This document shows, piece after piece, positions 1-64,000 of a stretch of DNA of 64,000 nucleotides. Each line of letters opens with the position of its first letter. The stretch's first letter is position 1. Made by a program: the position numbers and the translations under genes. The DNA comes from Nitrosotalea sp. (GTDB lineage: Bacteria > Methylomirabilota > Methylomirabilia > Rokubacteriales > CSP1-6). The stretch covers positions 6,037 to 70,036 of the forward strand of contig DATIWG010000004.1 of the NCBI GenBank assembly GCA_035519555.1, read 5' to 3'. The notes beneath the pieces are model-generated. The model was not told the origin of the DNA and made no database searches. It saw only the letters and a program-made list of their open reading frames with translations.

Positions 1-258
1 CAGGCCCCGATCCGCGAGCTGTTCCACCGTCCGGCGCACCCGTACACGGCCGGGCTGATGCAGGCCACCGTTCGCCGCGGCCAGAAAGGGCGCGCACTCG
101 TCCCGATCGCGGGTGCGCCGCCGAACCTCGTCGCCCTGCCGGCCGGCTGCGCGTTCGCGCCGCGCTGCCCGGTCGCGCTCGACGTATGCACGACCACCGC
201 GCCGTCGTTCCACCCCGTGGCCCCCGGGCATACCGCCCGCTGCCACCTCGTCGCCTAG
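1..258 (+). CDS. Oligopeptide/dipeptide ABC ATP-binding protein (DppD/OppD-like), C-terminal part; 5' end outside window
   Basis: Frame 1 is open from base 1: QAPIRELFHRPAHPYTAGLM...PPNL...GCAFAPRCP...C...ARCH, the HPYT motif and Cys-rich C-terminal extension of peptide ABC ATPases. Confidence 0.85.
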   Translation, partial: QAPIRELFHRPAHPYTAGLMQATVRRGQKGRALVPIAGAPPNLVALPAGCAFAPRCPVALDVCTTTAPSFHPVAPGHTARCHLVA

Positions 259-267
259 GAGGCTCTC

Positions 268-1863
268 ATGAGACGGATCGTCATCTTGCTCCTCGCCCTC
301 GCGCTGCCGCTCTCGCCGACCGGCCCGGTCTCGGCGCAGGGAACGCTCCGGATCGGCATGACCGCCAGTGACATCCCCTACACGGGCGGGCAGACCGACA
401 ACGGCTTCGAAGGGTTCCGGTTCGTCGGCTATCAGATCTACGAGCCGCTGATCGCGTGGGACCTCACCCGCGGCGATCGTCTGGCCCCGCTGGTTCCGGG
501 GCTCGCCGAGTCGTGGGAGGTGCGCAAGGACGCGCCGACCCGGTGGGTGTTCAAGCTGCGCAAGGGCGTCACCTTCCACGATGGCAGCCCGTTCAACGCG
601 GACGCGGTGGTCTTCTCGTTCGAGTCGATCAAGAAGAAGGACGCCCCCCACTTCGACGCGTACGGCTCCGGCCAGGTCTCCTTCCGGCTCGCCTCGATCA
701 TCGGCGTCACCAAGATCGACGATCACACGGTGGAGTTCGAGACGAACAAGCCCACCAGCTTCGTACCGTACCAGCTCTGCTACATGCTGATCGTGTCGCC
801 GACGCAGTGGCAGAAGGTCAAGGACTGGCGCAAGTTCGCCGAGCAGCCGTCCGGCACCGGGCCCTTCCGGGTGACCAAGTTCGTGCCCCGCGAGCGGCTC
901 GAGCTGGAGGCCAACAAAGCCTACTGGGACGCCAGGCGCCGGCCCAAGATCGACAAGCTCGTGCTGCTGCCGATGCCGGAGCCGACCACGCGGCTGGCCG
1001 CGCTGCGCAGCGGGCAGGTGGACTGGATCGAGGTGCCGCCGCCGGACGCGATCCCGCAGCTCAAGGCGGGCGGCTTCACGATCACCCTCAACAGCTATCC
1101 GCACAACTGGACGCACACGCTCCGGCTGGACAAGGAGCCCTGGAGCAACAAGCTCGTCCGCAAGGCGGCCAACTACGCGATCGACCGGGTCGGCATCTGC
1201 AAGAACCTGCTGAACGACACGTGCATCCCGGCCACCGGCGTGGTCTACAAGGGCCACCCCTGGTTCGGCAAGCCGAAGGAGACCTACGAGTACAACCCGG
1301 CGAAGGCGAAGGAGCTGCTGCGGCAGGCCGGATTCGACGCGAGCAAGCACCCCGCGAAGGCGGTGCAGCTGATCTCGACCTCCGGATCCGGTCAGATGCT
1401 GCCGCTGGCCATGAACGAGCTCATCCAGAAGAATCTCAAGGACGTCGGCATCGACATCGACCTGCAGCCGGTGGAATGGAACACCTTGCTCACGCGCTGG
1501 CGGGCCGGCTTCCACACCCCGGAGAACGAAGGCCTCAACGCCTGGAACATCTCGTGGAACTTCCTCGAGCCGTGGAGCGGGTTCGGCCGGTTCTTCCACA
1601 GCAAGGCGGTGGTGCCGGTCGCGGTCAACACCATGCCCTACATCAACCCGGAGGCGGACAAGCTCATCGACGAGGCGGAGCGGACCTTCGACGTCTCCAA
1701 GCAGAACGAGCTGCTCGCCCGGCTGCACGAGGTGATCGTCGACGACGCCCCGTGGATCTTCGTGGTGCACGACCTCAACCCGCGGGCCCTGTCCCCGAAG
1801 GTGAAGGGCTTCGTCCAGCCGCAGAGCTGGTTCGTCGATCTGACCGCGGTGACGGTGAGGTAG
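268..1863 (+). CDS. Family 5 peptide/nickel ABC substrate-binding protein
   Basis: Signal peptide; LAESWE, FKLRKGVTFHDGSPFNADAV and GTGPF motifs; GGAGG RBS upstream. Confidence 0.92.
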   Translation: MRRIVILLLALALPLSPTGPVSAQGTLRIGMTASDIPYTGGQTDNGFEGFRFVGYQIYEPLIAWDLTRGDRLAPLVPGLAESWEVRKDAPTRWVFKLRKGVTFHDGSPFNADAVVFSFESIKKKDAPHFDAYGSGQVSFRLASIIGVTKIDDHTVEFETNKPTSFVPYQLCYMLIVSPTQWQKVKDWRKFAEQPSGTGPFRVTKFVPRERLELEANKAYWDARRRPKIDKLVLLPMPEPTTRLAALRSGQVDWIEVPPPDAIPQLKAGGFTITLNSYPHNWTHTLRLDKEPWSNKLVRKAANYAIDRVGICKNLLNDTCIPATGVVYKGHPWFGKPKETYEYNPAKAKELLRQAGFDASKHPAKAVQLISTSGSGQMLPLAMNELIQKNLKDVGIDIDLQPVEWNTLLTRWRAGFHTPENEGLNAWNISWNFLEPWSGFGRFFHSKAVVPVAVNTMPYINPEADKLIDEAERTFDVSKQNELLARLHEVIVDDAPWIFVVHDLNPRALSPKVKGFVQPQSWFVDLTAVTVR

Positions 1864-1872
1864 CGCCGCCTC

Positions 1873-2811
1873 GTGTGGGTCTACGTCGGCCGGCGTCTCC
1901 TGCTCGCGATCCCGACCCTGCTCGGGGCCAGCATCATCGTGTTCGCGATGGTACATCTGGCCCCGGGCGATCCGATCGCAGCGGTGATGCCGGCCGAAGC
2001 CAGCAAGGCGGAGATCGAAGCCATCAAGCGCACGTACGGCTTCGACAAGCCGCTGCCGGTGCAGTACCTGATCTGGCTGGGCCGCGTGGTCCAGGGTGAT
2101 CTCGGCAAGTCGCTCGCCACCCGCCGCCCGGTGATCCTCGACGTGCGCGACGCGCTCGCCAACAGCCTGGTGCTGGCCCTGTCGTCCTCGGTGCTCGCGT
2201 TCGGGCTCGGGATCGCGCTCGGTCTCCTCGCCGCCTTCCGGCAGGGGCGGGTGCTCGACAAGCTGTCGAGCGCGATCGCGGTGGTCGGGGTGTCGGTGCC
2301 GCACTACTGGGCCGGGATCATTCTGATCATCGTCTTCTCGGTGCAGCTCAACTGGCTGCCCGCGATGGGCGCCGCGAATGATCCGGGAATCTGGGAGTAC
2401 CTGCGCCATATCGTCCTGCCCACGGTGGCGCTGGCCCTCATCCCGCTCGGCGTCATCACCCGCGTGGTGCGGTCGGCGGCGCTCGACGTCCTGAGCCAGG
2501 AGTTCGTGCTGGCCCTCCGCGCCAAGGGGCTGGTGTCGCGGCGGGTATTCAAGCACGTCTTCAAGAACTCCTTCCCGCAGATCCTCACCGTGCTCGGGTT
2601 GCAGTTCGGCTTCCAGCTCGGCGGCTCCGTGCTCGTGGAGGCCGTCTTCTCGTGGCCGGGCACCGGCTACCTGTTGAACCTGGCGATCTTCCAGCGGGAC
2701 ATCCCGGTCCTGCAGGGCGTGATCCTCGTGCTCGCCACGTTCTTCGTTCTGCTGAACCTCGCGGTCGACCTGGTGCAGACGATGATCGACCCGCGGATCG
2801 CGCGCCACTGA
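1873..2811 (+). CDS. Peptide ABC permease (DppB/OppB-like)
   Basis: GTG start; APGDP, GDLGKS, EAA-loop RAKGL, VEAVFSWPG, DPRI. Confidence 0.92.
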   Translation: MWVYVGRRLLLAIPTLLGASIIVFAMVHLAPGDPIAAVMPAEASKAEIEAIKRTYGFDKPLPVQYLIWLGRVVQGDLGKSLATRRPVILDVRDALANSLVLALSSSVLAFGLGIALGLLAAFRQGRVLDKLSSAIAVVGVSVPHYWAGIILIIVFSVQLNWLPAMGAANDPGIWEYLRHIVLPTVALALIPLGVITRVVRSAALDVLSQEFVLALRAKGLVSRRVFKHVFKNSFPQILTVLGLQFGFQLGGSVLVEAVFSWPGTGYLLNLAIFQRDIPVLQGVILVLATFFVLLNLAVDLVQTMIDPRIARH

Positions 2812-3698
2812 TGGCCGTCGCGACCGCGCTGGTCGAGGCTCCCGTGCTGGCCACGGCTCCCATGTCCTACTGGCGAACCGTGGCGTGGCGCCTCGGCCGC
2901 GATCGGACCACCCTGGTGGCGGGCAGCGTGCTGACGCTCATCGTGCTCTCCGCCGTGCTCGCGCCGTGGCTCGCGCCGTACCATCCGTCCGCGGGGTCGA
3001 TCCGGCTTCGGCTGGCCCCGGTCGGCGGTCCTGGACACATCCTCGGGACGGACGAGCAGGGGCGCGACATGCTGAGCCGGCTGCTCTGGGGCGGCCGCAT
3101 GACGCTGGTGGCCGGGCTCACCCCGGTGCTGGTGGCCTTCGTGCTCGGCTCCGGGCTCGGGGTGCTGGCCGGTTACGTCGGCGGCGTCACGAATACATTG
3201 ATCATGCGTACGATGGACATCTTCTACGCGTTCCCGGCCGTGCTGCTCGCGATCGCGATCTCCGGCGCGCTGGGTCCCGGGCTCGCGAACACGCTCATCT
3301 CGCTGTCGATCGTCTTCGTGCCGCGGGTGGTACGGGTGGCGGAGTCCGCCACCGTGCAGGTGACCGGGCTCGAGTACATCGCGGCGGCGCGGGCCAGCGG
3401 CGCCGGCGTCCGGGCCATCATCCGGCATCATCTGCTGGCCAACGTGCTCGGCCCCATCCTCGTGTTCTCGAGCACGCAGGTGTCGCTGTCGATCATCCTG
3501 GCCGCGGGTCTATCCTTCCTCGGCCTCGGCGTGACGCCGCCCGCGGCGGAGTGGGGGCTGATGCTGAACACCCTCCGCCAGTCGATCTACGTCAATGCGC
3601 TGGTGCCCGCGCTGCCCGGCCTCGCCATCTTCGTCACCTCGATGGCGTTCAACCTGCTCTCCGACGGCCTGCGCGACGCCATGGAGATCCGAGGATGA
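2811..3698 (+). CDS. Peptide ABC permease (DppC/OppC-like)
   Basis: ATG overlaps the upstream TGA; [46 protein letters not shown]. Confidence 0.92.
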
Positions 3699-4684
3699 GC
3701 ACGCCGCTGCTGGAGGTGCTCGGTCTGCGCAAGCACTTCCCGCTGCGCGGGGGCGTGCTGCCGCGCACGCGGGCGTGGGTGCGGGCGGTGGACGGCGTCT
3801 CGTTCGACGTGGCGCCCGGCGAGACCCTCGGAATCGTGGGCGAGTCCGGATGCGGGAAGTCGACGCTCGCGCGACTGATCCTCCGCCTGATCGAGCCCGA
3901 CGCCGGCGTCGTGAGGTTCGACGGCGAGGACGTGCGCGCGGCCTCGCCGTCGCGCATGAAGCGGCTCCGCCGGGACATGCAGCTCGTCTTCCAGGATCCC
4001 TACGCCTCGCTGAATCCTCGGCTGACGATCGAGGCCACCGTCGCGTTCAGCCTGCTCGTGCACGGCACCCCGCGCGCGGAGGCGGCCGAGCGGGCGCGGG
4101 CGCTTCTGGGTCGGGTGGGCCTCGACCCCCGGCTGCACGGCCAGCGCTACGCCCACGAGCTGAGCGGCGGTCAGCGTCAGCGCGTGAACATCGCCCGCGC
4201 GCTCGTGCTGGATCCGAGATTGCTGGTGCTGGACGAGCCGGTGTCGGCGCTGGACAAGTCCGTGCAGGCCCAGGTGCTCAACCTGCTGCAGGACCTCAAG
4301 GCCGAGCGCGCGCTGACGTACGTGCTCATCTCGCACGACCTCAACGTCATCGAGTACGTGAGCGACCGGGTGCTCGTCATGTATCTCGGCGAGGTCGTGG
4401 AGACCGGGACCGCGGAGGCGCTCTCCCAGTCGCCGAAGCACCCCTACACGCAGGCGCTCTTTGCCTCCGCCCCCAGCATGGATCCCGACCGCCGCATGGA
4501 TCGGCTGCCGATCTCCGGCGATCCGCCGAACCCGATCGATCCGCCGTCCGGCTGCCGCTTCCGCACTCGGTGCCCGTTCGCGATGCCCCGCTGCGCGGAG
4601 GTGACGCCGCCGCTGATGCCGGTGGGGACCGCGCACGCGGTCGCGTGCTATCTGTACGAGGTGGAGCCCGCCCGGCTGGCGTGA
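3695..4684 (+). CDS. Peptide ABC ATP-binding protein (DppF/OppF-like)
   Basis: ATGA overlap with the permease; Walker [34 protein letters not shown]. Confidence 0.92.
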
Positions 4685-4698
4685 CCACGGAGTCTGCC

Positions 4699-4998
4699 AT
4701 GATCTCGCCCCTGGCCGGCAAGCCGGCCCCGAAGGCCAGGCTCGCGAAGCTCTCCCCCGAGGCCGTCCGGGCCTCCACGCTGGCGGGCGAGCCGATCACC
4801 GCCAAGCTCACGCGGGCTCCGAGTCGCAATGCGCCGATCGGCGGCCTGAAGGTGGTGGCCGCCAGCGGATGGTTCGCGGCGCGGCCCTCCGGCACCGAGA
4901 GCCTCTACAAGATCTACGCGGAGAGCTTCAGGAGCGAGAGTCACCCGGAGGCCCTCGTGAGCGAGGCCCAGGCGATGGTGAACAAATCCCTGGATTGA
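4699..4998 (+). pseudogene. pgm: Internally deleted phosphoglucomutase relic (N-terminal ~12 aa joined in frame to the C-terminal domain)
   Basis: [12 protein letters not shown] is joined directly to [11 protein letters not shown]...[14 protein letters not shown]...IGGLKV....[19 protein letters not shown], the C-terminal domain of Pgm. 99 aa against ~545 aa for a full Pgm; the catalytic Ser and metal loops are absent. Confidence 0.8.
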
Positions 4999-5043
4999 CC
5001 GACCGCGGCGCCTTGCGCGCTGGGCGGCGGCCCCGATTCGCCT

Positions 5044-5238
5044 TCAGTCGCGATACTCGATCGAGTCCGGGAGCTCGACCGGCGCCTCCTCCTTGGCTTC
5101 GATGCCGACGATCGTGAGCTCGAGGCTCGTCAGCCGGTCACCAAGCTCGCGGATCGCTGCGGCGATCTGCTCGTCGGTCAGGAGCAGCGGAGCCGTCGCC
5201 ACGGTCGCCTGGATCTTGATTCGCCTGAAGGTCGTCAT
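5044..5238 (-). CDS. Hypothetical protein (64 aa)
   Basis: ATG preceded by GGAGGG; MTTFRRIKIQATV...; no motif recognised. Confidence 0.45.
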   Translation of the reverse strand: MTTFRRIKIQATVATAPLLLTDEQIAAAIRELGDRLTSLELTIVGIEAKEEAPVELPDSIEYRD

Positions 5239-5450
5239 CCACCCCTCCGTGCGTGTTCGGTGTCCCCGGCACCTGTTCGTGACCCGAGTAGACATCTCTG
5301 GAGAGGCTCTTGTCCAGATGCCCTCCGCCGACTAAGCTCTCGCCACGGTCCGATCCGTCCCGTCCAAGGACCTCGGGGGGTGAAGTGTCCAGCTCGTCGG
5401 ACGGTGAAGCGCGCGTGCGGCTCGGACCTCGCCATCGGCGGCATGGGCCC

Positions 5451-5738
5451 GTGGTGGGGCTGGGGTTGCTCGCGCTCGTCCTGCTGTTCCTGTCCGGCCC
5501 GGCAGTCGCGCAGCCGAGCTCCGTCGCCAACGTGTGCACGACCGCGTTGGGCTGGTGCCTGCTACCGCCCGGGACCGTCGTCCCGCTCACCAGGCCGTGC
5601 CGGTGCTTCACGACGGCCGGCCAGCCCGTCGATGGCCGCACCCACTCGTTCGACTATTCGCAGGTTCAGCGGATCAATCCGAGTCCCTACTTGAACCCGC
5701 ATGCGCCCGCCCCTGCGCAGCCCGGCATCACCCGCTAG
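5451..5738 (+). CDS. Small secreted Cys-rich protein (start uncertain)
   Basis: Hydrophobic signal ending AVA-Q, then CTTALGWC...PCRC...G and a Pro-rich tail. Confidence 0.55.
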   Translation: MVGLGLLALVLLFLSGPAVAQPSSVANVCTTALGWCLLPPGTVVPLTRPCRCFTTAGQPVDGRTHSFDYSQVQRINPSPYLNPHAPAPAQPGITR

Positions 5739-5756
5739 CTTCGGAGACCCCGGTTC

Positions 5757-6899
5757 GTGGCACGGATCGAGCTGATCGACGTCTGCAAGACGCTCGACCC
5801 GCGGGCCGGCACCGCGTTTCCCCCGGGTCTCGTCCCCACCCCGAGTGGGGGCGGTCGCGCGGCGGCCTTCTCCATCCAGAATCTGAGCCTGACGATTCCG
5901 GATGGCGCGACCATGGTCATCCTGGGACCGAGCGGCTGCGGCAAGACCACGCTCCTGAAGATCATCGCCGGACTGATCCCACCGGATTCCGGGAGGGTGC
6001 GATACGACGGGGTAGACGTGAAGGATGTTCCGCCGGGTGAGCGGCGCATCGGGATGGTCTTTCAGAACTACGCCCTGTACCCGCACATGGTCTCGAGAGC
6101 GAATGTCCTGTCGTACTTCCTGTTCAAGAAGAAGACACCGGAGATGTCGGCGATGGCCCGCGCCAAGTATCAGCGGACCAGCGAGCTCATGGGGGTGGAG
6201 CTGGCACATCTTCTGGACCGCAAGCCGGGCACGCTCTCCGGGGGTGAGAAGCAGCGCGTGGCGCTCGGGCGGTGCATCACCAGAGATCCAGCCGTGTTCC
6301 TACTGGACGAGCCGTTCTCCAATCTCGACCAGGCGCTGCGGGAGAAATATCGGGTCAATCTCAAGGTCCTGCTGAGGCAGTTCGACATCTCCACCGTGTA
6401 CGTGACCCACGACCACCTCGAAGCGCTGATCCTCGCCGATTCACTGGCCATCATGGATCGGGGGCGCATCGAGCAAGTCGGGACCTACGAGGAGATCTAC
6501 CGGAACCCGCGGAACATCTTCGTGGCGGGCTTCCTGAACCGACATCTCGGCACGCCACCGATCGGCTTCCTCCCCGGCCGGCTCGTCGCTCAGGCTGAGC
6601 CGGCGGGGGACGTCGAGGTGGGCGTCCGTCCCGAGGATCTGGACGTGTCCAGGGACGCCGTTCCCGACGGTATCCCGGGGGTCATCGCGGACGCGCTGCG
6701 CCTGCCCATGATCAGCGCCACGATCTTCACCATCCGCGTGGGGGAGCGCGAGGTCTACGCTCAGACGGCCGGCGACGAGGGCCTGCGGGTCGGCGATCAG
6801 GTGGGGCTCCGTCTCAAGCGCTATCACGTGTTCGACCGGGAGTCGGGCAGCCGGCTGCAGACCTACGACGGGCTTGACCCGGTCGGCCGCCCGGACTAA
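5757..6899 (+). CDS. MalK-like carbohydrate ABC ATP-binding protein
   Basis: GPSGCGKT, VFQNYALYPHM, LSGGEKQRVALGR, LDEPFSNLD, YVTHD, C-terminal TOBE-like GVRPED. Confidence 0.9.
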   Translation: MARIELIDVCKTLDPRAGTAFPPGLVPTPSGGGRAAAFSIQNLSLTIPDGATMVILGPSGCGKTTLLKIIAGLIPPDSGRVRYDGVDVKDVPPGERRIGMVFQNYALYPHMVSRANVLSYFLFKKKTPEMSAMARAKYQRTSELMGVELAHLLDRKPGTLSGGEKQRVALGRCITRDPAVFLLDEPFSNLDQALREKYRVNLKVLLRQFDISTVYVTHDHLEALILADSLAIMDRGRIEQVGTYEEIYRNPRNIFVAGFLNRHLGTPPIGFLPGRLVAQAEPAGDVEVGVRPEDLDVSRDAVPDGIPGVIADALRLPMISATIFTIRVGEREVYAQTAGDEGLRVGDQVGLRLKRYHVFDRESGSRLQTYDGLDPVGRPD

Positions 6900-6968
6900 G
6901 CTCTCGCCACCGTCCGACCGGTTGGCCCGGCTGCCTGGTCCCGAGGGCATGCCCGGCAGGAGGATGTC

Positions 6969-7802
6969 ATGGCGATTCTGACGATCTCGCAGGAAATGGG
7001 CAGTGGCGGAGCCGAGATCGGCATGACCGTGGCGACCCGCCTCGGGTACACCTACGTTGACAACGAGGAGCTCCTCGGCCGGGCGCAGCGCTATGGCCTG
7101 GGGGAGGAACGCCTCGCTCGCCTGGTGGAAGACCGGCCCTCCTGGGTCGAGCGATTCGACGCCGAGACCCGCCGGTGCATCCTGGCCCTCCAGACGGTCC
7201 TGTACGAGTTCGCCCAGGCCGACAACGTGGTCCTGATGGGCGGCGGCGGACAGTGGCTGCTGCGCGGTGTCCCCCACGCGATCCGGACCAGGATCGTGGC
7301 GCCCTTCTCCGAGCGGGTGACCCGGCTGACCGCCACGCTGTCGGCCGAAGGGCGGGAGCGCGTGACGCCGAAGACGGTGGCCCAGTTCATCCGCCGGGAC
7401 GACATCCAGAAGACCGCCCGGATGCGCTATCTCTTCGACGTCGACCTCAAGGACCCCGGTCTCTACGACATCCACATCAACACCGCGGTCCTCTCCCGCG
7501 CAGCGGCGGTGCAGCTCCTCGCCGATGTGGCGCGGCAGGCCGAGTTCATCACGACGGATCCGGGCCGTCAGCTCGTGGCCGATCGGGCTCTCGCCTCCCA
7601 CGTGGAGGTCGCCCTCGCCGGCCATCACGATCTGCGCCGGCGCGCGATCAACGTGGAGTCCCGTCAGGGCGTGGTGACACTCGAGCTGTCGTCCGGAGCG
7701 GACCCAGACGTGGCCCTCGCCGTGGCCAAGGGCGTCCCAGGCGTCCAGAGCGTCACCCTGAGGACCGCGGAGATCCCGATCGTCTCGTCGTTTCCCGTCT
7801 AG
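6969..7802 (+). CDS. Cytidylate-kinase-like family protein with C-terminal BON-like domain
   Basis: ILTISQEMGSGGAEIG...LGYTYVD; MGGGGQWLL; YDIHINT; C-terminal ALASHVEVALA...INVESRQGVVTL. Confidence 0.8.
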   Translation: MAILTISQEMGSGGAEIGMTVATRLGYTYVDNEELLGRAQRYGLGEERLARLVEDRPSWVERFDAETRRCILALQTVLYEFAQADNVVLMGGGGQWLLRGVPHAIRTRIVAPFSERVTRLTATLSAEGRERVTPKTVAQFIRRDDIQKTARMRYLFDVDLKDPGLYDIHINTAVLSRAAAVQLLADVARQAEFITTDPGRQLVADRALASHVEVALAGHHDLRRRAINVESRQGVVTLELSSGADPDVALAVAKGVPGVQSVTLRTAEIPIVSSFPV

Positions 7803-7823
7803 GCGCCCGAGGCCCCGCGTCGC

Positions 7824-8696
7824 TTGAGCGGCTTCGATGAGCTGTGGGAGTCCGCGGTCGACGCGCTCCCAGGCCGGAGGGACGCGCTTCGCGATCGACT
7901 GCGCCCGGTGAGCTTCCCGGCCGCGCTCTCGATTCTCGCGGTGGGTCAGACGCGGTCGGCCGGGCCGGACGGCGACCTGCTCCAGCTCGTCTCCCGGCAG
8001 GCCGGAGGCGCCGACGGCGACCGACTTCAGCGAGCGCTCAAGCGCTTGTTCGTCACGCGCACGCCTCCCGGCAAGACCACCAGCGCCGATGTGCTCGGGC
8101 AAGCTCTGCAGGCCGCCGGCGGCATCGCGCGCCCGGGCGTGCCGGTGACCCCCACGGAAGCCCTGAAGGTGCTCGAGCTGCTCCGGACCGGCGAGTTCTT
8201 CGGCGACGTCGCCAGCACCACCAGCGCGGTGGTGCAGCTGACCCGGGAGCTGCCCCGGGCCCTGATCCGCGACATCCCGCGCACGCCGTTCACGCTGGCC
8301 GAGCTGGGCGGTGCGCTGGTCCGCGACGGCGTCGGCGCGATCGGCCACGTCGGCGACACCGTGCGCGATCTTCTCGACGGCCACCTCGATCGGCCACCGC
8401 ACACCATGAGCCACACGCTGCGCTGGCTCTACGGCAACGCCGGCGCGGCCGCGGTCGCGGAGGCGGTGCGTCGCATCATCGCGCCGGAGAACGAGACGGC
8501 CCGCCTGGCCATCCTCATCTATGCCCGCGCGAACGGGATCCCGCTTACGCCGGAAGGTCTCGACGCTCTCTACAACGGCCCTCTCAACACCGCGGATCCC
8601 GACCTCGGGCCGGCGCTGGCCGCCGGCGTCGATGCGCTGGCCGCCCGGCGCGGCGACCGCGGCGTGCTCACACTGCTCGGCAAGCTCCACCGCTGA
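7824..8696 (+). CDS. Hypothetical protein (290 aa)
   Basis: TTG start; codon pattern like neighbouring genes; fills the gap; no motif recognised. Confidence 0.6.
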   Translation: MSGFDELWESAVDALPGRRDALRDRLRPVSFPAALSILAVGQTRSAGPDGDLLQLVSRQAGGADGDRLQRALKRLFVTRTPPGKTTSADVLGQALQAAGGIARPGVPVTPTEALKVLELLRTGEFFGDVASTTSAVVQLTRELPRALIRDIPRTPFTLAELGGALVRDGVGAIGHVGDTVRDLLDGHLDRPPHTMSHTLRWLYGNAGAAAVAEAVRRIIAPENETARLAILIYARANGIPLTPEGLDALYNGPLNTADPDLGPALAAGVDALAARRGDRGVLTLLGKLHR

Positions 8697-8702
8697 CGGC
8701 CG

Positions 8703-9593
8703 TCACGCCTCCGGGGCCAGGGTGACGCGGGCCCGCAGCGTGTCGCCGGGCTCGAGGACGCGCATGCCGGTATCGGCGTGGCCCGCGGCGGCGAGGTTGA
8801 ACGCATCGGTCACGTGACTCACCGGCTCGACGCAGAAGAACGGGCGGCCGGGCGGGGTGAACACCACGACGCAGTCGAGCGGCGGCTCCGCCGTCATCGT
8901 CAGGCATGCGCCGTCCTCGGGCCAGTCGATCGCGACCCGGTGGGCCCAGCCCACGCAGCAGTTGTCGAGGGCGACCGCATTCACGCCGACACCCCGCCCG
9001 AGATCCGCGTCCGGCGACGGCGGCTCGAGAGAGGCCGGCATCAGCTCGTTGTCGGTCCGCCAGATGGCGCGGACGTCGGCGATGACCGTCGCGCGCGGAG
9101 TGCGGGGGAAATACGGGTGCCACCCGAGCCCGGCCGGCATGGCGGCCGGACTCAGGTTGATGAGCGCGAGCTCGACGAGCAGACGGTCCGGCGTCAGCTC
9201 GAAGTGCTGGGTGGCCCGGTACGCCCAGGGCCAGGCATCGGTGGGATGCTCGTACTCGAGCCGCGCTTCGGTCGCGGTCGTCTCGACTGGGCGCCAGACC
9301 GCCTGCCAGCCCTGGCCGTGGATGCTGTGGCGCTCCGGCGGGAAGTTGGGCGGCAGCTCGACGGTGCGCCCGCGAAACGAGAAGCGCCCGTCCCGGATCC
9401 GATTGGAGTAGGGAACCAGCGGGAAGGCGGCCGCCCCGCGGGCACTGCCGCTCTGGAGCGCTCCGGGCCGGGCCGGTTGCAGCCATTCGCGCGTCGCGCC
9501 CCCGCTCTCGCGCCAGTAGCGCGTGACCGCGCCGCCCGCGGCCGGCGCGAGCTGGAGCGAGGCCTCGCCCGCCCGCAACGTGATGAAGTCCAT
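8703..9593 (-). CDS. Aldose 1-epimerase (mutarotase) family protein
   Basis: FPLVPYSNRI.DG, HSIHG, GLGWHPYF, FCVEPVSH motifs. Confidence 0.88.
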   Translation of the reverse strand: MDFITLRAGEASLQLAPAAGGAVTRYWRESGGATREWLQPARPGALQSGSARGAAAFPLVPYSNRIRDGRFSFRGRTVELPPNFPPERHSIHGQGWQAVWRPVETTATEARLEYEHPTDAWPWAYRATQHFELTPDRLLVELALINLSPAAMPAGLGWHPYFPRTPRATVIADVRAIWRTDNELMPASLEPPSPDADLGRGVGVNAVALDNCCVGWAHRVAIDWPEDGACLTMTAEPPLDCVVVFTPPGRPFFCVEPVSHVTDAFNLAAAGHADTGMRVLEPGDTLRARVTLAPEA

Positions 9594-9685
9594 CGCCCAC
9601 GCCCGAGCCTAGCATGAGCACGCGCCGACCTGTGCTAGCGTGGGCGCGCGGTCAACCCGGAGTCGGCGCGGAGGCGCTCGTGACC

Positions 9686-10450
9686 ATGCGATATGCTTCG
9701 TACCCCAGCCTCGAGGACCGGGTCGTCTTCGTGACGGGTGGCGGCAGCGGGATCGGCGCGTCCATCGTCGAGCACCTGTGCGCCCAGCGCGCCCGCGTGG
9801 CGTTCGTGGATGTCCAGCGCGAGGCCTCGGCGGCGCTCGTCGAGCGCATCGCGGCCCGGGGCTTGCCCGCTCCGGCCTTCATCCCGTGCGATCTGCGCGA
9901 CATCGCGGCGCTGCGGGCGGCCGTCACCGAGGCGCGGGCGCGGCTCGGGCCGGCCCGGGTCCTCGTCAACAACGCGGCCCACGACGAGCGCCACACCATC
10001 GAGAGCGTGACGCCGGAGTACTGGGACGATCGATTCGCGGTGAACCTACGCCACCAGTTCTTCGCGGCACAGGCGGTCGCGCCCGAGATGGCGGCCGCCG
10101 GCGGGGGCTCGATCATCAACTTCGGCTCGACGTCGTGGCTGGTCGGTCAGGGCGGCATGCCCGCGTACCTGAGCGCCAAGGCCGCGGTGGCGGGCCTCAC
10201 CCGCGCGCTCGCTCGCGATCTCGGGCCGAGGAACATCCGCGTGAACGCGGTCGTGCCCGGCTGGATCATGACCGAGCGGCAGATCGCGCTCTGGCTCACG
10301 CCCGAAGGCGAGCAGGAGCTGCTCCGTCGCCAGTGCCTGAAGCGCAAGCTCCTCCCGGAGGACATCGCACGCGTCGTGCTCTTCCTCGCCGCCGACGACA
10401 GCGATGCCTGCACCAACCAGAGCTACGTGGTCGACGGGGGCTGGGTGTAG
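9686..10450 (+). CDS. SDR oxidoreductase, D-xylose dehydrogenase (Caulobacter XylB)-like
   Basis: YPSL...VFVTGGGSGIG, NNAAHDERH, YWDDRFAVNLRHQFF, YxxxK, RQIALW, QCLK, DGGW closely follow XylB as I recall it; GGAGG RBS before ATG 9686. Confidence 0.8.
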   Translation: MRYASYPSLEDRVVFVTGGGSGIGASIVEHLCAQRARVAFVDVQREASAALVERIAARGLPAPAFIPCDLRDIAALRAAVTEARARLGPARVLVNNAAHDERHTIESVTPEYWDDRFAVNLRHQFFAAQAVAPEMAAAGGGSIINFGSTSWLVGQGGMPAYLSAKAAVAGLTRALARDLGPRNIRVNAVVPGWIMTERQIALWLTPEGEQELLRRQCLKRKLLPEDIARVVLFLAADDSDACTNQSYVVDGGWV

Positions 10451-10583
10451 CGCGCGCTCCCACTCCCGAACCCGCGCCGCCCCCACCCTCGCCCGCGACC
10501 ACCGAGCGGAGTATAGTCCCCGGGGAGTCGGCTCCATGCGATGAGCCGGCCGATGCTCCAACGCAGGGAGGCCTGAGAGCACG

Positions 10584-10721
10584 ATGCCCGGCACAGTCGG
10601 ATTCGTCGGTCTCGGCGCAATGGGCGGCCCCATGGCGCAGAACCTCGTCAAGCACGGCTCCGCGGTCGCGGAGGTCCTCGAGCGGCTCGCCGGCGTGACG
10701 GTGGGCAAGGGGGCGAAGTGA
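10584..10721 (+). pseudogene. Internally deleted relic of a 3-hydroxyisobutyrate/6-phosphogluconate-type NAD(P) dehydrogenase (45 aa)
   Basis: MPGTVGFVGLGAMGGPMAQNLVKHG (Rossmann GxGxxG start) is fused in frame to SAVAEVLERLAGVTVGKGAK (family C-terminus; compare SAIIEVLR in paralog 43929-44813). GGGAGG RBS; TGA overlaps the next ATG. Confidence 0.75.
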
Positions 10722-11404
10722 TGGCGATCTACGTCCTGGTCCACGGGGCATTCCAGGGGGGGTGGATCTGGAAGCCGGTGGTGGAGCGGCTGCGGGCCGC
10801 CGGGCACCTCGTGTACGCGCCCACGCTCGACGGCTGCGCGGAGCGGAAGGAGCAGGTGCGGCCCGGGATCACGGTGAGCACCCACGCCCGCGAGGTGGCC
10901 GGGCTCCTCTTCTACGAGGACCTGCGCGACGTCGTGCTGGTCGGCACCAGCTCGGGCGGCATGGTGATCTGCATGGCGGCCGAGCTGGGCGCGGACCGGA
11001 TCGCCCGCCTCGTGTTCGTGGACGCGCTGGCCCTGCTGCCCGGCGAGCGGGTGGCCGACATCGTGACCCGGCCCCCGGGCGAGGTCACCGCGGTGACCAC
11101 CGGCCCGACGCGCGCCGACGCGGAGGCGCGCATGTTCGCCGACCTCGAGCCGGCCGTGCGCGCGTGGGCGCTGGCGCGGTACACGCCGCATCCGATCGCG
11201 GCGCTCGAGGCCCCGATGGAGCCGACGACGTTCTGGGGGCGCGCGTGGCCCGCGAAGGTCATCCGCTGCAAGCGGGCCAAGAATCCGCCCGAGGCGCACC
11301 AGCGCCGCACCGCCGAGCGTCTCAAGGCGGGCTACACCGAGATGGACACGGGCCACTACCCCATGCTGAGCCAGCCCGCCGAGCTGGTCCGGCTGCTGAC
11401 ATAG
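10721..11404 (+). CDS. Alpha/beta hydrolase (esterase family)
   Basis: VLVHGAFQGGWIW, nucleophile elbow GTSSGG, DTGHYPML. Confidence 0.88.
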   Translation: MAIYVLVHGAFQGGWIWKPVVERLRAAGHLVYAPTLDGCAERKEQVRPGITVSTHAREVAGLLFYEDLRDVVLVGTSSGGMVICMAAELGADRIARLVFVDALALLPGERVADIVTRPPGEVTAVTTGPTRADAEARMFADLEPAVRAWALARYTPHPIAALEAPMEPTTFWGRAWPAKVIRCKRAKNPPEAHQRRTAERLKAGYTEMDTGHYPMLSQPAELVRLLT

Positions 11405-11415
11405 GAGGGGCAGGC

Positions 11416-11592
11416 ATGAAGAATGTCGAGATGAGTGTGAACGGCAACATCCTGACCATCAAGGTCGACCTGTCGAAAGAGTTCGGGCCGTCGTCATCCG
11501 GCAAGACCATCATCGTCGCCTCCACCGAGGGCAACGTGACGATCGAGGACCGCGCCGAGAAGGTCGGACTGAACGTCTACCGCAAGAAGTAG
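11416..11592 (+). CDS. Small hypothetical protein (58 aa, beta-rich)
   Basis: GGAGGGG RBS; MKNVEMSVNGNILTIKVDLSKEFGPSSSGKTIIVASTEGNV...VGLNVYRKK; missed by the ORF track. Confidence 0.8.
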   Translation: MKNVEMSVNGNILTIKVDLSKEFGPSSSGKTIIVASTEGNVTIEDRAEKVGLNVYRKK

Positions 11593-11623
11593 CGCCCGGC
11601 GGCCCCCCTAGACTCCCGGCGAC

Positions 11624-13258
11624 ATGGTTCGAGAGCAGGCGCCGTGGCGTGAGTGGACGCTGGTCCATCTGCTGCGCCGTCAAGCCGCTGAGCAGGACCA
11701 CCGGCCGTTCGTCCGCTTCGAGCACGGTCCGGCCTTCACGTTCCGCGCGCTCGACGCATGGACCGATGAGCTGGCCGGGTCGCTGGCCGCGCTCGGGGTG
11801 CGCCCCGGCGATCGCGTGCTGGGCCTGATCGGCAATCGAGCCGAGTCGATCGGGATGCTCTTCGCCACCGTGAAGCTCGGCGCGGTCTGGGTGCCGGTCA
11901 ACACCGGCCTGCGTGGCGCGTTCCTCCAGCATCAGCTGCACAACGCCGAGCCGCGCGTCGTCGTCCTGGAGGACCGCCTGGCCGTGAACTTCAGCGAGGT
12001 CGCGCCCGGATCGGTGGTCCCCGAGGCGCTGGTGATCGTCGGCGAGGCAGCCACGCCGACGCCGCCGTGCCTGGCCGCGGCGCGGCGGCTCGCGCTCTCC
12101 GACCTGCGCGCGCTCCGCGCGCCGGCGGACCTCGAGCTCGTGACCCCGGTGCCGGGTGACGTGGCCATGATCATGTACACGTCGGGCACGACCGGCCCGT
12201 CGAAGGGCGTGCTGATCCCCCACGGCCACTGCTACCTGGCCGGCCTCGGGCTAGCGGAGGCGACAGCCCTCACCGCGGCCGATCGCTACTTCGTCTGCAT
12301 GCCCCTGTTCCACGCCAACGCCTTGCTGATGCAGTTCGTGGGTAGCCTCATCGCGGGGGCCCAGGTGGCAGTGACCGAGCGCTTCCGGGCGACGAGCTGG
12401 CTCGAGGAGGTGCGCGCCGCCGAGGCCACGATCACGAACGGCCTCGGCGTCATTCCCGAGTTCATCTTCCGCCAGCCCCCGACCGACCGCGACCGGGACC
12501 ACCGCCTGCGACTGATGATGGCGGTGCCCATCGCGCCCGAGTGGGGCGCGGCCTTCGAGCGACGCTTCGGCGTGCCCTTCATGCAGGGCTTCGGCATGAC
12601 CGAGTGCAATATCGTCGCCTATACGCGGCCGGGCGACGTGCTCGTGCCCGGCTGTGCCGGGTACCCGCTGGCCGAGTGGTTCGAGGTCGGCATCGCCGAT
12701 CCCGACACCGACGCGGTGCTTCCCGTGGGCCAGACCGGCGAGATCGTGGTGCGGCCGAAGCTTCCGGGCTGCGTCATGGCCGGCTATTTCCGCATGCCCG
12801 AGAAGACCGTCGAGGCGTGGCGCAACCTGTGGTTTCACACCGGCGACGCCGGCCGGTTCGACGACGCGGGTCGGCTGCACTACGTCGATCGCATCAAGGA
12901 CTGCATCCGACGGCGGGGCGAGAACATCTCGAGCTTCGAGATCGAGCAGGTTCTCAACGCGCATCCCGCGGTCGCCGAATCGGCGGTGGTCGGTATCAAG
13001 GTGGCCGGCGCGGGGGGAGAGGACGAGGTGAAGGCCTACGTCGTGCCGGCCGCCGGCGCGGTGGTCGATCCGGTGAAGCTGCTCGACTGGTGCGTGCCCC
13101 GGATGCCGCACTTCGCGGTGCCGCGCTTCGTGGAGGTCGTGGCCGGCGAGCTGGCGAAGACCCCCACCGGGAAGCTGCAGAAGACGCCCCTGCGCGACGC
13201 TGGGATCACCCCGACCACCTGGGACCGCGAGTCGATCGGCTACGTGGTCCGGCGTTGA
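11624..13258 (+). CDS. AMP-binding acyl-CoA synthetase (CaiC-like)
   Basis: YTSGTTGPSKG, MPLFHANA, GFGMTE, WFHTGD, DRIKDCIRRRGENISS, KTPTGKLQK. Confidence 0.9.
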   Translation: MVREQAPWREWTLVHLLRRQAAEQDHRPFVRFEHGPAFTFRALDAWTDELAGSLAALGVRPGDRVLGLIGNRAESIGMLFATVKLGAVWVPVNTGLRGAFLQHQLHNAEPRVVVLEDRLAVNFSEVAPGSVVPEALVIVGEAATPTPPCLAAARRLALSDLRALRAPADLELVTPVPGDVAMIMYTSGTTGPSKGVLIPHGHCYLAGLGLAEATALTAADRYFVCMPLFHANALLMQFVGSLIAGAQVAVTERFRATSWLEEVRAAEATITNGLGVIPEFIFRQPPTDRDRDHRLRLMMAVPIAPEWGAAFERRFGVPFMQGFGMTECNIVAYTRPGDVLVPGCAGYPLAEWFEVGIADPDTDAVLPVGQTGEIVVRPKLPGCVMAGYFRMPEKTVEAWRNLWFHTGDAGRFDDAGRLHYVDRIKDCIRRRGENISSFEIEQVLNAHPAVAESAVVGIKVAGAGGEDEVKAYVVPAAGAVVDPVKLLDWCVPRMPHFAVPRFVEVVAGELAKTPTGKLQKTPLRDAGITPTTWDRESIGYVVRR

Positions 13259-13428
13259 CCACCGTGGTCTACGCGCTCGCGCGGTGGGGCGTCGGCCTCG
13301 GCGGCTATCGGCTCGCCGTTCGCGGAATCTGGGGGCCGCCGCGAGGCGTCACCGGCATGTGGCTGATGCTGTCGGTCGGGCTCGGTCCGGCGGGCTTGAG
13401 AGACCCCCCGTCGCCGGTCACGCCCTGA
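13255..13428 (+). pseudogene. Possible membrane-protein relic resembling a MATE-transporter C-terminus
   Basis: TTG overlaps the upstream TGA; YALARWGVGLGGYRLA...GVTGMWLMLSVGL resembles the YWxVGLPLGYxLA...GxxGxWxGLxxGL end of MATE proteins. Confidence 0.3.
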
Positions 13429-14248
13429 AGTAGGGTCGGTCGCCCTTCACGGTCACCCGGTGGCCGTGGCGCCGCTGCGGGAAGTAGTCCCACATCGCGT
13501 GATGCTGGGCGCAGCGGTTGTCCCAGAAGGCGACCGAGTTGACCCGCCAGCGGAACCGGCACTGGAACTCCGGCGTCTCGATGTGCTGGTAGAGCATGCG
13601 CAGGATCGCGTCGCTCTCGTTCCGCGCGAGCTGGGGGATCCGGGTCGTGAAGGTCCGGTTGACGAAGAGGGCTTTCCGCCCCGACACCGGGTGGGTGCGG
13701 ATCACCGGATGCTCGGCCTCCGGGAACGTCTTGCCGGCGTCGGACACCCCGTAGCGCCCGCGGTAGACATGCTCGCCGCGGTGGATCGCGGTCATGCCTT
13801 CGAGCCACCGCTTCATCGGCTCGGACAGCGCCTCATAGGCCGCGTACATGCTCGCGAACAGGGTGTCGCCGCCGACCGGGGGCAGCTCGTGCATGTAGAG
13901 GATGCTGCCCATCGGCGGCTCCGGGTCGCAGGAGACGTCCGAGTGCCAGTTCTCGCCGGCCACGTGTCTGGACTTCTCGTCGGCGTGGATCACCAGGATC
14001 TCGGGATGGCCCTCCACGAGCCCGGGCGCGGCCGGGTGGACGGCCAGCTCGCCGAACAGGCGACCGAAGGCTTTGTGCTGGTCGGGTGTGAGGTGCTGGT
14101 CGCGGAAGAAGATCACCTGGTTCTCGATGAGCGCGTCGTGGACCTGCTTGAACGTGGGCTCGTCAAGCGGCCGGGAGAGATCGACGCCGCGCACCTCGGC
14201 GCCGATGTGGGGCGTGAGCTTCTCGATGATCAGGCCCTGGTCTCGCAT
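13418..14248 (-). CDS. TauD/TfdA family Fe(II)/2-oxoglutarate dioxygenase
   Basis: IGAEVRGVDL, WHSDVS (HxD), GGDTLFASM, HPVIRTHP, FWDNRCAQHHA. Confidence 0.9.
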   Translation of the reverse strand: MRDQGLIIEKLTPHIGAEVRGVDLSRPLDEPTFKQVHDALIENQVIFFRDQHLTPDQHKAFGRLFGELAVHPAAPGLVEGHPEILVIHADEKSRHVAGENWHSDVSCDPEPPMGSILYMHELPPVGGDTLFASMYAAYEALSEPMKRWLEGMTAIHRGEHVYRGRYGVSDAGKTFPEAEHPVIRTHPVSGRKALFVNRTFTTRIPQLARNESDAILRMLYQHIETPEFQCRFRWRVNSVAFWDNRCAQHHAMWDYFPQRRHGHRVTVKGDRPYFRA

Positions 14249-14339
14249 GGTCGGCTCCTTGTCCCGGTCGGTGGATGCGCGTCGAGCGCGCGCCAACAAT
14301 ACCCCCGGGCCGGGCCCAAGCCAAGCCCGCGCCGCCGGG

Positions 14340-15080
14340 CTAGCGGGCGGGCGGGGGCGGCTCGCCGCAGTCGCCGATGGGCGGCCGCTCGGCGAGATCG
14401 CCGCCTGCCGACGGCGCAGGCTGCGTGGCGTAGCGCGGGCTCGCCGCCGCGGCGGCCACCGCCGCGAAGATCTGCGGCACGCCCTCGGTGTTTGCCATGC
14501 CCACGATCCACTTCGGCAGCGAGCCCGCCGGGTCGGTGAGGACGCAGTACCGCACGTCGGTCGATCGCTCGGAGTCCTTTGCCGGCCGGAGGTCCCAGTG
14601 GCCGCTGTTGATCGAGACGCGGATCGCGGCGGCGCTCGCCCCCGGCGGCAGCCCGTCCTCGAGACGCCACCTGACGGCCCACGCCCGCCCGCGGCCCGCG
14701 TCGCGGTAGCCCTGCTCCGTGATGCGGATGACGTAGTGGCGGTCCTGAACGAAGGGGATCCCGAACGAGAGCCGCTGGTAGTTCACGACCTCCCCCGGCG
14801 CGTCCCGGCTCAGGATACGGCTCTCCTTCACGTAGGGCATGAACTCGGGGTAGCGCTCGAGGTCGGCGACCACCGCCCGCACGACGTGCGGCGGGGCGTC
14901 GATGATGCCCTGCGCGTTGACCTGCTTGACGTCGCGGCCGGGGATCGCGCGCGTCTCGACGGTCGGCGGCGCCGTCCCCGCGGGCTGACCCCACGCGGAG
15001 TGGCCGCCGCCGAGGAGATCGAGCGCGAGAGCGGCGAGGATCCATCGGCGTCGCCCGCGGCCGGTCGGCCCCCTCATCAT
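14340..15080 (-). CDS. Secreted START/SRPBCC lipid-binding-fold protein
   Basis: Signal-like N-terminus; IDAPP..V..VV.D.ERYPEFMPYVKESRIL, DRHYV, NSGHW, TDPAGSLPKWI. Confidence 0.75.
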   Translation of the reverse strand: MMRGPTGRGRRRWILAALALDLLGGGHSAWGQPAGTAPPTVETRAIPGRDVKQVNAQGIIDAPPHVVRAVVADLERYPEFMPYVKESRILSRDAPGEVVNYQRLSFGIPFVQDRHYVIRITEQGYRDAGRGRAWAVRWRLEDGLPPGASAAAIRVSINSGHWDLRPAKDSERSTDVRYCVLTDPAGSLPKWIVGMANTEGVPQIFAAVAAAAASPRYATQPAPSAGGDLAERPPIGDCGEPPPPAR

Positions 15081-15185
15081 CGTAGCTTCGCACGAGCCCG
15101 CCGCCGAAGTACACGCCCAGCCACGCAATACGGGCACGATGTTGTTGACGGGCGCGGCGCATAGAGCATACGGTAGTCGTGCAAC

Positions 15186-18100
15186 ATGAGCCTTCGACGG
15201 CGCACCTACGTGCTGCTCGTCCTCGCGGTGGTCGTCTCGGGTATCGCGACCCACGCGCTCCGCCCCCGCGGTGAAGCCCTCGCGGCGTGCGCCATCCGCA
15301 ACGTCACGCTCGCGGTCGAGGTGTGCCCGCCGGGCGACGTCAAGACCATCCTCGGCGAGGTCGGCTCGCCGGTTCGCGCGCAGCTCCAGGATCAGACACT
15401 CGTGGACTTCGCGCTGGTTGTCTCCTACGTGGGGCTGTGGGCTGCCACCGGCCTCGCGCTCAATCCCGGCGTCGCGGTCCTCGCGGCCATGGCCGGGGTC
15501 GCCGACGTCATCGAGAACCTCGCGATCATCTACGAGCTGTCGCTCCCGGATCCCGTCCCCTTCGTCCGCTGGGCCGCGCTCGCGAAGTGGAGCCTGCTCG
15601 GCGTCGTCTTCATCACGTTCGTGTTCCTGTTCCGGCCGGATCGCCCGGCGGGGGGCGGGCGCGCGCTGGTGCGCTCGGCCACCGGGCTCGCCTACGGGGT
15701 GGCCGGCGTGGTCGCGCTCGGGAGCCTGGTCGACGTGCGCGCCCTCGCCTGGGTGGCCTATCCGCTGGCCGCCGCCGTTGTCCTTCAGCTCCTGCTGCAC
15801 CTCGTCGCCCATCGCGAGTTCGCGGCGGCCCGCGATCTCCGGCTCGCGGCGCGGGCCGCGTCGGCGCCGAGCCTGTCCCTCGAGCGCGTGCTCGCCGAGG
15901 AGTACGAGCGCCTGCACGGTCCACTCGCCGGCAAGGCGGCGGGGGCGGGTGGGCTCGCCGCGCTGTTCGAGGCCATCCACGGCCTCGGCGAGAAGCGCGC
16001 CGCGCTCTGTCTGTCGGGCGGCGGCATCCGGAGCGCCACGTTCGCGCTGGGGGTCCTGCAGGGGCTCGCCCGGCTCAAGATGCTGCCCCGGTTCCACTAT
16101 CTCTCGACGGTCTCGGGTGGCGGCTACATCGGGGCATGGCTGACCGCGTGGCTGCACCGATCCGGCAACGACGTGGCCGCGGTGGCCGACTCGCTCGCCA
16201 CCATCGACGTCGCGCACAAGCTCGCGCCGGAGGTTGCGCCCGTGTCGCACCTCCGCGACTACAGCAACTACCTGGCGCCGCGACCGGGCCTGCTCTCCGC
16301 GGACAGCTGGACCCTGCTCGGCACCATCATGCGGAACCTGATCCTCGTCTGGGCCGTGGTACTGCCGCTGCTCGCGGCCGGGCTGATCGTGCCCCGTCTC
16401 TACCTCGCGCTCATCCAGGCCGCCCCCGGCCCCGCCGCCGAGACCGCGATCGGCGGGCGCATGCTCCTGGCCATCGGGGCGATCTCGCTGGCGTGGGCGG
16501 TCGGGTACATCGGGGCCAGCATTCCGAGCAACACGACCGCGCTGCGGGGCCAGGGGTACTTCCTCGCCCTCTGCCTGCTCCCGCTCCTGATCTCGGTCCT
16601 GTGCCTGACCGTCTACTGGGCGTGGTGGCCCACGCGCGAGTGGAAGCCCTTCGTGAGCTTTGCGGTGGCCGTCCACCTGCTCGCCTGGGCGGGCTACAGC
16701 ATCTGGCTCAGGACGCCGTGGGGCCTCCGCCGTCAGGACGAGGGCGCGCGGGCGAAGGGGTTCCCGGCCGCGCTCGCCGAGCTGCTGATCGTCGTCATCG
16801 CCGGCGCCGCCGCCGGCTACCTCGCCTGGTATCTCGCCACGCTCTTCTTTCCGGCGCGTCCGGGGTTCACGCTGCTCTACGCCTGCCTGGCCCTGGGGGT
16901 CTTCCTGAGCGCGTTCCTGCTCGCGGCCACCCTGCTCGTCGGGCTCATCAGCCGCTGGACGGAGGACGAGGATCGCGAGTGGTGGGCCCGGAGCGGCTCG
17001 TGGCTGCTGATCGTCGGCGTGGTCTGGCTGGTGCTGAGCGCGCTGGTCATCTTCGGCCCCCTGCTCCTGTCCGGGAAGGTCGCGCGCTGGCTCCTCGCCT
17101 CGGTCGGAGGCCTCTCCGGCCTCGTCACCGTGATCGGCGGGTGGAGCGCGAAGTCGGCCGCCAAGCCGGGGACGGCCGCCGGGGCCGGAATGGGATCGAA
17201 GCTCGCCTGGCTGACCCTGCCAACCGCGGCCGGGGTGTTCGCCGCGGTGCTCCTGCTCGCGATCTCGTGGCTGACGAGCGCGCTGCTCGGCGGGCTGGAA
17301 GGTCTCACGCTCGCCCGGCCGCCGGGGCCCTTCCCGACGCAGTGGCCGTTCGTGCAGAGTGATCCCAGCGGGCACGTGGACGTGCTGCTCGCCTCCCCGC
17401 CGTGGCTGGTCCTCGCGGTGGGCACGGGCCTGGCGCTCCTCGGCTGCGCGGTGGCCCTGCTCGTGAACACCAACCGATTCTCGCTGCACGCGATGTACCG
17501 GGCCCGGTTGATCCGCGCGTACCTGGGCGCATCCAATCTCGAGCATCGGCGCAACCCGTTCACCGGCTTCGACGAGACCGACAACATCGGCATGGGCGAG
17601 CTGTGGCCGAATCCGGCGCCGCCCGCGCCGGCGGCCCCGGCCCGCGGCAAGACCGAGCGCAAGGCCCTGTTTCACGTCGTCAACATGGCGCTCAACCTCG
17701 TCCACGGTGATCGGCTCGCCTGGCAGGAGCGCAAGGCCCACAGCTTCACCGTATCGCCGCTGCACGCGGGCAGCATGGCGGTGAATGACGCGGGCGGCTA
17801 CCGCCGGACGCGCGCGCAGCCCGACGTGCCCAACAGCCGCTACGGCGGCAGCGAGGGCATCTCGCTCGGAACCGCGATCACGATCTCGGGCGCCGCGGCC
17901 AGCCCCAACATGGGGTATCACTCGTCGCCACTCGTCACCTTCATGATGACGTTCTTCAACGCTCGCCTCGGCTGGTGGCTGGGGAACCCGGGTCCCGCGG
18001 GCAACGACACCTTCTACCTCTCGAGCCCGCGCTTCACCGTGCGCCCCATCGTGTCCGAGGCTCTCGGCCTGACCGATCGCACGTCGCCGTACGTCTACCT

Positions 18101-18671
18101 CTCGGATGGCGGGCACTTCGACAACCTCGGGCTCTACGAGATGGTGCTGCGCCGCTGTCACGTGATCGTGGTGAGCGACGGCAGCTGCGATGCCAACTGC
18201 AACCTCAACGATCTCGGAGGATCCATCCGGAAGATCCGCGCCGACCTCGGCGTCCCCATCGATTTCCCGGGCGGGATCTCGATCTACCCACGCTCGTCGG
18301 ACCCCGCGACTCTGGCCCGGGGCCTGTACTGGGCAGTGGGACGCATTCGCTATTCCATCGTGGATCCGCCCGCCCCGGCGGCCGATCCCGTCCAGGCCGC
18401 GGCCGATCGCGACGCCCGCGACGGCTGGCTCCTCTACGTCAAGGCGGCTTACTACGGCGTCGAGCCGCCCGACGTCTACGAGTACGCGCGGGCCAACGAG
18501 CAGTTCCCGCACGAGTCGACCGTCGACCAGTTCTTCAGCGAATCGCAGTTCGAGAGCTATCGCGTGCTCGGCCTGCACGCGATCACGCGCCTCGGCGCCG
18601 GCTTCACCGGCGCCTCCCTGGACGAGCTGGTGCGCCACGCCGCCGCGCCGCCGGGGGCTCCGCGCGCCTAG
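15186..18671 (+). CDS. Large membrane-embedded patatin/cPLA2-like phospholipase
   Basis: Oxyanion motif LCLSGGGIRSA, catalytic Ser STVSGGGY, catalytic Asp LSDGGHFDNLG; many hydrophobic segments. Confidence 0.85.
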   Translation: MSLRRRTYVLLVLAVVVSGIATHALRPRGEALAACAIRNVTLAVEVCPPGDVKTILGEVGSPVRAQLQDQTLVDFALVVSYVGLWAATGLALNPGVAVLAAMAGVADVIENLAIIYELSLPDPVPFVRWAALAKWSLLGVVFITFVFLFRPDRPAGGGRALVRSATGLAYGVAGVVALGSLVDVRALAWVAYPLAAAVVLQLLLHLVAHREFAAARDLRLAARAASAPSLSLERVLAEEYERLHGPLAGKAAGAGGLAALFEAIHGLGEKRAALCLSGGGIRSATFALGVLQGLARLKMLPRFHYLSTVSGGGYIGAWLTAWLHRSGNDVAAVADSLATIDVAHKLAPEVAPVSHLRDYSNYLAPRPGLLSADSWTLLGTIMRNLILVWAVVLPLLAAGLIVPRLYLALIQAAPGPAAETAIGGRMLLAIGAISLAWAVGYIGASIPSNTTALRGQGYFLALCLLPLLISVLCLTVYWAWWPTREWKPFVSFAVAVHLLAWAGYSIWLRTPWGLRRQDEGARAKGFPAALAELLIVVIAGAAAGYLAWYLATLFFPARPGFTLLYACLALGVFLSAFLLAATLLVGLISRWTEDEDREWWARSGSWLLIVGVVWLVLSALVIFGPLLLSGKVARWLLASVGGLSGLVTVIGGWSAKSAAKPGTAAGAGMGSKLAWLTLPTAAGVFAAVLLLAISWLTSALLGGLEGLTLARPPGPFPTQWPFVQSDPSGHVDVLLASPPWLVLAVGTGLALLGCAVALLVNTNRFSLHAMYRARLIRAYLGASNLEHRRNPFTGFDETDNIGMGELWPNPAPPAPAAPARGKTERKALFHVVNMALNLVHGDRLAWQERKAHSFTVSPLHAGSMAVNDAGGYRRTRAQPDVPNSRYGGSEGISLGTAITISGAAASPNMGYHSSPLVTFMMTFFNARLGWWLGNPGPAGNDTFYLSSPRFTVRPIVSEALGLTDRTSPYVYLSDGGHFDNLGLYEMVLRRCHVIVVSDGSCDANCNLNDLGGSIRKIRADLGVPIDFPGGISIYPRSSDPATLARGLYWAVGRIRYSIVDPPAPAADPVQAAADRDARDGWLLYVKAAYYGVEPPDVYEYARANEQFPHESTVDQFFSESQFESYRVLGLHAITRLGAGFTGASLDELVRHAAAPPGAPRA

Positions 18672-19438
18672 ACGGCCCCCGCGCTCGCCCGCTGGACGAC
18701 CCGGCGCAGCGCCTCGAGATGCGGAAAGCGGGAGGCGAAGCGCGGCGGCATCAGGCTGTGGCCGACCTCGCCGAGGTGGTCGACCGGCCACGGCGGCTCC
18801 GCGAGCGGCCTCCAGGACGCGGACGCCACGCTGACCAGCCCGTCGTTGTCCCGCTCCTCCGGCGTTCGGCCCACGTCCCGGATGTACGCGAACGTGACCC
18901 GGAGCAGGAAGGATTGCGCGCCCGAGCCCGCGTAGCAGTAGCACGCGACGTCGCCGATGTCCGGGTACTCGTCATTGAAGCGCCGGGCGTAGCCGGTGGT
19001 GAGATTGTCGAGCGCCCCGGTGCGCAGGCCCAGAACGCCCACGACGCGGCGGAGCCCGTTGTAGAGCCGGCGGCGCATCATGCGCCGATCCGGCTCGGGC
19101 CCCACGATGAAGTCCGCGATCGGGCTTCCCCGGTGCGGGCTGCCGATCGTGGAGAGCGAGGCGATCCGCCCGGCGAGCCCCGAGAGGTTTCGCCGGAGGA
19201 GGTAGCGCGCGTCGAGTCCGCCCATGCTGTGCGCCACGATGTGGATGGGCCCGCCCGGATCGGGAAACCGGAAGCGCATGATCTCGTCGGCCAGCACCCG
19301 GGCCCGCGTGTCGATGGAGCCCGTGAGCGGGACTCGCGGGAAGCAGGCGCCCGGGAACTCGGCGCGGGCGCCCCGGAAGTAGTCCTGCATGAAGACGCGC
19401 TGCGGGAACAGGAACCCGGACGCGAAGACCAGGTTCAA
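18668..19438 (-). CDS. Triacylglycerol lipase/esterase family protein
   Basis: AHSMGGLDARY, TIGSPHRGS, NDGLVSVASA, DHL: Ser-Asp-His triad. Confidence 0.85.
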   Translation of the reverse strand: MNLVFASGFLFPQRVFMQDYFRGARAEFPGACFPRVPLTGSIDTRARVLADEIMRFRFPDPGGPIHIVAHSMGGLDARYLLRRNLSGLAGRIASLSTIGSPHRGSPIADFIVGPEPDRRMMRRRLYNGLRRVVGVLGLRTGALDNLTTGYARRFNDEYPDIGDVACYCYAGSGAQSFLLRVTFAYIRDVGRTPEERDNDGLVSVASASWRPLAEPPWPVDHLGEVGHSLMPPRFASRFPHLEALRRVVQRASAGAV

Positions 19439-19448
19439 CCAGCGCGTC

Positions 19449-20663
19449 CTACTTCTTCACGAGCGGGCAGCCGCCCTCGCTGAGCGGGCGGAACGCCTGC
19501 TCGCCCGGGATCGTGGTGATGATCTTGGCCATGTCCCACTCGCCCTTCGACTCCTCCGGCGTCTTCACCTGCATCAGATACATGTCGCGGATCACGCGGC
19601 CGTCCTCGCGGATGCGGCCGTTCCGGGTCATGAAGTCGTTGATCGGCGTGTCCTTCATCTTGGCCATGACCGCCTTGGCCTCGTCGGTCCCGGCCGCCTT
19701 CACCGCCTTCAGGTAGTGCATGGTCGCGCCGTACGTGCCGGCCTGGATCATGGTGGGCGGCATGCCCTTGGCTGCCGCGAACCGATCGCTGAAGGCGCGC
19801 GCCTCCGGGGTCATGTCCCAGTAGAACGAGCTGGCCATCAGGAGCCCCTGGGCGGTCTTGAGCCCGAGCGCGCGGACTTCCGGGTACTGGATGAGCAAAG
19901 CCGCCACGCGCTGGCCGCCCCGGTCGAGACCGAACTCGTTGGCCTGCTTGATCGCGTTGGTGATGTCGGAGCCTCCGTTGGCCATGACCACCACCTTCGC
20001 GCGGGAGGCCTGCGCCTGCAGCAGGTACGACGAGAAGTCCGCGGTGTTCAGCGGGTGTCGGGTCGAGCCCACCACCTTGCCGCCCGCGGCCTTCACGAAC
20101 TCGCTCGCGTTCTGCTCGAGCGCGATGCCGAAGGCGTAGTCGACCGTGATGAAGAACCACGAGTCGCCGCCCTGCTTGACGATGGCGTTGGCGATGGTCT
20201 TGCTCTGACCGTAGGTGTCGTAGACCCAGTGCACGCTGTGGGCGGAGCAGGCCTTGCCGGTCAGCTCGGCGGTGGCCGCGCCGGTCGGCATCACGAGCCG
20301 GTTCGTCTGCTCGGCGAGCTTGACCACGCCCAGCGCGATCGCGGAGTGGGGGATGCCGACGATGAGGTCCACCTGGTCCTGCTCGTACCACCGCCGCGCG
20401 ATCCCGACGCCGACGTCGACCTTGTTCTGCATGTCGGCCGAGACCACCTCGATCGGCTTGCCGAGCACGGTGCCCCCGAAGTCCGCCACCGCCATCCGTA
20501 CCGCGAGGAGATCACCGGGGCCGGTGTTCTCCGAGTACGGTCCGGACATGTCGTCGAGCACGCCGATCTTCACCGCGCCGTCCTGGGCGGCGCCCGGTGC
20601 CGTCGACAGGATTGCGAGACCCAGCGCCACCACCGTCGTCCCGATCCAGCGCGTCCCACGCAT
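19449..20663 (-). CDS. Branched-chain amino acid-type ABC substrate-binding protein
   Basis: Signal peptide; KIGVLDDMSGPY, DYAFG, HPLNTADFSSYLLQAQ, GRIREDGRV. Confidence 0.9.
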   Translation of the reverse strand: MRGTRWIGTTVVALGLAILSTAPGAAQDGAVKIGVLDDMSGPYSENTGPGDLLAVRMAVADFGGTVLGKPIEVVSADMQNKVDVGVGIARRWYEQDQVDLIVGIPHSAIALGVVKLAEQTNRLVMPTGAATAELTGKACSAHSVHWVYDTYGQSKTIANAIVKQGGDSWFFITVDYAFGIALEQNASEFVKAAGGKVVGSTRHPLNTADFSSYLLQAQASRAKVVVMANGGSDITNAIKQANEFGLDRGGQRVAALLIQYPEVRALGLKTAQGLLMASSFYWDMTPEARAFSDRFAAAKGMPPTMIQAGTYGATMHYLKAVKAAGTDEAKAVMAKMKDTPINDFMTRNGRIREDGRVIRDMYLMQVKTPEESKGEWDMAKIITTIPGEQAFRPLSEGGCPLVKK

Positions 20664-20757
20664 CGGCGATCCTCCTTTGGACCTGGTCTGGCCGGCATCC
20701 TGCGCTGGCGCGCCCCTCCGGGTCAAGTACAGTAGAGGTCAACCGAAGGAGGCGCCC

Positions 20758-21177
20758 ATGCCGCAGGCCCTGTCCCAGGAGATCAAGCAGCTCGTCGACC
20801 GCCCGAACTTCGCCCACCTCTCGACCCTGATGCCCGACGGCTCGCCCCAGAGCGTGCCGGTCTGGGTCGGGCGCGAGGGCGACCGGATCCTCGTCTGCAC
20901 CGGCGAGGGCTCGCTGAAGGCCGCCAATACCCGCCGCGATCCCCGGGTGGCGCTGTCGATCGTGGACTTCCGGAATCCCTACGAGGAGGCGCAGCTCCGC
21001 GGCCGCGTCGTGGAGCGCCGGCCCGACCGCGACTTGCGAATCATGGATCCGCTGTCGCTCAAGTACACCGGTAAGGCCTTCCCGTTTCGCAACCCGGAGG
21101 GGCGGATGGCACTGGTCATCGAGATCGACAAGGCCCGCTACGCCAAGCTGCCCTTCGAGCACACGCCGCCGCGCTGA
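20758..21177 (+). CDS. PPOX-class (putatively F420-dependent) oxidoreductase
   Basis: AHLSTLMPDGSPQSVPVW, KAANTRRDPRVALS. Confidence 0.85.
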   Translation: MPQALSQEIKQLVDRPNFAHLSTLMPDGSPQSVPVWVGREGDRILVCTGEGSLKAANTRRDPRVALSIVDFRNPYEEAQLRGRVVERRPDRDLRIMDPLSLKYTGKAFPFRNPEGRMALVIEIDKARYAKLPFEHTPPR

Positions 21178-21189
21178 GCGCGGCCGCGA

Positions 21190-22305
21190 CTAGCCGCCGA
21201 GGAGCGTTTCCAGGGGCGTCGCCGCCTCGCCGAGCGCCGCGGCGACCGCCGGGTGTGCGATGCGCCCGCGCCAGACGTTGACCCCCTTGGCGAGCGGGGC
21301 GTTGCGGCGGATGGCGGCCACGAGGCCGCGGCCCGCCAGATCGAGCACGTAGGGCAGGGTGGCGTTGGTCAGCGCGAACGTGGACGTACGCGGAACGAGC
21401 GCGGGCATGTTGGCGACGCCGTAGTGGACGACACCGGACACCACGTAGGTGGGATCGAGCAGCGTAGTGGGGTGGATCGTCTCCACGCTCCCGCCCTGGT
21501 CCACCGCCACGTCCACGATCACCGAGCCCTCCTTCATGGAGGCCACCATCTCCTTGGTGATGAGCACCGGGGCGCGGGCGCCGGTGATCAGCACGGCGCC
21601 CACCAGCAGATCGGCGCGCCGCAGCACCTGACCGATGTTGAAGCTGTTCGACATGAGCGTGATCACGCGCCCGTGGAACAGGTCGTCGACGGCGCGGAGC
21701 CGATCGAGGTTGACGTCCAGGATCGAGACGTCGGCGCCGAGGCCCAGCGCGATGCGCGCGGCGTTGACGCCGACGGTGCCGGCGCCCAGGACCACGATGT
21801 TGCCGGGCGGCACGCCGGGCACGCCGGCGAGCAGGATCCCGCGGCCCCCGCGCGCCCGGGTGAGGTAGGACGCGCCCTCCTGGACCGACAGTCGTCCCGC
21901 CACCTCGCTCATCGGGGCCAGCAGGGGCAGGCTGCCGTCCGGCCGCTGGACCGTCTCGTAGGCGATGGCCACGACGTCGGTGGTCTGCAGCGCCCGCGCC
22001 AGCTCGGGCACCGCGGCCAGGTGGAGATAGGTGAAGAGGATCTGGCCCGGGCGCATGCGGCCGTACTCCTCGGACAGCGGCTCCTTCACCTTCAGGATCA
22101 GCTCGGCCCGCGCCCACGCCTCGTCCACCGACGCGAGCGCGGCGCCCTCGCGCGTGTACTCCTCGTCGCGGATGCTGCTGCCCAGCCCGGCCGCGCGCTC
22201 GACGAGCACGCGGTGCCCGGCCTCGGCGAGCGCCCGTGCGCCCGCCGGCGTCAGCGCCACCCGCTGCTCGCCCGGCTTGATCTCGCGCGGTACCCCGATG
22301 ATCAC
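21190..22305 (-). CDS. ald: Alanine dehydrogenase
   Basis: [57 protein letters not shown]. Confidence 0.95.
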
Positions 22306-22466
22306 GCCTGGAGCGTACCATCACTTCGCGGCGGGGCCATGGAGGGAAGCCCCCGGGCCCCGGCTCGGCACCGGGAAGGCCCGCGGGCCCCCGCGGGCCG
22401 GGTGGGGCCGCGCTGCACGCTCCCAGCCTGCGGGTGGGGCTGGCCTGTCGCGGTAGACTGACCGAC

Positions 22467-22760
22467 ATGCTGCGCGATCCGGTGATCTGGCTGTTCGGGC
22501 TCTCGGTGGCCCTCCTGGTCGTCGGCGTGCTGGGCGTGATCCTCTCCACTCGCCGCGACCGCGAGAGAGAGCAGGCGAGCGGCACCGCGGACATCGAACT
22601 GGGCGCGCAGATGATCCGGTTCCACGAGCTGCAGGCCGAGATCAAGCGGCTGAGCGCGGAAGGCGAGCGGGTTCGCGCGGAGCGCGACGAGCTGCAGGCC
22701 GTGCTCGCCCGCCTCTCCTCCCTGCTGGAGCGCGCGCCGACCTCCGGCGCCTCCCGCTGG
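22467..22760 (+). CDS. Membrane-anchored coiled-coil hypothetical protein; no stop codon, reads in frame into the next gene
   Basis: N-terminal TM helix then heptads LQAEIKRLSAEGERVRAERDELQ; the frame continues to 23306, so the end given here is inferred. Confidence 0.55.
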
Positions 22761-22847
22761 CGACGGAGGGGATTGCGCGTTTCACAACCGGCCGGACCCG
22801 GGGTCTCAGAAGCGGTAGATGAGACCCATTCCACCGGGGAGGCACCC

Positions 22848-23306
22848 ATGAGCGACAAGGCGGCACTGCTGCGCGAGGCGGCCCAGGCGTTCGGTGAGCT
22901 GAGGGAGTCCATCCAGGGGATGTCGGACGACGAGATGCGCCGGGTCTGGCTGGGGAGCTGGGGCGTGCGCGAGATCCTGATCCACATCTCGGGCTGGCAC
23001 GACGAGATGGCCCCGGCGCTGGGGCGGATCGCCAAGGGCGAGGCGGCGTATCCGGCCGGCACCTACGACGACTTCGACGCGTGGAACGCGCGATTCGTGG
23101 ACCGGAAGAGCAGCGTGAAGACGGCCGACGTGCTCGCGGAGCTGGAGGCATCGCACCGCGCGTTCCTCGCCGCCGCCGCCGCGGTGCCCGACCGTCTCTT
23201 CGCCCCGGGCGGCGGGGCTCGCGAGCCGTTCGAAGGCGCCGGGGCGGGGCACTATCGCGAGCACACCGCGCAGATCCGCCAGTGGCGGCAGGCGAAGGCC
23301 TCATGA
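22848..23306 (+). CDS. DinB/ClbS/DfsB-like four-helix-bundle protein
   Basis: Own GGGGAGG RBS; WGVREILIHISGW, C-terminal HYREH. Confidence 0.75.
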   Translation: MSDKAALLREAAQAFGELRESIQGMSDDEMRRVWLGSWGVREILIHISGWHDEMAPALGRIAKGEAAYPAGTYDDFDAWNARFVDRKSSVKTADVLAELEASHRAFLAAAAAVPDRLFAPGGGAREPFEGAGAGHYREHTAQIRQWRQAKAS

Positions 23307-23881
23307 GGCCGCTCGGCTTCACGCTCTTCGACACCGAGATCGGCCGCTGCGGTATCGCCTGGAGCGAGGGCGGCATCGCGGGCGTGCAGCTGCCCGAGGG
23401 CAGCGAGCTGGCCATGCGGGCACGCATGCTGCGGCGCTTTCCGGGCGCCCGCGAGGCTCCGCCGCCGGCCGCCGTGCAGCGGGCCATCGACGGCGTCGTG
23501 GCGCTACTGCGGGGGGAGTCGAGCGACCTCGAGACGGTCGCGCTCGACATGGACGGCGTGCCGCCGTTCGAGCGCAGCGTGTACGAGGTCGCCCGCACGA
23601 TCCCGCCCGGCGCGACGCTCTCCTACGGCGAGGTGGCGGCGCGGCTCCGCGCCCCCGGCGCTGCGCGCGACGTGGGCCAGGCTCTCGGCCGCAACCCGTT
23701 TGCGATCGTGGTGCCGTGCCATCGCGTGGTGGCGGCCGGCGGCAAGCTGGGCGGCTTCTCGGCGCGGGGCGGCGTCGCCACCAAGCGCCGTCTGCTGGCC
23801 GTCGAGCGCGCGCAAGGCCGGGGCGCCCTGCCGCTCTTCGCGCTCAGTCCTCCCGGAGCAGCCGACCGTAGCCGGCAATAG
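23303..23881 (+). CDS. ogt: Methylated-DNA--protein-cysteine methyltransferase
   Basis: SYGEVA, ARDVGQALGRNP, active-site PCHRV, GGF. Confidence 0.9.
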   Translation: MRPLGFTLFDTEIGRCGIAWSEGGIAGVQLPEGSELAMRARMLRRFPGAREAPPPAAVQRAIDGVVALLRGESSDLETVALDMDGVPPFERSVYEVARTIPPGATLSYGEVAARLRAPGAARDVGQALGRNPFAIVVPCHRVVAAGGKLGGFSARGGVATKRRLLAVERAQGRGALPLFALSPPGAADRSRQ

Positions 23882-24578
23882 GCTCGCGCACACCCGCGAG
23901 CCGGAGGGCCCGCCACAGGCAGGCCTGGTTGCTGCTGATCACCGGCTTGCCGAGGTCGCGCTCGAGCGTCTCGAGCATCGCCACCGTGGGCAGCCCGGTT
24001 CCGCTCAGCAGCACGGCCTGGGCCTCGCGTGCGTCGGCGTGGCGCGCCAGGAGATAGGCGCGCTCCTCGCTCTCCGCGTAGATGTCCTGCACGTCTATCA
24101 AACGGTGATATCCGACCAGGGTAAAGCCGGCTGCCTCCCAGTACGCCTTGCCCTGCCGGCTGATCGACTCCGGGTACGGGGTGCCGAGCGCGAGGCGGGT
24201 GACGCCGAGATGACGGAGCGCGTCGCACACCGCGTGCGCGGCCAGCAGGGTGGGCGCCCCGGTGCGCTCTGCGATGCGCTCGACGAGTGGGGTCTCCTGG
24301 CCGAAGCCGAGCGCGTAGCTCGAGGCGGTGTGGGCCAGCACGACCACGGCCGGGCGCACCTCGCGGAGCGCGGTCGCGGGGGCGTCGACGCCCTCGCGGT
24401 AGGCACGCGTGCGCTGCTCCATGCCGGCGGCGTCCCCGGCGGGCCCGGCCGACGGCGGCGCCTGCAGCCGCGCGAAGTGCAGGCTCACGCCCTCCGGGGC
24501 CATGCGGTAGAGCTCGGGCTCCACCGTCGGGTTGCCGGGCGGCACGAGCACGCCGATGCGGGCCCGCCAGCCGAACAT
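23844..24578 (-). CDS. Asp/Glu racemase / maleate isomerase / arylmalonate decarboxylase fold protein
   Basis: WRARIGVLVP.GNPTVEPE, TPY, LERDLGKPVISSNQA; the catalytic-Cys positions read HTAS and SGTG. Confidence 0.8.
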   Translation of the reverse strand: MFGWRARIGVLVPPGNPTVEPELYRMAPEGVSLHFARLQAPPSAGPAGDAAGMEQRTRAYREGVDAPATALREVRPAVVVLAHTASSYALGFGQETPLVERIAERTGAPTLLAAHAVCDALRHLGVTRLALGTPYPESISRQGKAYWEAAGFTLVGYHRLIDVQDIYAESEERAYLLARHADAREAQAVLLSGTGLPTVAMLETLERDLGKPVISSNQACLWRALRLAGVREPIAGYGRLLRED

Positions 24579-25783
24579 CAGGCGCCTCCTGGCGCGGCCG
24601 GGGGCGCGGGCGGCGCGTCGACCCCGACCATGCGGACGAAGTTCGCGACGAGGGCCGGGCTGTGGAAGGTGTTCACCCGCTCGGTCAGCACCTTCACCGC
24701 GAACTCCCGCGAGCGGGCCTTCGCGTAGGGCCGGGTGGTGCAGATCGCGTCGTAGACGTCGGAGATCGAGGTCATCTGGCTCGCGAGCGTGGGGCGCCGG
24801 TTGACCCGCGGCACCGGGTAGTTCGGCTGGCCGTCGTAGCGCATGTGGTGCTCGTAGGCCACCAGGATGGCGAGGGGATGGGTGCCCTCGACGCCGCACA
24901 GATGCGTGGCGCCTTCCTGGGCGTGGCTCATCATGACCCTCCACTCCTCGCCCTCGAGCTTGCCCGGCTTGTTCAGGACCTCGAGCGGGATCTTGAGCTT
25001 GCCGATGTCGTGCAGGAACGCGGCGAGCCCGATCGCGTGCAGCCGGGCGCCCTCGATCCCGAACGAGCGTGCCTGGGCCAGGGTCAGGAGCGATACGTTC
25101 ACCGAGTGGACGAACGTGTAGTCGTCGTGGGTCTTGAGCGGTGCCAGCGGCAGGATCTCCCGGGTGGCCCGCTGAAGGGCGTCCATGAGGCTCCACACCA
25201 CCTGCTCGAGCCGGACGAGACCGCCCCGGCGGTCGGTGCGGAACTCGGTGAACGCGTCGCGGGCGCCGTCCACGCTCTGCGCGGTCAGGGCCTCGATCGC
25301 CGAGTCCTCGCCGGGCCCGCCGCCCTGGCCGGGCCCGCCACCGCCGCCCAGGCCGAGGCCGCGTCCGTCGGGAGACAGCAGCTCCACGCGGCCGACCACG
25401 ATGTGGCGGGTCGACACCGGCGCGCCGCCGAGCGCCATCGGGGTCAGGAAGCGCACGCACTCCTCGGTGTCGACGCCGAGAGCGATGGTCAGCCGCTCCA
25501 CGCTCCGGCGGGCGAGGGCGCGGATGAACTGCTGATGGTAGAGGCTCCCGGTCCGGAGCGGTTGGCTCTCGACCACGAGATCCTGTCCCACCACCAGGAA
25601 CGTGAGCGCGTCCTTCTCCATCTCCTGGCACGCTGTCGCGAGCGCCTCCAGGATGCGCTCGACGTGGCTGGCCAGCGCCGGATGATCGGCTCCGTAGAGC
25701 GCGCGCATGTTGATCCCGGCGACCAGGCTCACCACGAGCCGGTCGATCGCGGAGAGCGCGCCCGGCGGCGGTGGCCCGCTCAC
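24578..25783 (-). CDS. HD-GYP family phosphohydrolase (putative cyclic-dinucleotide phosphodiesterase)
   Basis: HDDYTFVHSVNV, LHDIGK, EHHMRYDG..NYP, DVYDA, RPY. Confidence 0.85.
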   Translation of the reverse strand: MSGPPPPGALSAIDRLVVSLVAGINMRALYGADHPALASHVERILEALATACQEMEKDALTFLVVGQDLVVESQPLRTGSLYHQQFIRALARRSVERLTIALGVDTEECVRFLTPMALGGAPVSTRHIVVGRVELLSPDGRGLGLGGGGGPGQGGGPGEDSAIEALTAQSVDGARDAFTEFRTDRRGGLVRLEQVVWSLMDALQRATREILPLAPLKTHDDYTFVHSVNVSLLTLAQARSFGIEGARLHAIGLAAFLHDIGKLKIPLEVLNKPGKLEGEEWRVMMSHAQEGATHLCGVEGTHPLAILVAYEHHMRYDGQPNYPVPRVNRRPTLASQMTSISDVYDAICTTRPYAKARSREFAVKVLTERVNTFHSPALVANFVRMVGVDAPPAPPAAPGGA

Positions 25784-28176
25784 GACGTCCCGCTCCCCTT
25801 CCGGAGGGCGCGGCAGATGTCCCGGATCATCGGGTCGCGGGACCGCTCACCGCGCGTGACGTACGGGGCGCGCGAGGTCTCGTCGTAGGAGCCCAGCAGC
25901 CGGAACGCGGCCCGTCGCTCCTCCAGCGCCACGATCGGGAACGGGCGCTCGCGGAAGAAGTGCCCGAGCTGCGGGAGCACGGCGGGATTCCCCAGATCGG
26001 CCAGGGCCCGGAGCGCCTTCAGCCGGATCGACCGCCGGCGGCCGAGCAGGTCCCACCGGCGCAGGATCTCGACGAGCAGATCGCTGGCCTCGGTGATGCC
26101 GTGCTGGCCGGTCAGCAGCACCGCCGCCTCGGCGAGCCGCGGGTCCGGGTGGTGGATGGTGCGAGCAAGCAGGTCGCGCGGCACCTTGGAGTCGAACGCG
26201 AAGAGCGCGCGGATCGCCTCGAGCCGCACCCGCAGATCCGGATGGTCGGCGCAGCGCCGGATCTCGCCCATCGCCGAGTGGTCCTGCACGCGGCGCAGCA
26301 GCAGGACCATGTTCCGCACCACGTACCAGCGCGGATCGGCGAGCAGCCGCCGGGTCTCCGGGACGATGGCGGGGCCGAGCGAGGCGGCCAGCTCGATGAG
26401 GCGCAGCCGCCGGGCCCGCTCCGGCTCGGCGGCCAGCGCCTCGAGCAGGCCGCGCGAGGCGGAGGCTCCGAGCGCCAGCACCAGGGTCTGCACCTGGACG
26501 AACGGCGGCCCGCCCGGCTGGCGGCTCGCCGCCACCAGGGCGGCCAGGGTCTGGGCGTCGGCCAGGGTGGCGACGAACTCGTCGAGCCCCGCTCGCCGCT
26601 CGGCCTGCCCGGGCTCCGCGGCGAGCTCGCGCACCGCGCGGATGATGCCGATGGCCTGCGTGAATCGATTCGCCTGGAGCGCGCGGGTGAAGATGTCGCG
26701 CAGGCGACCCAGGACGAGCGGCCGCACCACGTCGGGCGACATCGCGATCATGTCGAGGAGCGTGATGAGCACCCGCCGCTCGATCGCGTCATCACTTTCC
26801 GTGTCGGGCCCGAAGGCGTCGGGGTCGGCCGCCATCTCGACCGCGATGGCGGCCAGGTCCACCGTCGGCTTCTGGGCCAGGAGCGCCCGGTGGTCCTCGG
26901 GGTTGTACCGGTCGACGTCTTCCTCGCGGAACAGCGCGGCCATCTCCGCGAGGTCGGACGGCGGCTCGGGCAGGGTTGCAGCGGGCGCCAGCCCCTCCTG
27001 CGTCTCGGCCAGGGCCTGGGCCATGCTCAGGGCGTGCGCCGAGAGCTGGCCGTGCTCGCGTGCGAGGCGCTGCAGGCCGCGGAGCACGTCGGCCGGCGGC
27101 AGGGCCGCGGCCAGGGCGGCCAGGTGCGCGCTCGATCCGTCGTTGGTCGCCAGCACACGCAGCGCGGCGGTCAGGACCGGCTCGCGCACCTCGCCGGGCA
27201 GCGCGCGGAGCAGCTGGATGATCTGCGGGTTCAGCGTCTCGCGCTCGGCGGTGTCCGCCCCCGCCAGGCGGGCGCCGATCGCGTGGGCGAGCCTGTGCGC
27301 GGCCGCGAGACCGAGGCCGCCGGGACCGGCCCCGCCGTCGGCGCCCCGGCCCCCGCCGGCACCCGGGCTGCCGCTGCCGACGCCCCCGGCACCCGGCCCG
27401 GGGCCCCCGAAGCCTGATCCGCTGCCCCGACCGGCACCGCTACCCGTACCGCCCGACCCCGGCCCGCTGCCGCCGGGGCCGCTCCCCGGCCCGCTACCGG
27501 ATCCGCCACCCGGGCCGCCGGTACCCGCTCCGCCCGCACCGGGTCCACCCGCTCCGGGCCCGCTGCCCGGCCCGCCCGCCCCGGCCCCCCCACGGAACAG
27601 CGACGCGATGGTCTCCGCCGAGTAACGCTCCCGCGGCAGCGGGACGCCGCCCCGCGCGCTGAGCGGCACATCTTCCAGGAGCGTCTGCAGCAGTCCGTCC
27701 CAGAGGGAGCCCTCGCCGCCGGGCTCGCTCACGTCCGTGGTCGTGACCAGCGCGCCGTAGTCGATGGCGGAGACCGAGATGTGGCCGATCCCCGCCGCGC
27801 GCAGCTCCTCGGCGGTCAAGGGCCGGTCACGGGAGGCTCCGGTGTCGCCGAGCAGGGCCAGGAAGCTCTCGAGCTCGCGCGGCTCGACGCCTTCCTCGAA
27901 CCGCAGGAGGGCGCCGTTCCTCCGGTAGAGGGCCCGCGCAAAGGCCCGGACCTGGCCGGCTTCGATCTTCTTGCCGCCGCTGACGAGCCCCTCGCCGCCG
28001 ATCCCGAGCGTCAGGGGGCTCGCCACCGCGAGATAACCGCAGATCCGGCCGTGGGCGGTGGCGAGGGCCGAGGAGCGAGCGGGGTGGCCGGCGGGATAGG
28101 CAGCCAGGTTCCGCCAGGCCGTCACCAGCGACGACACGACTTCCAGGAGCGTCGGCGGAGGGTTGGATGGCTCCAC
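25780..28176 (-). CDS. HEAT-repeat protein with N-terminal YPxGHP domain and Gly-rich linker
   Basis: C-terminal DPRWYVVRNMVLLL, DLRVRLEAIRAL HEAT/PBS-lyase-like repeats; GTG start. Confidence 0.8.
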   Translation of the reverse strand: MEPSNPPPTLLEVVSSLVTAWRNLAAYPAGHPARSSALATAHGRICGYLAVASPLTLGIGGEGLVSGGKKIEAGQVRAFARALYRRNGALLRFEEGVEPRELESFLALLGDTGASRDRPLTAEELRAAGIGHISVSAIDYGALVTTTDVSEPGGEGSLWDGLLQTLLEDVPLSARGGVPLPRERYSAETIASLFRGGAGAGGPGSGPGAGGPGAGGAGTGGPGGGSGSGPGSGPGGSGPGSGGTGSGAGRGSGSGFGGPGPGAGGVGSGSPGAGGGRGADGGAGPGGLGLAAAHRLAHAIGARLAGADTAERETLNPQIIQLLRALPGEVREPVLTAALRVLATNDGSSAHLAALAAALPPADVLRGLQRLAREHGQLSAHALSMAQALAETQEGLAPAATLPEPPSDLAEMAALFREEDVDRYNPEDHRALLAQKPTVDLAAIAVEMAADPDAFGPDTESDDAIERRVLITLLDMIAMSPDVVRPLVLGRLRDIFTRALQANRFTQAIGIIRAVRELAAEPGQAERRAGLDEFVATLADAQTLAALVAASRQPGGPPFVQVQTLVLALGASASRGLLEALAAEPERARRLRLIELAASLGPAIVPETRRLLADPRWYVVRNMVLLLRRVQDHSAMGEIRRCADHPDLRVRLEAIRALFAFDSKVPRDLLARTIHHPDPRLAEAAVLLTGQHGITEASDLLVEILRRWDLLGRRRSIRLKALRALADLGNPAVLPQLGHFFRERPFPIVALEERRAAFRLLGSYDETSRAPYVTRGERSRDPMIRDICRALRKGSGTS

Positions 28177-28224
28177 GTTTGCGTGCCAAGAGCAGTCTAG
28201 CCGACGGGGGCCACTTCCCCCAAC

Positions 28225-28253
28225 TTGAGTGCCCGGTCGCCGTCGCTTATGCT
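28225..28253 (+). promoter_or_regulatory. Sigma70-type promoter
   Basis: TTGAGT-17 nt-TATGCT upstream of the LLM gene. Confidence 0.55.
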
Positions 28254-28289
28254 CGCAGCACCCCGCAGGGGAAGGGAGACCACCCGGCC

Positions 28290-29528
28290 ATGAAAGTCAG
28301 CGCGTTCCACCTGATGCCGCATCGCGAGCTGCCGCCCGACTTCGAGCGCCGACATCCGAGCGTCTGGGTGACCCCACCCTGGTGGGAGCTGGCCGACGCG
28401 CGACGCGTGGGGCAGTACTACAACTGGACGCTCGACGAGCTCCTCCACGCCGCCCGGGCCGGCTTCGATGGTGTGTGCACCAACGAGCACCATCAGAACG
28501 CCTACGGCTTCATGCCGAGTCCCAACCTGATGGGCAGCGTGCTGGCCAAGCAGACCAACGGCATGGACGTGGCCATCGTCCAGATGGGGATGACGCTGCC
28601 GACCACCTCGCCGCCGGTCCGCGTCGCCGAGGAGTACGGCATGCTCGACTGCATCAGCGGCGGGCGCCTCGTGGCCGGCCTGCCGCTCGGCAGCCCGATG
28701 GACGTCAACCTCGCCTACGGCATCACGCCGATGGAGCATCGGGAGCGCTATCGCGAGGCCTTCGAGCTCGTGCTGAAGGCCTGGCAGGCGAAGGAGATCT
28801 TCGCGTGGAACGGGAAGTACTTCCAGCTCGGCCAGGTGAACCTCTGGCCGCGGCCCATCCAGGAGCCGCATCCGCCGGTGTGGGTGCCCGGCTCGGGCAG
28901 CATCAGCACGTTCGACTTCGCGACCGACCACAACGTCTGCTACTGCTTCCTCTCCTACGCGGGCGCGCGGGCGGCCACGGCCATGATGGACGGCTACTGG
29001 GACGTCGTGGAGAAGAAGGGTCTCGAGCGCAATCCGTACCGGGCCGGCTTTCTCCAGCTCGTAGCGGTGTCCGAGACCGACGCGCAGGCCGAGGCCGACT
29101 ACGCCAAGCACGTGGAGTACTTCTATCACAAGTGCCTGCACGTGCCCGCCCAGTGGTTCGCCCCGCCGGGCAACCAGGACTACCGGAGCCTGCTCGCGGC
29201 CAACCGCAATCCGGTGCGGCGGGCGGAGGATCCAAAGACGCTCCGTTACAAGGATTTCGTCGACAAGGGCTACGTGATCGCGGGCAGTCCGGCCACCGTG
29301 AAGGAGCGCCTGATCGAGGAGGTGATCAAGCGTCTCAACGTCGGCAATCTGATGGTGCTGGTGCAGATCGGCTCGATGCCGCACGAGCTCACGCTCAAGA
29401 ACATCGACCTGTTCGCGCGCGACGTGCTCCCCGGCCTCCGCGAGATCTGGGACGACAAGGGCTGGGAGAACCACTGGTGGCCGAGGAGCCTGCGCGCGAG
29501 CCGTCAGCCCGCCGGCGCCACTCGATGA
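28290..29528 (+). CDS. LLM-class flavin-dependent oxidoreductase
   Basis: NEHHQNAYG..PSPNL, PVRVAEE, LDCISGGRL, WPRPIQEPHPPVW. Confidence 0.9.
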   Translation: MKVSAFHLMPHRELPPDFERRHPSVWVTPPWWELADARRVGQYYNWTLDELLHAARAGFDGVCTNEHHQNAYGFMPSPNLMGSVLAKQTNGMDVAIVQMGMTLPTTSPPVRVAEEYGMLDCISGGRLVAGLPLGSPMDVNLAYGITPMEHRERYREAFELVLKAWQAKEIFAWNGKYFQLGQVNLWPRPIQEPHPPVWVPGSGSISTFDFATDHNVCYCFLSYAGARAATAMMDGYWDVVEKKGLERNPYRAGFLQLVAVSETDAQAEADYAKHVEYFYHKCLHVPAQWFAPPGNQDYRSLLAANRNPVRRAEDPKTLRYKDFVDKGYVIAGSPATVKERLIEEVIKRLNVGNLMVLVQIGSMPHELTLKNIDLFARDVLPGLREIWDDKGWENHWWPRSLRASRQPAGATR

Positions 29529-30322
29529 GCGCTCCCGGCACTCGCTCCGTCTCGGTCTGGCAGGGCCGCGTGCCGATCCGCGTGCACGTGCGCGGCGCGG
29601 GGCCCGCGCTCGTCTTCTTCCACGGGCCCTGGGGCCTCACCTGGGGGCCGTTCCTCGACGCGCTCGCGCGGCAGTTCACGGTGTACGCCCCGGAGCATCC
29701 GGGCACGACCCCGGGCGAGCCCGACGCCATCCAGCACGTCGACGGCCTCTGGGATCTCGTCCTCTGCTACGACGAGCTGCTCGAGCACTTGGAGCTGCGC
29801 GAGGTGGCGCTGGCCGGCCACTCCTTCGGCGCCATGATGGCCTGCGAGGTGGCGGCGCTGCAGCCCGCGCGGGTGAAGCGGCTCGTGCTCATCGATCCCA
29901 TCGGCCTCTGGCGGGACGACGCGCCGGTGATCAACTGGATGCTGCTCGCCCCCCAGGACTTCCCGGCTCACGTGTTCCACGATCCGGACAGCGCGGCGGC
30001 CCGGACGCTCTTCGCGGTCCCCGAGGATCTGGAGGGCGCGGCCCAGGCGCGGACGCGGCTCACCTGGGCGATGGGCGCGACCGGCAAGTTCATCTGGCCG
30101 ATTCCCGACAAGGGGCTCAGGAAGCGGATCCACCGCGTGACCGCGCCGACCCTGCTGGTGTGGGGGGAGGACGACCGCCTGGTGCCGCGGGCCTACGCCA
30201 AGGAGTTCGCGGGCCGGCTCGCCGACACGCGTCTCGAGGTGGTGGCGGGTGCCGGCCACGCTCCCCACCTCGAGCAGCCGGAAGCCACCGCGCGCGCGGT
30301 GCAGGCCTTTCTCAAGGCCTGA
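29525..30322 (+). CDS. Alpha/beta hydrolase coupled to the LLM gene
   Basis: ATGA overlap; GHSFGA, LVWGEDD, AGHAPHLEQP. Confidence 0.88.
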   Translation: MSAPGTRSVSVWQGRVPIRVHVRGAGPALVFFHGPWGLTWGPFLDALARQFTVYAPEHPGTTPGEPDAIQHVDGLWDLVLCYDELLEHLELREVALAGHSFGAMMACEVAALQPARVKRLVLIDPIGLWRDDAPVINWMLLAPQDFPAHVFHDPDSAAARTLFAVPEDLEGAAQARTRLTWAMGATGKFIWPIPDKGLRKRIHRVTAPTLLVWGEDDRLVPRAYAKEFAGRLADTRLEVVAGAGHAPHLEQPEATARAVQAFLKA

Positions 30323-30334
30323 CCGCGGGCGAGC

Positions 30335-31243
30335 TCAGGCCTTCTCGGCGAGCAGGGCCCGGCGGACCTGGTCGAGCTCCTTCCGCTTGCGCGGGTCCGT
30401 CTCGGGGAAGCGCAGGTCCATCTCGTCGAGCGCGTCGATGATCGCGGCCGCGACCACGAGGTGGGCGTACGACTTGTGGTCCGCAGGCACGACGTACCAA
30501 GGCGCGTGCTTGGTGGCGGTGTTGCGCACCATCTCCTCGTAGGCGCGCTGGTAGTCGTCCCACCTCTTGCGCTCCTCGACGTCGCCCAGCGAGAACTTCC
30601 AGTTCTTCGTGGGGTCGTCGAGCCGCTCGAGGAAGCGCCGCTTCTGCTCGTCCTTGGAGATGTGCAGGAAGAACTTGCGGACCATCACCCCGTTACGGGC
30701 GAGGTACCGCTCATGCGCGTTGATGTCCTCGAAGCGCTCCTCCCAGGTGTCCCGGCTCACGAGACCATCCGGAAGGCGCTCGGCTTTCATGATGTCGGGA
30801 TGGACGCGGACGACCAGCACTTCCTCATAGTACGAGCGGTTGAAGATGCCGATCTTGCCACGCTCCGGGCAGACCTTGTGGGTGCGCCAGAGAAAATCGT
30901 GGTCGAGCTCCTCCTGGCTCGGCGCCCGGAAGGGGTGCACGTCGCAGCCCTGCGGGTTGACCCCGGACATGACGTGCTTGATCGCGCTGTCCTTCCCGGA
31001 GGCGTCCATGCCCTGGAAGATCAGCAGGAGCGCCCAGCGGTCCTGCGCGTAGAGCTTCTCCTGCATGTGGCGCAGGATGTCGGGGACGCTCTGCAGCAGC
31101 CGGGCGACGTGATTCTCGGATCTCACCCCGCTCGCGTCTCCCGGGTCGACATCGTCGAGATGGAACTTGTGCCCCTTCCTCACGCGATGGCGGTCGGCCA
31201 GCCCGGCCATCTCCGCTCGGACCTTTCGCTGTGTCATGGCCAC
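30335..31243 (-). CDS. ppk2: Polyphosphate kinase 2 family (class III-like) protein
   Basis: FQGMDASGKD, VNPQG, HDFLWR, FNRSYYEEVLV, KNWKFS, APWYVVPADHK. Confidence 0.9.
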   Translation of the reverse strand: MAMTQRKVRAEMAGLADRHRVRKGHKFHLDDVDPGDASGVRSENHVARLLQSVPDILRHMQEKLYAQDRWALLLIFQGMDASGKDSAIKHVMSGVNPQGCDVHPFRAPSQEELDHDFLWRTHKVCPERGKIGIFNRSYYEEVLVVRVHPDIMKAERLPDGLVSRDTWEERFEDINAHERYLARNGVMVRKFFLHISKDEQKRRFLERLDDPTKNWKFSLGDVEERKRWDDYQRAYEEMVRNTATKHAPWYVVPADHKSYAHLVVAAAIIDALDEMDLRFPETDPRKRKELDQVRRALLAEKA

Positions 31244-31377
31244 GCAGTCTAGTACACAACTGTCGCGGAAGACAGGCGGGGACGCCGAGCGGGTCTCACG
31301 AAGCCGTCGACAAGCGCCGCCGGATCGTAGTAGAGAAGGCTCGTGACCGACCGACCGCCCAGGGCACGGTAGCGCGG

Positions 31378-31578
31378 ATGCCGCTGCAACGATCGCGGCG
31401 GTACAAGATGATCGCGGGCGTCTGCGGGGGGATCGCGGAGTGGCTCGGCTGGGATCCCACCCTGGTCCGGATCCTCTACGTGATCGTCTCGTGCGTCTCG
31501 ATCGCGTTCCCCGGCATCCTCGCCTACCTCATCCTCTGGATCATCATGCCGAAGGCGCCGAAGGAAGCGGCCGGCTGA
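31378..31578 (+). CDS. PspC-domain protein
   Basis: LQRSRRYKMIAGVCGGIAEWLGWDPTLVR...AYLILWIIMP. Confidence 0.88.
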   Translation: MPLQRSRRYKMIAGVCGGIAEWLGWDPTLVRILYVIVSCVSIAFPGILAYLILWIIMPKAPKEAAG

Positions 31579-31610
31579 GCGCGCCGGCCCCGCGCGAGGA
31601 GCAGCGCGGC

Positions 31611-31640
31611 TTGCCTTTGGTGCGGCAAGTCGACTATCCT
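31611..31640 (+). promoter_or_regulatory. Sigma70-type promoter; the -35 is overlapped by a CTTGCC-N8-GGCAAG inverted repeat
   Basis: TTGCCT-18 nt-TATCCT; inverted repeat at 31610-31629. Confidence 0.45.
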
Positions 31641-31715
31641 TGTCCACCCGCGAGACCGGTCGCCGCCGCGCGCGCGCCCGTCGGAGAGCCGTCACGGTAA
31701 GGGCAAGGAGGCCCC

Positions 31716-33134
<1,419 letters not shown>

Positions 33135-33158
33135 CCACTCTACCGGGAGGTCTCAGCC

Positions 33159-34151
33159 ATGAGGATCGTGATCGCGCTCGTCCTGCTCCTGCTCGTCCCC
33201 GCCCTCGGGTGGGCCCAGGCTCCGATCCAGCTCAAGGCGGGCAGCGGGGTCGGTCCCGGCAATCCGGTCAACGATGCGCTCTTCGACCTGGCCAAGCAGC
33301 TCGACCAGAAGAGCGGGGGCCGGCTCAAGCTCGACGTGGTCATCAGCAACGGCCTGGCCAAGGGCGAGGCGGCGCACCTCGAGGGCGCCCAGCTCGGGAC
33401 GATCGACATCGTGCCGATCGGCTCCGCGCCCATCGGCGGCATGTTCGAGCCGGCCTTCCAGGCCCTCGACCTGCCGTTCTTCTGGTCCTCGCGCGAGCAG
33501 GTCTGGAAGGTGATGGACGGGCCGATTGGCCAGGACCTGCTCAAGCGGATGGAGAGCAAGGGCGTCAAGGGCTTCTGCTTCGGCGGCGGCTGGGGCTTCC
33601 GCAACATGATGGTGAACAAGCGGCCGATCACGACGCCCGAGGACATGCGGGGCCTCACGATCCGGGTGCAGGAGTCGCCGGCCTACGTGGCGTTCATGAA
33701 GGCGCTCGGGGCCAACCCGGTGCCGATGCCCTACGTCGAGGTGTACCTGGCCATGAAGCAGGGTACGATCGACGGCATGGAGCTGCCGTCGTTCACGATG
33801 ACCTCGGACAAGTTCCAGGAAGTGACCAAGTACTACTCGCTCACGCGGCACTCGTACCCGCCGATCGCGTACTTCATGAGCATGAAGCGCTACCAGTCCC
33901 TCTCCCCCGATCTGCAGAAGATCGTGACCGAGGCGATGCAGCAGACCTGCGCCCTCCACCGGCGGCTCGAGGTGGAGCGCGAGAAGCAGGACTACGACGT
34001 GATGAAGAAGGCGGGGACGCAGATCAACGAGGTGAAGGACCTGAAGGCCTTCCAGGCGCTCATGAAGCCGGTCTACGCCAGCGTCGAGCAGCAGGTCGGG
34101 AAGGAGTTCATGGATCGGCTCACCACCGCGGCGGCCCAGGCCGCGAAGTAG
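33159..34151 (+). CDS. TRAP transporter solute-binding protein (DctP family)
   Basis: Signal peptide; DLPF, PEDMRGLTIRV, ALGANPVPM, EVYLAM..G.IDG. Confidence 0.9.
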   Translation: MRIVIALVLLLLVPALGWAQAPIQLKAGSGVGPGNPVNDALFDLAKQLDQKSGGRLKLDVVISNGLAKGEAAHLEGAQLGTIDIVPIGSAPIGGMFEPAFQALDLPFFWSSREQVWKVMDGPIGQDLLKRMESKGVKGFCFGGGWGFRNMMVNKRPITTPEDMRGLTIRVQESPAYVAFMKALGANPVPMPYVEVYLAMKQGTIDGMELPSFTMTSDKFQEVTKYYSLTRHSYPPIAYFMSMKRYQSLSPDLQKIVTEAMQQTCALHRRLEVEREKQDYDVMKKAGTQINEVKDLKAFQALMKPVYASVEQQVGKEFMDRLTTAAAQAAK

Positions 34152-34159
34152 GAGACGCG

Positions 34160-34450
34160 ATGCCCGCGTACATCATCGTGGACCTGACCGTGACCGACCT
34201 GCCCACCATGGAGGAGTACCGAAAGCGGGTGCCGGCCACGCTGGCCAAGTACGGCGGGCGGTTCCTCGTCCGGGGGGGCGCGCACCAGACGGTAGAAGGC
34301 GACTGGAAGCCGAACCGGCTCGTGGTGCTCGAGTTCCCGAGCATGGAGCAGGCCAAGCGCTGGTACGACTCCGAGGAGTACCGCGAGCCCAAGGCGATGC
34401 GCCTCCGGGCCGGCCGGGCGAACCTGATCATGGTGGAAGGCGTCGCGTAG
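34160..34450 (+). CDS. DUF1330 family protein
   Basis: MPAYII...EY......YGGRFLVRGG....EG.W...RLVVLEFPS...A..WY.S.EY. Confidence 0.88.
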   Translation: MPAYIIVDLTVTDLPTMEEYRKRVPATLAKYGGRFLVRGGAHQTVEGDWKPNRLVVLEFPSMEQAKRWYDSEEYREPKAMRLRAGRANLIMVEGVA

Positions 34451-34459
34451 GATCGAGTC

Positions 34460-34611
34460 GTGCGCATCGTCGACGTGCGCGAGCGCCCCTGGGGATCTCG
34501 CGCTATCGCGATGCGGGTGTTCCCTCCGGCGCGCTCACCACCTCTCCGGGCGCGGCGGTCACGGACGTGGTCCGTCGCGGCCGGCTGTTCACCGCCTTGA
34601 TGGAAACCTGA
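34460..34611 (+). pseudogene. Frameshifted, truncated relic of a mandelate racemase/enolase-superfamily gene (tartrate dehydratase-like N-terminus)
   Basis: MRIVDVRER in one frame; after an apparent 1-nt loss at 34487-34494 it continues ISRYRDAGVPSGALTTS..AAVTDVVRRGR, then stops. Confidence 0.55.
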
Positions 34612-34625
34612 CGCAAGGAGACCCC

Positions 34626-35126
34626 ATGGCCTACACACTCGAGACGTTCGCGAAGGCGGCCCACGACATTCTCACGGCGGATCCCGGTCCCCGCGGACGC
34701 GAGAAGGTGCGCGCGCTCGTGGAGGAGGTGCTGAAGGACGACGCGTTCATCGCCCGGCACCTGGGCGACGACGTGCCCGAGCGCAAGATCCTCTACACCG
34801 ACCCGCAGCTCGGCTTCTGCATCCTCGGCCACGTGTACCGGGGCGCGAAGGAGAGCAACCCGCACGATCACGGGCCGTCCTGGGCGATCTACGGCCAGGC
34901 CCGCGGCGAGACGCTCATGAACGACTGGGCGCTGGTCGAGAAGGCGAGCGAGAGCAAGGCCGGCAAGGTGCGCCACGTGCGGAGCTACCCGCTGAAGCCC
35001 GGCATGGCCCACGTCTACAACGAGGGCGATCTGCACTCTCCGCGGCGCGACGGGCCGACGCGCCTCATCCGCATCGAGGGCACCAACATGGACAAGGTCA
35101 AGCGCCTGGCCTACGAGAAGATCTGA
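34626..35126 (+). CDS. Cupin, cysteine-dioxygenase-like
   Basis: PHDHGPSWAIYG and a later LHSP (HxH...H); AAGGAG RBS. Confidence 0.7.
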   Translation: MAYTLETFAKAAHDILTADPGPRGREKVRALVEEVLKDDAFIARHLGDDVPERKILYTDPQLGFCILGHVYRGAKESNPHDHGPSWAIYGQARGETLMNDWALVEKASESKAGKVRHVRSYPLKPGMAHVYNEGDLHSPRRDGPTRLIRIEGTNMDKVKRLAYEKI

Positions 35127-35140
35127 GCGAGAGGTCCGCC

Positions 35141-35893
35141 ATGACCCAGTCCGTCGATCTGCTCGCCCTGTCGACCTTCATCGAAGGCATCTCCGGCCGG
35201 GTCCTCGACTACGCGCTGCTGCTGGCCGCGGTGGGCACGATCACGATGGCGCTGGTCGAGCTGCTCAAGGCGGTGAGCCGGGCGCGCCTGTTCTTCCAGC
35301 GGCGGATGATCGCGGGATGGACGGGCGGCAGCCCGGCGGTCGAGAGCGAGCTGCTGACGCTGGCGGCGGGAGGGCCGGACAACGCGGCGACCCTCTACGA
35401 CCAGCCGAGCGGGAAGATGATGGGGCAGATCCAGGCGGCCGCGAACGTGGCGCTGGACTTTCCGACCGTGTACCCGGCGCTCTACGGCTTCCTGACCGAG
35501 GGCTCGTCCACGGTCGGCCCGGTGGCGGATCGTGATCGCTGGAAGACGTTCGCGGCGAGGATGGCGCGGGAGCTGCCGGGCCCCGGCGCGGAGCGCACGC
35601 AGCTGGACGTCGAGGCCCGCGAGAGCACCCAGGCGCGCGCGCGGCTCGGCAATCTGGTGACCCGGCGGCTCGACGCGCTGCAGACGCGGATCGAGTATCG
35701 CTGGGCCCGGCTCAACCAGACGGTGGCGGTGGTGGGAGGCGCCGCCCTCCTCTACTACGCGCTGTCCACCGTCGCGCAGTCGAGCCACGTCCCGGCGCTG
35801 AGCCGATTGCTGCTCGCGGTGTTCGGCGGGCTCATCGCGCCGTTCGCCAAGGACGTGGTGAATCGCCTGGCCGGGCTGCAGGCTCGACGGTAG
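35141..35893 (+). CDS. Hypothetical membrane protein
   Basis: One N-terminal and two C-terminal hydrophobic segments; GAGG RBS. Confidence 0.65.
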   Translation: MTQSVDLLALSTFIEGISGRVLDYALLLAAVGTITMALVELLKAVSRARLFFQRRMIAGWTGGSPAVESELLTLAAGGPDNAATLYDQPSGKMMGQIQAAANVALDFPTVYPALYGFLTEGSSTVGPVADRDRWKTFAARMARELPGPGAERTQLDVEARESTQARARLGNLVTRRLDALQTRIEYRWARLNQTVAVVGGAALLYYALSTVAQSSHVPALSRLLLAVFGGLIAPFAKDVVNRLAGLQARR

Positions 35894-35896
35894 GCG

Positions 35897-36814
35897 ATGG
35901 CTCGGGGGCCCGCGCCGAGCCTCTCGCTCCGCCGGCTCCCGGAAGGCGGCGAGGTCCAGGACCCGCCCGAGCCGAATCCGCCCGACGTGCTGCTGGCGTC
36001 GCGGCGCCTCGTGCTGCTGATCCACGGCTTCAACAACGATCTCGAGGCGGGCACGCAGGCCTACGAGGGCTTCCGCCTCGTCCAGCGGGAGCTCGGCGAG
36101 ATCAGCGTTCCGCTGGTCGACGTGTACTGGCCGGGCGACGCCGACTGGGGCGTCGTGTCGTTCCTCTACTACCCGAAGAGCATCGAGAAGGCGATCCAGA
36201 GCGCGGAGGTGCTGGCCCGGGCGCTGGGAGCCGCGGCCCAGCAGAGCGGGCCGAAGGAGGTCGATCTGGTGGGGCATTCGATGGGCTGCCGGCTCGCCCT
36301 GGAGCTGCTCGCGCGCCTCCAGCCGATCGCCGGCGTCCTCGTGCGGCGGGTCGTGCTCATGGCCGGCGCGGTGCCCACGTTCATGCTCGAGCCGACTTAC
36401 ACGCACCGGCTCCGCGCGGCGTACGACGCGATGGTCGCGGCGGGCGGGCTCAGCCTGTACTCCGGCGCCGACAAGGTGCTGTCGCAGGCGTTTCCCGCGG
36501 GACAGACGCTGGGCGACGACGAGGGGTTCTTCCCCACCGCGCTCGGTCACGAGTACCTGGGCGGCCCCGCCGCCCCGGCGACTCTCGGCCAGCGCGAGAT
36601 CCCCGGTGCCGACCACTCCGACTACTGGGGCTGGAAGGAGTCGACGCGGGACCTGGGCCGCGAGGCTAACGCCGTCGTGCGAGAGTTCCTGGGGCTCGGG
36701 CCCATCCCGGAGCGGATCCGGCCGTGGCGCGCGCCGGTCGAGCGCGGTGCGGTCGAGGAGCGCGCCGGAACACCGGAGCGACAGACGCCCGTGCGCGTGC
36801 CCGACGGCGCCTGA
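35897..36814 (+). CDS. Alpha/beta hydrolase (DUF900-like)
   Basis: LLIHGFNN, VYWPG, VGHSMGCR, LMAGAV, DHSDYW. Confidence 0.8.
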   Translation: MARGPAPSLSLRRLPEGGEVQDPPEPNPPDVLLASRRLVLLIHGFNNDLEAGTQAYEGFRLVQRELGEISVPLVDVYWPGDADWGVVSFLYYPKSIEKAIQSAEVLARALGAAAQQSGPKEVDLVGHSMGCRLALELLARLQPIAGVLVRRVVLMAGAVPTFMLEPTYTHRLRAAYDAMVAAGGLSLYSGADKVLSQAFPAGQTLGDDEGFFPTALGHEYLGGPAAPATLGQREIPGADHSDYWGWKESTRDLGREANAVVREFLGLGPIPERIRPWRAPVERGAVEERAGTPERQTPVRVPDGA

Positions 36815-36871
36815 GCGACTGCGCTGCCGGCGGGCGGCCTGTCAAGTGATCCGGGCGCCGCGCGACACGGC

Positions 36872-36901
36872 TTGCCTTCGACGGCGCGGCTCGACTATCC
36901 T
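36872..36901 (+). promoter_or_regulatory. Sigma70-type promoter
   Basis: TTGCCT-18 nt-TATCCT, the same hexamers and spacing as 31611-31640. Confidence 0.5.
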
Positions 36902-36957
36902 TCCAGCGCGGTCTGCCGGCCGACGCAGCTCACCGGAAGCTCCCGGGAGGACCCGAG

Positions 36958-38202
36958 ATGAAAGACAATCTCCGATTCGTCGACTCCGACATGCACATCA
37001 TGGAGCCGCCCGACCTCTTCGAGCGCTACCTGGATCCGAAGTTCCGGGACCGGGTGGTCCTCCCGATCGGCGCCGACGGGCGACCCAAGCGGGGGAACAT
37101 CGTCATCGACGGGCTGCCGACCACGATGGACGCCGAGCTGCAGCAGTACCGCAAGCGGGGCCGCGCCGGGGCCGCCGGGGCGCACAGCACGCAGCCCCTC
37201 TCCGGTTCGCGCCTGCAGTCCACCAATCGGCTCGACTTCGCCATCGAGCGCAACTACGACCCGGAGGCGCAGGTGATGGGGATGGCGATCGAGGGGGTCG
37301 ACATCGCGGTCCTCTACCCGACCACCGGGCTCAGCTTGCTCGCGCGCGACGGCATGGATCCGCGGCTGTCGCTGGCACTCTGCCAGGCCTACAACAACTG
37401 GATCCACGAATTCTGCCGGTACAGCCCCGAGCGGTTGAAGTTCGTCGCCATGCTGCCCATCCACGACGTGCACCTCGCCTGCCGCGAGCTGCTCCGCTGC
37501 GTTCGCGAGCTGGGGGCGGTCGGGTCCTTCATCCGGCCCAATCTCGTGAACGGCCACTACTGGCACTCCAACTACTGGGATCCGCTCTACAGCCTGCACG
37601 AGGAGCTGGACGTCGCGTGGGGCTTCCACGAGGGCACCGGCGCCTGGTACTCGCACATGAACGTGCTCTACGGCGAGAATCGCTTCTACCGCCACGTGGC
37701 CAGCCACTGGATCGAGATGCAGCAGGCGCTGATCGCCATGATCATCGGCGGGGTGTTCGAGTTCCATCCGCGGCTGCGCGTGGGCTTTCTCGAGGCTCAG
37801 AACTCGTGGGTGCCCGGGCTGCTCTCGCGGATCGAGTGGGATTATCCGCAGTACCGCGACACGCACGCCCCCTACCTCGCCCTCACCCCGAAGGAGTACT
37901 TCCGGCGCAACTGCTGGGCCGCGGTGGAGGGCAGCGAGCCGGAGATCGAGGCGACCGCCGGGCTGATCGGGGCGGACCGCATGTGCGTCTCCACCGACTA
38001 TCCTCACTTCGACTCGAACTTCCCGTACGTATCGGACAACGTGCTGAAGAGCTGCTCGCGCGAGACCGCCGCGCAGATCCTGATGGGCGGTGCCCACCTC
38101 TACGGGATCACCGAGGCCGACTTCGGGAAGGCGGCCGCGGCCGTCGCGGCCTCGTCGGCTCCCGCTCCGGACAGCCGCCGCCGGGTGGCGGTCTCGGGGT
38201 AG
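36958..38202 (+). CDS. Amidohydrolase_2 family protein (hydratase/decarboxylase type)
   Basis: DSDMHIMEP, AYNNWI, GFHEG, GFLEA, STDYPHFD. Confidence 0.88.
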   Translation: MKDNLRFVDSDMHIMEPPDLFERYLDPKFRDRVVLPIGADGRPKRGNIVIDGLPTTMDAELQQYRKRGRAGAAGAHSTQPLSGSRLQSTNRLDFAIERNYDPEAQVMGMAIEGVDIAVLYPTTGLSLLARDGMDPRLSLALCQAYNNWIHEFCRYSPERLKFVAMLPIHDVHLACRELLRCVRELGAVGSFIRPNLVNGHYWHSNYWDPLYSLHEELDVAWGFHEGTGAWYSHMNVLYGENRFYRHVASHWIEMQQALIAMIIGGVFEFHPRLRVGFLEAQNSWVPGLLSRIEWDYPQYRDTHAPYLALTPKEYFRRNCWAAVEGSEPEIEATAGLIGADRMCVSTDYPHFDSNFPYVSDNVLKSCSRETAAQILMGGAHLYGITEADFGKAAAAVAASSAPAPDSRRRVAVSG

Positions 38203-38270
38203 AGGCGGGTGGACCATATGTGCTACATCGACAGGACCGCTCCCGCGAGCGAGCCCGAGAGGAGCCTACA

Positions 38271-39350
38271 ATGAAAGCTGCCATGTTCCACGGTCCGCAT
38301 CAGCCGCTGACGATCGAGGAGGTCGACATCGACAAGCCCATCGGCCGCGAGGTGCTGGTGCGCACCGTCGCCTCCGGGGTCTGTCACAGCGATCTGCATT
38401 TCGTGGACGGACTCTATCCGTTCCCGACCCCCGCCATTCTCGGCCACGAGGCCGCCGGCATCGTGGAGGCGGTCGGCCTGCAGGTGAGCGAGTTCAAGCC
38501 GGGCGATCACGTCATCGCGTGCCTGTCCGTCTTCTGCGGCCACTGCGACTACTGTCTGACCGGCCGGACGCACCTCTGCCAGACGCGCCCGGTGCGAGCC
38601 AAGACGGATCCGCCCAAGCTCTCGTGGAAGGGCCAGCCGGTGAACCAGTTCGCCAACCTCTCCGCCTATGCGGAGAAGATGCTGGTGCACGAGAACGCGC
38701 TGGTGAAGATCGACGACTCCATGCCGCTGGACCGCGCGGCCCTGATCGGCTGCGGGGTCACCACCGGGGTGGGCGCGGTGCTCAACACCGCGCGCATCGA
38801 GCCCGGCTCCACCGTCGCGGTGTTCGGCGCGGGCGGGGTCGGCCTGGCCGCGGTGCAGGGCGCCCGCATCGCGGGGGCGCGCATGATCATCGCGGTCGAT
38901 ACCGTCGACTCCAAGCTGGTGAAGGCGAAGGAGCTCGGGGCGACCCACGGGGTCAACGCCAAGGCCGGCGACGCGGTGAAGGCCATCCGCGACCTGACCG
39001 GCGGCGGCGTGGACTACTCGTTCGAGTGCATCGGTCTCAAGATCGCGGCCGAGCAGTGCTTCGACTGCATCCGGCCCGGGGGTACCGCCACCGTGGTCGG
39101 CATGATCCCGGTCGGGCAGAAGGTCGAGCTCGACGGCCCCATGTTCCTGCGCGAGAAGAAGATCCAGGGCTGCAGCATGGGCAGTAACCGCTTCAAGGTC
39201 GACATGCCACGCTACATCGAGCTGTACCGGCAGGGCCGGCTCATGCTCGACGAGATGATTACACGCCGCGGCAAGCTCGAGGACGTCAACGAGGCCTTCC
39301 GGGCCATGAAGGCGGGCGAGGTCTCGCGCACCGTCCTGATGCTGGGCTGA
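38271..39350 (+). CDS. Zn-dependent alcohol dehydrogenase
   Basis: GVCHSD, LGHEAAG, CGHCDYC, IGCGVTTGVG, GAGGVG. Confidence 0.92.
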   Translation: MKAAMFHGPHQPLTIEEVDIDKPIGREVLVRTVASGVCHSDLHFVDGLYPFPTPAILGHEAAGIVEAVGLQVSEFKPGDHVIACLSVFCGHCDYCLTGRTHLCQTRPVRAKTDPPKLSWKGQPVNQFANLSAYAEKMLVHENALVKIDDSMPLDRAALIGCGVTTGVGAVLNTARIEPGSTVAVFGAGGVGLAAVQGARIAGARMIIAVDTVDSKLVKAKELGATHGVNAKAGDAVKAIRDLTGGGVDYSFECIGLKIAAEQCFDCIRPGGTATVVGMIPVGQKVELDGPMFLREKKIQGCSMGSNRFKVDMPRYIELYRQGRLMLDEMITRRGKLEDVNEAFRAMKAGEVSRTVLMLG

Positions 39351-39362
39351 GCCGCCGCCGTC

Positions 39363-39413
39363 GCCGCCCGGGTCGGGGTCTCCCGCGGAAGCGGGGCCTC
39401 GATGCCGGGCGGC
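39363..39413. terminator. GC-rich imperfect hairpin between convergent genes (terminator- or REP-like)
   Basis: GCCGCCCGG...CCGGGCGGC outer stem; inner CCCGC-GGAA-GCGGG; no U-tract. Confidence 0.4.
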
Positions 39414-39423
39414 TCCTCGGTCG

Positions 39424-39993
39424 TTATCGTGCTCCGGCCGGGCCCTGCCGATCCCGAACGACGCAGAAGCCCTGGGCCTCGATGCCGAGCGGCACGTTGA
39501 GCTTGCTGCGAAAGTTCTCCAGGGCCACCGCGGCGGTGAGCTCGACGATCTGCCCCTCGTCGAGGAACGACCGCAGCCGGGCGAAGAGCTCGTCGCTCAC
39601 CCGCTGCCCGGTGATGGTCATGACCTCCGCGTACTCGAGCGCGGCCCGTTCGACCGGCGAGAAGCGCCGGCTCTCTCGCCAGGTCGGCACCTCGGCCACC
39701 TTGGCCTCGTCCGCCCCCGCCTGCATCCCCCGGGATGCGTTGATGTCGATTCAGAACGGACAGCCGTTGATCAGGGCGACGCGCAGGTAGACCAGCGGCA
39801 GCAGCGGGGCGGACAGCCTCCCCGACCGCTCGATGGAGGCCCCGAGCTGCTTGGCCGCCTTCAAAATAGGCGGACAGTGGGCCAGGACCTTGGTGGTGTT
39901 CAGCAGTGTGCCGAAGATCCCGCGCTCCTTGTCGAAGACGTCCTTCAGGATCGGGTCGCCGGCGTCGTCCTCGATCTCGCGGACCCTCGGCAT
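39424..39993 (-). CDS. AhpD/carboxymuconolactone decarboxylase family protein, probable selenoprotein (CPFU, 189 aa)
   Basis: Two in-frame ORFs are separated only by TGA at 39751-39753: RVALINGCPF*IDINASRG...FSPVERAALEYAE...DEGQIVELT....ENFRSKLN. The TGA sits at the second Cys of the CxxC motif and is followed by a hairpin. Confidence 0.8.
39723..39750 (-). promoter_or_regulatory. Putative bacterial SECIS element
   Basis: mRNA after UGA: 12 nt, then stem GCAUCC, loop CGGG, stem GGAUGC; the loop starts 19 nt after UGA with G in its second position. Confidence 0.65.
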
Positions 39994-39997
39994 CGGG

Positions 39998-40477
39998 CTA
40001 CCCGCCGACCGTCTTCCGGATGCTGCCGAGGTGATCGGTGATGTGGTTGATCAGGATGCCCTCGACGACCTGCTGGGTGGTCATGGCCGGCATGCCCGTC
40101 AGCACGGTGCCGCTCCGGGCCAGCTCGACGTCGGAGAGCCCCCGCACCGTCGCCGCCGCCGCGGCGACCCCCTTCTGATGAAGGGTCAGGGTCTCGGCCT
40201 TGGTGCAGCCGGCGTGCTCCTTGGCGTGCTTGGCGTTCATCTCGTCGAGCATGGCCCCGGTGAAGTTGGGGATCGACTGGCCGGACGCGATGGTCTTCAC
40301 GATGCCGGCGATCGGTTCGTGGGCGCCGGCCACGTGGTGCGCGGTGACGCCCACGGACCACTGCTCGGCGGCGGTGACCTTCTTCCAGTCGGCATCCGAG
40401 AGCTTCCCGAGTGCGGCGGTCATCTCGGCGGCCTTGGCCTCGAACTGCTTGGCGAGCGACTCAGCGCGTGCGCCCAT
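39998..40477 (-). CDS. DinB-like protein
   Basis: GGAGG RBS; WSVGVTAHHVA and C-terminal NHITDH metal-binding His pattern. Confidence 0.75.
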   Translation of the reverse strand: MGARAESLAKQFEAKAAEMTAALGKLSDADWKKVTAAEQWSVGVTAHHVAGAHEPIAGIVKTIASGQSIPNFTGAMLDEMNAKHAKEHAGCTKAETLTLHQKGVAAAAATVRGLSDVELARSGTVLTGMPAMTTQQVVEGILINHITDHLGSIRKTVGG

Positions 40478-40517
40478 GGAGGTCCTCCTCGCGGTTGGGG
40501 TTCTGAAATCGCCTCGA

Positions 40518-40550
40518 AGTATACACAGGCGAACCGCGTCATTCTATAAT
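40518..40550. promoter_or_regulatory. Back-to-back -10 elements of divergent promoters
   Basis: TATACT on minus (40518-40523) toward the DinB gene; TATAAT on plus (40545-40550) toward the small ORF and uup. Confidence 0.45.
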
Positions 40551-40594
40551 CACGCCCAGCATCCTCACGCGTACCGCGAAAGGGGGTGAGGCAG

Positions 40595-40654
40595 ATGGCC
40601 AAGGGCCGGAGCATGCAGAAGGAAAAGAAGAAGCCGAAGAAGACGAAGAAGTAG
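40595..40654 (+). CDS. 19-aa Lys-rich peptide MAKGRSMQKEKKKPKKTKK
   Basis: Strong RBS GGGGGTGAGG; ATG...TAG; 6 bp before uup. Confidence 0.65.
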   Translation: MAKGRSMQKEKKKPKKTKK

Positions 40655-40660
40655 CGCCGC

Positions 40661-42469
40661 GTGACCCGTTCGCTGCTCCTGAGCTGTGAAGCGGTCGGCA
40701 AGGCCTACGGCACCCGGTCCCTCTTCGAGGGGCTGTCGTTCGGGCTCTTCGAAGGGGATCAGGTGGGCCTCGTGGGGCCGAACGGTGCTGGCAAGTCGAC
40801 CTTGCTGAGGATCCTGGCCGGGATCGAGCCGCCGGACCGCGGACGACGCTCGCTCCGGAGCGGCGTCCGGATCGGCTACGTCCCTCAGGACCCCGTCTAT
40901 CCCGACGGCGGGACCGTCGAGGACGTCGTGGCCGCCTCCCTGGTCGGCCTCGACGAGGCGGAGAGGCCGGCCCGGATCGCCCAGGCGCTCGGGCGCGCCG
41001 GCTTCGCGGATGGCCGCGGAGAGGTGGCCGCGCTCTCGGGCGGCTGGCGCAAGCGCCTCGCGATCGCCCGCGAGCTGGCCGCGGAGCCGGACATCCTCCT
41101 GATGGACGAGCCCACCAACCATCTCGACGTCGAGGGCATCCTCTGGCTCGAGGCGCTGCTGGAGGAGCGGGCGCGCGCCTGCCTCGTGGTCAGCCACGAC
41201 CGGTACTTCCTCGAGCACGTGGCCACCCGCATGCTCGAGGTAAGCCGCGTCTACCCCACGGGTCTCTTCGAGACCGACGGGAGCTACAGCGAGTTCCTGG
41301 CCCGCCGCGACGAGTTCCTGCGGGGCCAGGCCGCCTACGAGGATTCGCTGGCCAACACGGTGCGGCGCGAGATGGAATGGCTGCGTCGCGGGGCCAAGGC
41401 GCGCTCGACGAAGGCGAAGGGCCGCATCAAGGAAGCGGGCCGCCTGATCGAGGAGCTGCGCGACTCCCGCGCGCGTGGTGCCACGCGGACCGCCGACATC
41501 GACTTCACCGCCTCCGGCCGCCAGACCCGCAGGCTCCTGGTCGCCCGGGGTCTCGCGAAATCGCTCGGGGGCCGGCCGCTCGTGCGCGATCTCGATCTCA
41601 CGATCACGCCGGGTACGCGCATCGGGCTGATGGGACCGAACGGCAGCGGGAAAACCACGCTGCTCAACCTGCTCGCGGGCACGCTCCAGCCGGATGCGGG
41701 CGTGATCGAGCGCGCCGACGGCCTGCGCATCGTACGCTTCGAGCAGGAGCGACCGGGGCTCGATCCCGACCAGTCGCTGCGGCGGGCGCTCGCTCCCGAG
41801 GGGGACTCCGTGCATTTCCAGGGGCGGATCGTTCACGTCGCGGCCTGGGCCAAGCGGTTCCTGTTCCCGGTCGAGCACCTCGAGGTGCCGGTCGGGCGGC
41901 TGTCGGGCGGCGAGCAGGCCCGCATCCACATCGCGCGCCTGATGCGGGAGCCCGCGGACCTGCTGATCCTCGACGAGCCCACCAACGATCTCGACATCCC
42001 GACGCTCGACGTGCTCGAGGAGAGCCTGGTCTCGTTCGAGGGCGGGCTGGTGCTCGTCACCCACGACCGCTTCATGCTCGACCGCATCGCCACCGTCATC
42101 GTGGCGCTGGACGGACGGGGCGGGGCGGAGACGTTCGCGGACTACGCGCAGTGGGAGGCCGCGCGGGCTCTCGCCCCGAAGCCCGGGCCCCTCCCTCTGC
42201 CCTCTCCCCAGAGGGCAGAGGGAGGAGAGAAGAGAAGGAGCAAGAAGCTCGGGTATCTGGAGCAGCGCGAGTGGGAGGGGATGGAAGGAGCGATCCTGGA
42301 GGCGGAGGCCGCGCTCGAGAGGTACCGGCGGGCCGCCGAGGATCCGAGCATCGCGTCGGATCCGGCCGCGTTGCAGGAGCGCTATGCGGCGCTGGAGGCC
42401 GCCCGCGCGGAAGTGGACCGTCTGTACACCCGCTGGGCGGAGCTCGAAGCCAAAGGAGACCTACGATGA
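40661..42469 (+). CDS. uup: ABC-F family ATPase, Uup-like
   Basis: Two ABC cassettes (GPNGAGKS, LSGGWRKR, DEPTNHLD; GPNGSGKT, LSGGEQAR, DEPTNDLD), linker WLRRGAKARSTK, C-terminal coiled coil KLGYLEQRE...YTRWAELE. Confidence 0.9.
   Translation: MTRSLLLSCEAVGKAYGTRSLFEGLSFGLFEGDQVGLVGPNGAGKSTLLRILAGIEPPDRGRRSLRSGVRIGYVPQDPVYPDGGTVEDVVAASLVGLDEAERPARIAQALGRAGFADGRGEVAALSGGWRKRLAIARELAAEPDILLMDEPTNHLDVEGILWLEALLEERARACLVVSHDRYFLEHVATRMLEVSRVYPTGLFETDGSYSEFLARRDEFLRGQAAYEDSLANTVRREMEWLRRGAKARSTKAKGRIKEAGRLIEELRDSRARGATRTADIDFTASGRQTRRLLVARGLAKSLGGRPLVRDLDLTITPGTRIGLMGPNGSGKTTLLNLLAGTLQPDAGVIERADGLRIVRFEQERPGLDPDQSLRRALAPEGDSVHFQGRIVHVAAWAKRFLFPVEHLEVPVGRLSGGEQARIHIARLMREPADLLILDEPTNDLDIPTLDVLEESLVSFEGGLVLVTHDRFMLDRIATVIVALDGRGGAETFADYAQWEAARALAPKPGPLPLPSPQRAEGGEKRRSKKLGYLEQREWEGMEGAILEAEAALERYRRAAEDPSIASDPAALQERYAALEAARAEVDRLYTRWAELEAKGDLR
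42190..42225. repeat. Perfect 16-bp inverted repeat with 4-nt loop, in frame inside uup
   Basis: CCTCCCTCTGCCCTCT-CCCC-AGAGGGCAGAGGGAGG, encoding roughly PLPLPSPQRAEGG. Confidence 0.85.
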
Positions 42470-42756
42470 CCGATGCGCTGGCGGTGCCCACGGTGAAAAT
42501 CGACAACGCGCAAGTGCGGGTGACCGAGTGGCGCTTCGCGCCGGGCGCGCACACTGGCCATCACCGGCACGAGCTCGCCTACGTGGTGGTCCCGCTCACC
42601 ACCGGATCGCTCGTCCTGACCACCGCGGCCGGCGAGACCGTCGGCGCGCTACGCGCGGGCGATCCCTACTACCGCGACGCAGGCGCCGAGCACGACGTGC
42701 GCAACGCAAACGCCTTTGAATTCACGTTCATCGAGATCGAGCTGAAGCCGATGTGA
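42466..42756 (+). CDS. Cupin domain protein
   Basis: ATGA overlap; DNAQVRVTEWRFAPGAHTGHHRH...VVVP, EHDVRN, FIEIE. Confidence 0.82.
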   Translation: MTDALAVPTVKIDNAQVRVTEWRFAPGAHTGHHRHELAYVVVPLTTGSLVLTTAAGETVGALRAGDPYYRDAGAEHDVRNANAFEFTFIEIELKPM

Positions 42757-42893
42757 CGTGCTATCGTAGGTAGTGCCTTCCTCTGGGCCCCTCAGGGTGG
42801 CGCTGCGGGCGCCGAGGCCCACCGGCATCTGGCTCGACCTCCTCTATCCGGCACAGTCATTTCCGTGCGCGCGATCGTTCCTGAGGGAGCATC

Positions 42894-43034
42894 ATGAGCA
42901 AGCCGCCCGGAGTCTTCGTTCTGCTGGTCACCGCGGTCACCGGATTCAGTAGCCATCTCGTGGGACTCTGCGCGGCGGGCCGGGATCGCCTGATGGGGCG
43001 GCCGCGCCCGAAGAGCCGGCCCGTGAAGAGGTGA
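42894..43034 (+). CDS. Hypothetical 46-aa protein
   Basis: GAGGGAG RBS; hydrophobic N-half, basic C-half. Confidence 0.35.
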   Translation: MSKPPGVFVLLVTAVTGFSSHLVGLCAAGRDRLMGRPRPKSRPVKR

Positions 43035-43038
43035 GCGC

Positions 43039-43347
43039 TTGATCTCGAACGGCCCGGCCGCGGTCTACACCGTCGCCGACTTCGTGCGGCGAGTGGTCGA
43101 TAGCCTTCTTCGCGGCGATTGCCGGGGCATGTTCCTGTGCGCCCGCTGCCTGGTCAAGCTGACGCGGGATCACCTCGACAAGAGCTATTCGAAGACGGAC
43201 ATCACCCAGGTCATGGACGAGATCTTCAACGCCCCCGGCGCGCTCACCTACCTGGCCGCGTCGGCCTGCGGGGCCTGTGGCCGGAAAAAGGCCCCCTGTC
43301 TCGGCGTGGCGCCTCAGGCCCAGCCCCAGCCCCGGGCACATCCCTGA
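43039..43347 (+). CDS. Small Cys-rich hypothetical protein (putative Zn finger)
   Basis: FLCARC...ACGACGRKKAPC; GAGG upstream of the TTG start. Confidence 0.65.
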   Translation: MISNGPAAVYTVADFVRRVVDSLLRGDCRGMFLCARCLVKLTRDHLDKSYSKTDITQVMDEIFNAPGALTYLAASACGACGRKKAPCLGVAPQAQPQPRAHP

Positions 43348-43574
43348 TGTGCGTCTACTGCCTGGAGGACTCGGGCTGCGAGCACGAGCGCGATTCGTGC
43401 GCGGCCAGCGGTGGCGATCGGTGTGCTCAGTGCGGACACACGTCGAGCGCGAGGCCCTGGCAGCCCCCCGCGTTTCCCGGACCGGGACCGCGCTGGAGTC
43501 GACCCAAGCCCCGGCCGGCGAGGAATCGATCCACGAGAGCGCCCAGCCCGGGGAGCCGCCGGGCCGCTCCCTGA
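43347..43574 (+). CDS. Small Cys/His-rich hypothetical protein
   Basis: TGATG coupling; MCVYC...GCEHE...C...RCAQCGH. Confidence 0.5.
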   Translation: MCVYCLEDSGCEHERDSCAASGGDRCAQCGHTSSARPWQPPAFPGPGPRWSRPKPRPARNRSTRAPSPGSRRAAP

Positions 43575-43580
43575 TCGGCG

Positions 43581-43793
43581 CTACTTCCGATCCGCGATCA
43601 TCTGATCCTTGATCTCGGCGACGAATAGCGACAGGGTCAGCGGGCAGGGCGGCTTGTTGACGTCGACGTACTGACAGTCCTTCTCGCTGCAACGAACGAA
43701 GAGGCGACTCCGCCCGTCCCGCGAGCTGCTCCGGCGCAGGGTGATCGAGACCGCGTCGGACACCACGCTGCAGGAGAAGGACTTCGACGGCAT
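43581..43793 (-). CDS. Small Cys-containing hypothetical protein (70 aa)
   Basis: MPSKSFSCSVV...VRCSEKDCQYV...PPCPL. Confidence 0.55.
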   Translation of the reverse strand: MPSKSFSCSVVSDAVSITLRRSSSRDGRSRLFVRCSEKDCQYVDVNKPPCPLTLSLFVAEIKDQMIADRK

Positions 43794-43928
43794 CCGACTC
43801 ACCCGGGCTCCTTCGTTCGAGGATGGCTCGTGAACTGCGGGGCGAGGGCGATGGGGGATAGCAGGGACGCGCTGGCCTGCCACTGTCTTCCGCGAAGACG
43901 ACCGCAGTATACATGATCCGGCCGCGGG

Positions 43929-44813
43929 TCAGCGCCGGGCGCCCACGATCGAGCGCAGCACCTCGATGATCGCGGAGTTGTCCGAGTCGCCGAGGCCGGC
44001 GGCCACGCCGGCCAGGAGCAGCTGCCGGTGGAGCGCGGTGGCCATCAGCGGCGCGCCGGCGGCGTGTCCGACCTCCAGCATGAGCTCGACGTCCTTGAGA
44101 TGCTGCGCGAGCTTGCCCTCCGCCTCGAAGCGTCCCTCGAGCATGCGCTCGCCCTTGATGTCCATCGCCCGCGAGTAGGCGGCACTGTCCTGGAGAACCG
44201 CGAGCAGGGCCTTGCCGTCGAGGCCCTGGCGCAGCCCGAACAGCAGACCCTCGGCGAGCGCGAGGCGGTTGAGCCCGAGCACCAGGTTGATGACGAGCTT
44301 GGCGCGCGCTCCTGCGCCACTCGGGCCGATGTGATGCACGCGCTCGCTGATCGCCTCCAGGACCGGACGGCAGCGGGCGAAGACCTCGGGATCGCCGCCC
44401 ACCACCACCGGCGCCTCGCGCCGGCGTGCCTGACCGCTCGACCCGCCCACCGGTGCGTCGAGCATCGGGATCCCGCGACGGCCGAGCTCGTCGGCGAGCG
44501 CGGCGGAGGCGTCCGGGTGAATGGTGCTGCAGTCGATCACCGCGATCCCGCGCCCGGCCGCCTCGATCGCCCCGTCCGGCCCGAGCAGGACCTCGCGCAC
44601 GATGTCGGCGGTCATCAGGCAGGTCATCACCACGGAGGCGCCCCGGGCGGCATCGGACGGGGAGCGGGCGAGGACCCCGCCCCGCTCGGCGTGCTGCCGC
44701 ATGCGGTCGGGCGCCACGTCGTGGCCGCGGACCGCGAAGCCGGCCCGGATCAGGTTCTCGGCGAGGGCCGATCCCAGCAGGCCCATACCGACCAGCGCGA
44801 TGACCTGACTCAC
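43929..44813 (-). CDS. NAD(P)-dependent oxidoreductase, 3-hydroxyisobutyrate dehydrogenase family
   Basis: VGMGLLG, DCSTI, LDAPVGG, GAGARAKL, KDVEL. Confidence 0.9.
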   Translation of the reverse strand: MSQVIALVGMGLLGSALAENLIRAGFAVRGHDVAPDRMRQHAERGGVLARSPSDAARGASVVMTCLMTADIVREVLLGPDGAIEAAGRGIAVIDCSTIHPDASAALADELGRRGIPMLDAPVGGSSGQARRREAPVVVGGDPEVFARCRPVLEAISERVHHIGPSGAGARAKLVINLVLGLNRLALAEGLLFGLRQGLDGKALLAVLQDSAAYSRAMDIKGERMLEGRFEAEGKLAQHLKDVELMLEVGHAAGAPLMATALHRQLLLAGVAAGLGDSDNSAIIEVLRSIVGARR

Positions 44814-44872
44814 GCGGGGCGCTCGCTCATCCGCTTGCGCACGCTCATCGGTCGACTACTATATGGCTCGCG

Positions 44873-45853
44873 ATGAGCGAGATCCAGCACCGTACCGTCG
44901 AGACCAACGGCATTCGCATGCACGTGGCCGAGCAGGGATCGGGCCCGCTCGTGCTCCTGTGTCACGGTTTCCCGGAGTCCTGGTACTCCTGGCGGCACCA
45001 GATCCGCGCGCTGGCCGCGGCGGGGTACCGCGCGGTGGCCCCCGACATGCGCGGTTACGGCCAGACCGACGCCCCCGCCGAGGTGGAGCGCTACACCTAC
45101 TTCGATCTCGTGGGTGACCTGGTGGGTCTTCTCGACGCGCTGGGCGCCGAGTCGGCGGTGATCGCGGGCCACGACTGGGGGGCGCCCGTCGCCTGGCACG
45201 CCGCGCTGCTGCGCCCCGACCGCTTCCGCGCGGTGATCGCGCTCAGCGTGCCGTTCCGGCCGCGCGGCGCCACCCGGCCCAGCAGCGCGATGCCCCAGAC
45301 CGACGACGCGGTCTTCTACCAGCTCTACTTCCAGACGCCAGGGGTGGCGGAGGCCGAGCTGGGCCGGGACGTGCGCGCCTCCATCCGCCGCCTGCTGTAC
45401 TCGGGCTCCGGTGAGGGCCGGGCCGCGCGCGTGGGCATCGGCGACCCCGGCGCCGTCGGCATGGTCCCGCGGAGCGGCGGCGTGCTGACCCACACCGCGG
45501 ATCCGGCCACGCTGCCCCCGTGGCTCACCGAGGCCGACGTCGATTTCTACGCGGGGGAGTTCGCCCGCACCGGATTCCGCGGCGGGCTCAACTGGTACCG
45601 GAACATCGACCGCAACTGGGAGCTGCTGGCCCCGTTCGCGGGCGCGCGGGTGATGGTCCCCGCGCTCTACGTGGCGGGCGATCACGACCTCGTCGTGCGC
45701 TTCCGCGGGATGGACCAGCTCATCCCCAATCTCTCGAAGTTCGTGCCCGACCTCCGCAAGACGATCATGCTGCCCGGCTGCGGCCACTGGACGCAGCAGG
45801 AGCGTCCCGCCGAGGTCAACGCCGCGATGCTCGAGTTCCTGAAGAGCCGCTAG
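44873..45853 (+). CDS. Epoxide hydrolase (EphA-like alpha/beta hydrolase)
   Basis: HGFPESWYSWRHQ, PDMRGYG, GHDWGA, GLNWYRN, GHWTQQE. Confidence 0.9.
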   Translation: MSEIQHRTVETNGIRMHVAEQGSGPLVLLCHGFPESWYSWRHQIRALAAAGYRAVAPDMRGYGQTDAPAEVERYTYFDLVGDLVGLLDALGAESAVIAGHDWGAPVAWHAALLRPDRFRAVIALSVPFRPRGATRPSSAMPQTDDAVFYQLYFQTPGVAEAELGRDVRASIRRLLYSGSGEGRAARVGIGDPGAVGMVPRSGGVLTHTADPATLPPWLTEADVDFYAGEFARTGFRGGLNWYRNIDRNWELLAPFAGARVMVPALYVAGDHDLVVRFRGMDQLIPNLSKFVPDLRKTIMLPGCGHWTQQERPAEVNAAMLEFLKSR

Positions 45854-46898
45854 CCTCCAGCGTGGGCCTCACCTCGTCGGCGAACAGGCGCATCGACCGC
45901 AGGGCCAGGTCGGTCGGCAGCCCCGGCAGCGCCATCAGCAGGAGGACGTGCTCGTAGCCGGTGGCGTCGAGGTACTTCTGGAGACCGTCCCTCACCTCGT
46001 GCGGAGTCCCGATCAACGCCCAGCCGTCCGCGAGATAGTCGTGGAAGGCCCGCAGCCGGAGCAGGGAGCGATCGAACGAGCCGGGCACGGTGCCCCCGGT
46101 CGAGTCGGAGCGCAGCACCGACATCTTGCGCTGATAACCCATGAACGGCGCCTCGGTGGCCCGGAGGGCCTCGTCGCGCGTGGGCGCCACGTGGACGACC
46201 CGCATCCCCCAGGCCTGGCGCTCGAGGGCACCGATCTCGGCCTCGGACCGTCCCGCGGCCAGCGACGCCTCGCGATACACGCGGTGGCGCCGCTCCAGCT
46301 CCACGATCGGCACGAAGAAGGACGACAGCGTGGGCAGGCCCAGGCGCGCCGCCGAGAGCACGCTGTCCTCGCTGTTGGCCGCGATGTACAGCGGCGGATG
46401 CGGTCGCTGGACGGGTCGCGGCCGCATGTGCAGGCGCTCGGCAGCGTGAAAGCGCCCGGCGAAGTCGAACGGCGCGCCGCTCCAGCAGCGCTGCATCAGC
46501 GCGATGCCCTCCTCGACGCGGGCCCGGCTGTCGTCGCGGTCGGACTGGAAGGTCTGGTAGTCCTGGAGCGTGCCGCCGCGCCCGATGCCCACGTCGAGCC
46601 GCCCGCCGCTCATCACGTCGAGCACCGCGAGCTGCTCGGCCAGGTCCACCGGATGATGGAGCGGCAGCAGGCTCACGCCCATGCCGAGGCGTAGGGTAGT
46701 GGTCCGCGCCGCCACGTAGGACGCGAGCACGGTGGGCGCGGGGCAGAGCCCGTAGTCATTGAAGTGATGCTCGGCGATCCAGACCGAGGAGTACCCGAGG
46801 CCCTCGGCGGCCAGCATCTGCTCGAGCCCCGAGTCGTAGACCGCCTGCTCGCTCCACTGCTCGTCCCGCTGCATGAGATAGAACAGCCCGAAGTCCAT
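45816..46898 (-). CDS. LLM-class flavin-dependent oxidoreductase
   Basis: WIAEHHF, LPLHHPVDLAEQLA.LD..SGGRLDVGIGRG, PRPVQRPHPP. Confidence 0.9.
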   Translation of the reverse strand: MDFGLFYLMQRDEQWSEQAVYDSGLEQMLAAEGLGYSSVWIAEHHFNDYGLCPAPTVLASYVAARTTTLRLGMGVSLLPLHHPVDLAEQLAVLDVMSGGRLDVGIGRGGTLQDYQTFQSDRDDSRARVEEGIALMQRCWSGAPFDFAGRFHAAERLHMRPRPVQRPHPPLYIAANSEDSVLSAARLGLPTLSSFFVPIVELERRHRVYREASLAAGRSEAEIGALERQAWGMRVVHVAPTRDEALRATEAPFMGYQRKMSVLRSDSTGGTVPGSFDRSLLRLRAFHDYLADGWALIGTPHEVRDGLQKYLDATGYEHVLLLMALPGLPTDLALRSMRLFADEVRPTLEASGSSGTRASRR

Positions 46899-46906
46899 CC
46901 GGTCCT

Positions 46907-46948
46907 CCCCCGGTCAGTCGCCCCCGGTCAGTCGCCCCCGGTCAGTCG
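46907..46948. repeat. Tandem repeat, 3 x 14 bp (CCCCCGGTCAGTCG)
   Basis: Three exact copies read directly from the sequence; they span the upstream stop codon and end at the RBS of the LLM gene. Confidence 0.95.
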
Positions 46949-47280
46949 ATTGTCTCGAGCTGCGCGTCGATCGACAGCGTCACGCCGGATTCCACCACTC
47001 GCAGATGCTGGCGGTGCTCGATGGCTCCGGGCCTGAGCCGTTTCTCCGTCCAGAAAACCTCGAACACCCCGGCCTCGAGCGGGATCGGACTCCGCCGCGG
47101 CACCGAGAAGTCGGCCGGGTCCCTCTCGCGGGCTCGCTGATCGTACAGCCCTTCGGTCCGGCGGCGCAATTCATCGGTGGGCATGAGGTTCCGGACGGTC
47201 CAGCCAGGAGGCGGCCCCGTGGTGGTCAGCGCGGCCGAGACCGTCGTGCCCAGGATCAGCAAGCGGTCGGGCTCGTGCAC
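46942..47280 (-). CDS. Hypothetical protein (start uncertain)
   Basis: HEPDRLLILGTTV...FEVFWTEKR...LETID; non-repetitive composition fills the gap. Confidence 0.4.
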   Translation of the reverse strand: MHEPDRLLILGTTVSAALTTTGPPPGWTVRNLMPTDELRRRTEGLYDQRARERDPADFSVPRRSPIPLEAGVFEVFWTEKRLRPGAIEHRQHLRVVESGVTLSIDAQLETID

Positions 47281-47323
47281 GAGCCCGCCGCCCGCCCAGC
47301 TCGGATGGGTCTCGTCGAGGGCG

Positions 47324-48589
47324 TCATCGAGCCCGGCCGGCCGGCGGGAAGATCGCTCGCAGGACCTCGGGCTCGAGCGCGCGACCGGGGGCCCCCGGGC
47401 CGAATCGAGACTCGAAATCGCTCCGGAGCAGCTCGCGAGAACGGAGGGAATCGGGGCGCCGGAGCCCCGTGTAGACGTAGACGACCTCCGTGAACTCGTC
47501 GGGCGTCGCCACCGCGCGGCCGAGCCGGCGCCACGTCTCCGGGTCGGTCCAGCGCGCGTCGAGCGCCACGAGCCAGGCGCGCTCGTCCTGGCCGGGGGCG
47601 GGCCGGCTGGCCAGCGCCGCTGCGAGGAGCGGCCCGAGGTCGGGCTCACCGGCCATCGCCGCCGCGATGTGGGTCTCGGCCTTGAGATTGCTCGCGCGAG
47701 AGAGGCCGGCGGCGAGGTCGCGGTACAGCGCCTCCGGCGGCGCGCCCAGCCGATCCCAGCGCGCGAGGCCCGCTCGCACTTCGCGGAAGGGCTCGAGCCG
47801 CCCCCAGCGCTCGGCGTCGCTCCAGCCCGTCGTGTTGTCCCAGGCCATGACGAACGCGAGCGCGTCACCACTGGAGTTGGTGACGACCGCACCGCTCACC
47901 TGCTCGTCGAACACGTCGGGATCGCAGGGATGGTTACGAGCGCTGCACCAGGCCGCGGTGTACACCGCCCCTATCCGGTCGATGTGCGAGGTGCGCGCGG
48001 GGCCGTACGGCCGGCGCGGGTAGAGGGTGAGATCGGCGGCCCGCCGCGGATCGAACAGGGCGAGCGTGACCGGATGCACCGCGGCGAAGTGCACCTGGTT
48101 GCGCTGGTAGACGAGCCGGCCATCGGCGAGTGTCGCCACCGGCCAGCCGGCCAGGACGGCGCGGACCGTGAGGTCGGGCGCGAGCACGATCGTGCATTCG
48201 GCCGAAGGATTGATGTGGGCCCGCACGAGAAAGCCCCTCGGGAAGCGATCGAGTGCGAGCCCGGAGCGACAGTGCTCGATCGCGAGCGCCGGCGAGCTGC
48301 CGGCCGCCGTTGCCCGCGAGTCGAGCCGTGCGACCGTCCACTCGCGCGAGGCGCGGTCCCAGCGCGCGGCGTGGAGCTGCGCCGACTCGCGCTCGCCGAG
48401 GATGTAGACCACGAGCAGGTCCCGCGAGTCGTCGAGCACCTGGTAGGCCTGCAGGGGCTGGTCGACGGTGGCCACGCGACCGGGTGGCGGGACCCCTCGC
48501 GCCCGCGCGAGGCCGCCGAGCGTCTCTGCCCCCGCCGGGCCCGTCACGAGGACGAGCACCGCCAGCGCTCCCGCGACGTGCGCCCGCAT
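47324..48589 (-). CDS. Secreted hypothetical protein
   Basis: Signal peptide ending AGA-ET; HINPSAECT, QRNQVHFA, WCSARNHPCDP. Confidence 0.7.
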   Translation of the reverse strand: MRAHVAGALAVLVLVTGPAGAETLGGLARARGVPPPGRVATVDQPLQAYQVLDDSRDLLVVYILGERESAQLHAARWDRASREWTVARLDSRATAAGSSPALAIEHCRSGLALDRFPRGFLVRAHINPSAECTIVLAPDLTVRAVLAGWPVATLADGRLVYQRNQVHFAAVHPVTLALFDPRRAADLTLYPRRPYGPARTSHIDRIGAVYTAAWCSARNHPCDPDVFDEQVSGAVVTNSSGDALAFVMAWDNTTGWSDAERWGRLEPFREVRAGLARWDRLGAPPEALYRDLAAGLSRASNLKAETHIAAAMAGEPDLGPLLAAALASRPAPGQDERAWLVALDARWTDPETWRRLGRAVATPDEFTEVVYVYTGLRRPDSLRSRELLRSDFESRFGPGAPGRALEPEVLRAIFPPAGRAR

Positions 48590-48736
48590 GAGTCGATTCT
48601 AGCGCGGCTCCCTCCGCTTGACTTTGTCGGCGCGGCTAGGGCATAGTCCCCGCACTCAGCGCCGGTGTAATGACGCATCGGCTCGAGTTCGCCAGGGGTC
48701 CTTTCCTTCACGAAGAACGTGAGAAGGAGAGCCGCG

Positions 48737-50431
48737 ATGCACATCGACCGCCTCGGCCCGCTCGCCTCCCGGCTCAACCGCCGTCAGTTCCTCACGCGTG
48801 CAGGATGGACCGGCCTGGGCGCCACCGCGCTCGTCGCCGGGTCCGGACGCGCCCGGGTGGCCGCCCAGACCGCCTCGCCGTACCCCGACTGGATCCCGGC
48901 CAGTACCAAGCCGCCCAAGCGCGGCGGCGTGCTGACCCGGGCCTCGTCCTGGGATCCGCCGGTCATCGACCCGCGGCTGACCCAGTCGGTGGGCCTCTAC
49001 CAGTTCGCGGGCCTGGTGGGAAGCCGCCTGATTCGCTACGCCTTCCCCGACGAGGTCAGCGGCCCGGCCGAGCTCAGCCTGAAGGGCGATCTCGCGGAGT
49101 CGTGGCAGTCGACCTCCGACGCCCGAGTGTGGACCTTCAAGCTGCGCCAGGGGGTCAAGTGGCACAACCTGCCGCCGCTCAACGGGCGCGAGTTCGTGGC
49201 CGCCGACGTCAAGTACTGCTTCGAGGCCTACGCGAAGGAAGGGGCGCAGTCGTTCACCTTCCAGGAGATCGAGGGCATCGAGACGCCGGACAAGTACACC
49301 GTCCGCATCCACCTGAAGACGCCGAACGTGCTGTTCCCGCAGAACGTGGCCGAGCCGATCACGGTGCTGTTTTCCCGAGAGGTCCTGGAGGAGGACGGAG
49401 ACCTCAAGAAGCGCATGATCGGCACCGGCCCCTACACTTTGAAGGAGCACACCCGCAAGGTGCGCGTGGTCCTCGCGCGCAATCCCGACTACTTCGACAA
49501 GGGACGGCCGTACGTCGACGAGTACATCATCCTCTCGACTCCGGACGCCGCGACCCGCATGGCCGCCTTCCGCACCGCGCAGAGCGACATCATCTGGCTG
49601 GCCAGCCCCTCCGAGGTGGAGACGGTCCGCAAGACGAATGCCAACGCGGCGGTGCAGTCGTATCACAACACCCTGACCCCCTTCGGGGTGGCCCTCGCCC
49701 AGGACCGGCCGCCCTTCAACGACGTCCGGGTGCGGCGCGCCGTCTCCATGGCGATCGACCGGCAGAAGCAGGCCGATACCGTGTTCGAGGGGCACGGGAT
49801 CATCGGGTGGGGCGTGCCGTACATCTACTACACGGACAAGCAGCCCACCCTCGCCCAGCTCGGGCCGTGGTGGCAGTACCGCCCCGCGGAGGCCAAGAAG
49901 CTCCTGGCCGAAGCGGGCCATCCGAACGGGTTCGAGACAACGCTGTTCTACTACGAGTACTTCCCGCAGATGACGTCGCAGGTCCAGCTCGTGCAGCAGG
50001 ACCTCAAGCGCAACCTGAACATCAACGTGAAGATCACCAAGCTCGACTACACGACCTACTACGGCCGGTACGTCGAGAGCAAGTGGGACGGCATGTCCTG
50101 GGGCTTCCAGTCCGGTCACGCGATCGGCCTCGACGAGCGCACCTACCAGTACATGCACTCGCGGTCGACCAAGAACTTCTTCCGGGTCAACGATCCGGTC
50201 ATCGACGAGCTGACCACGAAGCTGCGCCAGACCCCGGACCGCGCCGAGCAGCGGGTGGTCACCAAGAAGATCGTGGACCGGGAGTTCGATCAGGTGCTGC
50301 GGATGTGGATGCCCTACGACAACGGCTTCATGGTCTTCCAGCCGCACGTGCGCAACGCGGCCGCCGGTGCGCTCCGCCGCACCGACGGGTACGGGTCCTC
50401 CACCATCTCGCGGGTCTGGCTGGACAAGTAG
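48737..50431 (+). CDS. Family 5 ABC substrate-binding protein with Tat signal
   Basis: NRRQFL twin-Arg; GDLAESW, FKLRQGVKWHN, GTGPY, PFNDVRVRRA. Confidence 0.9.
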   Translation: MHIDRLGPLASRLNRRQFLTRAGWTGLGATALVAGSGRARVAAQTASPYPDWIPASTKPPKRGGVLTRASSWDPPVIDPRLTQSVGLYQFAGLVGSRLIRYAFPDEVSGPAELSLKGDLAESWQSTSDARVWTFKLRQGVKWHNLPPLNGREFVAADVKYCFEAYAKEGAQSFTFQEIEGIETPDKYTVRIHLKTPNVLFPQNVAEPITVLFSREVLEEDGDLKKRMIGTGPYTLKEHTRKVRVVLARNPDYFDKGRPYVDEYIILSTPDAATRMAAFRTAQSDIIWLASPSEVETVRKTNANAAVQSYHNTLTPFGVALAQDRPPFNDVRVRRAVSMAIDRQKQADTVFEGHGIIGWGVPYIYYTDKQPTLAQLGPWWQYRPAEAKKLLAEAGHPNGFETTLFYYEYFPQMTSQVQLVQQDLKRNLNINVKITKLDYTTYYGRYVESKWDGMSWGFQSGHAIGLDERTYQYMHSRSTKNFFRVNDPVIDELTTKLRQTPDRAEQRVVTKKIVDREFDQVLRMWMPYDNGFMVFQPHVRNAAAGALRRTDGYGSSTISRVWLDK

Positions 50432-50459
50432 GGAGCGCGGGGGCGAGGGGCCGCGCTCA

Positions 50460-51410
50460 GTGTACAAGTACACGCTCCGCCGGCTGATGCTGGCGGTCCC
50501 CGTCCTCCTGCTCTCGTCGCTGATCGTGTTCGGCCTGATGCGAGTCATGCCGGGCGACGCGCTCACCGCGCTGATGGGCGAGTCCGGCAATATCGGCGAG
50601 CGCGAGCTGGCCAAGATCCGCCACGATCTCCGGCTCGACCTGCCGTACTACCAGCAGTATCTGTTATGGCTCTGGCAGATGGTGAGCCTGCGGCCCGGTG
50701 ACTCCATCTTCACCGGCGAGCCCATCTCGGTCAGCCTGGCCAAGGCGCTCCCGGTCACGCTCGAGCTGGCCGCGCTCGCGATGGTGCTGGGGCTGGTGAT
50801 CGCGGTGCCGATCGGGGTGCTCTCCGCCACGCGGCAGGACACGCCCTCCGACTACGTCGGGCGGGTGGTGGCGGTGTCGGGCCTCTCGCTGCCTGACTTC
50901 TGGCTGGGCACCCTGGTCATCACCTTCGCGGCCATCTGGTTCCACTGGATTCCCGCCATCGGCTACGTGAGCTTCTGGGAGTCGCCGGTGCGCAACCTGC
51001 AGCAGTTTCTGCTGCCCGCGGCCGTGCTCGGCTACCGTCTCGCCGCCGCGACCATGCGAATGACCCGTTCGACCGTGCTCGAGGTCCTGCGCGAGGACTA
51101 CGTGCGCACCGCCTGGGCCAAGGGCCTCGAGGGGCGCATCGTGGTCTACAAGCACGCGCTCAAGAACGCGCTGATCCCGGTGGTGACCATCGTGGGCGGC
51201 CAGCTCGGGGTGCTCCTCGCCGGCACCTTCGTGGTGGAGACCATCTTCGCGCTGCCCGGGATGGGTCGGCTCACCGTGGAGGCGATCCTGTTCCGCGACT
51301 ACCCGGTGGTGCAGACCAACGTGATGCTGGTCGCGGGCACCCTGGTCGCCCTGAACCTGTTCGTGGACCTCACGTACGCGTGGCTCGACCCGCGCATCCG
51401 CTATCAGTGA
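50460..51410 (+). CDS. Peptide ABC permease (DppB-like)
   Basis: MPGD, PVTLELA, EDYVRTAWAKGL, HALKNALIP, ETIFALPGMG, RDYP, DPRI. Confidence 0.92.
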   Translation: MYKYTLRRLMLAVPVLLLSSLIVFGLMRVMPGDALTALMGESGNIGERELAKIRHDLRLDLPYYQQYLLWLWQMVSLRPGDSIFTGEPISVSLAKALPVTLELAALAMVLGLVIAVPIGVLSATRQDTPSDYVGRVVAVSGLSLPDFWLGTLVITFAAIWFHWIPAIGYVSFWESPVRNLQQFLLPAAVLGYRLAAATMRMTRSTVLEVLREDYVRTAWAKGLEGRIVVYKHALKNALIPVVTIVGGQLGVLLAGTFVVETIFALPGMGRLTVEAILFRDYPVVQTNVMLVAGTLVALNLFVDLTYAWLDPRIRYQ

Positions 51411-51420
51411 AGGGCCGCCC

Positions 51421-52320
51421 ATGGCCACGGTGACCGCGCGCACCGCCGACTTCGAGGCCGAGCCCACCACCGATATCTCCCGGACGCGCGCGCTCTGGAC
51501 CACGATCCGGCGCAAGCCGCTCGGCGCCGCGTCGGCCACGCTGATCGCGGTGCTGGTGCTCACCGCGATCTTCGCGGACGTCCTCGCGCCGTACGATCCC
51601 CTCGCGGCCCAGCCCGAGATCCGGCTCGCCCCGCCGAGCTGGGAGCATCCGTTCGGCACCGACGACATCGGGCGGGACGTGTTCAGCCGCGTCATCTACG
51701 GCTGTCGCATCTCGCTCTGGGTGGGGCTGCTCGCGGTCGGGATCGGAACGATCGTGGGCATGATCATCGGCCTGCTCTGCGGCTACTGCGAAGGGCGGAC
51801 CGATCTGGTGCTGCAGCGGGTCATGGACGGGATCCAGGCGATCCCGGGGCTGGTCCTCGCGCTGGCGATCGTCTCGGTGCTGCGGCCGAGCACGACCAAC
51901 GCGATGATCGCGATCGCGATGGTGATCATCCCGGGCAACTCGCGCATCGTCCGCGGGGCGGTGCTCTCGGCCAAGCAGAACCGCTACGTGGAAGCTGCGC
52001 AGGCCATCGGCTGCCGCCACCCGCGCATCATCCTGAGCCACATCCTGCCCAACGTGACCGCGCCGATCCTCGTGATCGCCTCCATCTGGCTCGGCAACGC
52101 CATCCTGATCGAGGCGACCCTGTCGTTCCTCGGGGTCGGGACCCAGCCGCCGACGCCGTCCTGGGGGCTCATGCTCAGCAGCACCGGCCGCGCCTTCATG
52201 GAGCAGGCCCCGTGGCTCGCCCTCTTCCCCGGCCTCGCGATCAGCCTGGCCGTCCTGGGGTTCAACCTCTTCGGGGACACGCTGCGGGACGCGTGGGACC
52301 CGAAGCTCCGTCGAGGGTGA
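51421..52320 (+). CDS. Peptide ABC permease (DppC-like)
   Basis: HPFGTDDIGRD, HILPN, EATLSFLG, PPTPSWG, GDTLRDAWDP. Confidence 0.92.
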   Translation: MATVTARTADFEAEPTTDISRTRALWTTIRRKPLGAASATLIAVLVLTAIFADVLAPYDPLAAQPEIRLAPPSWEHPFGTDDIGRDVFSRVIYGCRISLWVGLLAVGIGTIVGMIIGLLCGYCEGRTDLVLQRVMDGIQAIPGLVLALAIVSVLRPSTTNAMIAIAMVIIPGNSRIVRGAVLSAKQNRYVEAAQAIGCRHPRIILSHILPNVTAPILVIASIWLGNAILIEATLSFLGVGTQPPTPSWGLMLSSTGRAFMEQAPWLALFPGLAISLAVLGFNLFGDTLRDAWDPKLRRG

Positions 52321-52327
52321 AGTCGGG

Positions 52328-53917
52328 CTAGGATCCGGGGCTCCCCACCACCACCACCTCGTGCCCGTCCACGACGCGGGCCGCGAGCACACGCCAGCGT
52401 GACGGCGCCCGCGCGATCAAGGCCTGCCATCGGGCGCGTGACGTGATCAGGACCTGTCCGGGTGTCGGACTGGCCAGCAGTTCCATCACCTGGGGCGGGG
52501 CCACGATCTCGACGACGGGGCGCCGCATGTAGAAATCGTACGAGAGCGGCAGATCCGGATGGCCAACTACGGTTCCGCCGGGGGCGAGATGGGCCGCCGC
52601 CGCCGCGGCAAGCGGACGCACGTCGTAGTCGCGCGCCTGGCGCGCCGGGTACCCGACGCCGGCGAGCACCAGGAGCGCGGCGAGCGTGAGGGCCACCGCC
52701 ACCGTCACGGCGGCCCAAGCGTCACGCCGGGCGAGCGGATACACCCCCGCCGCGCCCAGCGTCACGATCGCGGCGCCGACCGCGCGCTCCCACCACGCCT
52801 CGGGGAAGAGTACGGTGTCCTCGCCCGAGCCCAGGGCGGTGGGGCGGAGGATCAGCACCAGCACCATCGTGATGGCGTAGACCGTCGCGATCATGGCGGC
52901 GACACGGAGTGGCCGGCTCCTGGACGCTCCACCCCGCGCCACGAACTCGGCGGTGAGCAGGGCGAAGAGAGGATAGATGGGCACCAGGTAGTGGGACCGA
53001 GGCTTGCCCGTCAGTACGAGCAGCGCCCACACGGTCAGTGTCCACAGCACGACGCGCCGGCGGCCGTCGTCGGGAGCCTGGCGCCACCACCAGGGCCCGG
53101 CCAGCAGAAAGATGGACCACGGGAGGAAGGTGCCGAGTGTCCGCCCGATGCCCTCCAGCCGGCTGAGCGGGCTGCCGTGAAAGAACCAGGTGCCGTAGTG
53201 CGAGACGAGCACGTCCGACTGGAAGTGTCCGCGCGACTCGAGGTAGTACGGCACGATCCATGGCAGCGCGCACACCGCCAGGATCAGCAGCCCGAGGGCA
53301 GGGCGCAGGCGCGTGAGTGCCCGGCGTCCGTCGGTGCCGAGGACGGCGATCGCGGCCGCGGCCAGCGCGACGTATCCGGCCGGGCCCTTGGTCGCGATCG
53401 CGAGCGCGACGCACAGATAGAACCCGACGAGCGACCCGCGCGCCCACTCCGAACGCCACGCGCGGAGGAACCAGTACAGTGCCCACGTGAGAAAGGCCCC
53501 GAGCATCACGTCAGGGATCGAGAGGTGCCCGAACGCGAAGAAGGGTAGCGAGGTCGCCAGGATCAAGCCGGCGAGCAGCCCGGCCAGGTGGCCCCATAGG
53601 AGCGTGCCGATCGCCACCACGGCCCCGACCGCCGCGACGCTGGAGAGGACGGACGGGATCGCGCCACTCAGCTCGGTCACCCGCCCGGCCGGCAACGACG
53701 CGACCGCGATCGCCCAGAAGTGCAGCTGGGGCTTGTTGAGATAGAGCTGACCACGCAGCTCGGGGACGAGCCAGCGCTGGTGGTCGAGGATATCCTGCGC
53801 GAGCAATGAATAGCGGGCCTCGTTGGACGACCACAACACCCGCCGGCCGGCGGGGACGAGCAGAATCAGGGTCGCCAGGGCAAGGATGCCCGTCAGCGCC
53901 ATACGGTAGTTCTTCAT
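52328..53917 (-). CDS. ArnT/PMT-like (GT39/GT83) membrane glycosyltransferase
   Basis: EARY...A, WLVP...G..YLNKP, TKGP, PW, multiple TM helices. Confidence 0.8.
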   Translation of the reverse strand: MKNYRMALTGILALATLILLVPAGRRVLWSSNEARYSLLAQDILDHQRWLVPELRGQLYLNKPQLHFWAIAVASLPAGRVTELSGAIPSVLSSVAAVGAVVAIGTLLWGHLAGLLAGLILATSLPFFAFGHLSIPDVMLGAFLTWALYWFLRAWRSEWARGSLVGFYLCVALAIATKGPAGYVALAAAAIAVLGTDGRRALTRLRPALGLLILAVCALPWIVPYYLESRGHFQSDVLVSHYGTWFFHGSPLSRLEGIGRTLGTFLPWSIFLLAGPWWWRQAPDDGRRRVVLWTLTVWALLVLTGKPRSHYLVPIYPLFALLTAEFVARGGASRSRPLRVAAMIATVYAITMVLVLILRPTALGSGEDTVLFPEAWWERAVGAAIVTLGAAGVYPLARRDAWAAVTVAVALTLAALLVLAGVGYPARQARDYDVRPLAAAAAAHLAPGGTVVGHPDLPLSYDFYMRRPVVEIVAPPQVMELLASPTPGQVLITSRARWQALIARAPSRWRVLAARVVDGHEVVVVGSPGS

Positions 53918-54039
53918 TGGCTTGCCCCATTCTACTCGGGCTCCGGCCGCTGCTTGACATCCTGGGAGGCCTATGGGAGCGTCGCGGCCATCGAGCTCGC
54001 AGTCGCGGTGAACGTGTCGAGGCGATCGGGAGGCCCTTC

Positions 54040-55578
54040 ATGATCCGGCGCGCGTCCGCTCCGTTCCACGTCTTCCTCCTGCTCGTCCTGCTGATCGGTC
54101 GCCCCGCGGGGGCGGAGGCCCAGGCCAAGCCCGAAGGCGAGATGCGCTGGGCCCTCTACGTGACCCTGGCGCCGGCCTGGTTCGACCCGGCGGAGGTGGT
54201 CGGCGTGCTCACCCCGTTCTGGGTGCTCACCGCGATGCACGACGCCCTCGTCAAGCCCATGCCGGGCAACCTCCTGAGCCCGAGCCTGGCCGAGTCCTGG
54301 AAAGTGAGCCCGGACCAGCGCGTGTACGAGTTCAAGCTGCGCGAGGGTCTGAAGTTCCACAACGGCGACCCGTTCACCGCCGAGGACGTACGCTTCAGCT
54401 TCTACCGCGCGAAGGGCGCCAAGGTTCTCCAGGAAAAGGTGCGCGACGTGGAGATCGTCGGTCCCTACCGCGTCCGCTTCCACCTGCACGAGCCCTGGCC
54501 GGACTTCATGACCTTCTACGGAACCTACGCGACCAGCGCGGGCTGGATCGCCCCCAAGAAGTACATGGAGCAGGTGGGGCCGGATGGCTTCAAGAAGAAC
54601 CCGGTCGGGCTCGGCCCCTACAAGTTCGTGAGCCACACCCCGGGCGTCGAGCTGGTGATGGAGGCCTACGACGGCTACTGGCGCAAGACGCCCTCGGTCA
54701 AGCGCCTCGTGTACAAGAGCGTGCTGGAGTCGACCACCCGGGCCGCGATGCTGAAGCGGGGCGAGGTCGATCTGGCCTACCTGCTCGACGCCCCGCAGGC
54801 CCTCGAGCTGAAGCGAGATCCCTCCCTCAGGCTCGCGTTCTCCGGCGGCATCGGAACCTACTATCTGGACTTCTTCGATCAATGGGATCCGAAATCCCCC
54901 TGGCACGACCGTCGCGTGCGGCTGGCCGCGAGTCACGCGATCGATCGGCAGGCGCTGAGCGACGCGGAGACGCTCGGGGCCTCTCGGGTCACCGGCAACG
55001 TCGTGCCCCCCAAGTTCGAGTTCGCGCTGCCCCTCGAGCCCCATCCCTACAATCCGGCGCGCGCCAAGCAGCTGCTCGCGGAGGCGGGCTACCCGAACGG
55101 ATTCGACGCGGGCGAGCTCTATCCGTGGCCGCCGTACACCTCGATGGCGGAGGCGGTGGGCGGATATCTGGGCGCGGTCGGCATCAAGGTGCGGCTGCGG
55201 ACGATGGAGCGGGCCGCGTTCTACGCGGCGCTCGCCTCCAAGAAGCTCAAGGGGCTCTGCGTGTGCATCAACGCGGTCTACGGCAACGCGGCCTCGCGGA
55301 TCGCGGAGACCGTCCCGAGCGACGGGGCCTTCGCCTACGGCGGGTACCCCGACATCGACGCGCTCTACAAGCAGCAGGGGCGGGAGACGGACCCGCGCAA
55401 GCGCGAGGCGCTCCTCCACCAGATCCAGCGCCAGCTCCACGAGCGCGTGCGCTTCGCGCCGATCATGGACTACATCTGGCCGAGCGGCGTGGGGCCGAAG
55501 GTGGCCGAGCCGGCCCTGATGCTGATCGACCCGTATCCGTGGTCGGCCCCGCTGGAAGACGTCCGCCTGAAGAAGTGA
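54040..55578 (+). CDS. Family 5 ABC substrate-binding protein (no adjacent permease)
   Basis: GGGAGG RBS; HDALVKPMP, SLAESW, FKLREGLKFHNG, GLGPYK, WHDRRVRLA. Confidence 0.9.
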   Translation: MIRRASAPFHVFLLLVLLIGRPAGAEAQAKPEGEMRWALYVTLAPAWFDPAEVVGVLTPFWVLTAMHDALVKPMPGNLLSPSLAESWKVSPDQRVYEFKLREGLKFHNGDPFTAEDVRFSFYRAKGAKVLQEKVRDVEIVGPYRVRFHLHEPWPDFMTFYGTYATSAGWIAPKKYMEQVGPDGFKKNPVGLGPYKFVSHTPGVELVMEAYDGYWRKTPSVKRLVYKSVLESTTRAAMLKRGEVDLAYLLDAPQALELKRDPSLRLAFSGGIGTYYLDFFDQWDPKSPWHDRRVRLAASHAIDRQALSDAETLGASRVTGNVVPPKFEFALPLEPHPYNPARAKQLLAEAGYPNGFDAGELYPWPPYTSMAEAVGGYLGAVGIKVRLRTMERAAFYAALASKKLKGLCVCINAVYGNAASRIAETVPSDGAFAYGGYPDIDALYKQQGRETDPRKREALLHQIQRQLHERVRFAPIMDYIWPSGVGPKVAEPALMLIDPYPWSAPLEDVRLKK

Positions 55579-55640
55579 CGCGCACCCAGTAAGGACATCT
55601 TCCGTGCCGCCGCGACCCCGACGCGCGGTACGCTGCAGCT

Positions 55641-56009
55641 GTGGCGCGCATCCTCGTGGTGGACGACGAGCCGGACGTCGCCGATCTGGTGGCGCTCATC
55701 CTGGGCAACGCCGGGCATCAGGTGGACATCGTCCACGGCGGCCGCGCCGCCCTCGGTCGACTCGAATCCACCGGCTACGACATGCTCATCTGCGATCTCG
55801 TGATGCCCAACGTCAACGGGATCGCGGTGTGGGAGGCGGTGCAGGCGCGGCCGGCCCCGCGCCCCCGCGTGGTGTTCCTCTCCGGCTATTACGACGCGGG
55901 CGGCTACGAGGAGTTCATCGAGAAGGCGGGAGTGGCCACGCTGCCGAAGCCGTTCGATTTCGTCGCGCTGCCCGATACGATCGCGCGGCTGCTCGAGTCC
56001 CCCGGCTAG
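55641..56009 (+). CDS. Single-domain response regulator (receiver)
   Basis: ILVVDDE, CDLVMP (phospho-Asp), FLSG, KPF. Confidence 0.88.
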   Translation: MARILVVDDEPDVADLVALILGNAGHQVDIVHGGRAALGRLESTGYDMLICDLVMPNVNGIAVWEAVQARPAPRPRVVFLSGYYDAGGYEEFIEKAGVATLPKPFDFVALPDTIARLLESPG

Positions 56010-56413
56010 GCCCCCCCGCCCCCGGCTCGACGGCGACCCTCGGCGGCGAGCAGCTCGTTGGTGGCCAGCAGCTTGACCGAGAGGTCGCGGATGATCGCGA
56101 CGGCCAGGGCCGGGTTCGTGCGCACGAGATAGTTGAGCCGCTTGGCCGGGATCACGACGAGGGTCACCGGCTCCAGCGCCACCGCGGTCGCCGAGCGCGG
56201 CGAGTGGCCGAAGAGGCCCAGCTCCCCCAGCAGCTCGCCCTTGACCAGGACGCGCAGGACCCGCTCCTCGTCGCCCACCTGCTTGCGCACCTCCACCCGG
56301 CCGATGTGGATCATGTAGGCCTCGTCCCGGGGCGGATCACCTTCGCGGAAGATGATCTCGCCGGATCGAAAGGTCCGGGTGGTCGCGGTCGCGGTGACGG
56401 GTTTGCGGTTCAT
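56006..56413 (-). CDS. Stand-alone cyclic-nucleotide-binding domain protein
   Basis: GEIIFREGD, GELLGELGLF...PRSATAVA; no HTH. Confidence 0.85.
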   Translation of the reverse strand: MNRKPVTATATTRTFRSGEIIFREGDPPRDEAYMIHIGRVEVRKQVGDEERVLRVLVKGELLGELGLFGHSPRSATAVALEPVTLVVIPAKRLNYLVRTNPALAVAIIRDLSVKLLATNELLAAEGRRRAGGGGA

Positions 56414-56479
56414 TGACGCTCCGGCCTCCTATAATAACGGTCGGCCCGGAAATTCTCGGAGCGAATGGAGGAGGCGCAC

Positions 56480-57229
56480 ATGCGACTCGTGGGGAAGGTG
56501 GCGCTCGTCACGGGCGCGCAGCAGGGGATCGGGCGCGCGATCGCGGTGGCGCTGGCGCGGGAAGGGGCGGACGTCGGGATCAACTTCCTCGACGACGCGG
56601 ATGCGGCGGAGCGGGTGGCCGGCGAGGTGCGCGCGCTCGGCCGCAAGGCGACCACGGTCAAGGGCGACGTGGCGCGCCGGCCGGACGTGGAGGCCTTCGT
56701 GGCCGCGGCCATGGCCGCGCTGGGACCGCCCGACATCCTCGTCAACAACGCGGGAGTGTTCCCGCGCTCCGAGTTCCTCGCGCTCGCGGAAGAGGAGTGG
56801 GACCGGGTGCTCGGCGTCAACCTCAAGGGTGGCTTTCTCTGCGCGCAGGCGGCGGCCCGGGCCATGATCGCGGCCGGGCGTCCCGGCGCCATCGTCAACA
56901 TCTCCTCGTCGGCGATCCGCGGGGACGCGCGCGGCGTGCACTACTCGGCCAGCAAGGCGGGCGTGCTCGGCATGACGCGGGCGATGGCCCTGGCTCTGGC
57001 GCCCCACCGGATCCGGGTCAACGCGATCGCGCCCGGGCTCACCGACACCATGCAGCCACGCTACGGCAACACCGAGGAGCAGATCGCGGCGCGGGCGCGC
57101 GAGATCCCGCTCGGCCGAATGGCGCAGCCGGCGGAGATCGCGCGGATCGCGGTGTTCCTCGCCAGCGACGACGCGGGTATGATGACCGGCGAGCTGGTCC
57201 ACGTCAACGGCGGCGCCTACATGGCCTGA
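56480..57229 (+). CDS. SDR oxidoreductase (FabG-like)
   Basis: TGAQQGIG, NNAG, YSASK, VNAIAPG, VNGG. Confidence 0.9.
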   Translation: MRLVGKVALVTGAQQGIGRAIAVALAREGADVGINFLDDADAAERVAGEVRALGRKATTVKGDVARRPDVEAFVAAAMAALGPPDILVNNAGVFPRSEFLALAEEEWDRVLGVNLKGGFLCAQAAARAMIAAGRPGAIVNISSSAIRGDARGVHYSASKAGVLGMTRAMALALAPHRIRVNAIAPGLTDTMQPRYGNTEEQIAARAREIPLGRMAQPAEIARIAVFLASDDAGMMTGELVHVNGGAYMA

Positions 57230-57255
57230 GGCCGGGGCGCGCGGGAGGGCGGGCG

Positions 57256-58374
57256 ATGTGCGGGTCGGCGGATGACGCGGTGGAGCTGACGCGTCGGCGG
57301 TTCATCGGCGGCACGCTCGCGGCAGCGCTCGGAGCGCCCCTGCTGGCGGGATGCGGCATCCGCGGCCGCCGGCTGGATGAGCTCGACCCCCGCGTGCCCG
57401 CACTGCTCGCCGACACCGTGTCGGTGGACTTTCACACCCATGCCGCGGGCGCGGGCTACGCGCGCGCACCGCGCTTCGATCTGGCGGATCACATGCGGCG
57501 CGGCCATCTCTCGGCGGTCTGCCTGTGCCACTCGGCCGATGGGCCGGTCATCCGGCGGCCGCCGGGCGGCGGGCGCATCCGGCAGTACCGGGATCCCATG
57601 CCGGGCGAGCTAAACACGTTCACCGAGCGGCGGCTCGCGTTCATGGACGCGCTCGTCGGCCAGTACGGGATGACGCGCGTCCTCACCCCCGCCGATCTGG
57701 AGGCCGCGCAGGCGGCGGGGCGGCCCGCGCTGATCGGCACCATCGAGGGCTGCCAGTTCATGGACGGGCGGCTCGATCGGGTCCAGGAGGTCTACGATCG
57801 CGGGGTCCGCCACCTCCAGCTGGTGCACTACATGCCGAGCGACCTGGGCGACCAGCAGACGGAGGACGCGAAGTGGGGCGGCCTGGGCCCGCTCGGCGCC
57901 GACGTCATCCGCGAGTGCAACCGCCTCGGCATCGTGATCGACGTAGCGCACGGCACGCAGGCGCTGGTCGAGCAGGCCGCCACGGTGAGCGCGGTGCCGT
58001 TCGTGCTCTCCCACACCTCGCTCGCCCGCGGCCCGCTCGCCGCCTACTCCCGGCTGATCTCGGTGCAGCACGCACGGCTCATGGCGCAGGTCGGCGGCGT
58101 GGTTGGGGTGTGGCCGAGCGGCTATCAGTTCGTGGACGTTCGCGACTGGGTGGGCGGCATCGCGCGCATGGTGGACGCGGCCGGCATCGATCACGTGGGC
58201 ATCGGCACCGACATGGAGGGCGGCGTCAACGAGGTGTGGGACGACTACGCCGATCTGCCCGCGGTGGCCGATCTGCTCCTGAAGCAGGGCTTCGGCCCGG
58301 CCGAGGCCTCCAAGCTGCTCGGCGGCAACTACGTGCGGGTGTTCCGCCAGGCGGTGGCCGCGCGCAGAGCCTGA
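57256..58374 (+). CDS. Membrane dipeptidase (M19) family protein with Tat-type signal
   Basis: TRRRFIG; DFHTH, IEG, LVHY, IDVAH, SHT, HVGIGTD, LGGNY.RVF. Confidence 0.85.
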   Translation: MCGSADDAVELTRRRFIGGTLAAALGAPLLAGCGIRGRRLDELDPRVPALLADTVSVDFHTHAAGAGYARAPRFDLADHMRRGHLSAVCLCHSADGPVIRRPPGGGRIRQYRDPMPGELNTFTERRLAFMDALVGQYGMTRVLTPADLEAAQAAGRPALIGTIEGCQFMDGRLDRVQEVYDRGVRHLQLVHYMPSDLGDQQTEDAKWGGLGPLGADVIRECNRLGIVIDVAHGTQALVEQAATVSAVPFVLSHTSLARGPLAAYSRLISVQHARLMAQVGGVVGVWPSGYQFVDVRDWVGGIARMVDAAGIDHVGIGTDMEGGVNEVWDDYADLPAVADLLLKQGFGPAEASKLLGGNYVRVFRQAVAARRA

Positions 58375-58392
58375 GGCGGCGTTGACGCCCCC

Positions 58393-58581
58393 CGGGCCCT
58401 GTGGTACTTGCCCACCGTGATCGTCTACTCGACGCTGTTCATGGCCAACGCGAGCCTGGTGGTGGCCCCGCACATCGCCAGCGTGTCCGGCCTCGCGATC
58501 ACGCTCGCGGTGCTCGGCTTCGACCTGCCGTGCGACGGCCTCCGTGACGCCCTCGACCCGCGGCTCCCGGGCCGGCTCTAG
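58393..58581 (+). pseudogene. Relic of a DppC-type ABC permease C-terminus with internal deletion
   Basis: LPTVIVYSTLFMANA / SLVVAPHIA..GLAITLAVLGFDLPCDGLRDALDPRL; compared with 51421-52320 it lacks the EAxLSFLG...PSWG segment. Confidence 0.7.
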
Positions 58582-58583
58582 GC

Positions 58584-59360
58584 ATGCGCCTCGACGGGCG
58601 AGTGGCCATCGTGACCGGAGCCGCGCATGGCATCGGCCGCGCGATCTGCGTCGAGCTGGCCCGCGAGGGGGCCCGGGTGTGGGCCTGCGACGTGCGGGCC
58701 GAGCCGCTCGCGGCCACCCGCGCCGCGGTCGAGGCGGTCCGACCCGGCGGCGGGCAGGCGGAGGTGGTCGACGTGCGCGACGCGTCGGCGGTGAGCGCGT
58801 TCGTGGGCCGGGTCGTCGAAGCGGCCGGGCGCATCGACGCGCTGGTCAACAGCGCGGGCGGCGTGGCCGGGCAGACCATGCGGCCGGTCGATGAGGTATC
58901 GGACGCCGAGTGGCGCGAGATCTTTGCGATCAACCTCGACGGGGCCTTCCACTTCACACGAGCGGTCGCCCCCGCCATGAAGCGCGCGGGGCGCGGCGCC
59001 ATCGTGAACATCTCATCCGGCGCCGGGCGATCGTTCAGTCTCACCGGCATTCAGGCCTACGCGGCCGCCAAGGCCGGGCTGATCGGTCTCACCCGCCAGA
59101 CTGCGCGCGAGCTGGGCCGCCACGGCATCCGGGTGAATTCGGTGGCCCCGGGCTTCCTGCGCTCGAATCCGGCCTCGGAGAAGCAGTGGGAGGCGATGGG
59201 CGCGGCCGGCCAGGCGCGTCTGCTCGAGTCGATCGCCCTCGGCCGGCTCGGGGCGCCCGAGGAGATCGCCCGCGCCGTCCTCTTCTTCGTCTCCGACGAC
59301 GCGGCCTACGTGACCGGGCAGACCATCAGCGTCGATGGCGGTCAGTGGATGCTCGGCTGA
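58584..59360 (+). CDS. SDR oxidoreductase
   Basis: TGAAHGIG, NSAG, YAAAK, VNSVAPG, VDGG. Confidence 0.9.
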   Translation: MRLDGRVAIVTGAAHGIGRAICVELAREGARVWACDVRAEPLAATRAAVEAVRPGGGQAEVVDVRDASAVSAFVGRVVEAAGRIDALVNSAGGVAGQTMRPVDEVSDAEWREIFAINLDGAFHFTRAVAPAMKRAGRGAIVNISSGAGRSFSLTGIQAYAAAKAGLIGLTRQTARELGRHGIRVNSVAPGFLRSNPASEKQWEAMGAAGQARLLESIALGRLGAPEEIARAVLFFVSDDAAYVTGQTISVDGGQWMLG

Positions 59361-59408
59361 GCGGTCGAGCGCGGCCTGGGATAGAATCCGCCGGAGGAGG
59401 CGACCGCC

Positions 59409-59816
59409 ATGAGCGAGCCGCGCGTGGTCCGACTCGAGGAAACCGAGCAGGTGAGCTTCGGTCCGCTGTCCCACTACCAGCCGATCATCGGCGACGACGC
59501 CGGCACCACGCCGGTGCGCACCGGGATCCAGACCGCGCGGCCGGGCTACGTGGCCCCGGTGCACTCCCACCCGTACCTCGAGATCCTCCACATCCTCGAC
59601 GGGGAAGCGGAGGCCTGGGTCGACGGGCAGGAGGATCGCGCGGTGCGGCTCCGCCGGGGCGACACCATCGCGATGCCACCCGATACGCCGCATTCGTTCC
59701 GGGTGGTGGGCGATCAGGTGCTGCGTCTCCTGGGCACCCACGCCTCGCCCACCCGCATCGTGGACTACAAGGACGGGGGCTCGAGCGACGCCCGCGGCTA
59801 CCGGGTACAGCCGTGA
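59409..59816 (+). CDS. Cupin domain protein
   Basis: PVHSHPYLE, GD....P..TPHSF. Confidence 0.8.
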   Translation: MSEPRVVRLEETEQVSFGPLSHYQPIIGDDAGTTPVRTGIQTARPGYVAPVHSHPYLEILHILDGEAEAWVDGQEDRAVRLRRGDTIAMPPDTPHSFRVVGDQVLRLLGTHASPTRIVDYKDGGSSDARGYRVQP

Positions 59817-60631
59817 GGCTCGGCGTCAGCGTCCCGACGGCCCGACCAGACGGGTCGCCGCTCACCGGGGACGCGCTGGTCGGCAGCGCCGAGCAGATCG
59901 AGCGGGCCGGATTCGACAGCGCCTGGTTCTTCGACGCGATCGGCCGCGGCTTCATCCTCCCGGACCCGCTGATCGGCGCCGCCGTCGCGGCCGCGGTGAC
60001 GAAGCGCATCGAGATCGGCACCGGCGTGCTGCAGGTGCCGCTGCGCAATCCGGTGGAGCTCGCCCATCGCATCCTCACCGTCCACCTGATCAGCCAGGGG
60101 CGGCTGCTGCTCGGGGTGGGCGCGGGCTCGACCAGGGGCGACTTCGACGCGCTCGGGCTCGACTTCACCCGCCGCATGCAGGCGCTCGAGGACGGGCTGT
60201 CGGTGATGCGCCGGCTCTGGCGCGGCGAGAAGGTCGGCGCCGTCGACCTCACCCCGTGGCCGGCCGCGCAGGGCGGGCCCGCGGTGCTCATCGGGAGCTG
60301 GAAGGGGGAGCGCTGGATCCCGCGGGCCGCGAAGGAGTTCGATGGCTGGATCGCCTCCGGGGCCAAGACCAGCCTGAACACCCTCGTCGACGGGATCAAG
60401 CGCTACCGGGCCGCCGGCGGCAAGCGGGCCATCGTGACGAACCTCGCGGTCGATCTCACCGCTCCGACCGACCCGCGCGACGACGACGGCCCCTTTCACC
60501 TGCGCTGCGCGCCCGAGGCGGCGGCCCGACGCCTGCAGCAGCTCCGCGACCTCGGCTTCGACGACGCGGTGCTGCTGCTCAAGACGCCCACCGAGGCCAA
60601 CCTGGCCGCGGCGCGCGCGCTCCTACGCTAG
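59813..60631 (+). CDS. LLM-class oxidoreductase (F420-dependent-like)
   Basis: GTGA overlap; AGFDSAW, PDP, IEIGTGVLQVPLRNP, GRLLLGVGAG, DGW. Confidence 0.85.
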   Translation: MRLGVSVPTARPDGSPLTGDALVGSAEQIERAGFDSAWFFDAIGRGFILPDPLIGAAVAAAVTKRIEIGTGVLQVPLRNPVELAHRILTVHLISQGRLLLGVGAGSTRGDFDALGLDFTRRMQALEDGLSVMRRLWRGEKVGAVDLTPWPAAQGGPAVLIGSWKGERWIPRAAKEFDGWIASGAKTSLNTLVDGIKRYRAAGGKRAIVTNLAVDLTAPTDPRDDDGPFHLRCAPEAAARRLQQLRDLGFDDAVLLLKTPTEANLAAARALLR

Positions 60632-60649
60632 CCGGCGCCCTCCCGCGCC

Positions 60650-61861
60650 ATGAGCCAGACCGCCGACGTGGTGGTGGTGGGTGGCGGTGTCAACGGGGCC
60701 AGCATCGGGCACGCGCTGGCCTCGCGAGGCGTCAAGGTCGTCCTGGTGGAGAAGGGCGCGCTCGCGGGCGGGGCCTCCGGGCGGTCGAGCGCGCTCGTCC
60801 GGATGCACTACACCAACGAGTGGGACGCGCGCCTGGCCTGGGCGAGCTTCCCGGTCTTCCGCCACTGGGCCGAGCTGATGGGCGGGCCCGCGGTATTCAC
60901 CCGCACCGGGTTCGTCAACGTGGTCGCCCCGCGGTACGCGGATCACCTGCGGCGCAACGTCCTGATGCTCCGCCGCATCGGGGTGAACACGACCGCGATC
61001 ACGCCGGCCGAGCTGCGAGAGCTGCAGCCCTTCGCCCACGTCGACGACGTCGGCGCCGCCGCCTACGAGCCGGACAGCGGCTACGCGAATCCCGCCGAGA
61101 CCGTGGAGGGCTTCCGCCGCCGCGCCGTCGAGCTGGGGGCCCGCGTGCTGCAATGGACCGCGGTGACGCGCATCGACCGACGCGACAGCCGCGTGCTCGG
61201 GGTCGAGACCTCGGCCGGGCGCATCGACGCGGGCAGCGTGGTGGTGGCCGCGGGCGCCTGGTCGCGGCGGCTCTGCGAGGAGATCGGACTGTCGCTTCCC
61301 GCGCGGCCCAAGGCCATCGACACGGTGGCGGTGAGCCGGCCCGCCGACCTGCGCGACCCGCACATGGTCTTCATCGACAACGTGCAGGGCAACTACTTCC
61401 GGCCGGAGGCGGGCGGGCTGACCCTGGTCGGGGTGCCGTGCCAGGAGTGGGACATCGATCCGGACACGCTCGGCGGCGGTCTGCCGCCGCACGCGGCCGG
61501 CCTTGGGGCGGCCCTGCTCACCCACCGCATTCCGGCGATGGAGCGCGCGACCCTCGCCCGCGGCTATCGGGCCTTCGACGGCTACAGCCCGGATCGGCAC
61601 GCGATCCTCGGCCGCGTCGATGGTATCGACGGCCTCTACGTGGCCACCGCGTTCAGCGGCTCGGGCTTCAAGATCGCGCCGGCGGTCGGCGCGTGCATGG
61701 CCGAGCTCATCACGGAAGGGCGCGCCAAGACCGTGGACATCGACGCGTTCAGCCTGAGACGCTTCGCCGAGGGCCGGACCGTGGATGGCCCGTATCCCTA
61801 CGCCACCCGGCCGGACTACGTGGATCCGGCGCAGGCCTTGCGGGCCTGCCCGCGGATCTGA
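60650..61861 (+). CDS. FAD-dependent oxidoreductase (DAAO/sarcosine oxidase beta family)
   Basis: VGGGVNG, GASGRSSALVR, AAGAW, SPDRHAILG, FSGSGFKIAP. Confidence 0.9.
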   Translation: MSQTADVVVVGGGVNGASIGHALASRGVKVVLVEKGALAGGASGRSSALVRMHYTNEWDARLAWASFPVFRHWAELMGGPAVFTRTGFVNVVAPRYADHLRRNVLMLRRIGVNTTAITPAELRELQPFAHVDDVGAAAYEPDSGYANPAETVEGFRRRAVELGARVLQWTAVTRIDRRDSRVLGVETSAGRIDAGSVVVAAGAWSRRLCEEIGLSLPARPKAIDTVAVSRPADLRDPHMVFIDNVQGNYFRPEAGGLTLVGVPCQEWDIDPDTLGGGLPPHAAGLGAALLTHRIPAMERATLARGYRAFDGYSPDRHAILGRVDGIDGLYVATAFSGSGFKIAPAVGACMAELITEGRAKTVDIDAFSLRRFAEGRTVDGPYPYATRPDYVDPAQALRACPRI

Positions 61862-62583
61862 TGGACGCGCCGCCCGCCGGCCGTCCGCCCGGCGTCGAGT
61901 TCTCCACCTTCACGGTGATCGGCCGCTGCCGGCGCACCGGCCGGCTGGGTGTCGGCACCGCGACGCGCTCGCTCGCGGTCGGAGCGCGAGTGCCGCACGT
62001 GCGGGCGGGACTGGGCGCCGTCGCGATCATGGCCATCGCCGACGCCCGGCTCGGCCAGATGGCCATGCGCCTGCTCGAGCTGGGCTACAAGGCGCCCGCG
62101 GTGGTGGAGGAGCTCGTGCGCGCCGACCCGTACGCGGAGTACCGACAGCTCGGCGTGATCGACGCCGACGGCTTCGCGGCGGCGCGCACCGGCCAGAAGA
62201 ACCGGGCGTGGGCCGGGCACCGCGTGTGCGACGACTACATCGTGCTCGGCAACTACCTCACCGGGGAGCACATCCTCGACGCCATGGAACAGGCCTTTAC
62301 GCGGTGTGCGGGCGACGATCTCGAAGAGCGGCTGATGCAGGGGATCGAGGCCGGCCGGGACGCCGGAGGGCAGCACGGCGGCCAGCAGTCGGCCGCCCTG
62401 CTCGTCCACGAGGACCGGCCCTTCGCCCACGTGGACCTCCGCGTCGACGTGCACCCGGAGCCGGTGGGCGAGCTGCGGCGGGTCTTCGACGCCTATCGCC
62501 CGGCGATCCCGTACTACAACCTGCGCCAGGTCGACGCGCGGGTGCCCCCGCTGCCCGACTGGCTCCGGGACCGCCCGCGCTGA
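61861..62583 (+). CDS. DUF1028 (Ntn-hydrolase-like) protein
   Basis: TGATG coupling; STFTVIG, AVGARVP, RQLGVID, GNYL, AGG..GGQQSAAL, LRVDVH..P. Confidence 0.85.
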   Translation: MDAPPAGRPPGVEFSTFTVIGRCRRTGRLGVGTATRSLAVGARVPHVRAGLGAVAIMAIADARLGQMAMRLLELGYKAPAVVEELVRADPYAEYRQLGVIDADGFAAARTGQKNRAWAGHRVCDDYIVLGNYLTGEHILDAMEQAFTRCAGDDLEERLMQGIEAGRDAGGQHGGQQSAALLVHEDRPFAHVDLRVDVHPEPVGELRRVFDAYRPAIPYYNLRQVDARVPPLPDWLRDRPR

Positions 62584-62604
62584 CGGGCCCGGCGCGGCTC
62601 CGGA

Positions 62605-63999
62605 TCAGCCCCTGGTCGCGGCCCGGATCGCGCGCCACACGCGCTCCGGCGTCAGCGGCATCTCCAGGTGCTCGACGCCCAGGGGGGCCAGCGCGTCGAC
62701 CGCCGCGTTGACGACCGCGCCGAGGGCCGGGGTCGTCCCGCCCTCGCCCCCGCCGCGGAGGCCGAGCGGGTTGGCGGTCGACTCGACCTCGCTGATCTCG
62801 GTGGCGAACGACGGCAGCATGTCGGCGCGGGGCATCGTGTAGTCCATGAACGTCGCGGAGCGGAGCTGGCCCGACTCCGGGTCGTAGTCGCAGAGCTCGC
62901 AGAGTGCCTGCCCCACCCCCTGCGCGATCCCGCCGTGGGTCTGGCCGTGCACGATCATGGGGTTGATGGCGCGGCCGACGTCGTCGACGGAGGTGTAGCG
63001 GACGATCTCGACGACGCCGGTCTCCGGATCCACCTCGACCTCGCACACCGCCGAGCCGTACGGGAAGGACGGCGTGCTCACCGTCTCGTCGCACTCGCCG
63101 TCGAGGGAGCCGCGCAGGGCCTCCGGCGCGTCGGGCCGGAGCGCGGCCGCCGCCACCTCGAACAGATCCACCGAGCGGTCGGTGCCGCGGACCACGAAGC
63201 GGCGATCCGTGAACGCCAGATCGGCCACCGCCGACTCGAGCCGCCAGGCGGCCAGGCGCGCGCCCTTCTCCACGAGCCGGTCCGCCGCCTTCGCCATCAC
63301 CACGCCGCCCAGGCGCATCGAGCGGCCGGAGTGCGAGCCGCCGCCCACCGCGACCAGGTCGGTGTCGCCCGCGATCAGCCGGACGCGCGCCGGCTCGACC
63401 CCGAGCCACTCGGCGATCAGCTGGGCGAAGGCGGTCTCGTGGCCCTGGCCAGCGGCGAGCGTTCCGATGACCACGTCGATCCAGCCGTCGGGCCGGGCGG
63501 TGACGTGGGCGCGCTCCCGCGGGGCGCCGGTGGCGATCTCGATGTAGTTGGCGAGGCCGATGCCGCGGTAGCGCCCGCGCCGACGGGCTTCCGCGCGGCG
63601 CGACTCGAAGCCGGCCCAGTCGGCCAGCGCGAGCGCGCGGTCCTGCGTCGCCGGATAGTCGCCGCTGTCGTAGACGATGCCGAACGGGTTCGTGAACGGC
63701 ATCGCGCCCGGCGGGACCAGGTTGCGCCGGCGCAGCGCGACCCGGTCGAAGCCGTGCCGGCGCGCGGCCAGATCGATCAGCCGCTCGATGACGAACATCA
63801 CCTGGGGCCGGCCCGCGCTGCGATAGGCCGCGAGCGGCGAGGTGTTGCTGTGCACCGCGCGCCCGCGCACCGCCGCGACGGGCAGCCGGTAGACGCTGGT
63901 GGACAGCTCGCGCCCCTTGTTGAGGGGCACGAAGGTCACCGCGTGCGCGCCCACGTTGCTCACGTTGACCCCGCGCAGCGCGAGGAAGGTGCCCTCGCC
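62605..63999 (-). CDS. Xanthine dehydrogenase/CoxL-family molybdopterin-binding large subunit, 3' part; 5' end outside window
   Basis: AYRSAGRP, GQGHET, GSHSGRS, DDVGRAINP, GQTHGG..QG.G, NPLG..GGGE. Confidence 0.9.
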   Translation of the reverse strand, partial: GEGTFLALRGVNVSNVGAHAVTFVPLNKGRELSTSVYRLPVAAVRGRAVHSNTSPLAAYRSAGRPQVMFVIERLIDLAARRHGFDRVALRRRNLVPPGAMPFTNPFGIVYDSGDYPATQDRALALADWAGFESRRAEARRRGRYRGIGLANYIEIATGAPRERAHVTARPDGWIDVVIGTLAAGQGHETAFAQLIAEWLGVEPARVRLIAGDTDLVAVGGGSHSGRSMRLGGVVMAKAADRLVEKGARLAAWRLESAVADLAFTDRRFVVRGTDRSVDLFEVAAAALRPDAPEALRGSLDGECDETVSTPSFPYGSAVCEVEVDPETGVVEIVRYTSVDDVGRAINPMIVHGQTHGGIAQGVGQALCELCDYDPESGQLRSATFMDYTMPRADMLPSFATEISEVESTANPLGLRGGGEGGTTPALGAVVNAAVDALAPLGVEHLEMPLTPERVWRAIRAATRG

Positions 64000-64000
64000 G

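Follow-up and report, generated by a model that had tools for sequence, protein, structure and literature searches.

An AhpD/CMD-family gene interrupted by an in-frame UGA in a Rokubacterial genome is predicted to encode a CxxU selenoprotein

The window analysed here is a stretch of 64,000 nucleotides (C4:6037-70036 of its assembly) from an uncultured MAG which is 83.6% complete. On its minus strand a reading frame runs from an ATG at 39993 to a TAA, and the sole internal stop in that frame is a TGA at codon 81 (39753..39751). The initial annotation had proposed that two short ORFs at this place are a single frame broken only by the TGA, and translation confirmed this. Under NCBI table 11 the frame is split into 39993..39751 (80 aa) and 39726..39424 (100 aa, starting at ATG 39726, which is M90). 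If the TGA is read as a residue, the product is 189 amino acids long, with the local sequence ...ALINGCPF-U-IDINASRGMQ... around the interruption.

Directly upstream lies a DinB-like gene, which is probably co-transcribed with the interrupted gene here. Past it comes an ABC-F ATPase gene in divergent orientation, and the gene on the downstream side, for a zinc alcohol dehydrogenase, is convergent. The DinB-like gene was considered as a conserved partner and rejected: it adjoins the gene in just 5 of 80 orthologue loci, all of them the closest relatives (80-88% identical). Among these 80 loci the upstream neighbour is more often an M28 peptidase gene (34 loci) or one for a class-I methyltransferase (29 loci). 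These are no obvious redox partners, and no conserved redox partner gene was found in the gene context of the 80 loci.

Table. Positions, strand and particulars of the features at the locus, in coordinates of the window.
Feature	Position	Strand	Particulars
CDS of predicted 189-residue CMD/AhpD-family selenoprotein	39424..39993	-	ATG 39993, predicted Sec codon 81, TAA 39426..39424
In-frame UGA, predicted U81, second redox residue of C78-P-F-U81	39751..39753	-	TGA in all orthologue loci; Cys in distant homologues
Cys78 codon (TGT), putative partner of Sec81 in CxxU	39760..39762	-	invariant in alignment A3
12-nt spacer between UGA and hairpin, codons I82 D83 I84 N85	39739..39750	-	same length in orthologues examined
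SECIS-type hairpin, perfect 6-bp stem	39723..39738	-	begins 12 nt after UGA
DinB/MDMPI_N-like gene	39998..40477	-	PF12867 + PF11716; stop 4 nt before the ATG of the predicted selenoprotein

The 189-residue protein matches the Pfam CMD family (PF02627) at 54.7 bits, against a gathering threshold of 23, over residues 42-123, which span the UGA. The best NCBIfam model is NF053654 (E 7.8e-40, 136.5 bits against an equivalog cut-off of 310). TIGR01926 (peroxidase-related enzyme), which is the entry "AhpD-like protein" in PMC13188914, gave 39.5 bits and stays below its curated cut-off of 81.8. The nearest solved structures are those of PA0269/AhpD from P. aeruginosa (2ijc, 2o4d, 7xw1; E about 1.5e-18). 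A CxxC motif had been expected at the interrupted site, and the alignment bears this out: INGCAYCVNMH of PA0269 lies against INGCPFUIDIN, so that U81 falls on the second CxxC cysteine, and distant homologues also have Cys there. Asn85 falls opposite the His of CAYCVNMH in PA0269, so that the His of the CxxCxxxH pattern is replaced.

The structure was predicted with AlphaFold2 from a 22-row alignment, giving a model with a mean pLDDT of 81 and values above 90 over most of residues 60-160. C78 and U81 are placed at the start of a helix (79-91) which crosses the UGA position. A Foldseek search with the model returned 7xw1 with a TM score of 0.94 (target-normalised), an rmsd of 1.2 A over 133 residues and a probability of 1.00; lower in the ranking are further "antioxidant defence" proteins of the AhpD/CMD type and Bmp8, a debrominase of the CMD fold. 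As modelled, the protein has the all-helical AhpD fold with its redox motif at a helix N-terminus.

Alignment A3, which holds 22 sequences, shows H39, D83 and E159-N160 to be invariant, and at position 85 the Sec orthologues have Asn, the four Cys homologues Gly. One further cysteine, C177 (39463-39465, minus strand), sits in the C-terminal sequence ...EAQGFC and is kept in at least 90% of the 22 homologues, whether these have Sec or Cys at the redox site. The tail of the model to which it belongs is of low confidence (pLDDT under 50 from residue 176 on), and C177 could be a third redox residue.

Both halves of the gene had been described as intact. Over 93 pairs, codons 2-80 have a median dN/dS of 0.27 and codons 82-178 one of 0.31, a pattern of substitution which indicates purifying selection of similar strength on the two halves of the predicted selenoprotein gene. 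These values were calculated by NG86 and serve solely to compare one half with the other, since dS is probably underestimated because of strong codon bias.

The TGA was followed across relatives at several depths. In the phylum, 121 of 201 species-representative genomes match the protein (E up to 1e-20), and nearly all of the matches listed have an in-frame TGA. The first stop is the TGA at codon 81 in 30/30 of the best loci, where its surroundings always read NGCPF*(I/M)D(I)NASR, and codon 81 is TGA in 80/80 loci from named GTDB records. The two sets overlap, with some contigs identical between them, and the larger one consists mostly of Candidatus Rokubacteria/Rokuibacteriota/Methylomirabilota MAGs plus Alphaproteobacteria (Reyranella, Stellaceae, Rhodospirillales). 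Cys is found at column 81 in full-length homologues of 40-48% identity (P0090, P0102, P0109 and P0119), and no Cys form was seen above about 50% identity among the close orthologues examined. Thus the TGA is not private to one strain with TGC in its close relatives, which would have pointed to a plain nonsense mutation; Cys occurs solely in distant homologues. Many of these same orthologue genes end in an ordinary TGA terminator, and TGA is therefore not globally reassigned in them.

The Alphaproteobacterial orthologues (loci L076-L122) come from soil and groundwater, are 61-66% identical to the Rokubacterial protein, and all have the TGA and a co-varying hairpin. Among them is Reyranella soli NBRC 108950 (locus L088, 61% identical), which is in culture. 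This degree of identity between proteins of Rokubacteria and of soil Alphaproteobacteria suggests that the gene passed horizontally from one phylum to the other, along with its SECIS. Six loci (L048, L063, L065, L066, L096 and L124) are Rokubacteria-type orthologues of 66-83% identity with the identical hairpin, in records labelled as Solirubrobacterales, Dormiibacterota, Verrucomicrobiia, the archaeon Nitrosocosmicus, or Binatia. Mis-binning or an erroneous taxon label probably explains these records, which would then not be real occurrences.

It had also been anticipated that gene callers would split or truncate such a gene. Most of the homologues in the database are in fact C-terminal fragments of 103-119 aa which start at M90 and are named "alkylhydroperoxidase family enzyme" or "hypothetical". 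Close homologues which the database gives as "full-length" (P0002, P0003, P0004, P0005 and P0006) show G, S, L or W where Sec is predicted. Because G and W are what TGA encodes under tables 25 and 4, some metagenome callers probably applied one of those tables.

The machinery for selenocysteine (Sec) was sought in the same assembly, and the four components whose absence would have spoken for a plain stop are all present. On contig C32 a tRNA-Sec(UCA) found by aragorn (C32:9393-9490; 71.3 bits with Rfam RF01852, whose gathering score is 47) lies a short way upstream of selA (C32:10925-12277, 583 bits), and selA adjoins selB (C32:12499-14382, 384 bits), so that selC, selA and selB form a cluster. 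The gene for SelD is at C48:18408-19349 (L001; 338 bits) and has an in-frame TGA of its own, in ...AYAACAG*ASKMGPGDL..., within the N-terminal Gly-rich segment which we take to be the expected site of the SelD active-site Cys/Sec. The matches to selA, selB and selD all exceed their curated cut-offs. Judged by the genes it encodes for tRNA-Sec, SelA, SelB and SelD, the genome is equipped to decode UGA as Sec.

A second SelD-like match (C82:3444-4352, L002; 261.6 bits) has no internal stop and lies inside a stop-free frame of 1491 aa, which might be a fusion protein or just a long open frame in GC-rich DNA. The genome also has a second CMD-family paralogue outside the window (C80:24134-24622), 35% identical, with a TGA at the CxxU position (NGCEF*QDANAAVG) and a hairpin, GCUGCC-GUG-GGCAGC, beginning 12 nt after the UGA. 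Paralogues with Cys, on contigs C88 and C111, have the motifs NRCRYC, NGCDYC and NGCEYC. The window itself was screened for further in-frame TGAs with Cys/Ser/Thr-type motifs, by a crude procedure which other selenoproteins may escape. It gave 75 motif matches among 222 TGAs with open flanks. Apart from the focal TGA, the matches look like out-of-frame noise rich in Arg, Ser and Pro, and the most protein-like of them, at 43801 on the minus strand, translates to junk.

The hairpin that the initial annotation had drawn twelve nucleotides past the UGA was found at exactly that place, with a 5' arm GCAUCC (39738..39733), a loop CGGG (39732..39729) and a 3' arm GGAUGC (39728..39723). Taken from one sequence alone it is weak evidence, mildly unusual at best. 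A 71-nt single-sequence fold gave a z of -0.61, which is not significant, and such folding of the UGA region is uninformative in DNA of 70% GC. The window contains 1308 TGA triplets, and 2.6% of them have a perfect stem of at least 6 bp 9-15 nt further on; in 1.5% the loop of this stem also has a G at its first or second position. The minimum free energy fold also offered a long-range stem enclosing the UGA, which was set aside because it needs the third position of Pro79, a variable site. When 39400-40000 was scanned with Rfam (E up to 10), no curated family for the hairpin came up, and the sole match was a chance one to an sRNA. It is the comparative data which carry the hairpin well beyond chance.

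The first comparison concerns synonymous sites in 73 distinct Rokubacterial CDSs, in which 83 degenerate codons are conserved at 90% or more. The mean third-position entropy of those 83 codons is 0.76 bit, and it is zero solely at codons 84, 86, 87 and 89, of which 86, 87 and 89 belong to the stem. Ala86 is GCA in 73/73 sequences, though the other Ala codons of the gene mostly end in G or C. The third positions of the flanking I82 and N85 and of the loop codon R88 vary freely. The conserved peptide IDINASRG could be behind part of the nucleotide conservation, but it does not account for the frozen synonymous sites.

The other comparison concerns changes in the stem. In 17 distinct Alphaproteobacterial orthologues, columns 15-21 pair with 27-33 to make a stem of 7 bp, which is capped by a 5-nt loop of consensus CGUGY. 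In this stem 97.5% of cells are paired and 4 of the 7 pairs have changed on both sides, one pair being, for example, U-A, C-G or A-U. The covariation score was reached by 0/500 shuffles, and slid registers left 39-59% paired. The residues encoded at one position are A, V, Y, L or F and those at the partner position V, M, A, T, L, R or K; the amino acids shift so that the pairs persist, and therefore it is the RNA which dictates the protein sequence at those positions. This formal count covers the Alphaproteobacterial group only, and the remaining groups were compared by eye. A sister family from the same order, with 44-46% protein identity, has U-A in place of G-C as its outer pair, giving UCAUCC CGGG GGAUGA, and two paralogue groups have wholly different stems, GCUGCC GUG GGCAGC and GGCUCUGCC GUS GGCAGAGCC (S = C or G). 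Because the loop length differs (3, 4 or 5 nt) and the coding alignment is gapless, the hairpin types do not enter a single alignment. The spacer has the same length in all orthologues examined, and the hairpins of the paralogue groups begin 10-12 nt after the UGA.

A hairpin of the bacterial SECIS type with an early loop G had been suggested for this site. The G is at the second loop position in the CGGG type of the focal gene and in the CGUGY type, and at the first in the GUG type. The hairpin is kept among the TGA-bearing homologues, with its frozen synonymous sites and compensatory changes, and this pattern indicates that it is under selection at the level of RNA.

With this evidence at hand, three other accounts of the TGA can be weighed. 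Perhaps the gene is simply broken, either as a pseudogene with a nonsense mutation or through an assembly or sequencing error, and the hairpin arose by chance in GC-rich DNA. Such an account could point to the insignificant single-sequence fold, to the comparable hairpins that follow 1.5-2.6% of the TGA triplets of the window, and to the gene callers, which handle the gene as broken. It would need the same codon to have been hit in 30/30 and 80/80 loci of different species in two phyla, while selection purified both halves, the synonymous sites of the hairpin stayed frozen, its stems co-varied and the genome kept a complete Sec machinery, and we regard it as extremely improbable. The orthologue loci differ at 12-39% of their residues and are therefore not copies of one contaminating sequence.

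It is very unlikely that the locus makes two small proteins, of 80 aa and of 100 aa (from ATG 39726, M90), which perhaps associate after translation. A single Pfam CMD domain (42-123) and a single helix (79-91) cross the TGA, residues 82-89 are kept as protein, and the homologues with Cys are single chains. Both table-11 ORFs do exist, and M90 is conserved in the Rokubacterial orthologues and is where the database entries begin; its AUG, however, belongs to the 3' arm of the hairpin, and the Alphaproteobacterial orthologues have V, A, L, T, R or K at this position, without a start codon. As for the decoding of the UGA as something other than Sec, through near-cognate read-through (Trp/Cys) or a reassignment as in NCBI tables 4 and 25, the W or G at the column in some database translations (P0005, P0006 and P0002) would fit. 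But TGA is a normal stop in these genomes and ends many orthologous genes, the Cys at the column in homologues makes a classic Cys/Sec exchange, and a conserved, co-varying hairpin stands at the SECIS position in a genome with a full selABCD set. This decoding is highly improbable as well.

Altogether, UGA-81 very probably encodes selenocysteine, as the sequence comparisons suggest. The proposal of a 189-aa selenoprotein, with Sec as a predicted residue, has thus gained the support of the conserved TGA, the Sec machinery and the selection on the hairpin. We are led to a reading which we hold with high confidence: 39993..39424 on the minus strand is one gene, and its product is a 189-residue oxidoreductase of the AhpD/CMD fold with a Cys78-Pro-Phe-Sec81 centre, made by SelB- and hairpin-directed Sec insertion and working by AhpD-type redox chemistry. 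When the ribosome reaches UGA-81, the hairpin 12 nt further on would recruit SelB carrying Sec-tRNA(Sec), and Sec would be put in at this codon in place of termination. The C78/U81 pair at the helix N-terminus would then cycle between a selenol/thiol and a selenenylsulfide. By analogy with thiol-dependent AhpD-type proteins, the product most likely reduces peroxide or another oxidised substrate or partner. We infer Sec insertion, SelB binding, the substrate and the chemistry from the sequence.

Peroxidase chemistry is an analogy here and no demonstration, because the His of PA0269 is replaced by Asn85. In AhpD of M. tuberculosis the His after the CxxC is a proton relay, and the chemistry of the predicted selenoprotein may differ from that of the M. 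tuberculosis enzyme, because it has Asn85 in place of this His and conserved residues of its own (H39, D83, E159-N160 and C177). The NGCPFU-IDIN clade has Sec in every close orthologue examined, is without the PA0269 His, has its own invariant His39, Asp83 and Glu159-Asn160, and keeps Cys177 of the GFC motif nearly invariant. That the clade is a distinct AhpD-fold subfamily, possibly with a chemistry other than peroxide reduction, is conceivable but unlikely. If it were so, the reaction might be, for example, a reductive dehalogenation as in Bmp8, which is among the structural matches.

The result is mainly an annotation matter. A real and intact gene is stored as fragments or as W/G read-through forms, and therefore selenoproteome counts and redox inventories of Rokubacteria/Methylomirabilota and of soil Alphaproteobacteria miss or distort it. 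It is a sound correction with textbook-quality covariation of an in-frame SECIS, which will not surprise a selenoprotein specialist and opens no new question. It is also a clear example of a SECIS hairpin inside a coding region which constrains the choice of codons and of amino acids, and the cultured Reyranella strain makes experimental confirmation feasible.

The gene had been called a hidden selenoprotein. The mis-annotation is real, but "hidden" overstates the case, as the CxxU AhpD-like/CMD family is long established (PMC1088965, PMC2398784, PMC13188914). The statement that Sec-containing AhpD-like proteins had already been predicted is right: AhpD-like (COG2128, CxxU) and CMD-domain (CxxU) selenoproteins were defined in 2005 from Sargasso Sea data (Zhang, Fomenko & Gladyshev, PMC1088965). 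They belong to the commoner selenoprotein families of prokaryotes. In the GOS survey of 2008 (PMC2398784), "AhpD-like 1" (COG2128) was the fourth most abundant prokaryotic selenoprotein family, with 299 sequences, and "AhpD-like 2" (pfam02627) had 70 sequences and was relatively commoner in non-marine samples. A 2026 review holds several AhpD/CMD selenoprotein entries and cites a groundwater study with a Methylomirabilota MAG of 63 predicted selenoprotein genes (PMC13188914), and BSepDB has a page for the AhpD-like family (PMC13326102).

Like the known CxxU AhpD-like/CMD selenoproteins, the protein predicted here has a CMD/AhpD domain, Sec as the second residue of CxxU aligned to the CxxC of Cys homologues, a small SECIS hairpin with an apical-loop G just downstream of the UGA, and a presumed redox function. 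It differs from them in that its clade comes from soil and groundwater Rokubacteria and Alphaproteobacteria, that every close orthologue examined has Sec, and that the local motif is NGCPFU-IDIN, with Asn for the PA0269 His. PA0269/AhpD (2ijc, 2o4d, 7xw1) is its nearest solved structure, in which INGCAYC stands opposite INGCPFU; PA0269, in contrast, has Cys, is 145 aa long, lacks the first ~40 residues and has a His four residues past its second Cys. M. tuberculosis AhpD (1knc, 1gu9) has the same all-helical fold class and a CxxC at a helix N-terminus, but resembles the model only weakly (Foldseek E 0.1-1, TM about 0.55), and an AhpC or lipoamide-system context was not seen at the locus here. 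NF053654, "GroundWater_YciW", describes a YciW-related (seleno)protein, and its name already admits a selenoprotein form. Residues 1-175 align to positions 1-175 of the 179 of this model, but the score is so far under the equivalog cut-off that the protein is of a related subfamily and no member. It misses the equivalog cut-off of both nearest NCBIfam models and is therefore best placed as a sister subfamily within a known kind, and the literature already describes both CxxU AhpD-like selenoproteins and Methylomirabilota rich in selenoproteins.
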